Of a stretch of 64,000 nucleotides of DNA, positions 1-64,000 are shown piece by piece; positions within the stretch are counted from its first letter, which is position 1; every line of letters starts with the position of its first letter. Where the stretch lies: the IMG/VR virus record IMGVR_UViG_3300045988_044066; one strand, written 5' to 3'. The notes below the pieces were generated by a model that saw only the letters and a list, made by a program, of their open reading frames with translations, was not told where the DNA came from and ran no database searches. Origin of the DNA: a virus. A program made the translations under genes and the position numbers.

Positions 1-333
1 GTCTCCCATACCATCGGAATAGAACTTCAAGTCTTTATAGTCTAAATTAAATATATCCAGTTTAGGGGAAAGTGCTAGCAGTTTATGTAATGTAGTAGCT
101 CTATAGCCAGTAGCCATTTCAAGTACTGCTTTGGCTTTATGAGTAGGAGCACACAACTTAAAGAATCTACAACCTCTAGTACTATCTAGATATTGTACAA
201 ATTCATTCATAACAGCTGTCTTACCTACTCCTGCATAGCCAGTAAGAACTAATATCCTATCTGGACTATCTAAAAACCTAATCATTCTATCTATAGCATA
301 TAGCTGTTCGTCTGACCAAGCTATTGTACTCAT
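1..333 (-). CDS. Dda/RecD-like SF1 DNA helicase, N-terminal part (partial, continues left of window)
   Basis: Hand translation gives MSTIAWSDEQLYAIDRMIRFLDSPDRILVLTGYAGVGKTAVM...FFKLCAPTHKAKAVL (Walker A, motif Ia). ATG at 331-333 overlaps the nrdG stop (ATGA). Confidence 0.6.
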   Translation of the reverse strand, partial: MSTIAWSDEQLYAIDRMIRFLDSPDRILVLTGYAGVGKTAVMNEFVQYLDSTRGCRFFKLCAPTHKAKAVLEMATGYRATTLHKLLALSPKLDIFNLDYKDLKFYSDGMGD

Positions 334-911
334 AGTTCTCTATTCCAAAATCTAAAGGTAATATCCTTTAATTTAGGACCGTCATCAGTCATTATCGTTT
401 TATATAATCTCTGATTGGTATTTGGATTATCAAGTGGTCCACATTCCTCTATGTAAGGTCCTAACTTGATGTAATCGAAATTGTACAAATCAATTTCATC
501 TGCCAATGTAGCTCTACCACTATACCACCCAATCTTTATATCAAGTGGTACTGTTTGCTGCCATTCCATTTCTGTTTCGGCAGGAATGGTTACTTTGGGA
601 AACCTAATTTCCTTATGAATAGTAAACTTATCAGCCGTTTTAGTGGTAGTTAACGTCCTTACTAATCCAGCATAGTGATTAATGAGCTTAGGGTCGTTAT
701 CGCCACCCATAAAGCAAATGGCAGTAATTCCCTTATTCTCATTAATAAGCTTCTCTATTCTAGTAATAGTCAGGACTTCCCCAACGTCTCCTGCCAAGTA
801 AGAGCTATGACAGCCGTTGCAGTGACATGGACAATTGGATATGTTTATGGCTAGTGTAGTCTCGTCAGGAATTTCCCTGAAGACTATATCGAAACCTACA
901 TATTTAAGCAT
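330..911 (-). CDS. nrdG: Anaerobic ribonucleotide reductase activating protein (radical-SAM)
   Basis: CPCHCNGC = C-x3-C-x2-C radical-SAM cluster motif near the N-terminus. Lies immediately downstream of nrdD. Confidence 0.75.
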   Translation of the reverse strand: MLKYVGFDIVFREIPDETTLAINISNCPCHCNGCHSSYLAGDVGEVLTITRIEKLINENKGITAICFMGGDNDPKLINHYAGLVRTLTTTKTADKFTIHKEIRFPKVTIPAETEMEWQQTVPLDIKIGWYSGRATLADEIDLYNFDYIKLGPYIEECGPLDNPNTNQRLYKTIMTDDGPKLKDITFRFWNREL

Positions 912-1383
912 GAGTATAAAATCTTCTACTAGCTTCCTCTTGCCTTGCTTGGCTAAAGTTACTAATACGTTTCAAATAACCAATAACTCTAGTAGCATAA
1001 TCAACGTTCTTACTCCCACATTTTGGACATTCCTTGAGATACCTTTTATCAATATGTCCACAATCATTACAAATAGTATTTGGAATATTAAATGTGAAAT
1101 AATTAGTACCATTGACTGCTGCCACTCTCAACAAGTTACGATACTGTTCCTTACTAAGATGTTCATCGAGATTCATATGCAATGCACTACCTCCGTCTAA
1201 GTATTGTACATATTCCTTGCCATGTAATTTGAACTTGTCAAGTACGGTAAGAGATGTGTCTTCAACAGCATAGAAATAGCTATTATAGCAATCTCTAGGA
1301 ACTACATAACCTGCTTTCCTGTCCCAATTAGCATGTTTAACCCCAAGGTTCTCTGCCCTTCTGTTACGCCTGCTCCCTAGCAT
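904..1383 (-). CDS. nrdD: Anaerobic ribonucleoside-triphosphate reductase NrdD, 3' exon (C-terminal zinc ribbon and glycyl-radical motif). Real exon start is probably <=1363.
   Basis: CNDCGH...CPKCGS zinc ribbon and TRVIGYL glycyl-radical motif. The ORF N-terminus overlaps the HNH ORF stop, so the exon boundary is not determined. Confidence 0.65.
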   Translation of the reverse strand: MLGSRRNRRAENLGVKHANWDRKAGYVVPRDCYNSYFYAVEDTSLTVLDKFKLHGKEYVQYLDGGSALHMNLDEHLSKEQYRNLLRVAAVNGTNYFTFNIPNTICNDCGHIDKRYLKECPKCGSKNVDYATRVIGYLKRISNFSQARQEEASRRFYTHA

Positions 1384-2095
1384 TGGAGCAGTGACCTAGT
1401 AAATGATATAAGTCCTTGTTGGGACCATAATCCCCACATAATTCGAGTTCTTTGGTAAGTCTAGCAATGATGGCGTCTTGTTCATTATCGTAGTTTCCCA
1501 AGTTGATGGTTTGGTAGTTGTGCATTATACGTGCTACCCATTTGCCATTCCTTAACTGGTTAACTCCAATTACTTTACCACCCTTACGTATGTTCTTCAT
1601 GTTATCCTTGTGCTCACACACTCTAAGATTCTCCAATCTATCGTCTAGTTTATCACCATTTATATGGTCAACTACACATTTGATTGAATACTCCCCTTCG
1701 TGTACTCCCATTAAGTATCTATGAAGTAATACCTTCTTACCATTTACGCTTATAGCAGCATACCAAGTATCTCCACCCTGTTTACGAATGTATACTTTAT
1801 ACTGTTTCAGCTCTTCTACCTTATCTAAATTCACTTTAACTCTTGCTGTCTCATTGCCTTCCTTATCATAAGTAATGCATTCAGCATAGTCATCATGTAA
1901 AATGTACTCATTAGGGTCATAGATTGTTCTTGTGGTAATCTTACCCTTATGATACATCTGCATATAGTGTTTCTTGCAGTAAGGTACTCCCTCGAATCTT
2001 GCGAATGCTTCAGCATCACAAGCTGTGCATTTAGTTTCTTTTAGTGAATTGCTTCTCTTCATGTTAGTGTTCCTTCTATTAAAGTTAATACACAA
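1364..2095 (-). CDS. HNH homing endonuclease inside the nrdD intervening sequence
   Basis: HRYLMG...VDHINGDKLDDRLENLRVCEHKDNMKN is an HNH_3-type motif. The ORF sits between the two nrdD halves. Confidence 0.7.
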   Translation of the reverse strand: MCINFNRRNTNMKRSNSLKETKCTACDAEAFARFEGVPYCKKHYMQMYHKGKITTRTIYDPNEYILHDDYAECITYDKEGNETARVKVNLDKVEELKQYKVYIRKQGGDTWYAAISVNGKKVLLHRYLMGVHEGEYSIKCVVDHINGDKLDDRLENLRVCEHKDNMKNIRKGGKVIGVNQLRNGKWVARIMHNYQTINLGNYDNEQDAIIARLTKELELCGDYGPNKDLYHLLGHCSNAREQA

Positions 2096-2224
2096 AGATA
2101 CTACATTTCCACCAATAAAACAAATGTACTAGGTGGGAAATCACTTCAGATTTCCTCTACATGTCACCATGTAGTGCAGACTATCGCACACTCTCAGCAA
2201 TGAGAGTCCCATTCGTTTAGTCGT
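1384..2224 (-). mobile_element. Putative group I intron (with HNH endonuclease ORF) interrupting nrdD; boundaries approximate
   Basis: The NrdD N-terminal 568-aa ORF and the C-terminal glycyl-radical ORF are separated by ~0.85 kb. The 2096-2224 segment is rich in stable hairpins: ACTCTCA/TGAGAGT, CTACATG/CATGTAG, GGAAATC/GATTTCC. Confidence 0.5.
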
Positions 2225-3931
2225 TCAGGCTGCCATTACGCTTGCCCCCTGTTGCCTACGATTCTCACGTAGTGGTTCCAAGTCAATTAGATTGGGTTTA
2301 ACGTGCCCACAAGTTTTAGGCACAAATTCTGTGTTAAACATTAACTCCTTAGTTCTCGCTTTACGATTTTCATCACTGATAGTTTTAAGGATAGATTGCA
2401 TAAACTCTCTATAAGTTGGATTATCATTAACTGGGATTCCTAAGAACTCCGCAGCCTCAATAACTCCATTAACACCTATAGTCAAATACTGCTTCTTCAT
2501 ATCAATGAATCCAGCTGTATATACAGTAAGCAACCCGTCTTTTAAATAGTCTTTAAGCAATTCATTATATGCTGTTTGGAACTTATGAACTTTCTTCACA
2601 TTCTCACGCAAATACTCAATCATATCATACCCATTATTAACTGCATCCTGAACTAACCTATTGATATTTAAGGTCATTACTGACTTACTACCAGTAGCAA
2701 TACCACCAGCTCCAAGAGAATAACTGAATTGATTATCAGTAACCTCATTACGAAGTCTGCAACAGGAAGATAAGGAATCAGGACTATCGGACATATAAGT
2801 AAAGAACGAGTGTCCTTTGCTATACATCTCTGCTGTAAAGTCTGCATACTCTTCATCAACAACATCCTCTCCGTTAGTCAGAAGCGCCATGGTCTCAACA
2901 GGGAATGTAAGAATACACTTAGTACGTTCCTCATTAAACCATTTAGCAAATTTCTTCTGCAACCAACTAAGAGATTCCCATTGAGGTTGTGTACCGTCTG
3001 GGAAATAGAACTCTCCAAAGATACCTTCAAAGTAGTTCTTATCAAAATAACTGATATTCCAGAATACTGATTGGAAGTTACGAGCAGCTGCTGGCTGATT
3101 GATTGAATATACAATCTGCTGGAACTTCTGCTCTAACGTCTTGTCAATATTTCTGTGTTTGTCAACCATTTCCTCTGGACGTTTCCAGTAATCATCACCC
3201 CACTCTTTACGAGCAAAGTAATCAAAGTACATTAGAAACTCTCCAGTTGCTACTGCACCTGCAAATTGAGAACTAATCGCAAATACCAGATTAACGAACA
3301 TGCCACAGAAAGAATCCAGGTTCTTGGGTCTGGCAGACAAACCTCCAATTGGCTGTAACCCCTCCAATAGAAAGGGATACATAGTGATAGCCACGCAGTA
3401 GGGCATAATCGATGTTTCATCATGCTTATAAAGTAAATGTTGTTCCAGCATACGGATATATTCCTTAGCTAGCTCCTCTCCATATAACTCTCTGATTTTA
3501 TCAGTAAGAATTGCACGATTTACCTTAATAACATCACCTTTGAACAATTCTCCATTTAAGGTTACAATGTTCTTCTCGGTAACATTAGCATTAGCATCGT
3601 ATTTACTACCAGTTGCGGCATTCTTGGCTTTAGCATAGTCTTTAATGAATTGTTTCTTTTCATTTAAAGCCCTGCTCTCTGCCCTTTTACGCCTGTACAA
3701 GATGAATGCCTTAGCAACATCATAATAATCACATGCCATAAGAGCTTTCTCTAACTGGTCTTGAAGCTCCTCAACTGAAACTATGTTGTTAATATACAAC
3801 TCATCTTTAATATCCTGAAGAATATCAGAATCAATTGGTTCGTTAACAGCGTTAAATGCCTTAGTAATTGCGGCATCAATCTTATTAACGTCGAAAGGTT
3901 CTACTTTTTTGTCTCTCTTAATTACTAACAT
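2225..3931 (-). CDS. nrdD: Anaerobic ribonucleoside-triphosphate reductase NrdD, 5' exon (ATP-cone plus catalytic barrel). The ORF 3' end runs into the intron.
   Basis: 568 aa starting MLVIKRDKKVEPFDVNKIDAAI (ATP-cone-like). The class III RNR C-terminus is supplied by ORF 904-1383. Confidence 0.75.
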   Translation of the reverse strand: MLVIKRDKKVEPFDVNKIDAAITKAFNAVNEPIDSDILQDIKDELYINNIVSVEELQDQLEKALMACDYYDVAKAFILYRRKRAESRALNEKKQFIKDYAKAKNAATGSKYDANANVTEKNIVTLNGELFKGDVIKVNRAILTDKIRELYGEELAKEYIRMLEQHLLYKHDETSIMPYCVAITMYPFLLEGLQPIGGLSARPKNLDSFCGMFVNLVFAISSQFAGAVATGEFLMYFDYFARKEWGDDYWKRPEEMVDKHRNIDKTLEQKFQQIVYSINQPAAARNFQSVFWNISYFDKNYFEGIFGEFYFPDGTQPQWESLSWLQKKFAKWFNEERTKCILTFPVETMALLTNGEDVVDEEYADFTAEMYSKGHSFFTYMSDSPDSLSSCCRLRNEVTDNQFSYSLGAGGIATGSKSVMTLNINRLVQDAVNNGYDMIEYLRENVKKVHKFQTAYNELLKDYLKDGLLTVYTAGFIDMKKQYLTIGVNGVIEAAEFLGIPVNDNPTYREFMQSILKTISDENRKARTKELMFNTEFVPKTCGHVKPNLIDLEPLRENRRQQGASVMAA

Positions 3932-3934
3932 TAA

Positions 3935-4714
3935 TTAGAAGTTTAATATGTTTCTTAGTAATAGAGTCTTCTCTGCTCTATTCATCAAATCTTTACCCTT
4001 GTCATTACTAATTAGCTGCGTAAATGCATTGTACACAGTAAACATATCCACCTCATTACCCACTCCAATATAATATGAAGAATCTGGGTCCTCAAACATA
4101 GAACTATACGCCTTAGTAACAAGGTCTGTTCCTATCTTGACATCTCCATAACCTACATTATAAACCATATGCATAGCATTTCTTTGCCATTTGCCTAAGT
4201 TTAAACTTACTAAATCGTCTTCAGCTTTCCATGTAGTATTATGAAGATTCTCCAACATCAGCTTTATATCAGAAGTCTGACTTAATAAATACTCTACAGC
4301 TTTATAATTCAAGGCTTCTTCTGGATTAACTGGCTGCATTTGAAGAAATTCTGGGTCAAATACACAGAGATTTGTACATGCTCTGTTAAGTGCCCCTCTA
4401 TAAATCTTGGCTACTGGCTTACGAACATCTAGTCCGTAGACCATGCCAATAACTTCATCATGATTGTCAAAGCTGCAACTCTCTGGCATTACAGCTTGAA
4501 TCAATACACGATTATATGTAATATCATCTGCATTAACATCTCCATCGACTGTCCTAGTGACCTGTTTAGGCAATTCTACTTCAACTATAAAGTCTTTAGT
4601 AAACTTGGACATTCTTTCAATAAAAGGCTCTACATAGGCAGCAGTTGGTAAATATGCTCTCTTACCTATTCTAGTAGCCTTACCATTCATGAGTTGGTCA
4701 ACACTTATTTGCAT
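3935..4714 (-). CDS. hypothetical protein
   Basis: 259-aa ORF, packed tightly with its neighbours. Confidence 0.5.
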   Translation of the reverse strand: MQISVDQLMNGKATRIGKRAYLPTAAYVEPFIERMSKFTKDFIVEVELPKQVTRTVDGDVNADDITYNRVLIQAVMPESCSFDNHDEVIGMVYGLDVRKPVAKIYRGALNRACTNLCVFDPEFLQMQPVNPEEALNYKAVEYLLSQTSDIKLMLENLHNTTWKAEDDLVSLNLGKWQRNAMHMVYNVGYGDVKIGTDLVTKAYSSMFEDPDSSYYIGVGNEVDMFTVYNAFTQLISNDKGKDLMNRAEKTLLLRNILNF

Positions 4715-4718
4715 TTAA

Positions 4719-5468
4719 TTACAAGTAATATATAGTCATTGTTTCTAATAACTTGACTGCTTCCGCAAGCTTAGCTATAATTCTAATAGCTGCTCCATTA
4801 CCTCCTGCCAATATATCAGCAGCAGCTAATTCCTTCATTGTTAACTTTCCATTAGATGCATCATATAACGCCAATGCATTATGTAAGGCATCAGCATTAT
4901 ATATTCTGTCCTTGTTCTTCTTTAAGAGCTCAAGGTACGGGTGTAATATGGAATAGCCTATTGGTTTATAATCTTCTCCATAAAACACTTTCCCATCAAA
5001 CTTTATTATCCTAACCTTTCTATTGGTAAAGGCACTTGAAAACAAACTAACGGACAAATCCAAGTGGTCAGCTGGTCTGAATTTCTCTAATGGAGTTTTA
5101 ACTTTACCTTTAAGGTAATATACCTCATCTTCAGACACTACTATAATACCACCATCTTTACAAAGGAACTCTTCCTTAGAGGATGTTTCATCCTTAGAGA
5201 ATACCTCATCTAGAAGAGAATCAACACGTTGATTTATAGACTTGGCTTCTCCTTTACCAATAATTGGAATCTTTCCGATAGAAGTATCTATAGCTTTAGA
5301 GCAATCAATTTCTATGGTTAAACATTTCCTAAATTCCGATTCGGCTGCCTTCTGCTTAAGTCTTGCTTCCTGTAACAGACTGGTCAGTCTGTCTACTTCT
5401 AGAGTACATTCCTTATACTTGGAAGCAGAATCTATTACATGTTGGGCAAATTCCGGTGTTAAATCCAT
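4719..5468 (-). CDS. hypothetical protein
   Basis: 249-aa ORF. Confidence 0.5.
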   Translation of the reverse strand: MDLTPEFAQHVIDSASKYKECTLEVDRLTSLLQEARLKQKAAESEFRKCLTIEIDCSKAIDTSIGKIPIIGKGEAKSINQRVDSLLDEVFSKDETSSKEEFLCKDGGIIVVSEDEVYYLKGKVKTPLEKFRPADHLDLSVSLFSSAFTNRKVRIIKFDGKVFYGEDYKPIGYSILHPYLELLKKNKDRIYNADALHNALALYDASNGKLTMKELAAADILAGGNGAAIRIIAKLAEAVKLLETMTIYYL

Positions 5469-5478
5469 AAATTATAGT

Positions 5479-7047
5479 TTATTGTAACACGATACGACCA
5501 TCTGTAATGTTCTTTCCATCTACAATACTATAATCACAACATGCAAGTGTATTTCCAAAATTCTTGTGAATCCATTCGGAACTTCCAAATAATGAACCAA
5601 CTGACTTATAGGTAAATCTTCTACCATAAGTAGTGGCTGACTGATGTAAATCTCCTTTTACAAAGACTACATTACCAGTGATGCCCTTATTGTCCAAATA
5701 TTCATTGATGAAATTCTCTGTCTTCACGTCAAGAGTTAATGGTAGATTCTTGAACATGTCTTTATTATCTTTACCATGACACATTACATAGGTAGTTTCA
5801 TTAAGAGTAAACTCTCCTATGAACTTGTCAAATACTTGACATTTAACATCAAACTGTTCTAATACAGCAGCTAATGCTAAGTTAGCAGCATAACCAAAAT
5901 CACCATCATGATTGGACTCGCCAACACAATAATAGTACATATTAGTATGCTTTACATTCTCTATCAGAGATTTAACAAAGCTAGTCATTAACTTAATATA
6001 AGTTTGCAATTGCTCCTTATTACTCATGTTTTGAGCTAGTTCGTGACCACCTCTTGTAGTTTGTCCATTATATCCGTCAAGGGAATCTCCAAGATTACAA
6101 ATGACTATATTCTCAAACCCACCACCAATGTAATAAGCTTCAGTATATACTCTCTTTATAATCATGTCAAATCTCTTCTTCATTTCTTCTTCGTTATAAG
6201 GATTCTGATAAATAGATAGAGGAGACACTGTGGCTCCAGTATGAATATCAGACAACCATATGATTAGGTCTTTGCCGTTAGAAATTGTCGGCATACGTCC
6301 CCAGTCATACAGATTATTGAAGTCTAGCCCTTCTATAAGAGCTTTGCCGTCAGCTATTTTAGCTTTCAGTTCGGCATTCTCCATGGCATACTTCTTAAGT
6401 AGTCGCTCGTTATTCTTGATGCGTTCTGCTTCTATGCCTCTTAGGAAGTCATTCTCCTTCTCCCTTAGTTGCATATCTTTAAGCTCGTCAATAGTATTCT
6501 CCTCAATAACATGAGGAGCAAATGGTGCTGCGGCTTTAGTAATATTGAAGACTTTGAGAATCTTCTTAAACTCCTCTAGAGAATATTCAGGGAAGCTACG
6601 ACTTACTTCTCTTTGTGTTATGGATGAACCATAATAAGAGTAAAGTCTATGAATCATATTCATTTCATCCCTAGTAAGACTACCAGTAAATGGTGCTTTG
6701 TCTCTTAGCGGGATAGTGAATTGATACTTAACAATCTTACCTTCATCATTTCTGACCAATGTAATCTTGCCAGTACTAGTTTCCTCCTCTTCAGAAGATG
6801 TCACTTCTTCCGATTTAGAACGACGTATAATACCTCTCTTGCTAACCTTGTCATACAGACTCATTATCATGTCGTAGGATTCCTTGTCGATACTGCCATC
6901 AGCTATATCTTTGTTTACTACCTGTTTCTTTACCCAGAAGTAATTCTGTGGAAGACCTACTTGTTCTGCATATGCATTTAAACTAATGTTCTGTTTTAAA
7001 ACTTCTTGTAAGTGATTGATTAGCTTGGTAATTGTTGTTTCTCTCAT
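5479..7047 (-). CDS. Calcineurin-like metallophosphoesterase (SbcD/Mre11-type nuclease or protein phosphatase) with ~250-aa N-terminal extension
   Basis: Motifs SDIHTG, GDSLDG, GESNHDG and GDLH. Confidence 0.6.
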   Translation of the reverse strand: MRETTITKLINHLQEVLKQNISLNAYAEQVGLPQNYFWVKKQVVNKDIADGSIDKESYDMIMSLYDKVSKRGIIRRSKSEEVTSSEEEETSTGKITLVRNDEGKIVKYQFTIPLRDKAPFTGSLTRDEMNMIHRLYSYYGSSITQREVSRSFPEYSLEEFKKILKVFNITKAAAPFAPHVIEENTIDELKDMQLREKENDFLRGIEAERIKNNERLLKKYAMENAELKAKIADGKALIEGLDFNNLYDWGRMPTISNGKDLIIWLSDIHTGATVSPLSIYQNPYNEEEMKKRFDMIIKRVYTEAYYIGGGFENIVICNLGDSLDGYNGQTTRGGHELAQNMSNKEQLQTYIKLMTSFVKSLIENVKHTNMYYYCVGESNHDGDFGYAANLALAAVLEQFDVKCQVFDKFIGEFTLNETTYVMCHGKDNKDMFKNLPLTLDVKTENFINEYLDNKGITGNVVFVKGDLHQSATTYGRRFTYKSVGSLFGSSEWIHKNFGNTLACCDYSIVDGKNITDGRIVLQ

Positions 7048-7191
7048 TTCTGAGTTAAAATTAGATAGCCTTTCGGCGCTTATATAAAATCTAATCTCTT
7101 TTAGTTATGCACATCTGAATAAAAAGAAAAGGGACTACCTTATTCACATAAGATAATCCCTTTGATATTTAAAGTCAATAGAAGTTAAATT

Positions 7192-7728
7192 TTATCCTTC
7201 GACCCCAAAGCAGATGTATGTACCCATCTTAGCTGATTTTGACGGAGTGTGTTTTACTTCAAAAGCACCGTCTTCGCCTTCAACTACAGCCTTGATGTAC
7301 TTGCAATAGATATCGCCAGTATAACCTTTCTTAGTGTAAAGTTCCTTAGCGATTTCTTTGGCTTTAGTTTTAGTTTCAAAGTTCAAGAACAATACTTCAC
7401 CAGTTGCAGGATTGATTCCCTGATAGCCAGTTTTGTATTTACGTTTACCTTTCTCGTTCTTGATGTCACGCATAGTATAAGGACGTTCACGAGTATCAGC
7501 AGAACCTGCTTCAAATGTGATAGAACATCCGATGCCAGCAGCAAACTTAGTATGCTTAGCCAGATACTCTGCTTCAAATTCCTTCAAAGCTTTCTCTGAA
7601 ATAGGTTTACCAGCTGTCTTCCATGCCTGAGTTGCATCACGAATTACTTGGAAAGGTGCTTGTGCGATTGCTTCTTGTTTAGTATAACCTTTTACTTCTA
7701 CGTTCTTAAAATTTACTTGGTTTGTCAT
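7192..7728 (-). CDS. hypothetical protein (start moved to the internal ATG giving MTNQVNFKNVEVKGY)
   Basis: The ORF's N-terminal 67 aa read like low-complexity non-coding sequence. ATG at 7726-7728. Confidence 0.45.
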   Translation of the reverse strand: MTNQVNFKNVEVKGYTKQEAIAQAPFQVIRDATQAWKTAGKPISEKALKEFEAEYLAKHTKFAAGIGCSITFEAGSADTRERPYTMRDIKNEKGKRKYKTGYQGINPATGEVLFLNFETKTKAKEIAKELYTKKGYTGDIYCKYIKAVVEGEDGAFEVKHTPSKSAKMGTYICFGVEG

Positions 7729-7947
7729 AATTAATTGGAATTTAAACATTAGTTCATTGTCATATCTCTTTGTTATTGTATTACAAAGGTACTGCTTTAA
7801 TAGTAAACTACCAAACAGTTCTAATGCAAAATAATCTAAATTTAATTCTATTAATCTGACTCTCCTTCGAGAGGAAAGCGTTACAAAGATACTACATTTC
7901 TTGTAACTACACAAGTAAATTGCCAACAATTAGTGAGTTAATAAGAT

Positions 7948-8205
7948 TTAACTATTATCGTTTGGCGGAAAGCAAAATTCATTTTTAGTCATTTGCTTCC
8001 ATGTGTCTCGACTTTCCTCGTAGAACTTGTCCACGATTTTGTCAGAGCGTTTCTCTATTAATCCTGCTGCCCATAACAGCTGGTGGAAACGCATATCGGG
8101 ATGTTTCCTGGCTAATACTTCCAAACTATGAATTATAGCCATGTTATTCAAATATCTGTCATGTACCATAATTAAAATGGTATTTCTGGCGTAGTAGGTT
8201 CCCAA
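7948..8205 (-). CDS. hypothetical protein
   Basis: 85-aa ORF. Confidence 0.35.
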   Translation of the reverse strand: MGTYYARNTILIMVHDRYLNNMAIIHSLEVLARKHPDMRFHQLLWAAGLIEKRSDKIVDKFYEESRDTWKQMTKNEFCFPPNDNS

Positions 8206-8564
8206 GGAAGCTCTTTATCAAGAATTTCATTAATCTTAGCAACCATATCTTTAGCCGATTTTAAATCAAATGTCAAGAACTCGGTAGTGTTTCTCATAAA
8301 ATCATCACATATAACTGCGAGACCTTTAAGAAGACCCTCCGAATTATGACTTTCTTTGCCCTGTCTAATCTTCTGGATTACTTGCCAAGTAGTTGCGTTA
8401 GGAGTTTTGTTCCTAGCTTGCTTAGTAAGAAAGCATATTAGTGATATTAAAGCAAACTTAGTTCCTATATCACAGGCCAGACATCCTAAACTGAAGTACT
8501 GCTTGTAGTATTCCTTCAAATCATTCATAGTAGGCTCATAGTATTCCATCAGCATCGTATCCAT
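8172..8564 (-). CDS. hypothetical protein
   Basis: 130-aa ORF. Confidence 0.4.
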   Translation of the reverse strand: MDTMLMEYYEPTMNDLKEYYKQYFSLGCLACDIGTKFALISLICFLTKQARNKTPNATTWQVIQKIRQGKESHNSEGLLKGLAVICDDFMRNTTEFLTFDLKSAKDMVAKINEILDKELPWEPTTPEIPF

Positions 8565-9573
8565 AAAGCTCGTAATATGCTACACGCCTCAACAACGTAG
8601 TAAATTCAGTAAAACCCGACAACATATGACCATTATTAACAGGAAACACTCCAGACCTAAAATCCGGAACTGTTGATACCACTAACATATTAGCCTTAAG
8701 TGTGGGCTTTGCCTTATATTCATTCTCTATGTACAATTTCAGCATCCACATATACATAGCCATTTGCCTAGCATAGTGATACTTATCAAAACTTTCATGA
8801 AACTTAGTGAGATAATGTCCACTAGTCTTTAAGTCATTGAGAACTAATTCATTCGACTCTGGACTATATGTGAAATTATCCAACTTAGCTTTCAGTTTGA
8901 GAACCTTACTAAGACCATTATGCTCAACAAGCACATCTATTAATAGTACAGACTCATTCTTGGAGATTGGCTTCTCTAATAAATAGTCTGGATTCAATAA
9001 GGATTGTATTTGTGGATTACATTCAACTGATACAATACATTCTCGTAGTTTGTCTCTAGATTTAGCATCAAGATAAATTGGAACCTTGTCTGCAACATAT
9101 TTGCTGCCCCATTCATAGGCTGTACGTTGAGCATAATAGTTCTCGCATTTTATGCGCAGAGCATCCATTTTGTCTTCATCCATTTTACCTTTATAATAGC
9201 TAATCTTGTCAGACGCTACTACTATCTCATCCTTAGTAACAACACCATTAGCTATAAATAAAGGATACAGCTCATCAGCCATGAATCCGGCTTTAGCTGT
9301 TGGTCTATCTACAGACTCTACAAGAATAAAAGACTCTGGTTGCAGTACTAGTTCATGTACTGCCGAACCAAAGTACAGCGAATCGGAGTATCTTCCATCA
9401 GCACCCAGTCCTGCTAAATAAGCTTCTGGGCTACCTCCTTGTTCTGGGTTTATAAGCTTCAATCTAGAATTACTAATGTAATCAGAATAAGCTTCACTGA
9501 AATACTCCTCATCACTTATCTCAAGGAACTTGATAGTTTCAATTAGTGGTGTAATTTTAATGTCTTTAAGCAT
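8536..9573 (-). CDS. PD-(D/E)xK superfamily nuclease (RecB/Cas4-like exonuclease)
   Basis: DLKTSGHY...YARQMAMY resembles nuclease motif III (D-x-K) plus QxxxY. Confidence 0.5.
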   Translation of the reverse strand: MLKDIKITPLIETIKFLEISDEEYFSEAYSDYISNSRLKLINPEQGGSPEAYLAGLGADGRYSDSLYFGSAVHELVLQPESFILVESVDRPTAKAGFMADELYPLFIANGVVTKDEIVVASDKISYYKGKMDEDKMDALRIKCENYYAQRTAYEWGSKYVADKVPIYLDAKSRDKLRECIVSVECNPQIQSLLNPDYLLEKPISKNESVLLIDVLVEHNGLSKVLKLKAKLDNFTYSPESNELVLNDLKTSGHYLTKFHESFDKYHYARQMAMYMWMLKLYIENEYKAKPTLKANMLVVSTVPDFRSGVFPVNNGHMLSGFTEFTTLLRRVAYYELYGYDADGIL

Positions 9574-10069
9574 AACTCCTCATGAATTGATAAGCATCTA
9601 TAATCTCATCTTTACATAAGGAGAATACTTTAAACATAGGAAAGTCAATAGTCCTTTCTGTATGCATTAATAATGCAGGCAGTCCAGAACGTTGACATTT
9701 TAGTACGTTACTTAAAGAATCGTCAATAAAGACATCCACTTTACCTTTAATCATATCAGCCTTATTACCGTGTTGGTAATACATTTGATAGACTGGTCTA
9801 TCTGGGAATCCATTTCGTCTTAGCCATTCTTTAGTCCAAGTTTTATTGTTTACACGTTTAGTGCAATATAATTCCGGAACAAAATCAGGTCTGTTAACTA
9901 CTTTGAGATTTAACCAGAAGTCTCTGTCCTTACTAAGAATACGTTGTACATTCCTAGTAATCATGCTATCTTCAAGCATACGTGGATTACTAGCTGTATC
10001 GAAGTACTCACAGTAAGCACCCCAAAAGTCAGCTAGACAATCGTCAATATCTAAACCTATTCTAAACAT
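9566..10069 (-). CDS. 5'(3')-deoxyribonucleotidase, HAD family (NT5C-like)
   Basis: N-terminus MFRIGLDIDDCLADF matches the NT5C DxDx(V/L)ADF motif. Confidence 0.6.
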   Translation of the reverse strand: MFRIGLDIDDCLADFWGAYCEYFDTASNPRMLEDSMITRNVQRILSKDRDFWLNLKVVNRPDFVPELYCTKRVNNKTWTKEWLRRNGFPDRPVYQMYYQHGNKADMIKGKVDVFIDDSLSNVLKCQRSGLPALLMHTERTIDFPMFKVFSLCKDEIIDAYQFMRSYA

Positions 10070-10088
10070 TCATTGTCATCTTGTACGA

Positions 10089-10310
10089 CTAGAACTCTTC
10101 TATATCGTATATGTCACCAATAATTATCTCTTTGTCTTTAGCCATAGTACCTGCCAGTTCATCATAATCACCTGGAGGGTCTATGTCATAATCTGTAATG
10201 AATAAGTCAATAAACTTATCCTCAGCTTCTGTAAAGCTTCTAGCTCTTACCTTCTCTAGCCATAAATCACCGTCGTCCAGACTATAACAAGGCAGAATAT
10301 AAGTGTTCAT
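10089..10310 (-). CDS. hypothetical protein
   Basis: 73-aa acidic ORF. Confidence 0.4.
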   Translation of the reverse strand: MNTYILPCYSLDDGDLWLEKVRARSFTEAEDKFIDLFITDYDIDPPGDYDELAGTMAKDKEIIIGDIYDIEEF

Positions 10311-10388
10311 CAGCAGATATAATAATTAAATGATTCAAGATTTAGTAAGTCAAGATGTGAATATATCAAATTTGCCATAGGATATTCT

Positions 10389-10420
10389 AATCAAGCATTA
10401 CTAAACAAAGAAGGCCACAG
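10389..10420 (-). terminator. Putative intrinsic terminator after the 10422-10817 gene
   Basis: 8-bp stem aagaaggc/gccttctt with a 16-nt loop. In the minus-strand RNA it is followed by UUUGUUUAG. Confidence 0.3.
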
Positions 10421-10421
10421 A

Positions 10422-10817
10422 TTACTCCGTAGCCTTCTTAATAAGTTCATAAAAGAAATCTTTACTCATCATAACGTATTCTCCGTCAGAGCCCATGTTT
10501 ACTCCCTTGTCAATCTGCTTGTTCCAGATTATTACTAAGGGTCTATCTTTACGACCACATGTTTTGATAATTTCAGCAATAGACGGTGTGTTCTTAGTAC
10601 ATTTACATTGTACGTAACATGGCAATTTGTCCTCGGTTTCAGCTATGTCAATTTTAGCATCGTCCAGATTCTTGGACTCACTACGAGATGACTTTAGGCC
10701 TTTATAACCAAGTCCTATCAATTCCTTAATAATCTTAAGTTCATAATTATTACCTTTACGTTTAGCATATGCACCGTTACGTTTCTTCTTCGGTTTTACT
10801 TCTTCAGTGTTCTCCAT
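10422..10817 (-). CDS. Holliday-junction resolvase-like PD-(D/E)xK nuclease (Hjc/RecU-type)
   Basis: GNNYELKIIKEL..GYKGLKSSRSESKNLDDAKIDIAE...VQCKC follows the Hjc pattern G..E..L..G....RS..S...D(L/I)...E.K. Confidence 0.45.
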   Translation of the reverse strand: MENTEEVKPKKKRNGAYAKRKGNNYELKIIKELIGLGYKGLKSSRSESKNLDDAKIDIAETEDKLPCYVQCKCTKNTPSIAEIIKTCGRKDRPLVIIWNKQIDKGVNMGSDGEYVMMSKDFFYELIKKATE

Positions 10818-11800
10818 GCCCTTTCAATTAAATTAAGTGTCTTCTCTCTACCATATTTAGCATGAAAGTCAGATATATCTTTAGCTCCATAAGACCTAGG
10901 AATGAAGATGCAGTCTATGTTAAACTTCTTTCTTATCTGGTTCATGTTATGAATGCCAGGCAAGTCGTTATCATAGAATACAACTATCTTCTTAAATCTT
11001 TTACTCAACTTCTCGAATTGAGATTCAGTTAAGAATAAATTCTCTGAATTAGGAGCTATTGCAGTAATTCCTAAAGAATATAGACACATAACGTCTTTCA
11101 TACTCTTAGTAACTACTAACAAATCGCCTTCTGCCGGAAGCTGATGTGCTCCCTGTAACATGATAGACTTCCAGTTAGATAGAAACCGTGTAGTTCCTCT
11201 TTCTCTAAATGGAAAGTAGATTCTCCATAACTCAACCCCTTTATCGTTCTTACCACGATAATAGCCAAACATGGGATTCTGTGGACCAGTAGTGGCATAA
11301 TAACTGCCATTTAAATAGACAGCCTTGCAAGAATAGACTCTGAATCTCTTCAGAATCTCCTTAGTAATGCCATATTGTGCCCACCACTGTAGTTCAGATT
11401 CAGTGAACTCTTGTACATCAGCTCTTATAATCGCAGGTCCATCGTCCTTAAATTCAGACTTACTTGCGACTACAGGCTTATTGTTCTTAGGTAACGTTTT
11501 ATGAGTTATATAGCCAAAGTCATTAGCAATTATTTGCAATGCTTTATAATAAGTACAACTATACTTATACATAACCACACTAATAAAATTACCATAGAAC
11601 TGTCCGCTGAAGTCATTGAATATGATGTCTCCAGACGCATTCCTATAAAAGGAACACGTAGGAGAATTATCATTTCTCAACGGAGATTTAAACAACCCTT
11701 TCTTAACTGGGATTCCTAGATAATACTCAAGATAAGTTTCCTGAGTCTGCCTTTCAAGTAAATACTTCTTAGTAATTTTAGGTTCATATTCCAATACCAT
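10796..11800 (-). CDS. DNA primase (zinc-binding N-terminus plus Toprim domain)
   Basis: AEGDLLVVTKS (E-G...D) and FYDNDLPG (DxD) are Toprim motifs. SPLRNDNSPTCSFY resembles a CHC2 zinc finger. Confidence 0.6.
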   Translation of the reverse strand: MVLEYEPKITKKYLLERQTQETYLEYYLGIPVKKGLFKSPLRNDNSPTCSFYRNASGDIIFNDFSGQFYGNFISVVMYKYSCTYYKALQIIANDFGYITHKTLPKNNKPVVASKSEFKDDGPAIIRADVQEFTESELQWWAQYGITKEILKRFRVYSCKAVYLNGSYYATTGPQNPMFGYYRGKNDKGVELWRIYFPFRERGTTRFLSNWKSIMLQGAHQLPAEGDLLVVTKSMKDVMCLYSLGITAIAPNSENLFLTESQFEKLSKRFKKIVVFYDNDLPGIHNMNQIRKKFNIDCIFIPRSYGAKDISDFHAKYGREKTLNLIERAWRTLKK

Positions 11801-11847
11801 ATTATTTCAATGTTTAATGTTTGAACCTCAAATTTACTAATTAATTA

Positions 11848-12531
11848 TTACACTTCAAAGTCAAGGTCTGCGTTATCTGTGGCTGCATCATTAGATGCTG
11901 CAAAATCGTCAGAACTTGTGCCAGGCATGTCAGTAGGGCCGTTACTCTTCTGTTTATTCATCTGACTGATTTCATAGTCAGAGAAGAATACTTTGTCTCC
12001 TAACCAGTTGTTAGAGATATATGCATCACCTGCTTTACTGATATTGACGAAATAAGGCAGACAAGGTTCGCCTTTCTTATTAGCAATCAGCTTCAGATTA
12101 GTATGCTTATTAACTGCATCCTTAGTGATGTCGGCAAATGTCTTTACCAATTTCTCAAACTCTTCCGGAAGGGCAAAAGTTTTAGTTTTAAATGCTTCAT
12201 ATTTCTTAGGAGCAAGTTGTTCTCCAATATGAGCTAACATAAATTTAAACTTCTCAAAGTTGGACGGACTTTCACGTTCAACTCCATTATTAGAGCTTAC
12301 TTGTCTTACATCATCCCCCTCTTTAGGACAGAATACTGTTTCTTCATAAACACCATTCTCATTCTCGAATGAAATTCTCATGGTTTTGTACACTGCGTCA
12401 GGGTCTTTCTTACCCTTAAACTCATTGAATGTTATTCCCTTGAAGATAACATCGTGGATTTCCCATGGTTTCAGTCTTGGTTTAATAGATGATGTACCGT
12501 TCGTGTTTGTTAAGTTGAAATTCATTGACAT
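11848..12531 (-). CDS. putative single-stranded DNA-binding protein (acidic C-terminal tail ...DNADLDFEV)
   Basis: Lies among replication genes. The C-terminal acidic tail ends in an aromatic residue, as in phage SSBs. Confidence 0.4.
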   Translation of the reverse strand: MSMNFNLTNTNGTSSIKPRLKPWEIHDVIFKGITFNEFKGKKDPDAVYKTMRISFENENGVYEETVFCPKEGDDVRQVSSNNGVERESPSNFEKFKFMLAHIGEQLAPKKYEAFKTKTFALPEEFEKLVKTFADITKDAVNKHTNLKLIANKKGEPCLPYFVNISKAGDAYISNNWLGDKVFFSDYEISQMNKQKSNGPTDMPGTSSDDFAASNDAATDNADLDFEV

Positions 12532-12543
12532 AGTTTATAAGTA

Positions 12544-13104
12544 TTAAAGTTCAAAAGTTAATGGGTCAATCTCTTTAGCTGACTCATCTCCAATCTCTGT
12601 GTCTAACGGCAAATCAATGTTGTCGCTTTCATCTTCTAATACCTCTATGTTATCTACTTCAGGCTCTTCCGGCCTTTCAGCATTACCAACTAATACGAAG
12701 AGGTCGTCTTGACCTTTCATCGTAGTTACTGTAAATGTATCTCCATACTGACGTAGCATGTCATTAGCTTTACCTCTACAGCTGACAGACAGACTCTTAG
12801 TAAGTTTGTTTCCACCTTTGGTTCCAAAGGCTTCATCAGTTCCTATAACGGGGAAAGTGATTCCGTCAATTTTCTGATATTTAATACTAAGTCTATCTTC
12901 CCAAGCAACTCCCATTAATTGGGCAGCTGCTTTATTAAGTATGTACTTGTTAGGGTCTAGGGTAATTTGCGGTTCAGATGTTTCTGGAACCTCTTCCTTG
13001 ACTGTTCTAGTCTTTACTTCTTCTTTGACAATTTCCTGCTTTAGAGATTTATACTCTCCAGTAGCTGGGTCAAAGTCCAAAGTTAACAGCATTTTAACTA
13101 TCAT
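12544..13104 (-). CDS. hypothetical protein with acidic C-terminal tail (...EIDPLTFEL)
   Basis: 186-aa ORF. Tail resembles that of the upstream SSB-like protein. Confidence 0.45.
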   Translation of the reverse strand: MIVKMLLTLDFDPATGEYKSLKQEIVKEEVKTRTVKEEVPETSEPQITLDPNKYILNKAAAQLMGVAWEDRLSIKYQKIDGITFPVIGTDEAFGTKGGNKLTKSLSVSCRGKANDMLRQYGDTFTVTTMKGQDDLFVLVGNAERPEEPEVDNIEVLEDESDNIDLPLDTEIGDESAKEIDPLTFEL

Positions 13105-13793
13105 TCTCCGTATTCAAATTTATTGATTGTGTCAATCACCATCTTCATATTAGGTTCAACATATAAATCAGGGAAACATCCTGCGGTACTTCTACAAGTA
13201 TCTGGACCAAGTGACCTTGTTCTGAATTTATAGTCAACCTCTTCATCATTTACAATCTTCTCTGCATACAGCAAATAATTAAACAGTCCATCTATATTAA
13301 CAGACCTATCCAACATCTTTCCAGTAGTAAATAACTTATATTTAGGGTCATAGTCGTTACCGTCATTTACAATATGAGATATGAACACTACAATTAAATC
13401 CTCTCTAAGAGTCATAGCTTTCATTATTAAATCATAATAGTGCTTTGCAAAGTCAATATGCTTATCATATCCTTTCTCCGCACTTCTAGACATCACCTCT
13501 TGTGAAAGAAGATAATTACTATCATCAATTACTAAGACCTTAATCTCCGGCATTTTAACATTAACTACATTCATGATGTTCATCACTTTGGCAAATTCAT
13601 TGCTGAAATACCAATTTCCAACATAGTTCTTGTCTTTGTCCTGAGTTAGTTTCTTGTAATTCTTCCTAAATCCTGGAATTGATAATTGTTTAGGAGTACA
13701 GCTAATGATAAATGTCTCCTTTGGGTTTAAATACTGTAGGGAACTAGACTTACCACTTCCCGAAAATCCTCCAAGTCCTATAATTTGGCTCAT
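13101..13793 (-). CDS. AAA_24/Sak4-like P-loop ATPase (RecA-fold)
   Basis: Walker A GLGGFSGSGKSS and Walker B KVLVIDD. About 230 aa, next to SSB and DnaB genes. Confidence 0.5.
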   Translation of the reverse strand: MSQIIGLGGFSGSGKSSSLQYLNPKETFIISCTPKQLSIPGFRKNYKKLTQDKDKNYVGNWYFSNEFAKVMNIMNVVNVKMPEIKVLVIDDSNYLLSQEVMSRSAEKGYDKHIDFAKHYYDLIMKAMTLREDLIVVFISHIVNDGNDYDPKYKLFTTGKMLDRSVNIDGLFNYLLYAEKIVNDEEVDYKFRTRSLGPDTCRSTAGCFPDLYVEPNMKMVIDTINKFEYGE

Positions 13794-13797
13794 TAAA

Positions 13798-14889
13798 TCA
13801 TAATGTTATGGTTACGCGTAAATCATCTTTCTTAGTTCGTTCTATCTCGACTTCCCTGTCTGGGAAATCAATAATAGTCCAATCTGGATTCTTATACTTG
13901 TCATAATCATTGATTTCAGACGCAGATGGAAGCTCTTTAAAGATACCACACCTACCATAAAATCCTACACCAATGGCTACATCAGACGCACCAAATCTAT
14001 TCTTAAGAACCAATAATGACCTGAAACCATCCTTTAGCTCTTTAATGCAATATCCTCTATATGTAGACAATTTGCTTCTAAATGGATTAAATAATACCAA
14101 TACTACATTGGCATCCTCACTCGGAGAACCACTCTCTTTTAAATCTGACAAATCAGGTTCTTGCAAGCCTTGTTTTAGTCGTTCTGCATTATTAGCATTT
14201 CTATTGAACTGCATAATATTGATTGGAGATATCTTACATTTACTTCTAAATGAGACACCATATGCCGATATGGTATCAATCTCCTCTTTCTTGCTACGAC
14301 CCAACTGTGGTCTCACTAAGCCTAAGTGGTCAGTAATTACTGCGATAATTTGTTTCGGATTATTAAGTTCATAAGTATCTTCATCAACAAAGGTTCCAAA
14401 TTTCTTTAAATCCTCTATGATTAGAGACTTATACTTCTCTGAATTGAGAGTGCCGTCATGTATTATTAATCTGTCCTCTATAGATTCTAGCCATGGAATA
14501 CATTCCTGTACTAACTCATAATCCTCATCAGAGAGTATAGAGTCCTTGCCTCTAGACAATAATTCTTTAAAAGATATTTGTTTACCATAAGTCTCATATA
14601 TATGAAGAGATAGCAATTTAGCAAGTAACTGCTCGGCACTCATCTCCAAAGAGAATATAATAAACTGAACATCCTTATCAGAATCAGAGTCCAGTAGAGC
14701 CTTATATATAAAGGAGTGAAGCACGAAACTAGTCTTACCGTTACCAGTTCCTGCGGCAATCAGGTAATAGGTCTCTTGAGTTAATCCGTCAATTATATGC
14801 TCCAGCTTAGGCATTCCCAGTGATAATCCTTGATTGTCACCTTCTCTACCTCTTTTGATAAGTTCGATTAGTCTGCTAGTATATGTCAT
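13798..14889 (-). CDS. DnaB-family replicative DNA helicase (RecA-like C-terminal domain)
   Basis: GLSLGMPKLEHIIDGLTQETYYLIAAGTGNGKTSF matches the DnaB H1/Walker A region. Confidence 0.7.
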   Translation of the reverse strand: MTYTSRLIELIKRGREGDNQGLSLGMPKLEHIIDGLTQETYYLIAAGTGNGKTSFVLHSFIYKALLDSDSDKDVQFIIFSLEMSAEQLLAKLLSLHIYETYGKQISFKELLSRGKDSILSDEDYELVQECIPWLESIEDRLIIHDGTLNSEKYKSLIIEDLKKFGTFVDEDTYELNNPKQIIAVITDHLGLVRPQLGRSKKEEIDTISAYGVSFRSKCKISPINIMQFNRNANNAERLKQGLQEPDLSDLKESGSPSEDANVVLVLFNPFRSKLSTYRGYCIKELKDGFRSLLVLKNRFGASDVAIGVGFYGRCGIFKELPSASEINDYDKYKNPDWTIIDFPDREVEIERTKKDDLRVTITL

Positions 14890-15509
14890 AGTTCCGTCAT
14901 AGTATCAAACACTAATTCTTCATATGTTCCATCTTTAAACTTCTCGATGCCTTCCCAAGCCTTAGACATTATAAAGTCAGCAATATTGACATTTATCAGA
15001 TTACATTTGTTCTGCTTAGCCCAATTGACTAACTCTATCACCCTTTTATGATTCTCAAGTTTCCACCCTATATTCTTGCCATATCTAAAGAACATATCTT
15101 CCAAAGTGTTAAACTTCTTAGACCAGTTCTTTAAGCTATACTCCCTGCCATTAATAATGACAATATCTGGGTATGCTTCCCAGAACTCTCCTCCCAGGTC
15201 TCCGGAATACTTTCTATAATTCTTAATGAAGTTTTCATTAAAGATTACAGATTCAGGGTCAAACGTCTGACCCTCTGCGGGAATTTTATACTTCTTAGTA
15301 ATGACTCCCTTCGCCTGTAGACTTAATAATACATCTCTAAAGCGGGTTTTAGTTATTGGCATTCCCAGATATCGGATGAGGGAGTCTTTATGTCCCTCTT
15401 CTGGTTGTGCCAAGAATAGCAACTCAATCATTAACAACTCCTCAGCAGTAAGCCTATACTGCTCCATTATTAACAACTGATTCTCTATTGTTAAACTTAA
15501 TTTCTCCAA
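14886..15509 (-). CDS. hypothetical protein (possible replication initiation or helicase-loading factor, by position only)
   Basis: 207-aa ORF, translationally coupled to the dnaB-like gene. Confidence 0.4.
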   Translation of the reverse strand: MEKLSLTIENQLLIMEQYRLTAEELLMIELLFLAQPEEGHKDSLIRYLGMPITKTRFRDVLLSLQAKGVITKKYKIPAEGQTFDPESVIFNENFIKNYRKYSGDLGGEFWEAYPDIVIINGREYSLKNWSKKFNTLEDMFFRYGKNIGWKLENHKRVIELVNWAKQNKCNLINVNIADFIMSKAWEGIEKFKDGTYEELVFDTMTEL

Positions 15510-15562
15510 GCGTATTGATTAATAAGTAAATAACTTACTAATCTATCAGCTGTGATACTTTG

Positions 15563-15787
15563 TTATTCTGATTTCTCAGTGTCCTCAATCACATAAGCTT
15601 CGCCTGCTACTTCGTAAGGAGCTATAAACTCTTTAAAGAGTTCTGTCTGCCTTGTTACCATAGCTTTGACGTCATAGATTCCACCTTCAAATTCAATTTC
15701 ACCGTTTTCGTTGACGCCACTAGCATGAATGATACTATCAAACGTGTTAGTAAGCATCACAAGTTCAAGCAATCTTTCAGTTGTCAT
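15563..15787 (-). CDS. hypothetical protein
   Basis: 74-aa ORF. Confidence 0.35.
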   Translation of the reverse strand: MTTERLLELVMLTNTFDSIIHASGVNENGEIEFEGGIYDVKAMVTRQTELFKEFIAPYEVAGEAYVIEDTEKSE

Positions 15788-15847
15788 GTAATTTTAACCG
15801 TTAAGGATTACAAAGATACGATAATCTTGTTACATTTCAAAACGAAT

Positions 15848-16048
15848 CTACTTAAATTTCAGGCTCGTAATAAGACTCTGCACATCTAGAGGGCTACGCT
15901 CTAAATGCACAGACATCATGCAAATACGATGCTCTGAATGCTTCTCTAACAGCTCTAATAGCTTAACAGCATCAACATCAGTAGATACTGTTGAAGTTCT
16001 ATCAGGCTGCCCTTCAGCACCTATGTTGCAATATAACACTCTAAACAT
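15848..16048 (-). CDS. hypothetical protein
   Basis: 66-aa ORF abutting the helicase gene. Confidence 0.3.
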   Translation of the reverse strand: MFRVLYCNIGAEGQPDRTSTVSTDVDAVKLLELLEKHSEHRICMMSVHLERSPLDVQSLITSLKFK

Positions 16049-17322
16049 TAGAACCTAAATATCATTTTAGTTTCTTTGTTCTTCTTAGGAGTAAATTCTC
16101 GCCCTTCTAGTAGATTTAATAAATCAGAATCGGCTATAGTGATATAATCCTTACTACCAGTACTCTTGCGAAACCATTCTTCTTCAACAGTTCCCTTGAT
16201 TACTAAAGTAAAGACTTCCGCTACTTTATTCTCTGCCTTTCTAATAACTCTACCTATTCTCTGCGTCTTAGACGTAGGACTGGAATCATATCCAAGAATA
16301 ACGGCTACTGACAGTCCTGGTATGTCAGCTCCTTCATCTAACATCTTAGAAGTATTAAGTACTCCCACAGATGCTGATTTAAACTCCTCTAAAGTCATCC
16401 TTCCCTTCTTCTTAGTTTCCTTACTAGATAGTACCTTACCATGCTTGATTTGTTCGGCAATCTTGATTGTCTTACTAAAAGTAATACATTTCTTGTCTTG
16501 CCTATGCTCAAGTATCATATTTGTAAGTTCTATCTTTTTAGGATGTTCATAAATAAACTTCTTCCTTGCCTGTAAAGTCCTATTGAAACCCATAGCATGA
16601 ATTAGAATGGTCTTATTAAGAGCTTTCCATTCATCTGGTTTCTTGTCGAAGTCGGGAAGCATAGTTTTAGCTAGCTCAATTCTCTTCTGCCATTTAGTAG
16701 CACAAGCCATAGCAAGTGTAAAGTCATGACCAAAGAATGCGAAATGCTCATAGAACTCTCTGTTTAACTCATAGTATTTGTCTAGATTGTCTACTTCTAC
16801 CATGACTTTGTATTCTCTGTAAGGAGATAGCCAGCCTCTAGCAGTAGCTTCACTAACATCTACTCTATCAACTACTGGACAATACTTCTTGATATAACTA
16901 TCCTTACCGTCTAGTCGTTCCATAGTTGCAGTTAAACCTAGAATTATTTTATACTTGACTACTTCAAATACCTTTCCAAACAGGTCGGAAGCATATTTAT
17001 GACATTCATCAAGTACTAGCAAATCACATGTCCACTCATGTTTCACAACAGAGTTTATTATTAGTACCTCGTACACCATTGGGACTTGCTGCTCTGTTAA
17101 ATCACTAAGCCATTGTCTCTGTAGTGCATCAGTAGGTACTACTATTATAATTCTTCTACCAGGATTCTTAGCCAAGAATCTTTTCATACACATAATGGCA
17201 GTTCTAGTCTTACCGAAACCGGTACAATAGACTAAAGAACCACGCAACTTATTATCTACCCAACGTTGAACACCAATTGCTTGGCGTTCATCTCTGCTTA
17301 CGTTTCCGAATAAGTCTGCCAC
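16048..17322 (-). CDS. SF2 DEAD/DEAH-box DNA helicase (UvsW-like)
   Basis: Motif I CTGFGKTRTA, motif II LVLDECH, motif III LTATMER, motif VI QRIGRVIR. Confidence 0.65.
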   Translation of the reverse strand: MADLFGNVSRDERQAIGVQRWVDNKLRGSLVYCTGFGKTRTAIMCMKRFLAKNPGRRIIIVVPTDALQRQWLSDLTEQQVPMVYEVLIINSVVKHEWTCDLLVLDECHKYASDLFGKVFEVVKYKIILGLTATMERLDGKDSYIKKYCPVVDRVDVSEATARGWLSPYREYKVMVEVDNLDKYYELNREFYEHFAFFGHDFTLAMACATKWQKRIELAKTMLPDFDKKPDEWKALNKTILIHAMGFNRTLQARKKFIYEHPKKIELTNMILEHRQDKKCITFSKTIKIAEQIKHGKVLSSKETKKKGRMTLEEFKSASVGVLNTSKMLDEGADIPGLSVAVILGYDSSPTSKTQRIGRVIRKAENKVAEVFTLVIKGTVEEEWFRKSTGSKDYITIADSDLLNLLEGREFTPKKNKETKMIFRF

Positions 17323-17475
17323 TTGTTATAGGCTAAGCCCTTAATTAATAACTCATTTGAATCTATTACCTTGAACCCTGTTATTTAATATTAGTAAATT
17401 CTCACAAGTTACGTTAAGCAGCTTATACCTACTACATAGTAATCTGGATTAACTGTGGTCAGCATCCAGAGTACA

Positions 17476-18318
17476 TTATAAAGTATAGCCTTTAGCATCA
17501 CATACTAATTTAATTTGGTTCTTGCGAGTTTCCCACTGAGATATATGGAACTTCACTTCATCTTCCAAAGAATACAAGATTCTATTTCTAAGAACCTTTA
17601 ATTGGTCAGTAGTTAGTTCTGTATACTTCTTACTCTTCAAATTAACCATAGAACGAAGCTGTGAATAGCTAAGTCCTTTAGGAGTAACATAAAGAGGCAT
17701 TGTGGGCTTCAGACCTAGTCTTTCCTTCGCCACTTCAATCTTATCTCTTATCTGACCTGTCTTAGGGTCTTTCTCCACTAAGTCCTTGCTCTCTTGAGCA
17801 GTGAACCATAGACCTTGCTTGAGAATAAATGTAAGAGTAATGTGTTGTTTGTTGAACTTTCCCAGTCTGTCCAAACAACCTTCGCGTACTGTCTCTGTTG
17901 GAATGTCTCCAAACTCTTTAGGACAGCCGCACATAGTTCCTTCAATTGGATACTCTTTCGGGTCTATACCGTCCTTATTAATATCCAAGAAAGAGACTAA
18001 CGCCTCTAGGAACTTAAACCTTGGCATATGCTGCTCCTGTTCTAACCAGCGCAAGAACAATTCTGCGTTACAACGCTGACGCTGGTCTTTAATAATGTCC
18101 AATAGAACATAACGACCAGGATAGTCCTTGTTAGTATTATAGAGCATAGAATCACAATGTGCATAGAAATTACGAAGTTCTTCTTCAGTACAATCAACCA
18201 AGCGTTTCTCCTCTTGTACTAAAGCTCCATTTACTTCTTGCTTACGACCCTTCCAAATGAAAGAGTTGATGTCATTATTCTTTCTATCGATAGCTGATGC
18301 CAATTTCTCTCTGAACAT
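17476..18318 (-). CDS. hypothetical protein
   Basis: 280-aa ORF. Confidence 0.5.
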   Translation of the reverse strand: MFREKLASAIDRKNNDINSFIWKGRKQEVNGALVQEEKRLVDCTEEELRNFYAHCDSMLYNTNKDYPGRYVLLDIIKDQRQRCNAELFLRWLEQEQHMPRFKFLEALVSFLDINKDGIDPKEYPIEGTMCGCPKEFGDIPTETVREGCLDRLGKFNKQHITLTFILKQGLWFTAQESKDLVEKDPKTGQIRDKIEVAKERLGLKPTMPLYVTPKGLSYSQLRSMVNLKSKKYTELTTDQLKVLRNRILYSLEDEVKFHISQWETRKNQIKLVCDAKGYTL

Positions 18319-18374
18319 AGATATATCATATTAATTTTAGATAATGGTCTAATCTCGTTAATTTAGATAATCTT

Positions 18375-18680
18375 TTACAGTATAATCTCACCCTCTGGTG
18401 GTTTCTCATAAACAAAGTCTTCGAAATATATATCGGTATATTTATACTTCTCAAAGGAGTCAGTGATGGGATTATACCATGTGTCTTCCCCTGCATATAC
18501 TTCCTTACATTTCAAATACCCGATGTCACCAACCCTTAAGAATGGACCTTCCCAGTTAGGACATCTGGTACACATTTTATATGTGCCGTTTGACAAATCT
18601 TTGAATGCATAGACTATATAACCACCAGCATCTTCCTTACTAGCTAGTAATTCAACGCGTATGGTATATTGAATCATCAT
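18375..18680 (-). CDS. hypothetical protein
   Basis: 101-aa ORF. Confidence 0.4.
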   Translation of the reverse strand: MMIQYTIRVELLASKEDAGGYIVYAFKDLSNGTYKMCTRCPNWEGPFLRVGDIGYLKCKEVYAGEDTWYNPITDSFEKYKYTDIYFEDFVYEKPPEGEIIL

Positions 18681-18883
18681 TCCGAGCCCACCAGCTCATT
18701 TTGTCGTTTATTAACCCCACCGTCTTTATAATGCACACAACCATACTTGGCGAAATCACAAACACTGTGCTCAATACCTCTGAAACAGGGATATCTAGAA
18801 CAGTCTTTGCAAGTTCTCTCGGGGTATTTGTACTTTACTCCATCTCTGTCCTTATCAAAACTGTCAGATAGTTTGTTCGCCAT
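18677..18883 (-). CDS. hypothetical Cys-rich (zinc-binding?) protein
   Basis: 68 aa with CKDCSRYPC...CDFAKYGC. Confidence 0.4.
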   Translation of the reverse strand: MANKLSDSFDKDRDGVKYKYPERTCKDCSRYPCFRGIEHSVCDFAKYGCVHYKDGGVNKRQNELVGSE

Positions 18884-18912
18884 GTTCCGAATAGTAGTTT
18901 GCCAAGAATTTG

Positions 18913-19326
18913 CTATTTAATCAGTAAGGCTAATAATAAGCCTACACTGATAGCAAATCCTCCTATTGACAATGTAGTTAATCTCTTGTTCTTTTTGTTC
19001 ATCTTAGCTATCTGCTCCTGTTGCTTACTAATAGCTTCATCATACATCTGCATTTGCAATTCTGCTCGTGCTAGTTGTTGAAGTCTTATACTATCAGTTT
19101 TAGCGTAGTTAGCAGTTAGTAACTCATAAGATGCAAGCTGTTTATTAAGTTCAAACCTCTCCAGCTTAAGCTTCTTATGCTCCAGAAATATAAGGTTACT
19201 AGCCTTTAATTGCTGTGGAGTAATCACAACTAAAGAGTCATCTACCAGCTTGGGATACATATTCTGCGAAGAAAGATGCATCAGCGGCAATAGACTGATT
19301 AGTAATATCAATAAGCTCCTTTTCAT
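18913..19326 (-). CDS. membrane protein with N-terminal signal peptide, coiled coil and C-terminal TM helix
   Basis: MKRSLLILLISLLPLMHLSS...LSIGGFAISVGLLLALLIK. Overlaps the upstream ORF by ~89 nt. Confidence 0.4.
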   Translation of the reverse strand: MKRSLLILLISLLPLMHLSSQNMYPKLVDDSLVVITPQQLKASNLIFLEHKKLKLERFELNKQLASYELLTANYAKTDSIRLQQLARAELQMQMYDEAISKQQEQIAKMNKKNKRLTTLSIGGFAISVGLLLALLIK

Positions 19327-19555
19327 ACCAATTATTAATAGTGTCTATCTTACCTTTAGAATTGGTAATGACACTAATTAGACTGTCGTTAGTAATTTCT
19401 AACTTCCTTACTTCCTTATTGAGCGAGTCTATAGCTTGCTCATATTTAGTGTTGTCAGGAATAACTACTGTGTTTCTATCCTTGCAAGCCCATGCTATAC
19501 CAAGGCATATGGCAGCAGCAATCACACCTCCAACGAAAGCATCCTTAAATTTCAT
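19238..19555 (-). CDS. membrane-anchored coiled-coil protein (N-terminal TM)
   Basis: MKFKDAFVGGVIAAAICLGIAWAC... Confidence 0.4.
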   Translation of the reverse strand: MKFKDAFVGGVIAAAICLGIAWACKDRNTVVIPDNTKYEQAIDSLNKEVRKLEITNDSLISVITNSKGKIDTINNWYEKELIDITNQSIAADASFFAEYVSQAGR

Positions 19556-20079
19556 TTCTGAGACTGATAGTAATTATAGATATCATAGATAACATCCACT
19601 CTATCATTCTTAGAAGTTAATAAGGTATCCAAGCATGTACGTTCTTCATCAGATAGTGATGCTTCTAGTTCAACCATTTTACGTCCTTCTTCATAGATAG
19701 CCTTAGCTGTATCATATCCTTTCAGATACTTGCCAGGGCATTGTTTGAAGAATGCTACTTCCTGGTCAAGAAGAGCATTAACTACACCACGGTTAATCAA
19801 TCCGGGGTCAGTACTGTACAGAGCATGATTATGTAGTTTACGAGCCTTACCAAGAGCTATTTGAACTCCCATATTCTCATCAAACTCATCTTCTGGTTGA
19901 CATACAGATACGCCAATAGACAGACATTTATCACTTAAGAGTGCATCTTCATCCCAGTTCTCTGTATCTGGGTCAATTTCAGCACATACTTCTTGTGACA
20001 ATGCAACCATTACGAACTTACGTTCCATGCCAGTAAAATCAACAAAACTGTCAACTCTATACTCAACTCTTTCTTTCAT
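19552..20079 (-). CDS. hypothetical protein
   Basis: 175-aa ORF. Confidence 0.45.
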   Translation of the reverse strand: MKERVEYRVDSFVDFTGMERKFVMVALSQEVCAEIDPDTENWDEDALLSDKCLSIGVSVCQPEDEFDENMGVQIALGKARKLHNHALYSTDPGLINRGVVNALLDQEVAFFKQCPGKYLKGYDTAKAIYEEGRKMVELEASLSDEERTCLDTLLTSKNDRVDVIYDIYNYYQSQK

Positions 20080-20143
20080 AAACTTGTAGATTAAATGTTT
20101 CTAAATGTAATCTCTTTAGATAAGTTAATCTGATTATAGGCAA

Positions 20144-20704
20144 TTACTTGCGACCTAGACCATTATAGAAATCAAGTATTGCATTCTCTTTACGAAGCCA
20201 AGTAGCCTGTTCTTTAGCCATATCAAGAATAGTACGACTAATAGATTCTTCTTCTACTTGCTCTTTAACTAACATACCTTCATCCTCATCCTCTCCATTC
20301 AACCATTGGAATGTAGCCCAATCACTCTCTTTTTGAGCTTGGTCTACAATCTTATTAATACCACGAGTAGTCTCAATCTCCCTATCTACTGTAGCAGCAA
20401 AGGGCATGACTCTATCAGTGATTTCAACATTAATGGCTGGAACGGGCGGATATTGGAATAGAGCATCGTTAGTGGTTAGATATTCAAATATCCAAGAATG
20501 ATGCAAATATTCTTCCCTGGCACGACCTCTCCAGTAAATACCTAGCTTTGGTAATCCCTCTACCTCAAAGTAGTTAGCAAAGGTCATATACAGAGCATGG
20601 TTAGCAAGTTCAGCAGACATTTGTTTTACCAACATCTCAACCATTACAGTTGATAGTGGGCAAACACGTCTAGACTTATCAATCACCTGCTCTGTATACT
20701 TCAT
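20144..20704 (-). CDS. Ferritin-like (FtnA-type) protein; start set at MKYTEQ
   Basis: AREEYLHHSW matches the ferritin E-x-x-H site. INKIVDQAQKESDWATFQWL...EQVEEE resembles E. coli FtnA [30 protein letters not shown]. Confidence 0.6.
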   Translation of the reverse strand: MKYTEQVIDKSRRVCPLSTVMVEMLVKQMSAELANHALYMTFANYFEVEGLPKLGIYWRGRAREEYLHHSWIFEYLTTNDALFQYPPVPAINVEITDRVMPFAATVDREIETTRGINKIVDQAQKESDWATFQWLNGEDEDEGMLVKEQVEEESISRTILDMAKEQATWLRKENAILDFYNGLGRK

Positions 20705-20711
20705 GGTAGGT

Positions 20712-21056
20712 TCAGCGCCTACGGTTTGAACTCCTTCGCTTGTTTTCTCCTGTATTGGATTTCCGTCTTTGTCTAGCATTCTCACGTTCTAACACTTTAA
20801 AATTGTTGTTCATTAAATAATCTAGGGGAGCTGCTAGCCAAGTAATATACTTAGCACATGTAATCTCATCGTCGACTTTAATAAACTGCGATTCTCTTAC
20901 CTTAATAGGCTTATCAGTAGTATAGAACTTAGAACCTACACATTCTACCCTATCCTTCCTAATGAGGTACAGTTGTACTTCATATAGAAAGGAAGGGTAC
21001 GCTGTTAGTTTAACGTCCCCAGAATGGTAGACAGTCGGGGGCGTAGGTTTTGCCAT
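20712..21056 (-). CDS. hypothetical protein (basic C-terminus)
   Basis: 114-aa ORF. Confidence 0.4.
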   Translation of the reverse strand: MAKPTPPTVYHSGDVKLTAYPSFLYEVQLYLIRKDRVECVGSKFYTTDKPIKVRESQFIKVDDEITCAKYITWLAAPLDYLMNNNFKVLERENARQRRKSNTGENKRRSSNRRR

Positions 21057-21468
21057 TCCAAGAATATTTAGTAACCTGGGACTTCTCTGTCTTATATTTA
21101 CTTAATAAGAAAGGGATGTCAGATTGAATACATTTATGGCTAAATGTGTTCTTTGGTATAGGTTTGTTGGTCTTTGGATTCATTTTACCAGTAGTAAAGT
21201 TACCACCCTTTACATACACGACCAGAGTTCCAGGAATAGGAATAGATTTAGCAGGAGCCGGCCATTGATAACTTGGAGCGGGGAATCGTCTATAGCGTTT
21301 CCACAACTTACGTTCTTTAGGAGTTTTACTCCACACACTTGGGTCACGTGGTGTTACAGACGGCTGTCTTAAATGCTCTGCCACCATGAAAGCATCATCG
21401 GTCAAATCCTTGATTCTTAGTCTTTTGAATCTCTCCTCTGGAGTCTCTTTGATAGTTTCCTTCTTCAT
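21010..21468 (-). CDS. hypothetical protein
   Basis: 152-aa ORF. Confidence 0.4.
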   Translation of the reverse strand: MKKETIKETPEERFKRLRIKDLTDDAFMVAEHLRQPSVTPRDPSVWSKTPKERKLWKRYRRFPAPSYQWPAPAKSIPIPGTLVVYVKGGNFTTGKMNPKTNKPIPKNTFSHKCIQSDIPFLLSKYKTEKSQVTKYSWNGKTYAPDCLPFWGR

Positions 21469-21498
21469 TACTGATAAGTTTAATGAGTTAAATATTAG

Positions 21499-21675
21499 TT
21501 ATTTACCACGTTTGGTATAAACTGCCCCACAGACATTACATTTGTAAAGCCTGTTGTCATAATCGAACAGCGTGTGAGTAGTATCCCTACCACACCTTGC
21601 ACAATTCATTAACTTAACAGATTCATACACCTTCTTCGGCTTATGAGGTGCCGTACCTTTCTTACGTGAAGCCAT
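21499..21675 (-). CDS. small zinc-ribbon protein (58 aa, CxxC...CxxC); below the ORF-track size cutoff
   Basis: Hand translation: MASRKKGTAPHKPKKVYESVKLMNCARCGRDTTHTLFDYDNRLYKCNVCGAVYTKRGK. Abuts the upstream gene. Confidence 0.35.
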   Translation of the reverse strand: MASRKKGTAPHKPKKVYESVKLMNCARCGRDTTHTLFDYDNRLYKCNVCGAVYTKRGK

Positions 21676-21678
21676 AGC

Positions 21679-21951
21679 TTAAATTCCTTTAGTTAACTCT
21701 TCTAATCTAGTTACTTCTTGTTTGTAATCTTGAATATATTCTTTCAGAGACATGGCATCTGGGTGTTTACACTCTATTCTGTAATCTGCTATTCTTTGAA
21801 GACATGCAGATATGGGAAGTCCATAACCAATTACTTTAAACTCCTGACGTTCTCCGTCCTTGGATTTAATAGTTTTTAGTACAGATAAGTCCCAGAAGTG
21901 TAAATTGTCACCTACAGATTCCATTCTAAAGTCAGCTTCTTCAATAATCAT
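21679..21951 (-). CDS. hypothetical protein
   Basis: 90-aa ORF. Confidence 0.4.
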   Translation of the reverse strand: MIIEEADFRMESVGDNLHFWDLSVLKTIKSKDGERQEFKVIGYGLPISACLQRIADYRIECKHPDAMSLKEYIQDYKQEVTRLEELTKGI

Positions 21952-21980
21952 ACTTGATTATCCGTAAAGTTAGTATTAGT

Positions 21981-22193
21981 TTAATCTGATTGTTCTTCTA
22001 ATACCTTACCTATTAGCCATAAGTATAAGAATGGTGATATGACTGGACATGTCATCCACCAACCTACATCCTCCTCTACGACTTCCCAGAAGTATTCTTC
22101 ATCCAAGTCGTAGTATGCAAGCATGTAGTTCAGTACAATGTTTAGTAAGTAAGACACACCATACAGTGCGAGCACTATTAATATTACAATCAC
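21981..22193 (-). CDS. small membrane protein
   Basis: Hydrophobic N-terminus MIVILIVLALYGVSYLLNIVL. Confidence 0.35.
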   Translation of the reverse strand: MIVILIVLALYGVSYLLNIVLNYMLAYYDLDEEYFWEVVEEDVGWWMTCPVISPFLYLWLIGKVLEEQSD

Positions 22194-22666
22194 AATTTCT
22201 CTTTCTCTACTCTAAATTGACAACATAGTTTCTGCAACTCGAGTATGACGGGTTCTAAGGTACTAACACCCTTAACCAACACTGCTCGTTGGTCTACCGT
22301 CCTTCTGGCTAAATGGGATTGGACGCTGGAAACAGCATCTTCATATCTCTTCTTAATAAGGTCTCTGTTCTCGAAATACTTGGGAATCTTACCATGTAGA
22401 TATATTAAAGCATCTAGTGCCTTAATAAGTTCCTTATGGCTCATAGAAGTAGATATTCTGTCATAAATAAATACATATCTATCAACTCCGTCTGGAATGA
22501 TATTTATATATTTATCAGTTTCAGTTCCTTCTCTTCCTACATGGTCTGCTAACCTCACAGTAGCAGAGAATCCGTTCAATGTGTAGTACTCCGAATCTCC
22601 CTTATAATTAGTAGAAGTAAATCCCTTCCTCTTTAGCCACGCTTTTAGTTTGCTCAACCCTCTCAT
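22190..22666 (-). CDS. hypothetical protein
   Basis: 158-aa ORF. Confidence 0.45.
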   Translation of the reverse strand: MRGLSKLKAWLKRKGFTSTNYKGDSEYYTLNGFSATVRLADHVGREGTETDKYINIIPDGVDRYVFIYDRISTSMSHKELIKALDALIYLHGKIPKYFENRDLIKKRYEDAVSSVQSHLARRTVDQRAVLVKGVSTLEPVILELQKLCCQFRVEKEKL

Positions 22667-22913
22667 CTTGTTTAATCTTCTTTTCCACCTTTCGAAATAT
22701 CAAGTCTTCGTCAAGTGGACATCTACACTCCATAGTACAGTCACTGGCTTTAAAGTAACAGCCAAAGCACGCGCAACCACTGTCAACGATTTCCACCGGA
22801 CTACCGTTTACAGTGATAAGGTCTCCTGCCTGTAAAATGGGTAGTAATTCATTGTCTTCATATTTAAACCTCTGCATATCTAAAGTTAAAAAAGAAGGGC
22901 CAAACCCAGACAA
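22608..22913 (-). CDS. hypothetical Cys-rich protein
   Basis: GCACFGCYFKASDCTMECRCP. Confidence 0.35.
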   Translation of the reverse strand: MSGFGPSFLTLDMQRFKYEDNELLPILQAGDLITVNGSPVEIVDSGCACFGCYFKASDCTMECRCPLDEDLIFRKVEKKIKQDERVEQTKSVAKEEGIYFY

Positions 22914-23185
22914 TCACTAGAGTAGACCTTACCTCATTAGAAGTAAAGAATAATCTAATAACTAATCTGAATTTGACCCTAAACGGCAGTACGAATATCG
23001 TTCTGCGCGATTAGCACTACATTAAATATAACGTAGCCTAAAGTCCGTTATCATAGATGATAACAATAATACCAAGGATTGGCATTAGGTGTGTTGCTAG
23101 GAGCAACGAAGAAGAGCCTACACCCCCCCCCTAGTGATATTTTGGCTGGAATGTCTATTCCATAACCTATCACCATACATAAGAA

Positions 23186-23554
23186 CTATTCAAAGTAGTC
23201 TGGGAACTTATCTTTTAATATTTCAGATATGTCCACGCCAGTCAGTTCAGCCATAGATAATTCTTCCAACATTGCGTCTTCAGAATCGTCCACACTACCG
23301 TCAGCGCTATCAATAAGATTGAGCAGTAATTGAGCTTTCTCATCAGTCAGCCCGTCTTGCGCCCATTTACTTACTACTTCTGCAAAGAATTCATCGAACT
23401 CATAAGAAGTTTGCTCGTCTTCATCAGCGATTGCATTCTTCTTGGCAAACAGTTCTTTGATGTCTTCATCTGTAATAGTTCCGGCTTTATCATAAGCCGC
23501 GTTCAATGACTCTATAAGAGAGTCTTGTTCATCGAATGTCATTGTTGTTAACAA
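23186..23554 (-). CDS. highly acidic small protein (possible DNA mimic or anti-restriction-like)
   Basis: 122 aa, strongly D/E-rich. Preceded by operator-like palindromes. Confidence 0.45.
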   Translation of the reverse strand: MLTTMTFDEQDSLIESLNAAYDKAGTITDEDIKELFAKKNAIADEDEQTSYEFDEFFAEVVSKWAQDGLTDEKAQLLLNLIDSADGSVDDSEDAMLEELSMAELTGVDISEILKDKFPDYFE

Positions 23555-23570
23555 TTAATGTTAAGAACAT

Positions 23571-23587
23571 GTGAATAGTCTATTCAC
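23571..23587. promoter_or_regulatory. Perfect 8-bp inverted repeat gtgaatag-t-ctattcac immediately upstream of the acidic-protein gene; a ttgttaacaa palindrome at 23544-23553 abuts the start codon
   Basis: Read directly from the sequence. Confidence 0.3.
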
Positions 23588-23707
23588 ACCAACCCTCAAG
23601 GGCTTAAGATAATGTATGGTAATCAAATCACCATTACAGCAGTGGGGACTGCTTAAACAGGCATTTCACTCTCAATTATGCCTGTGGTTATGTTAGAATA
23701 AAGAAAT

Positions 23708-24031
23708 TCACTTCTTCCAGGATATGAATAGATATTCTCCAACTAAGCCAGGATATCCTTCTTTATCAATAACCTTAACGAAGAATCGTTTATCTTCGTA
23801 GTATTTAAGGATTTCATCCTTGGCTTTAGCTACATCGTCATTCAAATCCATGACAAGACTAAAGTAATTGTTCTCGCTCTTAGCCTTAATAAGTTGGTCA
23901 GTAGTATCTAGAAACCTCTTAATTAGAGTTTCTTGTGTCACCACTTCATTGTAAGTGGCAACTGAATATGCCTCGTCCGCATTCATAGATTCACCTTCCA
24001 ACAATTTACCAAAATTAAAGATATTCTTCAT
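23708..24031 (-). CDS. hypothetical protein (start trimmed to the internal ATG so it does not overlap the tRNA)
   Basis: The ORF would otherwise overlap the tRNA-Arg 3' end. Confidence 0.4.
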   Translation of the reverse strand: MKNIFNFGKLLEGESMNADEAYSVATYNEVVTQETLIKRFLDTTDQLIKAKSENNYFSLVMDLNDDVAKAKDEILKYYEDKRFFVKVIDKEGYPGLVGEYLFISWKK

Positions 24032-24051
24032 AATAACTAATAATTGGTTTG

Positions 24052-24125
24052 TGGTCCAGACGAGATTCAAACTCGTGACCTTCCCTTTAGGAGAGGGACG
24101 CTCTATTCTACTGAGCTACTAGACC
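24052..24125 (-). tRNA. tRNA-Arg(CCT)
   Basis: Cloverleaf GGTCTAG/CTGGACC. Anticodon arm TCCCT-CTCCTAA-AGGGA. T-arm ACGAG-TTTGAAT-CTCGT. Confidence 0.7.
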
Positions 24126-24133
24126 CCTTTACG

Positions 24134-24499
24134 TTATACGTTAATACTCCCAGTATGTCTGCCTTTTATTTTAACAGAATTAGCATCGATGTCTCCTTGT
24201 ACATTACCACCAACCTCAATACTGTTAGCTTCTATAGAACCTCCCACATTGCCTTTAACTTTAACACTATTACCATGTACAGTAAATGCGTCTCCGTCAA
24301 TATCACATGTGTTGCAGTTAAGTTCTTTTACATTACCAGTAAAACTGATATGTACACTATCCTTATTCGTTTCAGATATTAATTTACCATTTACGTAAAT
24401 TTTACGCTTGATTTGTGAGATAGTGATATTGTCCTCTTCAATGTTATAGGACTCATTATCAATAAATAACTTATTCATGATTCTTTTTATCCAGTTCAT
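24134..24499 (-). CDS. bactofilin-like beta-helix repeat protein
   Basis: GNSVKVKGNVGGSIEANSIEVGGNVQGDIDANSVKIKG repeats. Confidence 0.45.
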   Translation of the reverse strand: MNWIKRIMNKLFIDNESYNIEEDNITISQIKRKIYVNGKLISETNKDSVHISFTGNVKELNCNTCDIDGDAFTVHGNSVKVKGNVGGSIEANSIEVGGNVQGDIDANSVKIKGRHTGSINV

Positions 24500-25098
24500 C
24501 TTCCTTCGTAATACTTAATCAGTTTATCAAATGCTTCAATCCTAGCATTGTGACCCTTCTCGTCATCGGGAGTCCACCAAAATGCCTTACCATACCTGTC
24601 TTTAGGTGCACCTAAGAACTCTCTATTGAACTCTGGAAACATAGCAACTACATCACGTTCATCGTAGATGTTGATTCCTCTTTCTGTGCCAGCCATAGCA
24701 TGTTCAATGCAGAAACACATTCCCCAGTATTCTGAATGGTCTTCAAACAGCTTCTTAGCTTTTAGTAAGATAGTGTGCTTATTGATTCTTTCTGTGTACC
24801 AATGGATGAGTTTATCGAAGGCTATAAGCCTGTGTTTCTTCTCATCTACGGGCCACCAAAAGACCAGCCTAGCTACTTCTTCTCGTTTGACATTACCTCC
24901 TAGAAACTCTGGGTTAAACTCCGGAATTAATGCCACTAATTCATTATAAGAGGGAGGTATTCCTTCTTTAAACACTCCGTTGAATGCTTGCTTCATATAG
25001 TGGCACATACCACCATTCTTATCACTACCTGGCTTTGTATCTTTATCGTACAAGTCTTTAGCAGTCTTTAATCTTTTAATAATTTCTAAGTTAGTCAT
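24496..25098 (-). CDS. hypothetical protein made of two tandem homologous ~95-aa domains
   Basis: First half: GMCHYM..LIPEFNPEFLGG..FWWPVDEKKHRLIAFDKLIHWY. Second half: GMCFCIEHA..MFPEFNREFLGA..FWWTPDDEKGHNARIEAFDKLIKYY. Confidence 0.5.
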   Translation of the reverse strand: MTNLEIIKRLKTAKDLYDKDTKPGSDKNGGMCHYMKQAFNGVFKEGIPPSYNELVALIPEFNPEFLGGNVKREEVARLVFWWPVDEKKHRLIAFDKLIHWYTERINKHTILLKAKKLFEDHSEYWGMCFCIEHAMAGTERGINIYDERDVVAMFPEFNREFLGAPKDRYGKAFWWTPDDEKGHNARIEAFDKLIKYYEGR

Positions 25099-25118
25099 CT
25101 CTTTCCTTATTAAGTTAG

Positions 25119-25190
25119 TAGTCCCAGGCAGAGTCGAACTGCCATTTCAGGTTCCGTAGACCAGCGTTCTATCCATTGAACTATGGGACC
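25119..25190 (-). tRNA. tRNA-Arg(ACG) (one U-U mismatch in the anticodon stem)
   Basis: Acceptor GGTCCCA/TGGGACT. Loop CTACGGA. T-arm GGCAG-TTCGACT-CTGCC. Confidence 0.6.
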
Positions 25191-25337
25191 ATACAGGAAG
25201 CAATTCCGATTTAACGGCCGCCCTTGCCAGTATCACGTACTGGGCTTTTCACGTGGACGGTCTGTCAGCATAACTCACAGTATTACTTACATGCTTCCTT
25301 TAAAGTTTAGCCTCTTCCAGCGCAAGAGCACTTATAG

Positions 25338-25604
25338 TCACTCTTCGCCATAGTACATCAAGTATAGCACCTGCTGACGCAAACCATATCTACGTGTAAC
25401 CACGTTAGCTTCCGCTCTCATGGAAAGCGCAGCATTGATACTCCTCTTGAGTTTATCGGCATCAAATAGTAAACCAGTCACTCCTACTAATCCATTAGGC
25501 TCATCAGCGCAGATGTAATCTACTGCTTCAAAGAGCTGGGCTTTAGTTTCAGAGCTGTTCACCTTCTGCCATTTCTTTATTTCCTTCTCGAAGTCCATAA
25601 TCAA
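25338..25604 (-). CDS. hypothetical protein
   Basis: 88-aa ORF. Confidence 0.35.
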   Translation of the reverse strand: MIMDFEKEIKKWQKVNSSETKAQLFEAVDYICADEPNGLVGVTGLLFDADKLKRSINAALSMRAEANVVTRRYGLRQQVLYLMYYGEE

Positions 25605-25975
25605 TTAAGTGCTTCAAGTTCTTTAGCTAATTCTTCCAGAGATTTGCCTTCGAGTTCAGCGTCTTGTTTCTTAGCCATAAGGTCAAGAATCTTCTGACGC
25701 TTAGCTTTCTTCTCACTTTCAAGTAGACGGTCTTCCTGTTCTTGCAACTTAACATCAATAATGTGTTTTGCAATATTGAATTTCAGTTCAAGTTCGGTAG
25801 TGTCCTTAGTCCGGGTTTTGATGAAGCTTTCAGTTTTAGACTCTTGCAATTTCTTGTTAAGAGCAATTGCAATATTGTCAAGTTGAATTAAGGGTAAATC
25901 CCACAAGTCTTCAACAGAAAGAACTCCACGTTGCGTGTTAAAACGCAATTTCATTCTAGATGCTTTCTCAAACAT
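25601..25975 (-). CDS. hypothetical coiled-coil protein
   Basis: 124-aa ORF. Confidence 0.4.
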   Translation of the reverse strand: MFEKASRMKLRFNTQRGVLSVEDLWDLPLIQLDNIAIALNKKLQESKTESFIKTRTKDTTELELKFNIAKHIIDVKLQEQEDRLLESEKKAKRQKILDLMAKKQDAELEGKSLEELAKELEALN

Positions 25976-25977
25976 AA

Positions 25978-26916
25978 TTATAGCATTAAATTGTTAATAC
26001 GTTTATATTCTTCAAACACTTTGTCCTCTGATTCTTCTCCCCACATACTGTGAATGAGAATACCATAAGCACAAGGCTGGTACACAATAGGGTCTACTGC
26101 CTTCTTAGTGATTGTAACCTCTGGATTGTTTAATTGACTAGGAGGGCAAGCTACAAATAGCTCATTTCTACCTATCTTAACAGCATCAAAGGAAACTATG
26201 TTAGGGTAGCTAAAAGCCTTTACATCAGCAGGAAGGCCGGGATTCTTGTTAATTATACTAGACAGCCTGAGTGTGCCTTCTGTATCAGGGCCAATAACTA
26301 TGTGATTGTGTGATTCTATGTATTTCTTCAGATTGTTCAACATAGTTTCACTGTCACTGTATCCGTAGTTAATACCTGTAACATAATAATACGCCCCATT
26401 AGCATACTCCAACCCTAAATCAGAGAACATTGGTCCTTCACCATTAAGTTTACGCTTAACTTCTAAGATTTCTCTAATATTACGGTCAGGAATCACTCCA
26501 GTGTACTGTTTTAGTAGACCTTTGACAAGTTTATACTTCTTACAAACATCATCAAATTGTTTAGAACCAACTAGAAGAGTACTCTCTCCGAATACCTCTC
26601 TTGCACGCTTTACGAAACTAAACAAGTTCTTAGCGCGCATGGCATCCAGAGCTATCTGATTATATTCCGATATTTTAGCTTGCAATAACCTAGCATTCTT
26701 TGAACTGCCCAGTCCAGCATCAACCAACGTGTTGTATTCTCTTACTAATGTATCTCTATTAGGAGTATCAACTGATGTCTTGGAAACAGAACGTAGATAT
26801 TCCTCCATACATAAAGCAAGAGCCATAGCTATGTTGGACTGAATAGTCGTCACCGGCACGTCAACCACTTCTGGAGTTATAACTTCAGAATCATTGCGTT
26901 TTAGAAATCTAAACAT
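25978..26916 (-). CDS. paralogous family protein A (unknown function)
   Basis: Shares AGLGxxKNA, (L/W)(F/L)IAAP and a C-terminal DPIV(F/Y)..G(I/V)xI(H/V)SMWGEE motif with 28933-29799 and 34427-35278. Confidence 0.5.
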   Translation of the reverse strand: MFRFLKRNDSEVITPEVVDVPVTTIQSNIAMALALCMEEYLRSVSKTSVDTPNRDTLVREYNTLVDAGLGSSKNARLLQAKISEYNQIALDAMRAKNLFSFVKRAREVFGESTLLVGSKQFDDVCKKYKLVKGLLKQYTGVIPDRNIREILEVKRKLNGEGPMFSDLGLEYANGAYYYVTGINYGYSDSETMLNNLKKYIESHNHIVIGPDTEGTLRLSSIINKNPGLPADVKAFSYPNIVSFDAVKIGRNELFVACPPSQLNNPEVTITKKAVDPIVYQPCAYGILIHSMWGEESEDKVFEEYKRINNLML

Positions 26917-28928
26917 CAGAAATTGACTTTTAAAGTTCTACTAAATGTTCCGTCCACTTTAACAATAACGGAATTACGCATAGTAGATGAGAACCCTAAT
27001 CCACTCAATTGATGTTCTTGGTAAGGAGTCTTCATCTTATCAGCTAGAACCTCAAATACCTTACGGTGAGGAGTTAGCTCACTGTTAAGATATTCGTTAA
27101 AGAATCCACGAACAGGCTCCGGATTCTTGCAATCATCCAACATAAAGAAGTAATGTTTATTGCCAATACCCTGCTCATCCCAATAATTGGGGGACAGCAT
27201 CATCACGTTCACCTTATGGAACTTGTTAGTATCAATATTCCATAGGCTTACTGACGAATGGCTAGTACTGGGTATTAGCTCTCTTATTTGGATGCCTTTA
27301 GATTTACTGTAAGTAATCTCGGCAACCATGACATTCTCTTTATGTTTAACGGGTTTGTCATAGACAAATTGTCGGACTTCTCCATTGTGTTCTATTTCCA
27401 ATGTAAATCCTGTATCAACAGATTCTCTACAATGAAAGTTATTAACATACACAACATACTTACCTTCAAGCATCTTGCGTTCGTTAACCCATATAATGTT
27501 CTCAACGGGTTTGCGAGTTTTGCCATATCCAGCATTTTCATCCACGTCTAGCTTACCACCACTTCTGCCGATTCTGTTGGAGTAATAAATTTCAAGATTA
27601 TTAGGTTCAACGACATGCAAATCCAAGTCATCATAGTTAGACCACGCTAATGAACATCTTAAGAATCCTTCAGTCTGACCACCAGCAGCTCTTACTTTCT
27701 CTTTAATAGAATCAGCTACTCCTCCATTATATGTCCAAGCAAAGTTGTTTGGCCATTTAAACAGATTCTTAGCATCCTTATTAACAGGAGCTGTAAGAGT
27801 TACTAAGTTATTAGACAGCCTACTCTCCATTAACACTTCTATGTTAGTGGCAGTGGGTACCACATTAGCAATGAAATCATCAATGCTAATTTCAGTTAAC
27901 TTGTCAAACTTCTTAGGATTAACTTTAGTGTCTGCGGCCAGTTCCTCGAATATGTTTCCGGCCATTACCTTCTTGGCATCACGGTTAGCGAATATAACAT
28001 TGTTGACTGTTATATCCTCTAAGGCAGCATGTCTACGAGGTAGAGAATCCATAAGACCTAGTTCCTGCACTTTCTTCTGTGCTTCCTCAATCATTCTTTT
28101 AGTAACAATTGACTTAGGTCTTTGATAGTTCTCTGGAGCCATGATACGTTCGTATGCAGTCACACAATCGTCCAATTCAAGTCCTGATGATATATTTACC
28201 AACAATGTACCAATTGCCGTATTACGAATGCGTGCACATCCTACACGATTGAAGTTTGCCCAACACCAGTTGTCTTTCTCTTCATCAGGTAATGAATCAT
28301 AGTATCTTTTATGACCCAGGAATACACTTAAGTCATTTTTAAACTGTTCTCCTCTATATAAAGCATTCTGACCTATTAAGTCCAGAACTGTTTCTATAGA
28401 ATCGATAGTTAATTCCTCCAGTGCACGTTTGAACACTTCCTTAGTTGTGCGTAAAGTCCCCATTACAGCAGATACGGATTCAGTTCCTGTATACACCAAT
28501 TGATTTGGCATATGATAGTAAAGATGATTCCAGGTAATTACTTTAGGACCTTGCAAACTGTCAATATAGGCATTGTTTCTATCAATTCCTAGTTCATAAT
28601 CACGAGTGATAAAAACATCTACAACTGGTTTTGATTTCACTAATGCATCGAGATTTCTAGCTACAGTAGCATAAGGTTCATCCAACTGTAGGTTCTCCCA
28701 CATGGTTACTACTTTATTGTCTTTAATGGCGACAACTCTACCATAATGTCTGATATAATGTTTACAATTGTTGCAATTATGAGACTGTCTCTCTTCCTCC
28801 GGAAAGGAATTAAGGTAACAATCCCATAATGCGTCCTTGTCTACATTAATCAGAAAGAGCATGTCTGCACCAGCAGCTAGTTGATTAAACTGCGCATGGA
28901 CTGCTCTTTTAAACTTGACAAATTCCAT
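26916..28928 (-). CDS. large hypothetical protein (670 aa; N-terminal CxxC...CxxC)
   Basis: Long ORF. No family recognised with confidence. Confidence 0.55.
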   Translation of the reverse strand: MEFVKFKRAVHAQFNQLAAGADMLFLINVDKDALWDCYLNSFPEEERQSHNCNNCKHYIRHYGRVVAIKDNKVVTMWENLQLDEPYATVARNLDALVKSKPVVDVFITRDYELGIDRNNAYIDSLQGPKVITWNHLYYHMPNQLVYTGTESVSAVMGTLRTTKEVFKRALEELTIDSIETVLDLIGQNALYRGEQFKNDLSVFLGHKRYYDSLPDEEKDNWCWANFNRVGCARIRNTAIGTLLVNISSGLELDDCVTAYERIMAPENYQRPKSIVTKRMIEEAQKKVQELGLMDSLPRRHAALEDITVNNVIFANRDAKKVMAGNIFEELAADTKVNPKKFDKLTEISIDDFIANVVPTATNIEVLMESRLSNNLVTLTAPVNKDAKNLFKWPNNFAWTYNGGVADSIKEKVRAAGGQTEGFLRCSLAWSNYDDLDLHVVEPNNLEIYYSNRIGRSGGKLDVDENAGYGKTRKPVENIIWVNERKMLEGKYVVYVNNFHCRESVDTGFTLEIEHNGEVRQFVYDKPVKHKENVMVAEITYSKSKGIQIRELIPSTSHSSVSLWNIDTNKFHKVNVMMLSPNYWDEQGIGNKHYFFMLDDCKNPEPVRGFFNEYLNSELTPHRKVFEVLADKMKTPYQEHQLSGLGFSSTMRNSVIVKVDGTFSRTLKVNF

Positions 28929-28932
28929 AATT

Positions 28933-29799
28933 TTATAAAGGTTTAATATTGTCGAATATATTGTCTTCGGCTTCTACTCCCCATTTAGAGTGAATCATTA
29001 CCCCTATTGGAGTTACTTGAAACACAAATGGGTCATTATTGATAGGAATAAGCTTCCTTTCCGGAACTGTAAACTGCATCGTTTCATTCATTTCTTCAAT
29101 AGGAGCGGCAATGAATAAGTCAGCACTGCTACATTCTTTTGAATCAGCAATGTTCACATCATGTGCCTTGGCTTTATTAAGGATATGAAAGAATGGATAT
29201 GCATTCATTCTAGCCTTATTTCTACTCAAATACATAAGTCCAATATGGGAAGGTTCCTGCCTAATGAAGTACCTTCCAACCGGATAGGACATGCTATCAA
29301 TAGGCATAGGGTGAGTAGCAACTTGCATACCAGTAACATACCGTAAAGGTGAACCGTTTCCGCTATAGTTAACATACTCATTTGCTTCAAGTGCTTGAGC
29401 AGTGGCCATTACCTTAGAGATTTCATCAATGTTCTCGTCAGGCACAGAACCTTTATAAGCTGATAGTCTTCCAACAACTAATCCATACTTAACATTCAGA
29501 TTAATGAAATCCTCCTCCTTAAGTATCAATGAGCCAGGGAAATGTCTTTGCAAAAAGCTATAACATTTTAAGACTTTAAGGTCCTCTTCCGAAGTGATAG
29601 CATCACCTACTTCTTTAGAATTAGTAAATCCTAAAGCTTTCAGTTTGACAGCCTTATCAACTAGTTGATGATTCGGATTCAGACCCTTAATAGTCTTCAT
29701 GTACTCTACAGCCATTAGAGTATAAGCTAATTGCACTTCTTGGGCTGTGAATCTCTTTGTGCCTACAGACGTATCTGTAGAAGGACTAAAATTGTTCAT
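28933..29799 (-). CDS. paralogous family protein B (unknown function)
   Basis: ALGFTNSKEVG, LFIAAPIEEMN and DPFVFQVTPIGVMIHSKWGVEAEDNIFD align with paralogues A and C. Confidence 0.5.
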   Translation of the reverse strand: MNNFSPSTDTSVGTKRFTAQEVQLAYTLMAVEYMKTIKGLNPNHQLVDKAVKLKALGFTNSKEVGDAITSEEDLKVLKCYSFLQRHFPGSLILKEEDFINLNVKYGLVVGRLSAYKGSVPDENIDEISKVMATAQALEANEYVNYSGNGSPLRYVTGMQVATHPMPIDSMSYPVGRYFIRQEPSHIGLMYLSRNKARMNAYPFFHILNKAKAHDVNIADSKECSSADLFIAAPIEEMNETMQFTVPERKLIPINNDPFVFQVTPIGVMIHSKWGVEAEDNIFDNIKPL

Positions 29800-29919
29800 A
29801 ATTACTTTTGTTTAACTGAACCTGGTCTGGTAGTAGCTCTCTTAAATGAATCAGATTGCTTATCCCACCAAGCCTGTCGGTCTTTAAGACGTTGTACTTT
29901 CTTCTTGTATTTCATAGGT

Positions 29920-30393
29920 TTATCCTATTTCGTTACTAGCATTATAAGCAAGCTTGTCGGCTTCCTTATTATGTTCATCACTTGCGTGACCTTTACACCA
30001 CTCAACAGACACTACTTTATGCCTGTTCACAGCCTTATCAAGACGTTCCCACAAATCAGTATTGGCTTTCCTCTTCCACCCTTTAGTAAGAGTTCCTACA
30101 ATATACATAGAATCTGTTACTATTGTAATTTCAGAAGGTTCCTTTATGGATTCCAGGGCAACTATGACAGCCATTTGCTCCATTCGCTGATTGGTGCTGT
30201 TCTTATACATCTTACTGTATTGGAATATCTTCTTGTCATCCTCTAAAATGACAAAGCCTATTCCCCCTTGATTTCTCGCAGGAGAATAGGCACCATCACA
30301 GTATATTCTGTACTTATGCGTCGGCATTAGGATTCTCAACAAAATCCTCATCATCCTCATCTTCTTCGGTTTCGGATATGACATCTTCATCAA
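29920..30393 (-). CDS. Ribonuclease H (RNase HI-like); true start probably at an internal Met
   Basis: IYCDGAY...GGIGFVI, IVTDSMYIVG and WCKGHASDEHNKEADKLA motifs. Confidence 0.65.
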   Translation of the reverse strand: MMKMSYPKPKKMRMMRILLRILMPTHKYRIYCDGAYSPARNQGGIGFVILEDDKKIFQYSKMYKNSTNQRMEQMAVIVALESIKEPSEITIVTDSMYIVGTLTKGWKRKANTDLWERLDKAVNRHKVVSVEWCKGHASDEHNKEADKLAYNASNEIG

Positions 30394-30844
30394 TAAGATG
30401 CTTAACCCACATACCTAAGATAAAGATGACATAGAATTTGTCTTCCTCCTGTTTGTAGTTAACCTTGTCAGAGACTTCATTAACTACATCTAACATTGTG
30501 AACTCCTCTTTAGCCATAGCATCGTCAGCTATAGCAGACATTTCTTCTACATAAGGTCTAGCCTTCTGCATCGCTTCGTCAAAACTCTTTACTAAGGCTA
30601 TGCCTTCATCACCTCTAATTTGCATAGCAACAGATAGAGGTTGTTGCAATTCATTTCTAAAGAAGCCCAAATAGAAAGCCTTCTCTACATCTCCGTTTAC
30701 GAAGTCATTGAAAGATTTAGCTTTCATTACTTCCTCCACTTTGAAATCAATTTCTGATACGTCTCTGATTTTATCCATAATGTTATGATAGCAACCCACC
30801 AATCTTCTCGGCCATGGCTGTTGCTTTGTTAGAAACTGCTTCAA
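30314..30844 (-). CDS. hypothetical protein with acidic C-terminus (real start probably MDKIRD, ~30778)
   Basis: 176-aa ORF. Its N-terminal part reads like a non-coding extension. Confidence 0.4.
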   Translation of the reverse strand: MKQFLTKQQPWPRRLVGCYHNIMDKIRDVSEIDFKVEEVMKAKSFNDFVNGDVEKAFYLGFFRNELQQPLSVAMQIRGDEGIALVKSFDEAMQKARPYVEEMSAIADDAMAKEEFTMLDVVNEVSDKVNYKQEEDKFYVIFILGMWVKHLIDEDVISETEEDEDDEDFVENPNADA

Positions 30845-31034
30845 GGTTTGCAGCTTCAGTTTGTAATTCGATAATCTCTTGTTCTCTAACCTCTTTCTCT
30901 GCTTGAGCTCTAGATGCTACCTCTTTAAGATTGGTAACAGCTTTCTCAAATACATCAATAATCTTAGCTGATTCCTCGGCTAGTGAGGTACTTGTTACTT
31001 TAGCCGGTTCGGCTGATTGTTTCTTTCCAAACAT
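30783..31034 (-). CDS. hypothetical coiled-coil protein
   Basis: 83-aa ORF. Confidence 0.35.
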   Translation of the reverse strand: MFGKKQSAEPAKVTSTSLAEESAKIIDVFEKAVTNLKEVASRAQAEKEVREQEIIELQTEAANLEAVSNKATAMAEKIGGLLS

Positions 31035-31068
31035 CTTATAGGATTAGAATTACAGGGTTCAGGGTGAG

Positions 31069-31151
31069 CGGCTGTCGGGAATCGAACCCAATCTATCACT
31101 TGTGCGCATACTAAAATTAGTGATGTGCCCTCCTTTACACTACAACCGCAT
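31069..31151 (-). pseudogene. tRNA-like element with aberrant anticodon region (possible pseudo-tRNA or insertion-bearing tRNA)
   Basis: Acceptor GCGGTTG/CAGCCGC, D-arm GTGT..GCAC and T-arm TTGGG-TTCGATT-CCCGA all fold well. The anticodon stem ATCACT/AGTGAT encloses an 18-nt loop. Confidence 0.3.
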
Positions 31152-31416
31152 GGAGCAGTGGTTAGAATACTAATAGTCAAACACTGATAGTCATTCCTAA
31201 AGAGGTGTTCTGCAACCACCCCACAGTCAGCGCTAAACTGCACGTCTTATTACATACGCTCAACTCTGCTTTAGTTGTCATCGCTGGACTTTATTTAACC
31301 CAGGTTCCAGCCTGGTCTATACTCGTTTCCTTTTAAGCTTACCACACTTGGAACATACTAGTAAGTATCTGTTACAATCAGTATAGCTAGTTTTTGCTAT
31401 TATAGTCCATTCATGC

Positions 31417-32610
31417 CTACATGCTAGTTTCTCTAGCCATTTCTTGAATAGTTCTTTCATAATCAATTCGTTTTACTAATGGATATAGTTGCCCATAGCC
31501 GTGATTAACTGTTATACACCTAGATGTTATAGACAGACGATAGTGAGCATTGTTAATTTCGTTAGTAAGATACTCCATAGTTACAGGAGTTACTCCGTCA
31601 CTAAATGTAACAGTTATGCCCGCTTCTATATCTTCTACACTCTTAGTAAGAGCATCTAAGCTACTTTGAATTTCTGCATATCTAGGATTAGGAATCTGCT
31701 CCGTCTCTAAATGCATAAAATGCTTAGATGTTTCACCTATATAACCTCCTTTGCTACATGGAATCGGAAGATAAACCCAGTTGTTATCAAACTTAACAGC
31801 TTGTTCATAAGCATGAGTTCCAGGTCTAAAGAGTTGCTGGTACGTATCGACTTTAACTACTTCTCTAGTCCCAGGAAGTCTGCCTTGCTTGCCGTCTAAC
31901 CACCACCTTATATAGTCACGAGCATCACGCACATGATATACTGGCAACTCAACTGGAGTACCATTAACCATACACCAATAATGACCTAGCAACCTCGGTC
32001 TATAAAAGTCAGAGTCTGTTCCATTGGAGTCAGGATTAGAATTGGCAAATTCATAACAGTAATCATAATAGTCTGCTGCTTTATGAGGTTTAGCAATCTT
32101 ACCAAACTTGGGCAAAGCATGATTCCTGTTCTCCTTCCATTGCTTAGTACTAATGTTGTATCGACGACCTCTAGGAGTCTGCTCAACAGATTGTACTAAT
32201 CCATTATCATCAACTCTAAAGAACGCCTGTCTCCACCTATAATCAGTGAAGTAGTCGTCTAGGTATTCAGTTTTGTCAGTATTCTTAATTGGCTTAATCC
32301 ACTCATTCCAGGCTTTGGCTAGCTCTTTATAAGGCTTACCTACATACTTGGCTATGAATTTCACAATCCTAGATTCTTTAACGTATCCATAACCGTGGTC
32401 CCAAGCTATATGACAACTTTTGTCTAATACCTTTCTACCATATCCTCTCTGCGCTGCCACTTCTTTAGATACTCTCAAATTGAAATCAGCATCAAAATCA
32501 GCTAGCGTCACTTTAGTAAGGTGTCTAGGATAGTAGCTTGGATTACGAGTATGCTTGCTTTTACGTTTATACTCTTTCCTATGACCAAGTTTAAGTCTTC
32601 GTTCACTCAT
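31417..32610 (-). CDS. hypothetical protein
   Basis: 397-aa ORF. Confidence 0.5.
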   Translation of the reverse strand: MSERRLKLGHRKEYKRKSKHTRNPSYYPRHLTKVTLADFDADFNLRVSKEVAAQRGYGRKVLDKSCHIAWDHGYGYVKESRIVKFIAKYVGKPYKELAKAWNEWIKPIKNTDKTEYLDDYFTDYRWRQAFFRVDDNGLVQSVEQTPRGRRYNISTKQWKENRNHALPKFGKIAKPHKAADYYDYCYEFANSNPDSNGTDSDFYRPRLLGHYWCMVNGTPVELPVYHVRDARDYIRWWLDGKQGRLPGTREVVKVDTYQQLFRPGTHAYEQAVKFDNNWVYLPIPCSKGGYIGETSKHFMHLETEQIPNPRYAEIQSSLDALTKSVEDIEAGITVTFSDGVTPVTMEYLTNEINNAHYRLSITSRCITVNHGYGQLYPLVKRIDYERTIQEMARETSM

Positions 32611-32611
32611 G

Positions 32612-32896
32612 TTATAGTATTTTAGTTACTTTACCAAATACGGATTTGGTCCACCCATTAATCTTACCATGATTGTTGCCTATAAGAACTCCTCTATCTC
32701 CCTTAGCTTTGACTAAGTGAGTATAGTATCTACCTTTAACTTTGCAGAATACTATATCACCTACCTCTACATCGCTAAGATTTATAGGACTCAAGACATG
32801 CTCTTGGCCAGATTTGATTAGAGGAGTCATAGAGTTTCCCTTCTCTGAGGTTCTGAAGGATTTTCCTTCGGTCAATAGTCTCTCCTTGTAATGCAT
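32612..32896 (-). CDS. S24 (LexA/UmuD/signal-peptidase-like) peptidase-fold protein
   Basis: GNSMTPLIKSGQ...VGDIVFCKV resembles the S24 motif GxSMxPxI..GD.V. Confidence 0.35.
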   Translation of the reverse strand: MHYKERLLTEGKSFRTSEKGNSMTPLIKSGQEHVLSPINLSDVEVGDIVFCKVKGRYYTHLVKAKGDRGVLIGNNHGKINGWTKSVFGKVTKIL

Positions 32897-33266
32897 CGGC
32901 TTTAGACATTAAATATACAAAGTTTAATCTCTCTTCCATGGTAGAGCCATTACTTATCCTTTCAAACAAGGTTAACTCTTGCCCATTCTTGTAGTTATAG
33001 TAAGATATCAACTCATTATATCTGACAGTTTTACTATTCAACGAAGCTATAGTCATTGGATATCTTCTTAGCACTACTCCCCTATATAAATCAACAAGTT
33101 CACCCAATGAGTTGGCAATCTTTAATAACCTAACTACATTGGGTGAACCGTGTTTCTTATACCTAATAGCATAATTCTCCAGAGCAGCATCCCAATCATG
33201 GAACACGTGTTGAGCTTGAGTTAAATCAATCTCAACTATTTTACGCAGGAACTCTTCTATAGTCAT
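32775..33266 (-). CDS. hypothetical protein
   Basis: 163-aa ORF. Confidence 0.45.
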   Translation of the reverse strand: MTIEEFLRKIVEIDLTQAQHVFHDWDAALENYAIRYKKHGSPNVVRLLKIANSLGELVDLYRGVVLRRYPMTIASLNSKTVRYNELISYYNYKNGQELTLFERISNGSTMEERLNFVYLMSKADALQGETIDRRKILQNLREGKLYDSSNQIWPRACLESYKS

Positions 33267-33267
33267 A

Positions 33268-33444
33268 TTAATTAGATATTGTAGGTGATGTTAACTTGTC
33301 AATTAGATTCTTCATTGCTTCTTCACCAGCAGCAAAACCTTCAGAATATCCAATATTATATGCTTTCTCCACTGTATCAGTAACAGCAGTCATAATTTCA
33401 TTTCCTGCAAACTGTTCTTTTAGCTGTTCTAATAGTTCTTTCAT
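33268..33444 (-). CDS. small hypothetical protein (58 aa), below the ORF-track cutoff
   Basis: Hand translation: MKELLEQLKEQFAGNEIMTAVTDTVEKAYNIGYSEGFAAGEEAMKNLIDKLTSPTISN. Confidence 0.25.
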   Translation of the reverse strand: MKELLEQLKEQFAGNEIMTAVTDTVEKAYNIGYSEGFAAGEEAMKNLIDKLTSPTISN

Positions 33445-33469
33445 AAATCCTCCTTCCTTTAATTATTAG

Positions 33470-33555
33470 TAGCTTGAGTGGGATTCGAACCCACACGTCC
33501 ATTTCTGGACACCAGAGCTTAAATCTGGGGCGTCTACCAATTTCGCCATCAAGCC
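33470..33555 (-). tRNA. tRNA-Leu(TAA), class II
   Basis: Acceptor GGCTTGA/TCAAGCT. Anticodon arm CCAGA-TTTAAGC-TCTGG. Long variable arm GTCCAGAAATGGAC. T-arm GTGGG-TTCGAAT-CCCAC. Confidence 0.7.
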
Positions 33556-33561
33556 ATACCC

Positions 33562-33738
33562 TTATACTGACATCATGACCTTGATTGTAACTACAATTAT
33601 CATTCCTATAGTACTTATAGCAGCTATACTTAAGAATATCTTAACCCATTTAAAGTCACAATCCCATATAGTTAGTAACATAGCTATTAATGCAGCCACA
33701 AATGCAATGACTACAGTAATCATTAATGCTGTTTCCAT
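33562..33738 (-). CDS. small hydrophobic membrane protein (58 aa), below the ORF-track cutoff
   Basis: Hand translation: METALMITVVIAFVAALIAMLLTIWDCDFKWVKIFLSIAAISTIGMIIVVTIKVMMSV. Confidence 0.25.
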   Translation of the reverse strand: METALMITVVIAFVAALIAMLLTIWDCDFKWVKIFLSIAAISTIGMIIVVTIKVMMSV

Positions 33739-33789
33739 ATCAATCTCTTACTAAGTCTATCCAATTAATTAGGATATGATACAACCACC

Positions 33790-34185
33790 TCATAATACGT
33801 AATCGCAATAAGTGTCAACAAAATCCTTAGCTTCTTTTAAACCACATTTAGCAGATTCTTTTACATGCTTAACTGCTTGCAGTTTGGAACCAGTCTGTAC
33901 AAACTGTTTCATCTTAAAGAAGTCTTCACATGACAAATCAATTGTATTATTCCAACGCTTCCTGTATGCAAGCATTGCATCACTATACTCTTGAGGATGT
34001 TCTGTCCAGGTAATTTGTTGGTCTAATATAACTGTACAAGTTCCATCAAGTATATCATATTCTCTAGATTCTACGGTGAATTTACCAGCTTCTAACACTA
34101 CTATATCAGTAGGAAATGGAATCATCTCTGATGAGATTGATACTTCCTCTATTGTCTTATCATCTTTTACAAATTTTACAAACAT
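33790..34185 (-). CDS. hypothetical protein (C-terminal CGLKEAKDFV resembles the ribosomal L7/L12 C-terminal motif)
   Basis: 131-aa ORF. Confidence 0.45.
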   Translation of the reverse strand: MFVKFVKDDKTIEEVSISSEMIPFPTDIVVLEAGKFTVESREYDILDGTCTVILDQQITWTEHPQEYSDAMLAYRKRWNNTIDLSCEDFFKMKQFVQTGSKLQAVKHVKESAKCGLKEAKDFVDTYCDYVL

Positions 34186-34210
34186 AATCTTTAAGTATTA
34201 ACTAATAATG

Positions 34211-34284
34211 TGGCGAGAAGGTGACTCGAACACCCAACCTTGATATTATGAGTATCACGCTCTAGCCAGTTGAGCTATCTCGCC
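34211..34284 (-). tRNA. tRNA with CAT anticodon (Met or Ile2/lysidine type)
   Basis: Acceptor GGCGAGA/TCTCGCC. Anticodon arm TGATA-CTCATAA-TATCA. T-arm GGGTG-TTCGAGT-CACCT. Confidence 0.7.
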
Positions 34285-34426
34285 ATTAATAATCCGCCTG
34301 GTAGGGCTGCGAGCTGCCTTACCAATTATTGACGTCAGCTAATCTATGGAATAGCACGTCTGCTAAACTGAAATAGCCCTATAGTCATTTCTACACCTGC
34401 TCACATTTAAGTGGTGGATTACATGT

Positions 34427-35278
34427 TTATCGGTATTTATCGAACATGCTGTCTGATGCTTCTTCTCCCCACATAGACACGATAACAATACCTACTTTGG
34501 TAGCCCTAAATACTATTGGGTCTTCTAACCTTCTTTTACGGTCTTCTTCAGCTTTAGAGAAGATTTCTATGCGAATATTATTCTCCATAGTGTCATAGGG
34601 TGCTGCAATTAGCCAAGCACTATGGTCTAGATATGAGGTGCCAAGATGTAGGTAATCTTCCTCCTTATAACTTCCACCTATAGACCTCATGTACTGATAA
34701 CCACGGTCAATACCTTTGAATACAAATGGGAATCTAGAGAAATACTCAACAAGCCGTTTGGTCATGTCCTTAGACATTCTTGAATCTATTCTCGCAGCTT
34801 CAACCCAACTGACGTAGTTAAGATTTAAAGAGTTCAAAGCGTTAGAAGCCTTTGCTATTTGTGACACATTCTCACTTGGAATGAATCCGCTGAAGGTCGA
34901 TATTGGACCACAATACAAATTGTACTTCTTCAGGATTGCAAAGAAATCCTCGTAAGTTACAACCAGTGCATCAGGATACGATTCTTTAATCCAGGATGTT
35001 ATTTCGTTAACCTTCTTCAGGTCTAATTTCTCTGGACCTAAAGCTGACTTATACTTCTTAGACTCGAGAATAGTCCTAAGGGTATCTGCATTCTTAGTTC
35101 CACCCAGACCTGCTGCTTCCAACTTATCAAGCTCCTCTTTGATTTGCTCGGAATTGTCAAAGTCTTGATTGCCTTCTACGTACTTCTTATAGTACTCCAT
35201 AGATGCTGTTACTAAGGCTAAACGTAACGCATCTGCACTCAATTTCTCCATACTATGATAAATGTTCTTTAATATCAA
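34427..35278 (-). CDS. paralogous family protein C (unknown function)
   Basis: AGLGGTKNADTLR, WLIAAPYDTMEN and DPIVFRATKVGIVIVSMWGEEASDSMFD align with paralogues A and B. Confidence 0.5.
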   Translation of the reverse strand: MILKNIYHSMEKLSADALRLALVTASMEYYKKYVEGNQDFDNSEQIKEELDKLEAAGLGGTKNADTLRTILESKKYKSALGPEKLDLKKVNEITSWIKESYPDALVVTYEDFFAILKKYNLYCGPISTFSGFIPSENVSQIAKASNALNSLNLNYVSWVEAARIDSRMSKDMTKRLVEYFSRFPFVFKGIDRGYQYMRSIGGSYKEEDYLHLGTSYLDHSAWLIAAPYDTMENNIRIEIFSKAEEDRKRRLEDPIVFRATKVGIVIVSMWGEEASDSMFDKYR

Positions 35279-35711
35279 TCATGTATTTTATACCTTCAAT
35301 TATCACACATGCTAGCCCGCCAACGAGCATAATGAAGTATAATGCAACAATTAGTGGTTCCCAACCAGTCCCATAATCACTTCTATTAAGATTAAAGCTA
35401 AGCCTATTAGGCTTGTTATTAATAAAAGCTCTATCATAGGTTGGTTTGTCTACACGTAGTTTAAACTGATTGTCTCTACCGTCAGCTATTAGTGTAAGCT
35501 CATATACAGTATGCATCTGTTGATTAACTGTTTCGGTATAACAGTCCTTAGCAACTACTGTAGTCCACACAGGTTTGTCAATACAGGTTTCTTTAACTAA
35601 GTTAGATTTACATCCTCCTAGTCCTACTAAGCACACCACCAGCCATATTACTATCAAAGTTGCATGTCTGAAAGTGTTAGTTGGCGGTCTCATATCAACA
35701 ATTGTTGGCAT
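35253..35711 (-). CDS. lipoprotein-like protein with C-terminal TM helix (u-spanin-like topology)
   Basis: LVGLGGC lipobox after an N-terminal hydrophobic segment. C-terminal TM WEPLIVALYFIMLVGGLACVII. Confidence 0.4.
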   Translation of the reverse strand: MPTIVDMRPPTNTFRHATLIVIWLVVCLVGLGGCKSNLVKETCIDKPVWTTVVAKDCYTETVNQQMHTVYELTLIADGRDNQFKLRVDKPTYDRAFINNKPNRLSFNLNRSDYGTGWEPLIVALYFIMLVGGLACVIIEGIKYMIDIKEHLS

Positions 35712-35890
35712 CCTCTGTCAGTAATTTAGTTGCTTTATCCATTCCTAACTCGTAAGCTTCAGCAATTAATACTGCTGCGCTTGCTATTGAAAGCTTACCA
35801 CCGTTGTCCTCTGCTACGTTAGCTGCATTTTCAAGCAGCTCACTTAAAGTTTCTACCATAATTAAATACATTTAATAGTTAATAATCTAG

Positions 35891-35972
35891 TAGGGTAGGT
35901 GAGACTCGAACTCACACGCCCGAAGGCACTTGGGCCTAAACCAAGCCTGTCTGCCAATTCCAGCACTACCCC
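35891..35972 (-). tRNA. tRNA-Leu(TAG), class II
   Basis: Acceptor GGGGTAG/CTACCCT. Anticodon arm CTTGG-TTTAGGC-CCAAG. Long variable arm. T-arm GTGAG-TTCGAGT-CTCAC. Confidence 0.65.
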
Positions 35973-35976
35973 ATTG

Positions 35977-36195
35977 TTACTTCATCAAATTGATAAATTC
36001 ATCTTCATGTCCTCTATAGTATCGCTGAAGATATGCAATATACACGGCTTCGTCCTTAACTATTTGAGGGAATTTGGATTCAAATTGTTCTACTTTCTCT
36101 TCTCCTACTATACTTACATGAAAGTCTCTAGGTGTGTTATCCACCTTAGTTGCAGACATTAATAAGACTAATAGGAGTATCAATAAATGTTTCAT
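35977..36195 (-). CDS. small secreted protein (signal peptide)
   Basis: MKHLLILLLVLLMSATKV... Confidence 0.4.
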   Translation of the reverse strand: MKHLLILLLVLLMSATKVDNTPRDFHVSIVGEEKVEQFESKFPQIVKDEAVYIAYLQRYYRGHEDEFINLMK

Positions 36196-36206
36196 TTAGT
36201 TGTTAA

Positions 36207-36230
36207 TAAAAGGAGAGCGAGATTGCTCTC
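36207..36230 (-). terminator. Putative intrinsic terminator after the AAA+ ATPase gene
   Basis: Minus-strand RNA GAGAGC-AAUCUC-GCUCUC followed by CUUUUAUU. Confidence 0.35.
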
Positions 36231-36242
36231 GCCCTCCAAGGT

Positions 36243-37700
36243 TTATTTGTTGTCTTTCTTCTCCGTAGAATAGTCCTTACGGTCGAGTTCCCACTGATAC
36301 TCACACATCTGAGTGATTGCTTCAAGCTTCTCTGTACCCAGAACGAGTTTGAGAGCATTTACCAATCTTTCAGCCGGAGTTTCCACAACAGCTTTCTTGG
36401 ATGCAAGTCCAAGTTGACGTTGATAAGATTCAACGCTAGCTTTGATATGGAACGATGTTACATGGGTTTCTTCCGTAAAGATAAGTTTGGATTTGGTTGA
36501 TTCAACGATTTCAGCCATAAATGCCGGAGCAATTTCAGCTTCTTGAATGTAGTTACATACTTCACTCAAATCATCGTCGATTGTATATCCTTCTTCAGCG
36601 GTGAAGGTAGAACGGATGAATTTCTCCGCAGTTTCAGCGTCCAGACAGTCCATGGTAATCACAGAGCCGATTCTCTTACCTCTTAAGAAGGTAGGTTCAA
36701 TCAATTCAATGTGATTAGTAGTGAACAAGGTGATTACGTTCATGTCTTTGGTATCACCACCGTCCAGAGTATTCAGGATGTCCTGCATAGCAGCATCTCT
36801 GTTACCTCTAGTTACTTGGTCAATATCTTCAACAAATACGACAACACCATGGCCCGAACGGTCAACAACTTTACACATGCGTAGAGTTTCTGCAAGAAGA
36901 GAAGGATTCTTCAAATACACGAATGACCAGCCGTTTGTTACAGCATCTTTAGCCAGCTTAAATGCCAGCAAGGTCTTACCTGTACCATATTTACCTTCCA
37001 GCAAACAACCATACTTCAATGGAATACCTTTAGCCAGACATTTCTCTGGATACAAGATTCTTGAGCGTAGCGGTTGCAATTCAAATTCAGTCTTCTTAGA
37101 AAGAACCATGAATTGTTTCTCAATGCCGGCAAGTGTCATGATAGTAGGTTCAGACAGATTGCTGATTTCCAAAGCCTGGTTTTTGTAGATAGATTCTGAT
37201 GCTAATAGCTCTTTAGTTCTGTCAACAATGTCATCAATTAATGACTGGTATTTGAACTGGCATTGTCCTTTAATAAGGAGCAAATGACGGTCATTGTCAT
37301 AGTTGATGTTGATTTCAGAATCTTCTCCCAATTCTTCAAGGCTAATTTTACCAAACGGAACTTTGGTACGAGAACCGTCTGCCAGAACAACGTCTACGGT
37401 ATCAATGTTGCTGTTTCCAGAAGGACTGTTATCCTCCTTACTAACGGCAGAACCGAAGATTTCATTGATTGCTCTGTTCAACTGATATACACCGTCTGGT
37501 TTCCAACAAAGCAGCGAGTATTTGAAACTTGCCATTTTCTTGGACTGTTTGATTTCACCTTCGATGAATCCCAGAGCATCAGCATACTTCACATTGCTTT
37601 GGAGCACTTCAATCATTCTCTGTTTCTGAGTTTCCTCGTACTTGTTAACTCTCTGCTTAATAGCAGCTGTAGTTCCTTGCGGAATAATGTTCTTTGCCAT
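36243..37700 (-). CDS. AAA+ ATPase (classic AAA domain, FtsH/CDC48-like) with unknown N-terminal domain
   Basis: Walker A GKYGTGKT, Walker B VVVFVEDID, sensor 1 TTNH, arginine finger RGKR. Confidence 0.6.
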   Translation of the reverse strand: MAKNIIPQGTTAAIKQRVNKYEETQKQRMIEVLQSNVKYADALGFIEGEIKQSKKMASFKYSLLCWKPDGVYQLNRAINEIFGSAVSKEDNSPSGNSNIDTVDVVLADGSRTKVPFGKISLEELGEDSEININYDNDRHLLLIKGQCQFKYQSLIDDIVDRTKELLASESIYKNQALEISNLSEPTIMTLAGIEKQFMVLSKKTEFELQPLRSRILYPEKCLAKGIPLKYGCLLEGKYGTGKTLLAFKLAKDAVTNGWSFVYLKNPSLLAETLRMCKVVDRSGHGVVVFVEDIDQVTRGNRDAAMQDILNTLDGGDTKDMNVITLFTTNHIELIEPTFLRGKRIGSVITMDCLDAETAEKFIRSTFTAEEGYTIDDDLSEVCNYIQEAEIAPAFMAEIVESTKSKLIFTEETHVTSFHIKASVESYQRQLGLASKKAVVETPAERLVNALKLVLGTEKLEAITQMCEYQWELDRKDYSTEKKDNK

Positions 37701-37703
37701 TAC

Positions 37704-37976
37704 TTAATTAGGTTTATTAATCTTATTTACTTCTTTAATGATTGCCTCACAATTCTCTCTTGTTGTAGTTAAACAACCAAGTTGAATAATAGAACCGTCT
37801 TGAGTGATAGTCAGGTTCTTCTCTTCGATTGTTTCCCTACACAAACCTCCTCTGATAATTCTTTTAATGAGTGGAAAGGGTAATATAGTATTCTTACAGA
37901 ATATCATATTCTTGCCTTCCACATAAATGACATCGTAGCCGTCAATGCTACCTACTACCTTACTCATTCGATTCAA
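37704..37976 (-). CDS. hypothetical protein
   Basis: 90-aa ORF. Confidence 0.4.
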   Translation of the reverse strand: MNRMSKVVGSIDGYDVIYVEGKNMIFCKNTILPFPLIKRIIRGGLCRETIEEKNLTITQDGSIIQLGCLTTTRENCEAIIKEVNKINKPN

Positions 37977-37988
37977 CTATTAACTGTG

Positions 37989-38062
37989 TGGGCCCGGCCG
38001 GACTTGAACCGACAACCTCCTGATTATGAGTCAGTTTCTCTAACCGATTGAGATACGGGCCC
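37989..38062 (-). tRNA. tRNA with CAT anticodon (second copy; Met/Ile2 type)
   Basis: Acceptor GGGCCCG/CGGGCCC. Loop CTCATAA. T-arm GTCGG-TTCAAGT-CCGGC. Confidence 0.65.
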
Positions 38063-38158
38063 CGAACGCCCATGTTTACTCACAATTAACAGTTCTCAAA
38101 GAGTAGTGTTGTTAGTGACTTCATGATAAATTCTATTTTAAACTGAAATAATTAGTAG

Positions 38159-38230
38159 TTGGGCTACCAGGATTCGAACCTGGGCTACAAGAGCCAAAAC
38201 CTTGTGTGACTACCACTACACCATAGCCCA
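38159..38230 (-). tRNA. tRNA-Gln(TTG)
   Basis: Acceptor TGGGCTA/TAGCCCA. Anticodon arm CAAGG-TTTTGGC-TCTTG. T-arm CCAGG-TTCGAAT-CCTGG. Confidence 0.65.
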
Positions 38231-46887: not shown

Positions 46888-47466
46888 TTATTGCAACTCT
46901 AATCCTTCTTTTAGTGCCCTAGTGTATGCCATTCTAGCAAAGAATAGTTCAGCTACAGCCATAACTACTGGCTCTGCTAACTCTTCGGCTTCTTCAGCTC
47001 TTTCTTCTTTGGGCTTAGATTCTACATATTCCAGTAATTCCAACACAGCTCTATTAGCTTCAACCAGACGACTATAAGCAGTGCGAACTTGTTTATAGTT
47101 CTTATATCGTTCTCGATATGGTCTTATTGCATTCCATGAATATGAAGCAGCCACTATTATTGATATGGCACATAGTACCATAAATCCGAGGGGTTCTCCT
47201 TTAGACCATGCTGAATAGATTTGACACAATACAACACCCAAACATAGATTCTGTCCTATAAAGAGGGACAGTAAGAACCAATAAGCTGAAAATGCCTTCT
47301 TTGCTTCATCAAGTAATGATGCTGACTCTTTTAGCTTCTCTTGTTCAGCTTTTAATGAGTCAATTGACACTTCCATAGCTTCTCCTTCGTCTGAATCTTT
47401 AAGGCGTTCATATTCCTCTTCACTAATCTTGGTTATTTTCAAATCTTCTAATTCTTCTCGATTCAT
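46888..47466 (-). CDS. membrane protein (two TM helices) flanked by acidic coiled-coil segments
   Basis: 192-aa ORF. Confidence 0.45.
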   Translation of the reverse strand: MNREELEDLKITKISEEEYERLKDSDEGEAMEVSIDSLKAEQEKLKESASLLDEAKKAFSAYWFLLSLFIGQNLCLGVVLCQIYSAWSKGEPLGFMVLCAISIIVAASYSWNAIRPYRERYKNYKQVRTAYSRLVEANRAVLELLEYVESKPKEERAEEAEELAEPVVMAVAELFFARMAYTRALKEGLELQ

Positions 47467-47494
47467 TACCTTTCAATTTAAGTTCAACAATCTG

Positions 47495-47569
47495 TGGACC
47501 TGATGAGACTCGAACTCACGACCCTCTGCGTGCAAGGCAGATGCTCTAGCCAATCTGAGCTACAGGCCC
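47495..47569 (-). tRNA. tRNA-Ala(TGC)
   Basis: Acceptor GGGCCTG/CAGGTCC with G3-U70. Anticodon arm TCTGC-CTTGCAC-GCAGA. T-arm GTGAG-TTCGAGT-CTCAT. Confidence 0.7.
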
Positions 47570-47756
47570 ATATTTAGCCACACTATCGTAGGGCTATCAG
47601 CTCCCAACGTCCGACTGATTACGGAAGGTTACCTACCGGTCTGATAACCTATAAAATGCACAATTACTTAGTCATGCCCCAACTGTTCTTGTCAGTCTCC
47701 GACTCCAACCCATAGCATGTTATAGAACTCTACATGCATACCCTCCTCATTGTGCA

Positions 47757-48068
47757 CTATTTTAAACCTATCATTTCAGCAATTTCTTCAAATGAATAAT
47801 TCAGAAATAGTCTATCCATATCTGCATCAGATTTAACCCATTTAGGTCTAGGATATATAAGAGTAGGAGAATGTCCTCTCTCATGTAATCCATACACTAC
47901 TTCCTTCTTACCTTTAATAAGACGAAGGTCAATATGCTCTGACATAGAAGAATAAAATCCTATATTAGAATCCTCTACATATGTAGAACCCTTCTTAGAC
48001 ATTACCTTGCGATAAGGTTTATACCCTTTACTAATTAAATACTCTACGAACCCAATCATGTTAACCAC
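47757..48068 (-). CDS. hypothetical protein
   Basis: 103-aa ORF. Confidence 0.4.
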   Translation of the reverse strand: MVNMIGFVEYLISKGYKPYRKVMSKKGSTYVEDSNIGFYSSMSEHIDLRLIKGKKEVVYGLHERGHSPTLIYPRPKWVKSDADMDRLFLNYSFEEIAEMIGLK

Positions 48069-48074
48069 TATTAG

Positions 48075-48147
<73 letters not shown>

Positions 48148-48217
48148 ATCATCAGAAGGCAAATTGAACTACATGACACAGTAAAAGTGCTGATGCCTTC
48201 TTATATTACCCATTCAG

Positions 48218-48568
48218 TTATTCTAGATTAAGTAATTCTCTTGTCTCTTTCTTAAACTGTCTCCTATTATAGCGTTCTCCTTTACATATAGGACAACTAC
48301 AAGGAGTACTGGTTGTTTTATAGGCAAACGTATATTTAGAATTATATAATTCTGTCCAATGTCTACCTCTTGCCGTTTTATCTGGATTATACCAGTAGGC
48401 AGCGTGGAGTTTAATCCTAGTAATATACTTCTGGTCTTTCTTTAGGTTCCTCCACCTTTTGTTTCTTTGGATTAGTGAATCCTTCAGTTTCTCCGTTCTT
48501 AGTTCTTCCATCGTCTCTACCATTAGTGTTAATAATGTCTTGAGACGGGTTGTAGCCGGTTCCAACAA
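48218..48568 (-). CDS. hypothetical protein (C-terminal CSCPIC zinc motif)
   Basis: 116-aa ORF. Confidence 0.4.
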   Translation of the reverse strand: MLEPATTRLKTLLTLMVETMEELRTEKLKDSLIQRNKRWRNLKKDQKYITRIKLHAAYWYNPDKTARGRHWTELYNSKYTFAYKTTSTPCSCPICKGERYNRRQFKKETRELLNLE

Positions 48569-48617
48569 ACTTCTTCATGTCCAATCCTGTTAAATTAATT
48601 CCTTTCATACGATAATT

Positions 48618-48965
48618 TTACAATCTATTAAATACTGCATGTTCCTTTAACCACTCTTGATAGAGCTTATCATCATAGTTCCCTGAATACTCCCAATGAA
48701 ATCTACTACATTCTATAGTCTTTAGTAAGAACTTCATCACAGACCTTGTATTAGCCTTCTTTGATATAGATGAAATGTAAAACTTCTCTTTATCAAAATC
48801 ATAGTATCCTCGTAATACCACTCGGCGAGAATTTTGCCTATTTAAGTAAATTCTTGCCAACAACTTGGAGTTATTGTCTACATATCGAGTAGGTATGAAT
48901 TTATAAGCCATCTGATTCAGCCAGCAATAAAGTAATACCAACACAATAGGCATTATTAACTGCAT
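48618..48965 (-). CDS. hypothetical protein
   Basis: 115-aa ORF. Confidence 0.4.
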   Translation of the reverse strand: MQLIMPIVLVLLYCWLNQMAYKFIPTRYVDNNSKLLARIYLNRQNSRRVVLRGYYDFDKEKFYISSISKKANTRSVMKFLLKTIECSRFHWEYSGNYDDKLYQEWLKEHAVFNRL

Positions 48966-49224
48966 TCAGCCTCTTCTTGAGTTCCTTCTTAGCCTTTCTG
49001 GGCAACTTTGGGTACTCTGCATATAAATCCTGTTCAGCGGCTCTACTTGCTTCGCTTAATTGCTCAAGTAAAGCATTAACATCTTCTTTAGTTTTGTAAT
49101 CCTTAAGAAGGACTCTAACTAATGTGGGACGTTTTACCATTTCTCGCATTCCAGATTCGTACACTCTACAAATTTGGTTTCTACTTAACGTAGACACTCT
49201 CCTTAATTTCACTTTAAACTTCAT
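48901..49224 (-). CDS. hypothetical protein
   Basis: 107-aa ORF. Confidence 0.4.
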   Translation of the reverse strand: MKFKVKLRRVSTLSRNQICRVYESGMREMVKRPTLVRVLLKDYKTKEDVNALLEQLSEASRAAEQDLYAEYPKLPRKAKKELKKRLNAVNNAYCVGITLLLAESDGL

Positions 49225-49243
49225 AGTACATTCAAATTAGTTG

Positions 49244-49329
49244 AGGAAGCAGAGGGATTCGAACCCCCGGACCCCGAAGGACCTCTGGTTTTCAAGACCA
49301 GTGCAATCGACCAACTCTGCCATACTTCC
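49244..49329 (-). tRNA. tRNA-Ser(TGA), class II
   Basis: Acceptor GGAAGTA/TGCTTCC. Anticodon arm CTGGT-CTTGAAA-ACCAG. Long variable arm. T-arm GGGGG-TTCGAAT-CCCTC. Confidence 0.6.
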
Positions 49330-49339
49330 AATTAATAAG

Positions 49340-49414
49340 CACGCCCTGCACGACTCGAACATGCAACACACCCAGTTTTGGAGACAGGGGCTCTACCGAT
49401 TGAGCTAAGGACGC
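49340..49414 (-). tRNA. tRNA-Trp(CCA) (two G-U pairs in the acceptor stem, one U-U in the anticodon stem)
   Basis: Acceptor GCGTCCT/AGGGCGT. Loop CTCCAAA. T-arm GCATG-TTCGAGT-CGTGC. Confidence 0.5.
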
Positions 49415-49528
49415 ATCAATTTTAGATTGTGGAATCTTTAAAGATATAATACAGTACTACTAGCACTATAGCTCCCACAATGTAAGCACCAAAACTATGC
49501 ATAATCTTATAATTTAATGTTAATAATG

Positions 49529-49603
49529 CGGGAAGGGCGAGACTCGAACTCGCTATCTTCGGCTTAACAGGCCGCAGCTGTATACCACTTAAGCTTCCTT
49601 CCC
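49529..49603 (-). tRNA. tRNA-Asn(GTT) (long D-loop)
   Basis: Acceptor GGGAAGG/CCTTCCC. Loop CTGTTAA. T-arm GCGAG-TTCGAGT-CTCGC. Confidence 0.55.
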
Positions 49604-50027
49604 AAATGTTTAATTGACCTATCCCGATTGCATCGGAGTTAATCCCTATGGTAAGGAACTACTCCTGTTGGATACCACGTGTAGCTATCAGCTGACACTT
49701 TGAAATACCAACGAACTGCTTTCTTAATTAACTTAAATAGTCTCATAATACATCAGTTTTAGTCAATAAATAAATAATCTAGCTTATCACTAAACAGCAA
49801 CCAAAGCAAAATACTAGCAACAACAATACTCCAGTGAATGGATTAAATTGATGTTGAGCTATACAAGCAACTGTTCCTATAACAGAACCAATTACTAACA
49901 ATACTCCAATAATCTTACTCATAAATGTATCTGATTTTAAATTAATAATCTAAATAAACCACTCTATCTTCACAGACTGAGTGGTTAAACTCGTTCTTTG
50001 ACATCATGTACAATCTTAGTACATATG

Positions 50028-50099
50028 TGATTCCGCAGGGACTTGAACCCTGTTCTATAGATTAAAAGTCTATAGCATATCCATACATGCTCCGGAATC
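50028..50099 (-). tRNA. tRNA-Lys(TTT)
   Basis: Acceptor GATTCCG/CGGAATC. D-stem GCAT/ATGC. Anticodon arm ATAGA-CTTTTAA-TCTAT. T-arm CAGGG-TTCAAGT-CCCTG. Confidence 0.7.
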
Positions 50100-50182
50100 A
50101 TCCACAGAAGGCGCGTTATCAAAAACATGTAAACTGTACAATGATTAGTGCTGTACACCTTCTTATGTTTCACTAAATCGAG

Positions 50183-50254
50183 AGTGGGCTGACGGAATCG
50201 AACCGTCCTAACTGGTTTTGCGGACCAGCCCCTAAACCTCTCGGGCAAGCCCAC
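50183..50254 (-). tRNA. tRNA-Cys(GCA)
   Basis: Acceptor GTGGGCT/AGCCCAC. Anticodon arm CTGGT-CCGCAAA-ACCAG. T-arm GACGG-TTCGATT-CCGTC. Confidence 0.65.
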
Positions 50255-50394
50255 ATATCAATACGACTTATGGGCTTAACTATGAAACAGGTTAATCAAA
50301 TCATAAATTAAAAGTTGTTGGGTTGATTGTTGAGTTGATTTGATGACTGTTTAGTGAAACTATATATTATTGTGTTAATTATGGTTCTTATTAA

Positions 50395-50424
50395 AACTAC
50401 TCTATTCTCACGAACTGAGTAGTT
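50395..50424. repeat. Conserved-loop hairpin, copy C: stem aactactc/gagtagtt, loop tattctcacgaact
   Basis: Same loop core TATTCTC(T/A)CGAAC as hairpins at 53443-53470 and 53718-53755, with an unrelated stem sequence. Confidence 0.5.
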
Positions 50425-50479
50425 GTCCATATTTGCTATTATGGGATTATCAGCATCCTCTCTTGGATGCCACGGGGAG

Positions 50480-50515
50480 TATGGGTAGCCAGACTCGAAC
50501 TGGCGACAACTAGGT
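50480..50515 (-). tRNA. tRNA-Pro(TGG) 3' half (A38, anticodon stem 3' strand, variable loop, T-arm, acceptor 3' strand)
   Basis: A-CCTAG-TTGTC-GCCAG-TTCGAGT-CTGGC-TACCCAT-A. Pairs perfectly with the 5' half at 51319-51355. Confidence 0.6.
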
Positions 50516-51318
50516 CTAGGAACTAATGCTTTAGAGATTTGTCCAATCGTTAGAGTTAATAGATTTAATATCTGACATCCTAGTGGGAAGATTGTAACTT
50601 TTACACCATCTTCTAACCGCGTTATCTGATACACCAAAATCTTTACCGATTTGAACGAATGATTTTGTTCTAATTAATTCTTTCAGCTCCTCTTTCGAGG
50701 GCCATTCAGTCTTTCTAGAAGACAATCTATAACACTCTACACACATAATACCGTCCTTAGATACTGGATTGCGGTGACATTTAACACAGATGTGTTCTTT
50801 GTGTGCAATTGTGCTCTCTGTAATACTAGAACTACATTCCTCGGAACAGAAAGAAGTTTTGACCTTATGTCCGAGCATATTCTCTAATAGATAATCTTCT
50901 GCTTTATTGTAAACATTACTGCCATTGGTAGGAGGTTTAAGTCGTAGCGTCTTACTAGTTGAACATTCAGACACCGGAATTAAATATACCTTACCATCGT
51001 AAGCTGTTGCAAAATAATCTATTTGAGACTCATCATATCTCCTACGGACTGTTTCTTTAGTATTAGTAGTCTGCGTAACTGTACTAAAATGAAACGCATC
51101 TAAATCTCTAATTCCATTCTTAATAGGATTACTTGAAGACTTGCATTGAACTCTAAGAAGTTCATCACCCACATCTACTATTATGTCATATCTGGAGTTG
51201 TCTCCATAGGGAATTGAGCAATCAAATCCCATCGACATGAATCCTATAAGACAGGTTAATTCCGTAATATTACCTTTAGATTTTGTATAATCCATATGTT
51301 ATACTCTAAAGTTTAGTT
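50516..51318 (-). mobile_element. ~803-nt insertion (putative group I intron or homing-endonuclease insertion) in the anticodon loop of tRNA-Pro(TGG), between G37 and A38 (ambiguous by 1 nt)
   Basis: Joining the 5' and 3' halves gives a canonical 73-nt cloverleaf. The insertion RNA ends in ...GUUCCUAG (terminal G) and carries ORF 50531-51295 on the same strand. Confidence 0.5.
50531..51295 (-). CDS. endonuclease-like ORF inside the tRNA-Pro insertion (N-terminal PD-(D/E)xK-like motif, CxxC..CxxC zinc ribbon, C-terminal helix-turn-helix)
   Basis: RYDIIVDVGDELLRVQCK (D...E.K motif), HICVKCH...CVECY, and C-terminus ELKELIRTKSFVQIGKDFGVSDNAVRRWCKSY (HTH). Confidence 0.5.
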   Translation of the reverse strand: MDYTKSKGNITELTCLIGFMSMGFDCSIPYGDNSRYDIIVDVGDELLRVQCKSSSNPIKNGIRDLDAFHFSTVTQTTNTKETVRRRYDESQIDYFATAYDGKVYLIPVSECSTSKTLRLKPPTNGSNVYNKAEDYLLENMLGHKVKTSFCSEECSSSITESTIAHKEHICVKCHRNPVSKDGIMCVECYRLSSRKTEWPSKEELKELIRTKSFVQIGKDFGVSDNAVRRWCKSYNLPTRMSDIKSINSNDWTNL

Positions 51319-51355
51319 CCCAAACCTAGCATTCTACCTACTGAATTACACCCAT
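51319..51355 (-). tRNA. tRNA-Pro(TGG) 5' half (acceptor 5' strand, D-arm, anticodon stem 5' strand and loop TTTGGG)
   Basis: ATGGGTG-TA-ATTC-AGTAGGTA-GAAT-G-CTAGG-TTTGGG. Confidence 0.6.
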
Positions 51356-51457
51356 AACTACAGAAGTCTCTTAGTTTAATTAAAATCATAAAATATGAAA
51401 CACTTTCTTTCATGCTGTAAGACTTCTTATTCAAAGCTATTGAAAATTGTTGTATTG

Positions 51458-51530
51458 TGGGTGTACTTGGACTTGAACCAAGGACTTACACGTTATCAGC
51501 GTGTTACTCTACCACCTGAGTTATACACCC
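51458..51530 (-). tRNA. tRNA-Ile(GAT)
   Basis: Acceptor GGGTGTA/TACACCC. Anticodon arm ACACG-CTGATAA-CGTGT. T-arm CTTGG-TTCAAGT-CCAAG. Confidence 0.7.
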
Positions 51531-51632
51531 ATCATCAGAAGACAATAGATTCATTTACTTATGCCAACATACAGGAAATTGCTGTTTGTCTTCTTAGCAT
51601 TCTGAAAATGCAAATGTACAAATGACTGTAGT

Positions 51633-51701
51633 TGCGGTCGGACGATTCGAACGTCGTCTCTGGGTTATGAGCCCAGTAAGCTACCATTGCTCCACCACCG
51701 C
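51633..51701 (-). tRNA. tRNA-Met(CAT), initiator-like (GGG/CCC run in the anticodon stem); short, with one mismatch in the acceptor stem
   Basis: Anticodon arm CTGGG-CTCATAA-CCCAG has G29-C41, G30-C40, G31-C39. T-loop TTCGAAT. Confidence 0.5.
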
Positions 51702-51704
51702 AAG

Positions 51705-51776
51705 TGCCCCATGTTGGACTCGAACCAACGCCATACAAGTTTAGAATTTGCTCTTCTACCACTGAAGTAATGGGGC
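51705..51776 (-). tRNA. amber-suppressor tRNA-Sup(CTA)
   Basis: 72-nt cloverleaf: GCCCCAT-TA-CTTC-AGTGGTA-GAAG-A-GCAAA-TTCTAAA-CTTGT-ATGGC-GTTGG-TTCGAGT-CCAAC-ATGGGGC-A. Anticodon 5'-CUA-3' reads UAG. Confidence 0.6.
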
Positions 51777-51813
51777 GACAGAGGGTTTTACGAGATTACC
51801 CACAACTCATCAA

Positions 51814-52131
51814 CTATTCGATAATTTGATTCCACTGTTCAAGTGTAAGTTCCTTGACTACTATGCCATTTAGTTCAAATGGAGTATATTGGTTTCCATT
51901 CTCTTCTACAAGGATTAACCATTCGTAGCCACGTTGCTTGCTATGAGTTCTAATAATCTCCTTAATGGTTTCGATGCCAAAAGGAGTTAGAATCTTCTGC
52001 CCTTCTCTGTAAAGATACCTCTTGTTGAGGTCTTTTAAATCCTCTAATGTGGTTAAATGAGGATTAGGGTTCTTAGTGATAACTACATGGTCATCTCCTA
52101 CACTAACATAATAATCTCGATTGTATATCAT
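51814..52131 (-). CDS. hypothetical protein
   Basis: 105-aa ORF. Confidence 0.4.
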   Translation of the reverse strand: MIYNRDYYVSVGDDHVVITKNPNPHLTTLEDLKDLNKRYLYREGQKILTPFGIETIKEIIRTHSKQRGYEWLILVEENGNQYTPFELNGIVVKELTLEQWNQIIE

Positions 52132-52430
52132 TCTCTTACTAATTTAAGTTTCTTGAACATGCGACCGTCATCTTGTAATGCGATTGCTGTTAATTGATTG
52201 CCAAGGTCTGGTTCATAGAATGAAGAATAGTCCTTATTAACTAAGTCCAGTCTTACTTTCCATTTGTCCAAGTCAGCATATAAGTAGATTAAGTAGTTAT
52301 TATTCCAATCCTGCTTAGGATGTTCTAATAACCACTGCGCTACTGCATGACCTCCTTGTACACAACCATAAACTGCATCAAGCTTCTGGTCTATCAGCAC
52401 ATACAATCTCTTCATCAGAATATGTATCAA
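52128..52430 (-). CDS. hypothetical protein
   Basis: 100-aa ORF. Confidence 0.4.
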   Translation of the reverse strand: MIHILMKRLYVLIDQKLDAVYGCVQGGHAVAQWLLEHPKQDWNNNYLIYLYADLDKWKVRLDLVNKDYSSFYEPDLGNQLTAIALQDDGRMFKKLKLVRE

Positions 52431-52716
52431 TCAGTGAATCAACTCTTTCTCGGAAATACTTCTCTCCACTATACATCTTAGAATAACCACACCAACCTTG
52501 AGTTTCAAGTGATTTCCATTCTTTGATAACTTTAGCTAGATACTCATTCATAGCTTCTCCGATTAGTTTATGCTTTAATATGTAATAAGCTACATACATT
52601 GCATGTAATCTTCCTCTGTTGTAATAAACTGATGAGCAGTCATTAATATTCTTAGCTGCTTTCTGTGCTTTTACTAAATTCGCGATTTCTTGTTTAAATT
52701 GTTTAATTGTTGCCAT
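52378..52716 (-). CDS. hypothetical protein
   Basis: 112-aa ORF. Confidence 0.4.
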   Translation of the reverse strand: MATIKQFKQEIANLVKAQKAAKNINDCSSVYYNRGRLHAMYVAYYILKHKLIGEAMNEYLAKVIKEWKSLETQGWCGYSKMYSGEKYFRERVDSLIDTYSDEEIVCADRPEA

Positions 52717-52805
52717 GATAGTTAATTGTTAATAAGTTAATAAATAAATTGCCTTAATTAATAATCAACTATCTTATGGTGGCTTGTAAGTAATCTACCG
52801 CATAA

Positions 52806-53102
52806 TCATTTCCCTTTAATTTGTTTACACATGTTAATAAACTCATCATCCGATTCACATATAATCGGATTCGTTTCCTTGAGATACATCTCCAGATAGG
52901 CTTCTTTAGACAAATCGTCCACGTCATCCGGATACACACCATGTACATCATATGACATATGAGAACCCCAGCAACTAAGCCAATCAGCATCCTCAAATGT
53001 AGTACATATACACACACTTAACCCAGCATCCTCTAGTTTCTTACGAAGTTCTGGAGTATTCTTCTTAATAAGACAGTGTTCACTCATGGATTTAATACAC
53101 AT
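52806..53102 (-). CDS. hypothetical protein
   Basis: 98-aa ORF. Confidence 0.4.
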   Translation of the reverse strand: MCIKSMSEHCLIKKNTPELRKKLEDAGLSVCICTTFEDADWLSCWGSHMSYDVHGVYPDDVDDLSKEAYLEMYLKETNPIICESDDEFINMCKQIKGK

Positions 53103-53422
53103 AAACCACCTTTCTCGGAATCTCTAAGCACATACTTAATACCTGGAATACCAGGACCTGATACCTTATAAATGGTTAGTTCGTTAATAAATTCATACTG
53201 CACTCTGTTGATTTTATAATCTCCATTAGTAGCAGCAGACTCATTAATTGATGCTTTACTTGTGGTTGCAAATAATGCCAAGAAGGTAAATACTCCACAT
53301 AATCCACCAATAACACCTGCCTTAAATGATGTCTCTTTCATAATCTCATCTATTATTAATAATGAGCGGGATAACAGAATTGAACTGTCATCTTCAGCTT
53401 GGAAGGCTGTTATAATAACCAT
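53084..53422 (-). CDS. hypothetical protein (C-terminal hydrophobic segment)
   Basis: 112-aa ORF. Confidence 0.4.
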   Translation of the reverse strand: MVIITAFQAEDDSSILLSRSLLIIDEIMKETSFKAGVIGGLCGVFTFLALFATTSKASINESAATNGDYKINRVQYEFINELTIYKVSGPGIPGIKYVLRDSEKGGLCVLNP

Positions 53423-53442
53423 TATACGAATCCCGCAGTTTA

Positions 53443-53470
53443 CTTCTACTATTCTCTCGAACCATAGAAG
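53443..53470. repeat. Conserved-loop hairpin, copy A: stem cttcta/tagaag, loop ctattctctcgaacca
   Basis: Loop core TATTCTCTCGAAC shared with copies B and C. The stem differs. Confidence 0.5.
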
Positions 53471-53523
53471 GGTTTGTCGAGTTTGACCTCAACAGATATT
53501 GTATTTAATTATCGCAGTGTGAG

Positions 53524-53607
53524 TGGGCCCGGGAGGACTCGAACCTCCAGTCCAATTAAGGAGTAGATTTACAGTCTACGCGGCTACCAATTACCGGTTA
53601 CGTGCCC
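53524..53607 (-). tRNA. tRNA-Tyr(GTA), class II
   Basis: Acceptor GGGCACG/CGGGCCC (one A-G mismatch). Anticodon arm GTAGA-CTGTAAA-TCTAC. Long variable arm. T-arm GGAGG-TTCGAGT-CCTCC. Confidence 0.6.
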
Positions 53608-53717
53608 GAATCACACAATCCATATTAACTGTGAATTGTGAGTGCAAAGGTAATGAATCTTTCCCACATGTAAAAGTTAATATGTATTAAATACGATAGA
53701 AGTTTGCTCGGTATTAA

Positions 53718-53755
53718 ACTAAGCTCACATATTCTCTCGAACCGATGAGCTTAGT
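53718..53755. repeat. Conserved-loop hairpin, copy B: 10-bp stem actaagctca/tgagcttagt, loop catattctctcgaaccga
   Basis: Loop core TATTCTCTCGAAC. The stem is unrelated to copies A and C. Confidence 0.5.
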
Positions 53756-53857
53756 AGTTATTCAACAATTGCAGATACTTTAACTCGTAATAATGACTAT
53801 GAGTCGAGATAGAAATGACACTGCATATGTTGAAAGAATCATATTAATAAAATGGTG

Positions 53858-53931
53858 TAGAGATAACCAGATTCGAACTGATGTTCTTCTAAAGATTGAC
53901 TTTAGCTGTTCTACCACTGAACTATATCTCT
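53858..53931 (-). tRNA. tRNA-like gene, anticodon CAA (Leu-type) on a class I scaffold; isotype undetermined
   Basis: Acceptor AGAGATA/TATCTCT. D-arm GTTC-AGTGGTA-GAAC. Anticodon arm CTAAA-GTCAATC-TTTAG. T-arm ATCAG-TTCGAAT-CTGGT. Confidence 0.45.
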
Positions 53932-54094
53932 ATCCAGTCCCTATGGAATCATCCAATAAATTCCCACCTAGTGTTACTAGATATGCACAAAGATTACTAT
54001 ACCAAATATGCGCTCTTCTCCATGCATAATGAAATCTATCTTCTATCCAATCAGAACATTAATTCAACTATTAAATAAACGGTGCGCGAAATAC

Positions 54095-55789
54095 TTAGAC
54101 CTTCACAGGCTTCTTCTGCACGCTTGCATTCTTCTTGACAACATCCTTCTCTAGAATCATCATATTAAGCAACTCTTGATTCATAGCATGCTTAAAGATG
54201 TCTCTAGTGGTTTTAGGTACCTGGAACCTCTTCTCTCCAGTAATAAATGAGGATGTTGAATTATTAAGTCCATTTACTAAGAAGCAATTTGACACTCCTG
54301 GAACCAAAGCCACATTAGGTCTTCCCTTATATGCTAAAGGAACTCTCCAAATGATAACTTTGAATGCTCTTACAAATTCCTTACTGAAATTTGCTTTAAG
54401 CAGTCTTTGCTTAAATTCCACGAATGCTTGGTTGTTCAACTTGGTAAAATATGTATGGTTAGTAATTACCACACAACCTCTAGGGAACTCTCCTTCATCC
54501 ACACCATAATCTTCTTTCATTTTACACAGCATTTCTGCTATATTAATAATAGAAGGATTCTGGCATAATGCTTCTTCTTTGTCAGATTTCCATTTCTCAA
54601 TGACATTCTGACCTTTGAACTTACGTAGAACCATGTTATCTTCTAACACGGCATAGGAGTTTTTGAATATTGTAGGAAGTAATTCAGAATGATATAAAGC
54701 ATATGCTTTACCCAAACTGTAAGCAGATGTTTCGCTATTCTCTATCTCACCATTAGCAGAATGACTTATATCTCTTACTACCAACAACGGAGCTACTCTA
54801 TTGCGTTTAGCATTATCAACAAATACATTGAAACTTGCATTAATAGAAGTTTCCATAAATTCTGGAATCTCTTCGGCAATTTTATCCAATCCGTATGGTT
54901 TGAACAGAGTATGTAGAAATCCGCTATTAGAGGGCTTCTTACGGTTCTTCAACCAGTTCTGATACTTCTCTTTAAGACCTTGATGTTTGAGGAATTTAGA
55001 GCCTACTAGCTGTGCCAGTGCCTTTCCAGTAACAGTGTCAAAATCGATTTCCAAGAATTTCTTTTGACTGATTAACTGCTGCCATTGGGCTGCTTTCCCG
55101 CTATTCTTCATCTTCCTATATTTACGATAGGTTGAATAGTCTCCTTCATCCTTAGGTTTACCATAAAGGCCTTCCGCCAAGAATTTGGCTACTGTATTAC
55201 GTGCTTTTGCCTCATCTGTCTTACATGCAACACTGGAACGAACACGAGGAAGATACTTCTTTACTAAATCACATGTCTGACCGTTGGCAAGACCTGCGAA
55301 TATGACTTTCTTGAAGAAGTCCCAATCCAATCTGTGCTTAAAGCCATGGAGTTGAACATCTAAAGCCATCATAGTAATGAAATCTTTCCAGCATCCAGCT
55401 GCTGCAAAATAAGCAATGTTGGCATGGAATGTGGGTTTGTGATAGATTGCCAACCACAACATTCTCATTATACCTTCATTCTTCAAACCTTCTCCTTGCT
55501 GTGTATCAAGTTGTATAACTCCTTCCGGGGTAATTATTCTACATTTACGAGTTATCATTCTCGTATATGCAGTAAACTTAGTACATAGTAATGGATTAGC
55601 TTTCCATAAAGGATACATATCTTTAGCCACTTGCACGTAGGTACGTGGCTGAAGACATTTCTTAAGATTAACAAACTGGTCTATGAATAACTGATTATTA
55701 TCCACAAACTTAGGTTTATTCTCATCCCGCCTTTGACGTGCGGCATTAGGGTAAGGCCTCCTTGGCCTTTGTGCTCCTTTCATTTCCAT
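54095..55789 (-). CDS. large protein with C-terminal vWA-like domain (MIDAS-like DISHS) and N-terminal alpha-helical region; possible Ro60/TROVE (Rsr)-like RNA-binding protein
   Basis: LLVVRDISHSANGE contains a DxSxS MIDAS-like motif. GEGLKNEGIMRMLWLAIY resembles the Ro60 ...EPMLFALAIA segment. 564 aa, next to a tRNA island. Confidence 0.4.
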   Translation of the reverse strand: MEMKGAQRPRRPYPNAARQRRDENKPKFVDNNQLFIDQFVNLKKCLQPRTYVQVAKDMYPLWKANPLLCTKFTAYTRMITRKCRIITPEGVIQLDTQQGEGLKNEGIMRMLWLAIYHKPTFHANIAYFAAAGCWKDFITMMALDVQLHGFKHRLDWDFFKKVIFAGLANGQTCDLVKKYLPRVRSSVACKTDEAKARNTVAKFLAEGLYGKPKDEGDYSTYRKYRKMKNSGKAAQWQQLISQKKFLEIDFDTVTGKALAQLVGSKFLKHQGLKEKYQNWLKNRKKPSNSGFLHTLFKPYGLDKIAEEIPEFMETSINASFNVFVDNAKRNRVAPLLVVRDISHSANGEIENSETSAYSLGKAYALYHSELLPTIFKNSYAVLEDNMVLRKFKGQNVIEKWKSDKEEALCQNPSIINIAEMLCKMKEDYGVDEGEFPRGCVVITNHTYFTKLNNQAFVEFKQRLLKANFSKEFVRAFKVIIWRVPLAYKGRPNVALVPGVSNCFLVNGLNNSTSSFITGEKRFQVPKTTRDIFKHAMNQELLNMMILEKDVVKKNASVQKKPVKV

Positions 55790-56169
55790 CTCTTTGTTTA
55801 AATTTATTGTTATGAGAGTCTTTCTTTATTCTAAACAATAAACAAGCGGCATTACGGCAATCGGACATACGTTAACCCGCTCGCCACTTACAGACCGTAA
55901 TGCACACTTGACCAGGCAGGAAAGAGGTTTGCTTGGTGACCTATCTGCATGCTGATTATATAATGCAGACCGTGTAGATTCTCTCTTACACAATATCTAT
56001 AGTAGATTTGCACTACTGTTTTCTGATGCTTAATCAGGTGAACTCCTACTGTTCGAATAGATACAGGTTTCAACTCTTTGATATAGCCTTTAAGTCATAG
56101 ACATACTCCGGAATATGTCTACTGGTTCTTCAGACCAAGTTTTGCTACCACTATTCGTCAATAGTGGAT

Positions 56170-56865
56170 TTACGGTATTAGATAGTCCACACGAAGGTCT
56201 ACCGTCTCTTCGTTTGCTTCTAACACCACAGTCGTCGAAAGAATATCAGGATTGTCAGCTGTAGTTATCATACTCACAATATCATGTGGGGATTCTAAGT
56301 ATAAATAACCTCTACCGTCCCAAGCTGGAACATATCCACCTCGTAGAATGTTTCGAGACGGAATAGACTTGTAATAATAGTGTGCTGGCCGGTAGTGAGC
56401 GAATGATACGTTAATAGCTGATTGGTGTGTGCCTATGGTAAAACCACCCAGGACTGTTGCTAGTCTCATCACCTTACTAACATATTTTGAATCGCCTACT
56501 ACATCTAGTCTTATGTTCAAGCCTGGATAGTAGAATTTAGCAACTCTCCTGCTTATATCCTTCAACGTTTGAAGAGATTGAAATTCAGCAACATCAACAT
56601 AGTCTTTCTCCGATTCAGAACTACCGAAGACACAATTGATTGGTATTGGCTGATTAGCTTCAATACATTCTTCCAAAATAGTGATTGCTTCGGACGGAAT
56701 AGCTTCATTACCAAGTCTGATTCTCTTAGTCCCATATAAGATATGAGCTATAATCTGACTAAGTGGTAATGATAGTTTCTCCTTAGCAAAGTTGCTTTCC
56801 AAATCATATAGATATTGGCAAATGTGTGCACTGAATGGCGTGTTCCCTTGTACTGTAAACTTCAT
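56170..56865 (-). CDS. hypothetical protein
   Basis: 231-aa ORF. Confidence 0.5.
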   Translation of the reverse strand: MKFTVQGNTPFSAHICQYLYDLESNFAKEKLSLPLSQIIAHILYGTKRIRLGNEAIPSEAITILEECIEANQPIPINCVFGSSESEKDYVDVAEFQSLQTLKDISRRVAKFYYPGLNIRLDVVGDSKYVSKVMRLATVLGGFTIGTHQSAINVSFAHYRPAHYYYKSIPSRNILRGGYVPAWDGRGYLYLESPHDIVSMITTADNPDILSTTVVLEANEETVDLRVDYLIP

Positions 56866-57359
56866 ACTATCTGTTCAACTGTTATTAATTTAGTGATTCT
56901 ATAACCTCTCGATTTCAGGAATTTGATTGCTTCCATTTCAGCCTGTGTAATAGGAATCAGATGTTTGTCTTCTTCCGCTTCTGTAACAGCTTCCATTTCA
57001 GCTTGTGGCTTAGGTTTAGGAGGTGCTACGTAAGTGCCAGCTTTAATAGCCATTCTCTTAGCATATGCATCTCTCTGTATCTTAGCCATTTCTTTCCTGC
57101 TGATAGTTATCAATTCAATGACTCTAGTCTTATACAAAGGGCCATGTTCTTTCCACATAAATCCTTTAGTATAGATAGCACCGTCAGGTTCAATCACTCC
57201 CTGCTTACGCAAAACAGCCATGAAGTTCTCTGGCCTTGGGAAGCCATTCTTCTTTAAATCCCTGACTACATCTGTAATCTTAAAAGGCCCAGGATTCATT
57301 GCCTTTACCGTGTTAAAAATCCGAACGATGTCATCATCGGATATTGACCTCTTTCCCAT
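56862..57359 (-). CDS. hypothetical protein
   Basis: 165-aa ORF. Confidence 0.45.
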   Translation of the reverse strand: MGKRSISDDDIVRIFNTVKAMNPGPFKITDVVRDLKKNGFPRPENFMAVLRKQGVIEPDGAIYTKGFMWKEHGPLYKTRVIELITISRKEMAKIQRDAYAKRMAIKAGTYVAPPKPKPQAEMEAVTEAEEDKHLIPITQAEMEAIKFLKSRGYRITKLITVEQIV

Positions 57360-57385
57360 AATTTCAATAACTTTTAGTGAAACAA

Positions 57386-57667
57386 TTACTCTTTATATAT
57401 TCTAATTCGAGATTTACGCAGATGTACACGCATTCGTTTAATCTCGGACAGAATCCAATCACGTCTGCATTGATGTAACCATGCAATTACATCTTCGTCA
57501 AATAATAATTCTTGACCACAGTAGTATGTGCCACTGTAGTAAGTATCAAGCTTTGGTCTTAATATGTCATGAGGACTATCAGTAACTATGTATTGATAAT
57601 CCTCACCTCTTATTAATTTCAGCTTCTTTGACTCCTTGCGAAGTTTCTTTAATAACCTTGCTTTCAT
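57386..57667 (-). CDS. hypothetical protein
   Basis: 93-aa ORF. Confidence 0.4.
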   Translation of the reverse strand: MKARLLKKLRKESKKLKLIRGEDYQYIVTDSPHDILRPKLDTYYSGTYYCGQELLFDEDVIAWLHQCRRDWILSEIKRMRVHLRKSRIRIYKE

Positions 57668-58017
57668 TTTAATAGTTCCAATTTAGCTACGTCCTTATCA
57701 TACCATATCCCAATCCAGAAGTTGTCTACAAAGTTCCTATGATTCATGATGGTATAATTAAGCCTTAAGACATCACTAGATATAAGATAGTAATTCTTCC
57801 TATCAGTAGCCTCCAATGTTTCTTTGAGCACTGCGTGCTTGCCAATAATTTGAATATTCCTTGTAATAGCGAATGGTAATGAAATCGCTGCCCCAACTGT
57901 TGCTATTGAGAATACAATCTCAACTGCCACTGCAACTTCTCTTAGGTCTTTAGACCCTACTCGCGAAAGACATACACAAATAAGTAAAACAATCACTGCA
58001 ATAATAAATAATCCCAT
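57664..58017 (-). CDS. hypothetical membrane protein (N-terminal TM)
   Basis: MGLFIIAVIVLLICVCLS... Confidence 0.4.
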   Translation of the reverse strand: MGLFIIAVIVLLICVCLSRVGSKDLREVAVAVEIVFSIATVGAAISLPFAITRNIQIIGKHAVLKETLEATDRKNYYLISSDVLRLNYTIMNHRNFVDNFWIGIWYDKDVAKLELLK

Positions 58018-58034
58018 AAAATTGATATTTAAAC

Positions 58035-58587
58035 GTTAATAATAGTGGACCTAGGCGGAGTCGAACCGCCGTCCAAACAACCCTCATTAATAAGATTACG
58101 TGTGTCTCTATTTTATTACATCAGCTGTTGAGTTCAGCATGTAGGTAGTTTTACTAGTCTTATCTTGGAACCAGGTAATTAGGCTGCAATAGCCAAACCA
58201 GTACACCAAAAGCTAATTTACAAACTACCAAACTTAAAGGTTCAGAAGCTGACGCTTCCAAACCTGGGCTGACCGAAGTCGCTCTTCCACCACTCCATTT
58301 ACGTTGGAGAACGTTTCTATTTGTAACCCATAGATAGGTAGTGGAGATTTCAGCTTTACTAACCTTTGGCTTTCAAGTTAAGTGGGCTGCTCTATACGCT
58401 TCTTCCCACACCTCTTCTGTTTCTAGGTCTCTCCAATTAACCCGACTTAGAGCTAAATTAATAGATAAGCCAGCAGCTTAGGCTGCCATTCTTACTTCAG
58501 TGTTTCCACTTAAATTGCTGTATCATTATTAAAGAGTTGGTACGAACTCTACACGTCTTACTAACTTGTAATCGCCTGTCAAAACCA
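58035..58587 (-). ncRNA. ssrA: tmRNA (ssrA-like); unusually long at ~553 nt; predicted tag ...GNTEVRMAA*
   Basis: 5' end GGGCCUAGAUUUGGUUUUGACAGGCG resembles the consensus GGGGCUGAUUCUGGAUUCGACGGG. 3' end ...UUUGGAC-GGCGG-UUCGACU-CCGCC-UAGGUCC-A. Acceptor GGGCCUA/UAGGUCC. In-frame AUG-GCA-GCC-UAA ends ~120 nt from the 5' end. Confidence 0.55.
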
Positions 58588-58734
58588 AATCTAGGCCCAT
58601 AGAACGGCATGATTATCCTCTCATGCCAGGAGGTCTCTCAAACCTGAACAAAAAAGCTATCAGTATCTTCCTGTGCTACATTGAGTAGCGTACCCATTAC
58701 AGACTTAATAGCCTAGGAGTTATTTTTATTCCAT

Positions 58735-59088
58735 TTAAAATGGTAAGTTCCCTTCATGTTTCATCCAACTATAAACTACAATTTCATAATCTGGGAAATC
58801 GTTGGCAAGTTTAATACAACTGTCAAACGATAACTCTGTTATGCATATAAGAGGGTAATCATTGTCAAGCCATTCTCTAATTACATCCTTATCAGGAATA
58901 TGCTCATCCAATGACCATTTAAGCTCACGTTCAAGTCTTTCACGTATCGTATTTAATTTAATATGGTCATGTGTTCCATATATAACATTTAATATGTAAT
59001 ACAATAAATGGCTATTGAACTTATCAACATCGCTAATAAGAATATGCCTCTTGGCATTCCTTAAAGAATTAACTGCATTCTGATTCAT
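58735..59088 (-). CDS. hypothetical protein
   Basis: 117-aa ORF. Confidence 0.4.
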   Translation of the reverse strand: MNQNAVNSLRNAKRHILISDVDKFNSHLLYYILNVIYGTHDHIKLNTIRERLERELKWSLDEHIPDKDVIREWLDNDYPLICITELSFDSCIKLANDFPDYEIVVYSWMKHEGNLPF

Positions 59089-59170
59089 ACACTTATTAAT
59101 TAAAAGCCCAAGTGTGTTTCACAACATGACTGGGGCAAGCCTAAACTATACAAAACTTTAAAATGATTGG

Positions 59171-59239
59171 GAGAGGATGGGAGATTCGAACTCCCTCCGC
59201 CAGTTCGCAACTAGCCTTCTACCATTGAACTAATCCTCT
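59171..59239 (-). tRNA. tRNA-Arg(GCG)-like (short, 69 nt; 3-nt variable loop)
   Basis: Acceptor AGAGGAT/ATCCTCT. Anticodon arm GCTAG-TTGCGAA-CTGGC. T-arm GGGAG-TTCGAAT-CTCCC. Confidence 0.45.
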
Positions 59240-59249
59240 CTTGGCATTA

Positions 59250-59861
59250 TTAACGCTTCACAGCTTCTTCAAAGTTCTTTACAATCTTCTCTGCCTTCTC
59301 ACGGGAACAGTCAAGCATGTGCATAGTAAGATGAATGCGTTGTTCACGCATCAAATCTTCTATGGCTCCTTCTCTAGCCTTGAGAGCTTTTAATAGCTCT
59401 TCTGGCGTTTCAACACCTTCAACATCAGCACCGATAGCCTTAGATATATCCTTCAGAAACTCAAACAAAGCTTTTTTGCCTTCTTCGACTTTAAATGTAG
59501 AGCCTTGTCTTTGGTCTCTCATTTTCATAAGAATGTCAAAGATTTCACGGGCAGAAGCTTCGTCATCCTCATTCAGAGTGACAGCATGACGTTCATGAGG
59601 TTGAACACGAATAGATTCGTCTTTAACTTCCATAACGAGCAAGTCTTCACCGTCACCACGAACAATGACGATTTCACGGTCTTTCCTTTCGTCATAACCG
59701 CCACCAACAGTGAAGTTCTTGTAAGGAACTTCTTTGCCTTCAGCGGCATCGAGCACATGCCCAAGAATAGTTTCAGCTTCTTCTACGATAGAATCATAGC
59801 ATGGGTCTTTCTTTGGATTGAAATCAATACCAGCTTTCAGGCGTTCTTGTAATTTCTTCAT
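59250..59861 (-). CDS. hypothetical protein
   Basis: 203-aa ORF with locally higher GC. Confidence 0.45.
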   Translation of the reverse strand: MKKLQERLKAGIDFNPKKDPCYDSIVEEAETILGHVLDAAEGKEVPYKNFTVGGGYDERKDREIVIVRGDGEDLLVMEVKDESIRVQPHERHAVTLNEDDEASAREIFDILMKMRDQRQGSTFKVEEGKKALFEFLKDISKAIGADVEGVETPEELLKALKAREGAIEDLMREQRIHLTMHMLDCSREKAEKIVKNFEEAVKR

Positions 59862-59902
59862 TTCCTTCTAAATTTAAAGAGTTTGATTTATTAATTATTT
59901 GA

Positions 59903-60064
59903 TTAGTCTGGTAAGAACCAGACTCCTATGGCCGCAACAATACCTATAGCTCCGACTACATATGTAAAATCGCCAGCTGTAGGCAACATGATATTAATAA
60001 TTACTAATGCTCCAATGGCAGAACTAATTATTATATTGTCTTTCTTATTCTTAGTGAGTTTCAT
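59903..60064 (-). CDS. small membrane protein (53 aa), below the ORF-track cutoff
   Basis: Hand translation: MKLTKNKKDNIIISSAIGALVIINIMLPTAGDFTYVVGAIGIVAAIGVWFLPD. A 7-bp hairpin agtctgg/ccagact sits at its stop. Confidence 0.3.
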   Translation of the reverse strand: MKLTKNKKDNIIISSAIGALVIINIMLPTAGDFTYVVGAIGIVAAIGVWFLPD

Positions 60065-60172
60065 AATTACTAATATTGGTTAAGAGTGACTCCACCGTGA
60101 CATGCCAATCACAGTGAAGTTTCGTCGTAATTTTCAACGACTCATCAGACTCTCTTTTAGACGGAAAGGAGA

Positions 60173-60415
60173 TTATGATATATAATTATCAATAGAATCT
60201 CCAGTTGCTGCCCTAATCTGTTCCCATGGAATGTTCTCTTCTTCGCAAAGCTGTTTGGAGGACTGTATCCACTCCTTGGCGAAGTCTATAAAATCACCGC
60301 ATTCTCTCTTAGCGATTACTATAGCTTCTTTGCAGCTGTAAGCGATGATTCCGGGAAGAAGAGATTTGTCATTGTTAATTGCATGTTTAACTATAGGGCT
60401 GTTCTTTATATCCAT
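60173..60415 (-). CDS. hypothetical protein
   Basis: 80-aa ORF. Confidence 0.4.
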   Translation of the reverse strand: MDIKNSPIVKHAINNDKSLLPGIIAYSCKEAIVIAKRECGDFIDFAKEWIQSSKQLCEEENIPWEQIRAATGDSIDNYIS

Positions 60416-60425
60416 TGTTTAAAGG

Positions 60426-60659
60426 TTAGATTGTTGTTACACTGCTGATAATAGAATAATCGATAATGATTGAAAGCATGCCGTTTAAATCAGATGTCTC
60501 ATAAGGAACCTGATGTTTAGCAATTTGTCTTTCGGCTTGCTGCATCATGGGTTGGTTAGTTCCAAACCCAAGAAGCAACTTACCTTCACGAGAAGTAATA
60601 GATTGATGATTGAGAGTACATGGTATTCTCTGTTTCCTAAATTGTATCTGCGATAACAT
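60426..60659 (-). CDS. hypothetical protein
   Basis: 77-aa ORF. Confidence 0.35.
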   Translation of the reverse strand: MLSQIQFRKQRIPCTLNHQSITSREGKLLLGFGTNQPMMQQAERQIAKHQVPYETSDLNGMLSIIIDYSIISSVTTI

Positions 60660-60661
60660 TG

Positions 60662-61006
60662 TTACTTAGTTAATAAGTTAGCAAATCCTTTCCAGAAGTA
60701 GCGAGGGAAGTGTCCAGTCAGTTGTACATAATTAACTCCTGCTGACACCTTATGTCTAGCTGTAACCTTATGTCCGTCAATGGACATCGTGATTAAGCTG
60801 CCAGAAACTGTCACATCACTATCTGACATATCATACAAATCCCCTAAGTCCTTAATAGGAATCCACTTAGATGTAGTTTCATCTTTGTAGCTATTAAGAC
60901 GAGATTGTAGTTTGGCATCAGAGGGCTGACCAGTTCTCATATCAATAACCTCACCCTCACAATCTGCAAGGATGAAGTTCTGTGTATAGTTAAAGTATAG
61001 TTTCAT
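60662..61006 (-). CDS. hypothetical protein
   Basis: 114-aa ORF. Confidence 0.4.
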   Translation of the reverse strand: MKLYFNYTQNFILADCEGEVIDMRTGQPSDAKLQSRLNSYKDETTSKWIPIKDLGDLYDMSDSDVTVSGSLITMSIDGHKVTARHKVSAGVNYVQLTGHFPRYFWKGFANLLTK

Positions 61007-61542
61007 GTGTACTGAACTTTATATCTTTTAGTTCTTCTAGTTTGTAGATTAATAACATCTACCGAATCAGTACCTGCCTTTACGTAAACCTTACCAGATA
61101 TCTCTTTGATAAAGTCATTCTCTGATTTACCTTCAAAAGTTCCGATAAGGCATAGTGTTACTCCATTGACAAGTACTTTGGTAAATTTATCAACCTGTAT
61201 AGGAGCCAAAGGTATTCCTTCTTCTCTTACATGGTTAAATGCCTTAGTGTAGGCTCTATACCTCGCAAGACGATGTTCATAATTAGCACCTTTAGAGGGA
61301 TAGCTAGCAAGTACTGAAGTATCCTTAATTACCACATACTCTTTACCAGGCAATCCACCTTCATACCATGATTTAGATATTACTTTGATACCGGATTTTA
61401 CTAATAACCATTTGTCTACAGCATCACATAAACGCTCTTTACCACATATCTGTAACAATATGGGTATTAAGTTACGTTTAAGCTCTCTGTATTCCTCTGC
61501 TAATTCATTAGTCATAGATAAGTTGGCAGTTAACCTACTCAC
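61003..61542 (-). CDS. hypothetical protein
   Basis: 179-aa ORF. Confidence 0.45.
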   Translation of the reverse strand: MSRLTANLSMTNELAEEYRELKRNLIPILLQICGKERLCDAVDKWLLVKSGIKVISKSWYEGGLPGKEYVVIKDTSVLASYPSKGANYEHRLARYRAYTKAFNHVREEGIPLAPIQVDKFTKVLVNGVTLCLIGTFEGKSENDFIKEISGKVYVKAGTDSVDVINLQTRRTKRYKVQYT

Positions 61543-61581
61543 TGCCAGGTTTTAAAATATGGAAATCTCACACTCCTTTGG

Positions 61582-62388
61582 TTACTTAAAGATTATTGCA
61601 GACGTGATATTAACGCGGATGTTCTCTTTAGAAGAGATATATTTATTCCACAGGTCAGTCACAACCTTTTGTTTGTCCTGACCACGCACAGACAGCAAAC
61701 GATTACGACCACTCGTATACAACGGAAGTGTGCTTGTAGATACTTTGTTCCAGAAGTCGTCAAGAGTATCTAATTTATGCTTCTTATCAAGAACAAGATA
61801 AGCTGTTACACCACCAATCATAGATGCATGGAGTAATCCTTTAGTGTACTTCTTGTACTTGAGTGCAAGTCCTGTAACCTCATCAAAGGTAGTTTCATAC
61901 TTTCTGTACATGTTCAACAAATCTTGACGAGTCAGACCAGTCCCTCTAAGTCTGTGAAGAGCGCCAGCATCAGCCAAACCTTTCAAGCCCTTGGTCAAAG
62001 CGTAATATTTAGCCACAATGGAAGCTTTCTGGGTAGGATTAGTAATGCCCATGATTCCAAACACATCACCTGCACTTCTTGTTTTACCAGTATCTATGGT
62101 AGTCCAAGTTTCGTGTTTAACACCTTCTATGAGCACAGTTTGAAATGGAACACCTGCCTGTATGCACGCTGCTAGACGATGATAGCCGTTATCAGTAAGA
62201 CCTTTATCATTTATAATGATTGCCTCACCGTTCAAATGCCATTTACCTTCAGACATTTGAATAGCATACTTGTTGATATTGTCTCTAGAAATAGGCCGAT
62301 TGTGCAAATACTTTGACAATAGTACTTCTGCATCTTTCGGTGTGATTTCTACTACACTGAACTTGAGAGATGATTTTAATGTCTTCAT
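61582..62388 (-). CDS. ParB-like nuclease domain protein
   Basis: N-terminus ITPKD..ISRDNINKYAIQMSEGKW..EAIIIN.KG.L.DGYHRLAAC (ParB/Srx-fold motifs). Confidence 0.5.
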   Translation of the reverse strand: MKTLKSSLKFSVVEITPKDAEVLLSKYLHNRPISRDNINKYAIQMSEGKWHLNGEAIIINDKGLTDNGYHRLAACIQAGVPFQTVLIEGVKHETWTTIDTGKTRSAGDVFGIMGITNPTQKASIVAKYYALTKGLKGLADAGALHRLRGTGLTRQDLLNMYRKYETTFDEVTGLALKYKKYTKGLLHASMIGGVTAYLVLDKKHKLDTLDDFWNKVSTSTLPLYTSGRNRLLSVRGQDKQKVVTDLWNKYISSKENIRVNITSAIIFK

Positions 62389-62436
62389 AATTAATCTAAT
62401 GAGTTACCTATACACTCACGAGGTTTTAATCGTTAT

Positions 62437-62691
62437 TTACTTCCAAATAAGTTTAGAGCCTTTGGAACATGCCGCATAAGATTCATCATTAAGTACTACA
62501 TATAATAAATCAAAGTCGTCTTTACTTTCATTAAATGCATCTTCAATGTCCTTCTTATTGTCAGATTCCTTAACTATTGTTTCTTCATCTGGGTCAAAGT
62601 TCTCTCCCACCAAGGTGTACCAGTTTCTTGGTGATTTCTCACAAATTGCATCAATCAGAGCATCTGTGAAATCGTCTTCGATGTAGTCCAT
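62437..62691 (-). CDS. hypothetical acidic protein
   Basis: 84-aa ORF. Confidence 0.4.
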   Translation of the reverse strand: MDYIEDDFTDALIDAICEKSPRNWYTLVGENFDPDEETIVKESDNKKDIEDAFNESKDDFDLLYVVLNDESYAACSKGSKLIWK

Positions 62692-62783
62692 AAATATATA
62701 GTATTATTGTCAACTCGAATAAAAGGTGAGCATGTATATCTATCACAGACCTACATACTCTTAATAATATTCATTTTACACAT

Positions 62784-62981
62784 TCAAACGGTCTGAACTA
62801 CGTACTTTAGTACTTTATATCTCGTCCCACTCCAAGTGGAGATTTGTTCAAGCAAATAATAGCCTACTGCTTCCTCAAACAGAGGATTTGTCAGTTTATA
62901 CATTATACCATTATTTGCATGAATTGCATCGTTCCGATTACGTCCAAATACAGTTCTTAGTTTTGATTTCTTCGCTTTCAT
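62784..62981 (-). CDS. hypothetical protein
   Basis: 65-aa ORF. Confidence 0.3.
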   Translation of the reverse strand: MKAKKSKLRTVFGRNRNDAIHANNGIMYKLTNPLFEEAVGYYLLEQISTWSGTRYKVLKYVVQTV

Positions 62982-63233
62982 TTCACTATTCAGCTAACTA
63001 CATACTAATGAATACATCTGAATAAGCATGATAAAAAGAAAGACACAAATAGACTTTCTAAATGTGCCTTTCAATAAGAAGTACTTTGTTATTCTTTACA
63101 GTAAGCAATAACGTTTACGTTCATTTGGGAGCCGTCTCTTGCGACGCTTTCAAACGTTTCTATCGCCTTTGCGGTTACTTCCGTACCTTGTAAATCTGCA
63201 AGACATTCCGCTATTGTCTTATTTTCAAACATA

Positions 63234-63722
63234 TTGAAAATACATTTGTCTTTGTCCGCTGATAGCAAACAATGGGCGAACGCTCCTGCGGATGCCTTGA
63301 GTGAGTTACGTTATGCGGTAGAGCTTCCGTTGACTCCGGCACCGGAATTTAGCGCCGTATCCGTCGAGCGGATCGAGGACGCTTTTGATGAGGATTTCGT
63401 AGACTATATTTTCTCGGACGGAAGCGCGAGGATCTATGGAGAGGTTACGAACGAGATGCCGTTCGATATGTCTATCGAGATGGTGATCATGGATGAGAAC
63501 AATGTACCGGTAGATATCCAATTCCCGGCACAAGAGGTAAAAGGACAATCTGGAGAGGTTATCTTCGAGATCACGAAGGAGGATATGCCGAAAATGAAGG
63601 ATGCACGTCATATAGACCTAAATTTACATTTAACGGGTAGAGATCAAGGCGAGGCTTTGAAGAAAGGCCAGAAAACGACCTTCAACTTGAAACTTAAGAA
63701 AGAAGGTGGTATCTCCATTTGA
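63234..63722 (+). CDS. hypothetical protein in a GC-richer region (host-like codon usage)
   Basis: Plus-strand 162-aa ORF with GC-rich codons (ccg, gcg, acg, cgg), unlike the rest of the window. Confidence 0.45.
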   Translation: MKIHLSLSADSKQWANAPADALSELRYAVELPLTPAPEFSAVSVERIEDAFDEDFVDYIFSDGSARIYGEVTNEMPFDMSIEMVIMDENNVPVDIQFPAQEVKGQSGEVIFEITKEDMPKMKDARHIDLNLHLTGRDQGEALKKGQKTTFNLKLKKEGGISI

Positions 63723-63776
63723 TCCCAGTACTAACCATTTAAATTACGAAAAAGAAAGATGAATACTATATATAAT

Positions 63777-64000
63777 ATGTATAAGAGAGGTCTGTGTGCT
63801 TTATGTTTATTGACCACTGTGGGAATGTCGGTATCCGCCCAGCAAATACGAACTTCTTACTTCATGCAATCCTCTACGGCACGCACGACAATGAATCCGG
63901 CGTATCGTCCCGAGAGAGGCTATGTCTCCATTCCGGTATTAGGTGCGGTTGGCGCTTCGTATGGTACGAACGGAATAGCTGTGGATAATTTTATTTATCC
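63777..64000 (+). CDS. signal-peptide-bearing protein, 5' partial (continues beyond window); Bacteroidetes-type secreted or outer-membrane protein
   Basis: Hand translation: MYKRGLCALCLLTTVGMSVSAQQIRTSYFMQSSTARTTMNPAYRPERGYVSIPVLGAVGASYG... with no stop before the window end. Confidence 0.4.
   Translation, partial: MYKRGLCALCLLTTVGMSVSAQQIRTSYFMQSSTARTTMNPAYRPERGYVSIPVLGAVGASYGTNGIAVDNFIY

Follow-up and report, generated by a model that had tools for sequence, protein, structure and literature searches.

The 64,000-nt stretch of viral DNA analysed here (IMG/VR record IMGVR_UViG_3300045988_044066; hereafter, the window) contains a complete, one-piece tmRNA (ssrA) gene of exceptional length. 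Judging from its sequence features, the gene very probably encodes a functional, standard and intron-less tmRNA of a large, virulent-type human gut phage, probably a myovirus infecting Bacteroidota. Phage tmRNAs are already known; the present family is an oversized form with a mosaic middle.

The Rfam tmRNA model RF00023 fits the gene end to end (58043–58598, minus strand; model positions 1–374; 83.7 bits, E 5e-31, against a gathering score of 47), as the first-pass annotation had anticipated when it proposed a covariance-model check, and one relative (L104) scores 69.9 bits. That annotation had read the 5′ end as GGGCCUAGAUUUGGUUUUGACAGGCG and the 3′ end as GGAC followed by a T arm, the acceptor strand UAGGUCC, and a discriminator A, with the two ends pairing 7/7. 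All of these features are present; however, its coordinates (58035–58587) were 11 nt too low, the true gene occupying 58046–58598 (Table 1). The bases after the discriminator A are CUA, and thus CCA is not encoded by the gene. The gene recurs at 99.8% identity on an independent contig (L036), and this rules out an assembly artefact.

Table 1. Features of the phage tmRNA gene and its upstream region, in window and RNA coordinates.
Feature	Window position	Strand	RNA position	Remarks
tmRNA (ssrA) gene, complete, one-piece	58046..58598	-	1-553	553 nt, G1 to discriminator A
Promoter-like TTGAGA-18-GATAAT (58641-58612) and overlapping hairpin GGCATGA...TCATGCC (58606-58627)	58606..58641	-		
Acceptor stem, 5′ strand GGGCCUA	58592..58598	-	1-7	pairs 7/7 with 58047-58053; contains G3 of G3:U70
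Helix 2, 5′ strand	58551..58578	-	21-48	pairs with 58074-58103
Pseudoknot 1 (PK1)	58520..58550	-	stem 1 49-54/61-66; stem 2 loop 56-58 with 77-79	Rfam alignment and covariation
Tag frame, resume codon GGA to stop UAA	58478..58507	-	GGA 92-94; UAA 119-121	Rfam alignment; ARAGORN on shortened constructs
Helix 5 region	58444..58486	-	113-117/122-126; 128-133/150-155	first hairpin has the stop codon in its loop; second hairpin follows
Expanded middle domain	58144..58443	-	156-455	in place of canonical PK2-PK3
Conserved blocks of middle			155-189, 218-256, 286-313, 365-381	
Variable modules of middle			B 190-217, C 257-285, D 314-335, E 382-446	
Optional 12-bp hairpin AGGUUUGGAAGC GUCA GCUUCUGAACCU plus UUA	58235..58265	-		part of 31-nt unit
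Second GCAGCCUAA, tip of hairpin GGCU-AUUGC-AGCC in module E	58179..58187	-		not conserved
Last pseudoknot, PK4-like	58106..58143	-	stem 1 456-464/472-482; stem 2 loop 467-469 with 491-493	
Helix 2, 3′ strand	58074..58103	-	496-525	pairs with 58551-58578
T arm GGCGG UUCGACU CCGCC, acceptor 3′ strand UAGGUCC, discriminator A	58046..58070	-	529-553	

Eighty complete relatives of the gene, 65 of them unique and 507–601 nt in length, were found in gut phage contigs, and the conservation and covariation of the tRNA-like domain, helix 2, PK1, tag frame, and stop-codon hairpin across the 65 unique sequences uphold the identification as a tmRNA. The helices were proposed by hand and then scored on these sequences: the whole helix model is 84% paired, versus 38%–46% when partners are slid, and the observed covariation was reached by none of 500 shuffles. 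An automatic search for helices by column covariation failed (noisy when G-U pairs were admitted, too strict when they were not) owing to the lack of homology among the variable modules.

Within the tRNA-like domain, the acceptor stem exists in four compensating variants (GGGCCUA/UAGGUCC, GGGCCUG/CAGGUCC, GGGCUUG/CAAGUCC, and GGGCCAU/AUGGUCC) among relatives that were extracted only if this stem paired 7/7, and G3:U is invariant in all of them. G3:U70 is the alanine identity pair. In the T stem, the 65 sequences are all fully paired and both partners vary in 4/5 pairs; the T loop is intact (GGUUCGACUCC). There is no anticodon arm; instead, the long helix 2 links the tRNA-like domain to the remainder of the molecule, with 95%–100% of cells paired and both-side changes in 12 pairs, which brings the doubly changed pairs of helix 2 and the T arm together to 16. 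PK1 stem 1 has four core pairs that do not vary and that form in 65/65 sequences. PK1 stem 2 is paired in 26 of the 30 sequences with a long loop, changing from U-A to C-G in three, and is weak in the 35 short-loop relatives. At the other end of the molecule, the PK4-like pseudoknot has 96% and 100% of cells paired in its two stems, with a compensatory C-G to U-A change of stem 2 in one relative (L069). Upstream of the gene lies a candidate promoter or processing signal, the hairpin of which stops 8 nt short of the mature 5′ end; relatives have other hairpins, built from different stems, in its place.

The tag frame, GGA AAC ACU GAA GUA AGA AUG GCA GCC UAA, encodes GNTEVRMAA and hence a full tag of A-GNTEVRMAA, in agreement with the earlier reading of an in-frame AUG GCA GCC UAA near 120 nt from the 5′ end. 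Each of the 65 unique sequences keeps it intact. The family includes at least 14 versions of the tag, every one ending (R/K)MAA; codons vary synonymously (GGA/GGC and GCC/GCU/GCG), indels are multiples of 3, and the stop codon is UAA in 62 sequences, UGA in three, and UAG in none. The hairpin that presents the stop codon is paired in 100% of cells and the second hairpin of the helix 5 region in 90%. Comparison with Bacteroidetes tags, another suggestion of the first-pass annotation, revealed a resemblance between phage tags such as GNTTYRMAA and GETEGYLRMAA and the Bacteroides tag GETNYALAA. The second GCAGCCUAA that had been noted is indeed present, but it forms the tip of a covarying hairpin and is lost in relatives, where GAUCAC-UGUGAUU, GCUGC-UGCAGC, or unrelated modules take its site; it was therefore rejected as a second tag.

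Retention of a coding tag bears directly on the possibility that the RNA is a decoy or inhibitor, binding host SmpB or ribosomes and thereby blocking host trans-translation. Such a role has a reported precedent in mycobacteriophage DS6A, whose RNA consists of a tRNA-like domain only; expression of this type of RNA in E. coli inhibits tmRNA (PMC4131195, PMC11915505). The oversized middle might impede ribosome passage, and no smpB was found among the 87 open reading frames (ORFs) of the window, in a genome that is probably ~95–190 kb as a whole. A decoy would, however, need neither coding constraint on the tag, which is evident in 65/65 sequences, nor PK1 and the sequence directly before the resume codon, both of which are retained. 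The decoy explanation is thus very unlikely.

At 553 nt, the tmRNA is well above the 353–413 nt of 88 Bacteroidales-type tmRNAs, bearing out the earlier remark on its unusual length, and is ~160 nt longer than the tmRNAs of likely Bacteroides-type hosts. A survey from 2005 gave ~350 nt as typical and 425 nt as the longest (PMC1168896). The extra length is confined to the region that follows the stop codon and precedes the 3′ strand of helix 2, with a median of 373 nt versus 209 nt in the 88 Bacteroidales-type tmRNAs. Extra pseudoknots or an inserted element had been proposed as its source; this was about right, in that the region is an expanded, multi-helix middle with optional modules. ARAGORN, which had also been recommended as a check, did not call the 553-nt gene in the window, yet it calls a tmRNA with the tag GNTEVRMAA after in silico removal of ~190–210 nt from the middle, and this deletion series attributes the miss to length alone. 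Only 3/80 relatives were called, each with a wrong tag.

The middle consists of conserved blocks alternating with variable modules. Column identity is 0.86–0.96 in the conserved blocks, versus 0.76–0.85 in the tRNA-like domain. Several helices are supported: 165–169/252–256 (88% paired, both-side changes in four pairs), 290–294/302–306 (96% paired), 370–377/448–455 (98% paired), and the hairpin 315–321/326–333, which covaries. The elements within the conserved blocks include the loops AGAAACAGAAG, GAAAGCCAA, and ACGUAAA and the run GUGGUGG. Pyrimidine-rich complements to GUGGUGG (RNA 306–312) follow the 252–256 strand in most module types, but no more often than in shuffles, and these candidate partners clash with other supported pairs. 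Two further pairings compete, GGGU(156–159)/ACCU(171–174) versus ACCU/AGGU(186–189), between which covariation cannot choose because all three segments are nearly invariant. The middle has no sequence similarity to the 88 Bacteroidales-type tmRNAs; across it, the RF00023 alignment has poor posterior probabilities and contains many non-canonical pairs, neither PK2 nor PK3 can be recognised, and the middle folded alone is no better than shuffles (z = −1.07).

Between the conserved blocks, hairpin modules are interchangeable and reassort among relatives, recombining between related phages. The 31-nt hairpin unit, for example, occurs in zero, one, or two tandem copies, and L061 and L063, both close relatives at 91% identity, are among those without it; its 12-bp hairpin was flagged as terminator-like by a terminator scan. 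This optional and interchangeable character of the 31-nt hairpin and of modules B, C, and E would also suit a precursor, from which part of the middle is excised or in which it is cleaved (e.g., by RNase III at long hairpins), so that the mature tmRNA would be shorter or in two pieces and the great length would belong to the gene alone. The long perfect hairpins at RNA 334–361 and 370–455 are plausible targets for a double-strand nuclease, and permuted tmRNAs show that two-piece forms are workable (PMC11915505). Nevertheless, the conserved blocks exceed the tRNA-like domain in conservation, and for this reason they are probably retained in the working molecule. Gene order is standard, and the RF04321 scores of 24.5 and 12.5 bits both fall below the gathering score of 47, on which grounds a permuted two-piece form was rejected. 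A group I intron form was likewise discarded, as the T loop is uninterrupted and neither Intron_gpI nor any other ribozyme matched at E values up to 10; across 58000–58650, a permissive Rfam scan to the same E value found no fitting family besides tmRNA, only noise. A processed precursor is accordingly considered unlikely, and a one-piece tmRNA that keeps its middle remains the preferred reading.

The phage origin asserted by the first-pass annotation is borne out by the surroundings of the gene. The window contains ~28 tRNA genes along with phage-type replication and nucleotide-metabolism genes, and one 670-aa ORF shares 47% identity with large-myovirus proteins. The closest matches of this ORF are in large myoviruses such as Bacillus phage TsarBomba and Vi1-like phages, and a crAss-like phage was therefore rejected. 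The relatives are carried by ~80 viral contigs of 95–270 kb, in which the tmRNA sits among phage tRNAs; tRNA genes occur in the examined flanks of 74/79 relatives, and some directly abut the tmRNA. A weak match to Pfam Ribosomal_L12 was seen in the window. Searches of the window ORFs with phmmer, using approximate E. coli L7/L12 and SmpB queries, gave no match.

tmRNA genes frequently serve as integration sites, and fragments of ssrA are often found in prophages (PMC9004378); host DNA, be it a host ssrA acquired when a prophage excised imprecisely, the remnant of an attachment site, or bacterial sequence joined on by misassembly, is therefore an alternative source to be weighed, the more so as two relatives lie in bins labelled as bacterial metagenome-assembled genomes (MAGs). 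These two MAG contigs are, however, themselves tRNA-rich and phage-like, and a core 19-mer sought across 185,579 species genomes matched only them and three chance sites lacking a tmRNA, with no further relative. The gene is full length and no 3′ fragment, its middle is unlike that of the 88 Bacteroidales-type tmRNAs, and the ~80 viral contigs carry it among phage tRNAs. A host origin is thus extremely improbable. Regarding the host itself, Bacteroidetes, as proposed earlier, are plausible given the GETNYALAA-like tags and the scarcity of Shine-Dalgarno-like motifs (before only 5/87 window ORFs, which is below background), but the labels of the two MAGs, Clostridium and Muribaculaceae, conflict.

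In the proposed mechanism, the tmRNA would be transcribed inside the tRNA-rich region of the phage, trimmed by host tRNA-processing enzymes, supplied with CCA by the host CCA-adding enzyme, and charged with alanine by host alanyl-tRNA synthetase via G3:U70. It would then bind SmpB, assumed to be that of the host because no smpB was found in the 64-kb window. The charged tmRNA would enter ribosomes that have stalled where a broken or stop-less mRNA ends; on these, translation would restart at GGA, append A-GNTEVRMAA, and end at UAA, freeing the ribosome and marking the protein. Most likely, the phage would in this way supplement ribosome-rescue capacity during infection, beside its ~28 tRNAs.

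More doubtful is the suggestion that the expanded middle is a phage-specific working part and no tolerated spacer. This reading draws on core blocks that outdo the tRNA-like domain in conservation and on tags that end (R/K)MAA rather than ALAA. The RNA could attract a particular factor of host or phage origin (ribosomal protein S1, a nuclease, and a protease adaptor are examples), and it could consign the proteins it tags to another fate than that of proteins carrying the host tag. The tmRNA could also serve stop-codon suppression by the phage itself, an idea prompted by a tRNA with anticodon CUA in the window and by a tag stop that is never UAG; if so, rescue would be needed for ribosomes that pass host UAG stops and run off message ends. 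No signal of stop-codon recoding was detected within the window, where TAG ends 10/87 ORFs and reading TAG as sense yields only small gains in ORF length.

Standard one-piece bacterial tmRNAs (RF00023), and especially those of the Bacteroidales type with the tag GETNYALAA, share with the phage family the G3:U70 tRNA-like domain with its T arm and UUUGAC motif, PK1, and a long helix 2 whose 3′ strand is preceded by a last pseudoknot. In both, the tag has nine codons, beginning with Gly and ending in AA, and its stop codon lies in the loop of a hairpin. The phage family differs in its length (507–601 nt versus 353–413 nt), in being phage-carried, in tags that end RMAA or KMAA rather than the ALAA of Bacteroides, and in a modular middle whose core blocks surpass the tRNA-like domain in conservation, whereas host tmRNAs show the opposite. 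Known phage tmRNAs include those of the mycobacteriophage Bxz1 group, Bacillus phage G, Melnitz, and huge phages (PMC4131195, PMC7162821, PMC9004378), with which the present family has in common a large, tRNA-rich phage genome, a presumed dependence on host or phage SmpB, and a proposed role in sustaining translation. The tmRNA of the marine phage Melnitz is permuted into two pieces, and Melnitz carries a riboswitch, whereas the present gene is one-piece; DS6A has a tRNA-like domain alone, whereas the present gene is a full tmRNA with a tag frame. In intron-containing tmRNA genes, a group I intron lies in the T loop, whereas here the extra sequence is in the pseudoknot region.

Unlike the present family, known phage tmRNAs were found with ARAGORN. 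A survey using this program reported tmRNAs in 2.3% of 18,146 phage genomes (PMC9004378), and a survey of huge phages was also ARAGORN-based. Such surveys miss this gut-phage family, and phage tmRNAs are therefore under-counted; covariance models should complement ARAGORN in phage annotation. The family further indicates that the pseudoknot region of a tmRNA can nearly double in size and be reshuffled by recombination with no disruption of the tRNA-like domain or the tag. Parts of this expansion are under stronger constraint than the tRNA-like domain, which would be unexpected of mere scaffolding. Finally, the phage-specific tag ending, in what are probably phages of Bacteroidota, offers a testable handle on whether phage tmRNAs serve ribosome upkeep or redirected protein degradation.

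The minus-strand tmRNA (ssrA) gene has the 553 nt claimed for it in the first-pass annotation, which had placed it 11 nt too low (coordinates are collected in the table). On reading the minus strand of 57900-58750, every feature listed in that annotation was found: the RNA begins with GGGCCUAGAUUUGGUUUUGACAGGCG and ends with GGAC-GGCGG-UUCGACU-CCGCC-UAGGUCC-A, these ends pair 7/7 in an acceptor stem with G:U as pair three, and the tag frame runs GGA AAC ACU GAA GUA AGA AUG GCA GCC UAA. The discriminator is followed directly by CUA, and thus CCA is not encoded by the gene. The Rfam tmRNA model RF00023, a check proposed at first pass, fits over its full length at 83.7 bits (E 5e-31; gathering score 47). 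Searched permissively with all 4227 Rfam families, the region gave nothing else of note, with no group I intron match and the permuted-tmRNA model under threshold at 24.5 bits.

Exact-motif scans of IMG/VR with two motifs, taken from the tag end and from mid-RNA, yielded 74 and 72 loci. Of the 98 distinct loci, 94 hold a tmRNA homologue. These lie on contigs of 17-270 kb, many of ~185-190 kb, with one human-gut data set supplying most. Eighty complete genes (65 unique) were extracted; they measure 507-601 nt and are 68-100% identical to the window gene, and the tmRNA is long in every family member. One relative (L036) is 99.8% identical on a separate contig; hence, an assembly artefact can be excluded. 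A distant BLAST search of GenBank phages found MT837398, an unannotated human-faecal phage scaffold with 68.7% identity over the full length. At two loci (L044 and L100), tmRNA homology stops within the T arm or T loop, with unrelated sequence beyond; this could be a junction left by recombination, a break in the assembly, or an insertion at the T loop, where introns are known.

Several canonical tmRNA parts are present and under selection. When a hand-built helix model was tested on the alignment of the 65 unique sequences, 84% of cells formed a standard pair, compared with 38-46% when 3′ partners were slid by 1-3 columns; 36 pairs changed on both sides, and the observed covariation was reached by none of 500 shuffles. 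Helix 2 is 95-100% paired, with both-sides changes in 12 pairs, and the T stem 100% paired, with such changes in four. The family has four acceptor-stem versions whose changes compensate one another, and G3:U never varies; as extraction of relatives demanded 7/7 acceptor pairing, only this diversity, and not the pairing rate, is informative. In PK1, the first pseudoknot, the four core pairs of stem 1 are invariant; stem 2 forms in 26 of the 30 members with a long loop, three of which have C-G in place of U-A. An invariant 5-bp hairpin carries the stop codon in its loop, as E. coli helix 5 does (PMC1168896). The final, PK4-like pseudoknot is 96-100% paired and shows a single compensatory change, in its loop-tail stem.

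At least 14 tag peptides occupy the aligned resume position across the family: GNTEVRMAA, GNTTYRMAA, GNTRVKMAA, GNTEVKMAA, ANTSVRMAA, AEIAPVRMAA, ATYSEVRMAA, AAYSEVRMAA, AERSDVRMAA, AERSDYRMAA, AERSEYRMAA, AEIDYNRMAA, GETEGFRMAA, and GETEGYLRMAA. The ending (R/K)MAA is invariant, and length varies by whole codons. GNTEVRMAA is itself coded synonymously, with GGA or GGC as the resume codon and GCC, GCU, or GCG for the last alanine; the stop is UAA in 62 sequences, UGA in three, and UAG in none. This variation has the pattern of a translated frame, which counts against the RNA serving as a decoy instead of a tagging tmRNA.

ARAGORN, the other check proposed at first pass, finds 29 tRNA-like genes in the window and no tmRNA. 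Rerun on the gene with its flanks and on in-silico deletions, it makes no call on the full gene or on versions shortened down to 441 nt; when RNA 155-365 or 258-447 is deleted (342 or 363 nt left), it calls a tmRNA with tag GNTEVRMAA at positions 92-121. The miss is a matter of the program's length limit, not of a defective gene, and the calls on the shortened constructs support the tag independently. In three of the 80 relatives ARAGORN does make a call, and in each case the tag it gives is implausible and lies at another place in the RNA.

A 2005 survey put typical tmRNAs at ~350 nt and the longest at 425 nt (PMC1168896), and a 2025 database paper used a 500-bp cut-off plus score to split intron-containing genes from others (PMC11915505). 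For comparison, Bacteroidales-type tmRNAs were obtained by scanning metagenomes with the back-translated native Bacteroides tag, GETNYALAA (bioRxiv 10.1101/2025.03.18.644028); the 88 complete genes measure 353-413 nt (mode 394), all shorter than the phage family. The stretch up to the stop codon is about equally long in both. Measured from the stop codon to a point 60 nt short of the 3′ end, the Bacteroidales type has a median of 209 nt (170-229) and the phage family one of 373 nt (323-418). BLAST finds similarity between the two only in the last 35-65 nt and, weakly, over roughly the first 50 nt, with none detectable in the middle of the phage RNA.

Features of the tmRNA gene and its surroundings (RNA positions count from G1)
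Feature	Window position (strand)	RNA position	Observation
tmRNA gene	58046-58598 (-)	1-553	G1 at 58598, discriminator A at 58046
RF00023 match	58043-58598 (-)		model positions 1-374
Tag stop codon		119-121	UAA
Highly conserved blocks		155-189, 218-256, 286-313, 365-381
Fifth conserved block		447-495	spans 3′ strand of helix 370-377/448-455 and last pseudoknot
Modules B, C, D, E		190-217, 257-285, 314-335, 382-446	replaceable
Helix		165-169/252-256	GGAGA/UCUCC to GGAAGG/CCUUCC or CCUUUC; both strands jointly lost in one member
Helix		260-264/269-273	pair 260:273 is A-U, G-U, or G-C
Helix		290-294/302-306	CUCCA/UGGAG to CUUCA/UGAAG, CCUAC/GUAGG
Hairpin		315-321/326-333	covarying
Helix closing module E		370-377/448-455	G-C to A-U at two pairs
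Second GCAGCCUAA	58179-58187		tip of module E hairpin
Upstream hairpin	58606-58627 (-)		GGCATGA/TCATGCC
RAGATH-34 match	56060-56167 (-)		~2 kb downstream of tmRNA
tRNA, anticodon CUA	51704-51776 (-)		abuts tRNA-Met
PDDEXK_5 ORF	50531-51295 (-)		inside tRNA array
tRNA array	24051-59239 (-)		~28 genes
Overlapping ARAGORN calls	43715-43791 (+), 43730-43818 (-)		opposite strands, probably a false call

Between helix 5 and the last pseudoknot, conserved blocks alternate with replaceable segments. Modules B to E are swapped wholesale for unrelated sequences of other lengths, and a 31-nt hairpin unit occurs in zero, one, or two tandem copies (one in the window). The second GCAGCCUAA reported at first pass does exist; a second tag there was rejected, since relatives carry GAUCAC/GUGAUU, GCUGC/GCAGC, or another module in its place. 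The invariant GGGU, ACCU, and AGGU allow two mutually exclusive pairings that covariation cannot separate, and more than one partner is conceivable for the invariant GUGGUGG. MFE folding, which is blind to pseudoknots, recovered the outer canonical helices of the whole RNA (z = -2.44) and gave no significant result for the middle alone (z = -1.07).

When the RNA was cut into ten segments, each typed at 80% identity, the 65 sequences showed 40 combinations of types, and all four combinations of two types were seen in 39 of 45 segment pairs, a pattern that marks the middle as a recombination mosaic. Column identity in the middle is 0.92-0.96 for the phage core blocks (0.86 for 218-256) and 0.76 for the Bacteroidales set. 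The order is opposite in the tRNA-like domain, at 0.76-0.85 for the phages, whose slightly misaligned 5′ end lowers the value without affecting helix 2 or the T arm, and 0.86-0.93 for the Bacteroidales set; helix 2 gives 0.80-0.82 and 0.86-0.90, respectively. Unexpectedly, conservation in the phage family is thus higher in the core blocks than in the tRNA-like domain, and in the Bacteroidales set the ranking is the other way round. Tagging by E. coli tmRNA survives replacement of PK2-PK4, which would account for the tolerated expansion but not for the strong block conservation.

The window is of phage origin. Its genes include those for several helicases (one DnaB-like), nucleases, an anaerobic ribonucleotide reductase, and adenylosuccinate synthetase; a crAss-like phage was rejected, as a 670-aa ORF shares 47% identity with large-myovirus proteins, e.g., those of Bacillus phage TsarBomba and Vi1-like phages. 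The tRNA genes cover most amino acids, are interleaved with small ORFs, and none appears to encode CCA. tRNA genes also occur in the analysed flanks of 74 of 79 relatives, some beginning 7 nt past the tmRNA or ending just before it, and this arrangement makes co-transcription and tRNA-type processing likely. A promoter-like TTGAGA-18-GATAAT, 14 nt upstream of the mature 5′ end, overlaps the upstream hairpin, which ends 8 nt before that end. Relatives have hairpins with other stems there (GTGCAG/CTGCAC, CCAGTT/AACTGG, and CCCGTC/GACGGG), which in most of those compared enclose (G/T)ATAA(T/C); the hairpin's 22-mer has a single exact occurrence in the window. It may serve as a promoter element or as a signal for processing.

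The RAGATH-34 match, to an orphan structured RNA of unknown function, is full length (120.9 bits; gathering 60.7). Among the 87 ORFs of the window, one weakly matches the ribosomal protein L7/L12 C-terminal domain (PF00542, E 2.3e-5) and may be a phage-encoded ribosomal-protein-like gene; others match Ferritin, Bactofilin, and Peptidase_S24. The PD-(D/E)XK endonuclease ORF (PDDEXK_5, E 1.5e-20) and an HNH endonuclease match may represent homing-type nucleases tied to the tRNA region.

A Bacteroidota host is likely. A Shine-Dalgarno-like 4-mer precedes five of the 87 ORFs, under the 11.8% background, and leaders are A/T-rich in a window of 37.9% GC; scarce Shine-Dalgarno sequences and A/T-rich leaders are typical of Bacteroidota and their phages. 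The native Bacteroides tag resembles the phage tags GNTTYRMAA and GETEGYLRMAA, and at the site of UUCGAC in the Rfam consensus both RNA types read UUUGAC. Scanned over 185,579 species (one genome each), a 19-mer of the conserved core gave five matches: three by chance, without a tmRNA, and two on tRNA-rich, phage-like contigs, one in a MAG labelled Clostridium and the other in one labelled Muribaculaceae. The phage gene is no recent copy of a host gene.

Phage tmRNAs as such are already established, in the mycobacteriophage Bxz1 group and Bacillus phage G (PMC4131195), in huge phages (PMC7162821), and, by an ARAGORN survey, in 2.3% of 18,146 phage genomes (PMC9004378). Compared with the 2005 survey and the 88 Bacteroidales-type genes, what is new is a standard-form family of this length. 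Also new are its middle (almost twice the usual size, modular, and recombining, with strongly conserved blocks), its own tag ending, and its invisibility to the usual detection tool.

Late-infection suppression of UAG is known for other gut phages. The anticodon-CUA tRNA (ARAGORN label 'Pyl') is of the amber-suppressor type and occurs in the analysed flanks of only five relatives (L009, L082, L087, L092, and L093); there is no sign of recoding within the window, where TAG terminates 10 of 87 ORFs. Because the window has this tRNA and the tag never ends in UAG, it is speculated that UAG suppression late in infection might cause read-through of host messages and so raise the need for ribosome rescue. 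Neither SmpB nor a CCA-adding enzyme is among the 87 ORFs of the window, which is part of a genome. On these sequence features, the simplest reading is that the phage supplies a working tmRNA alongside its tRNAs, which would use host AlaRS, SmpB, and CCA-adding enzyme and would keep ribosomes free during infection.
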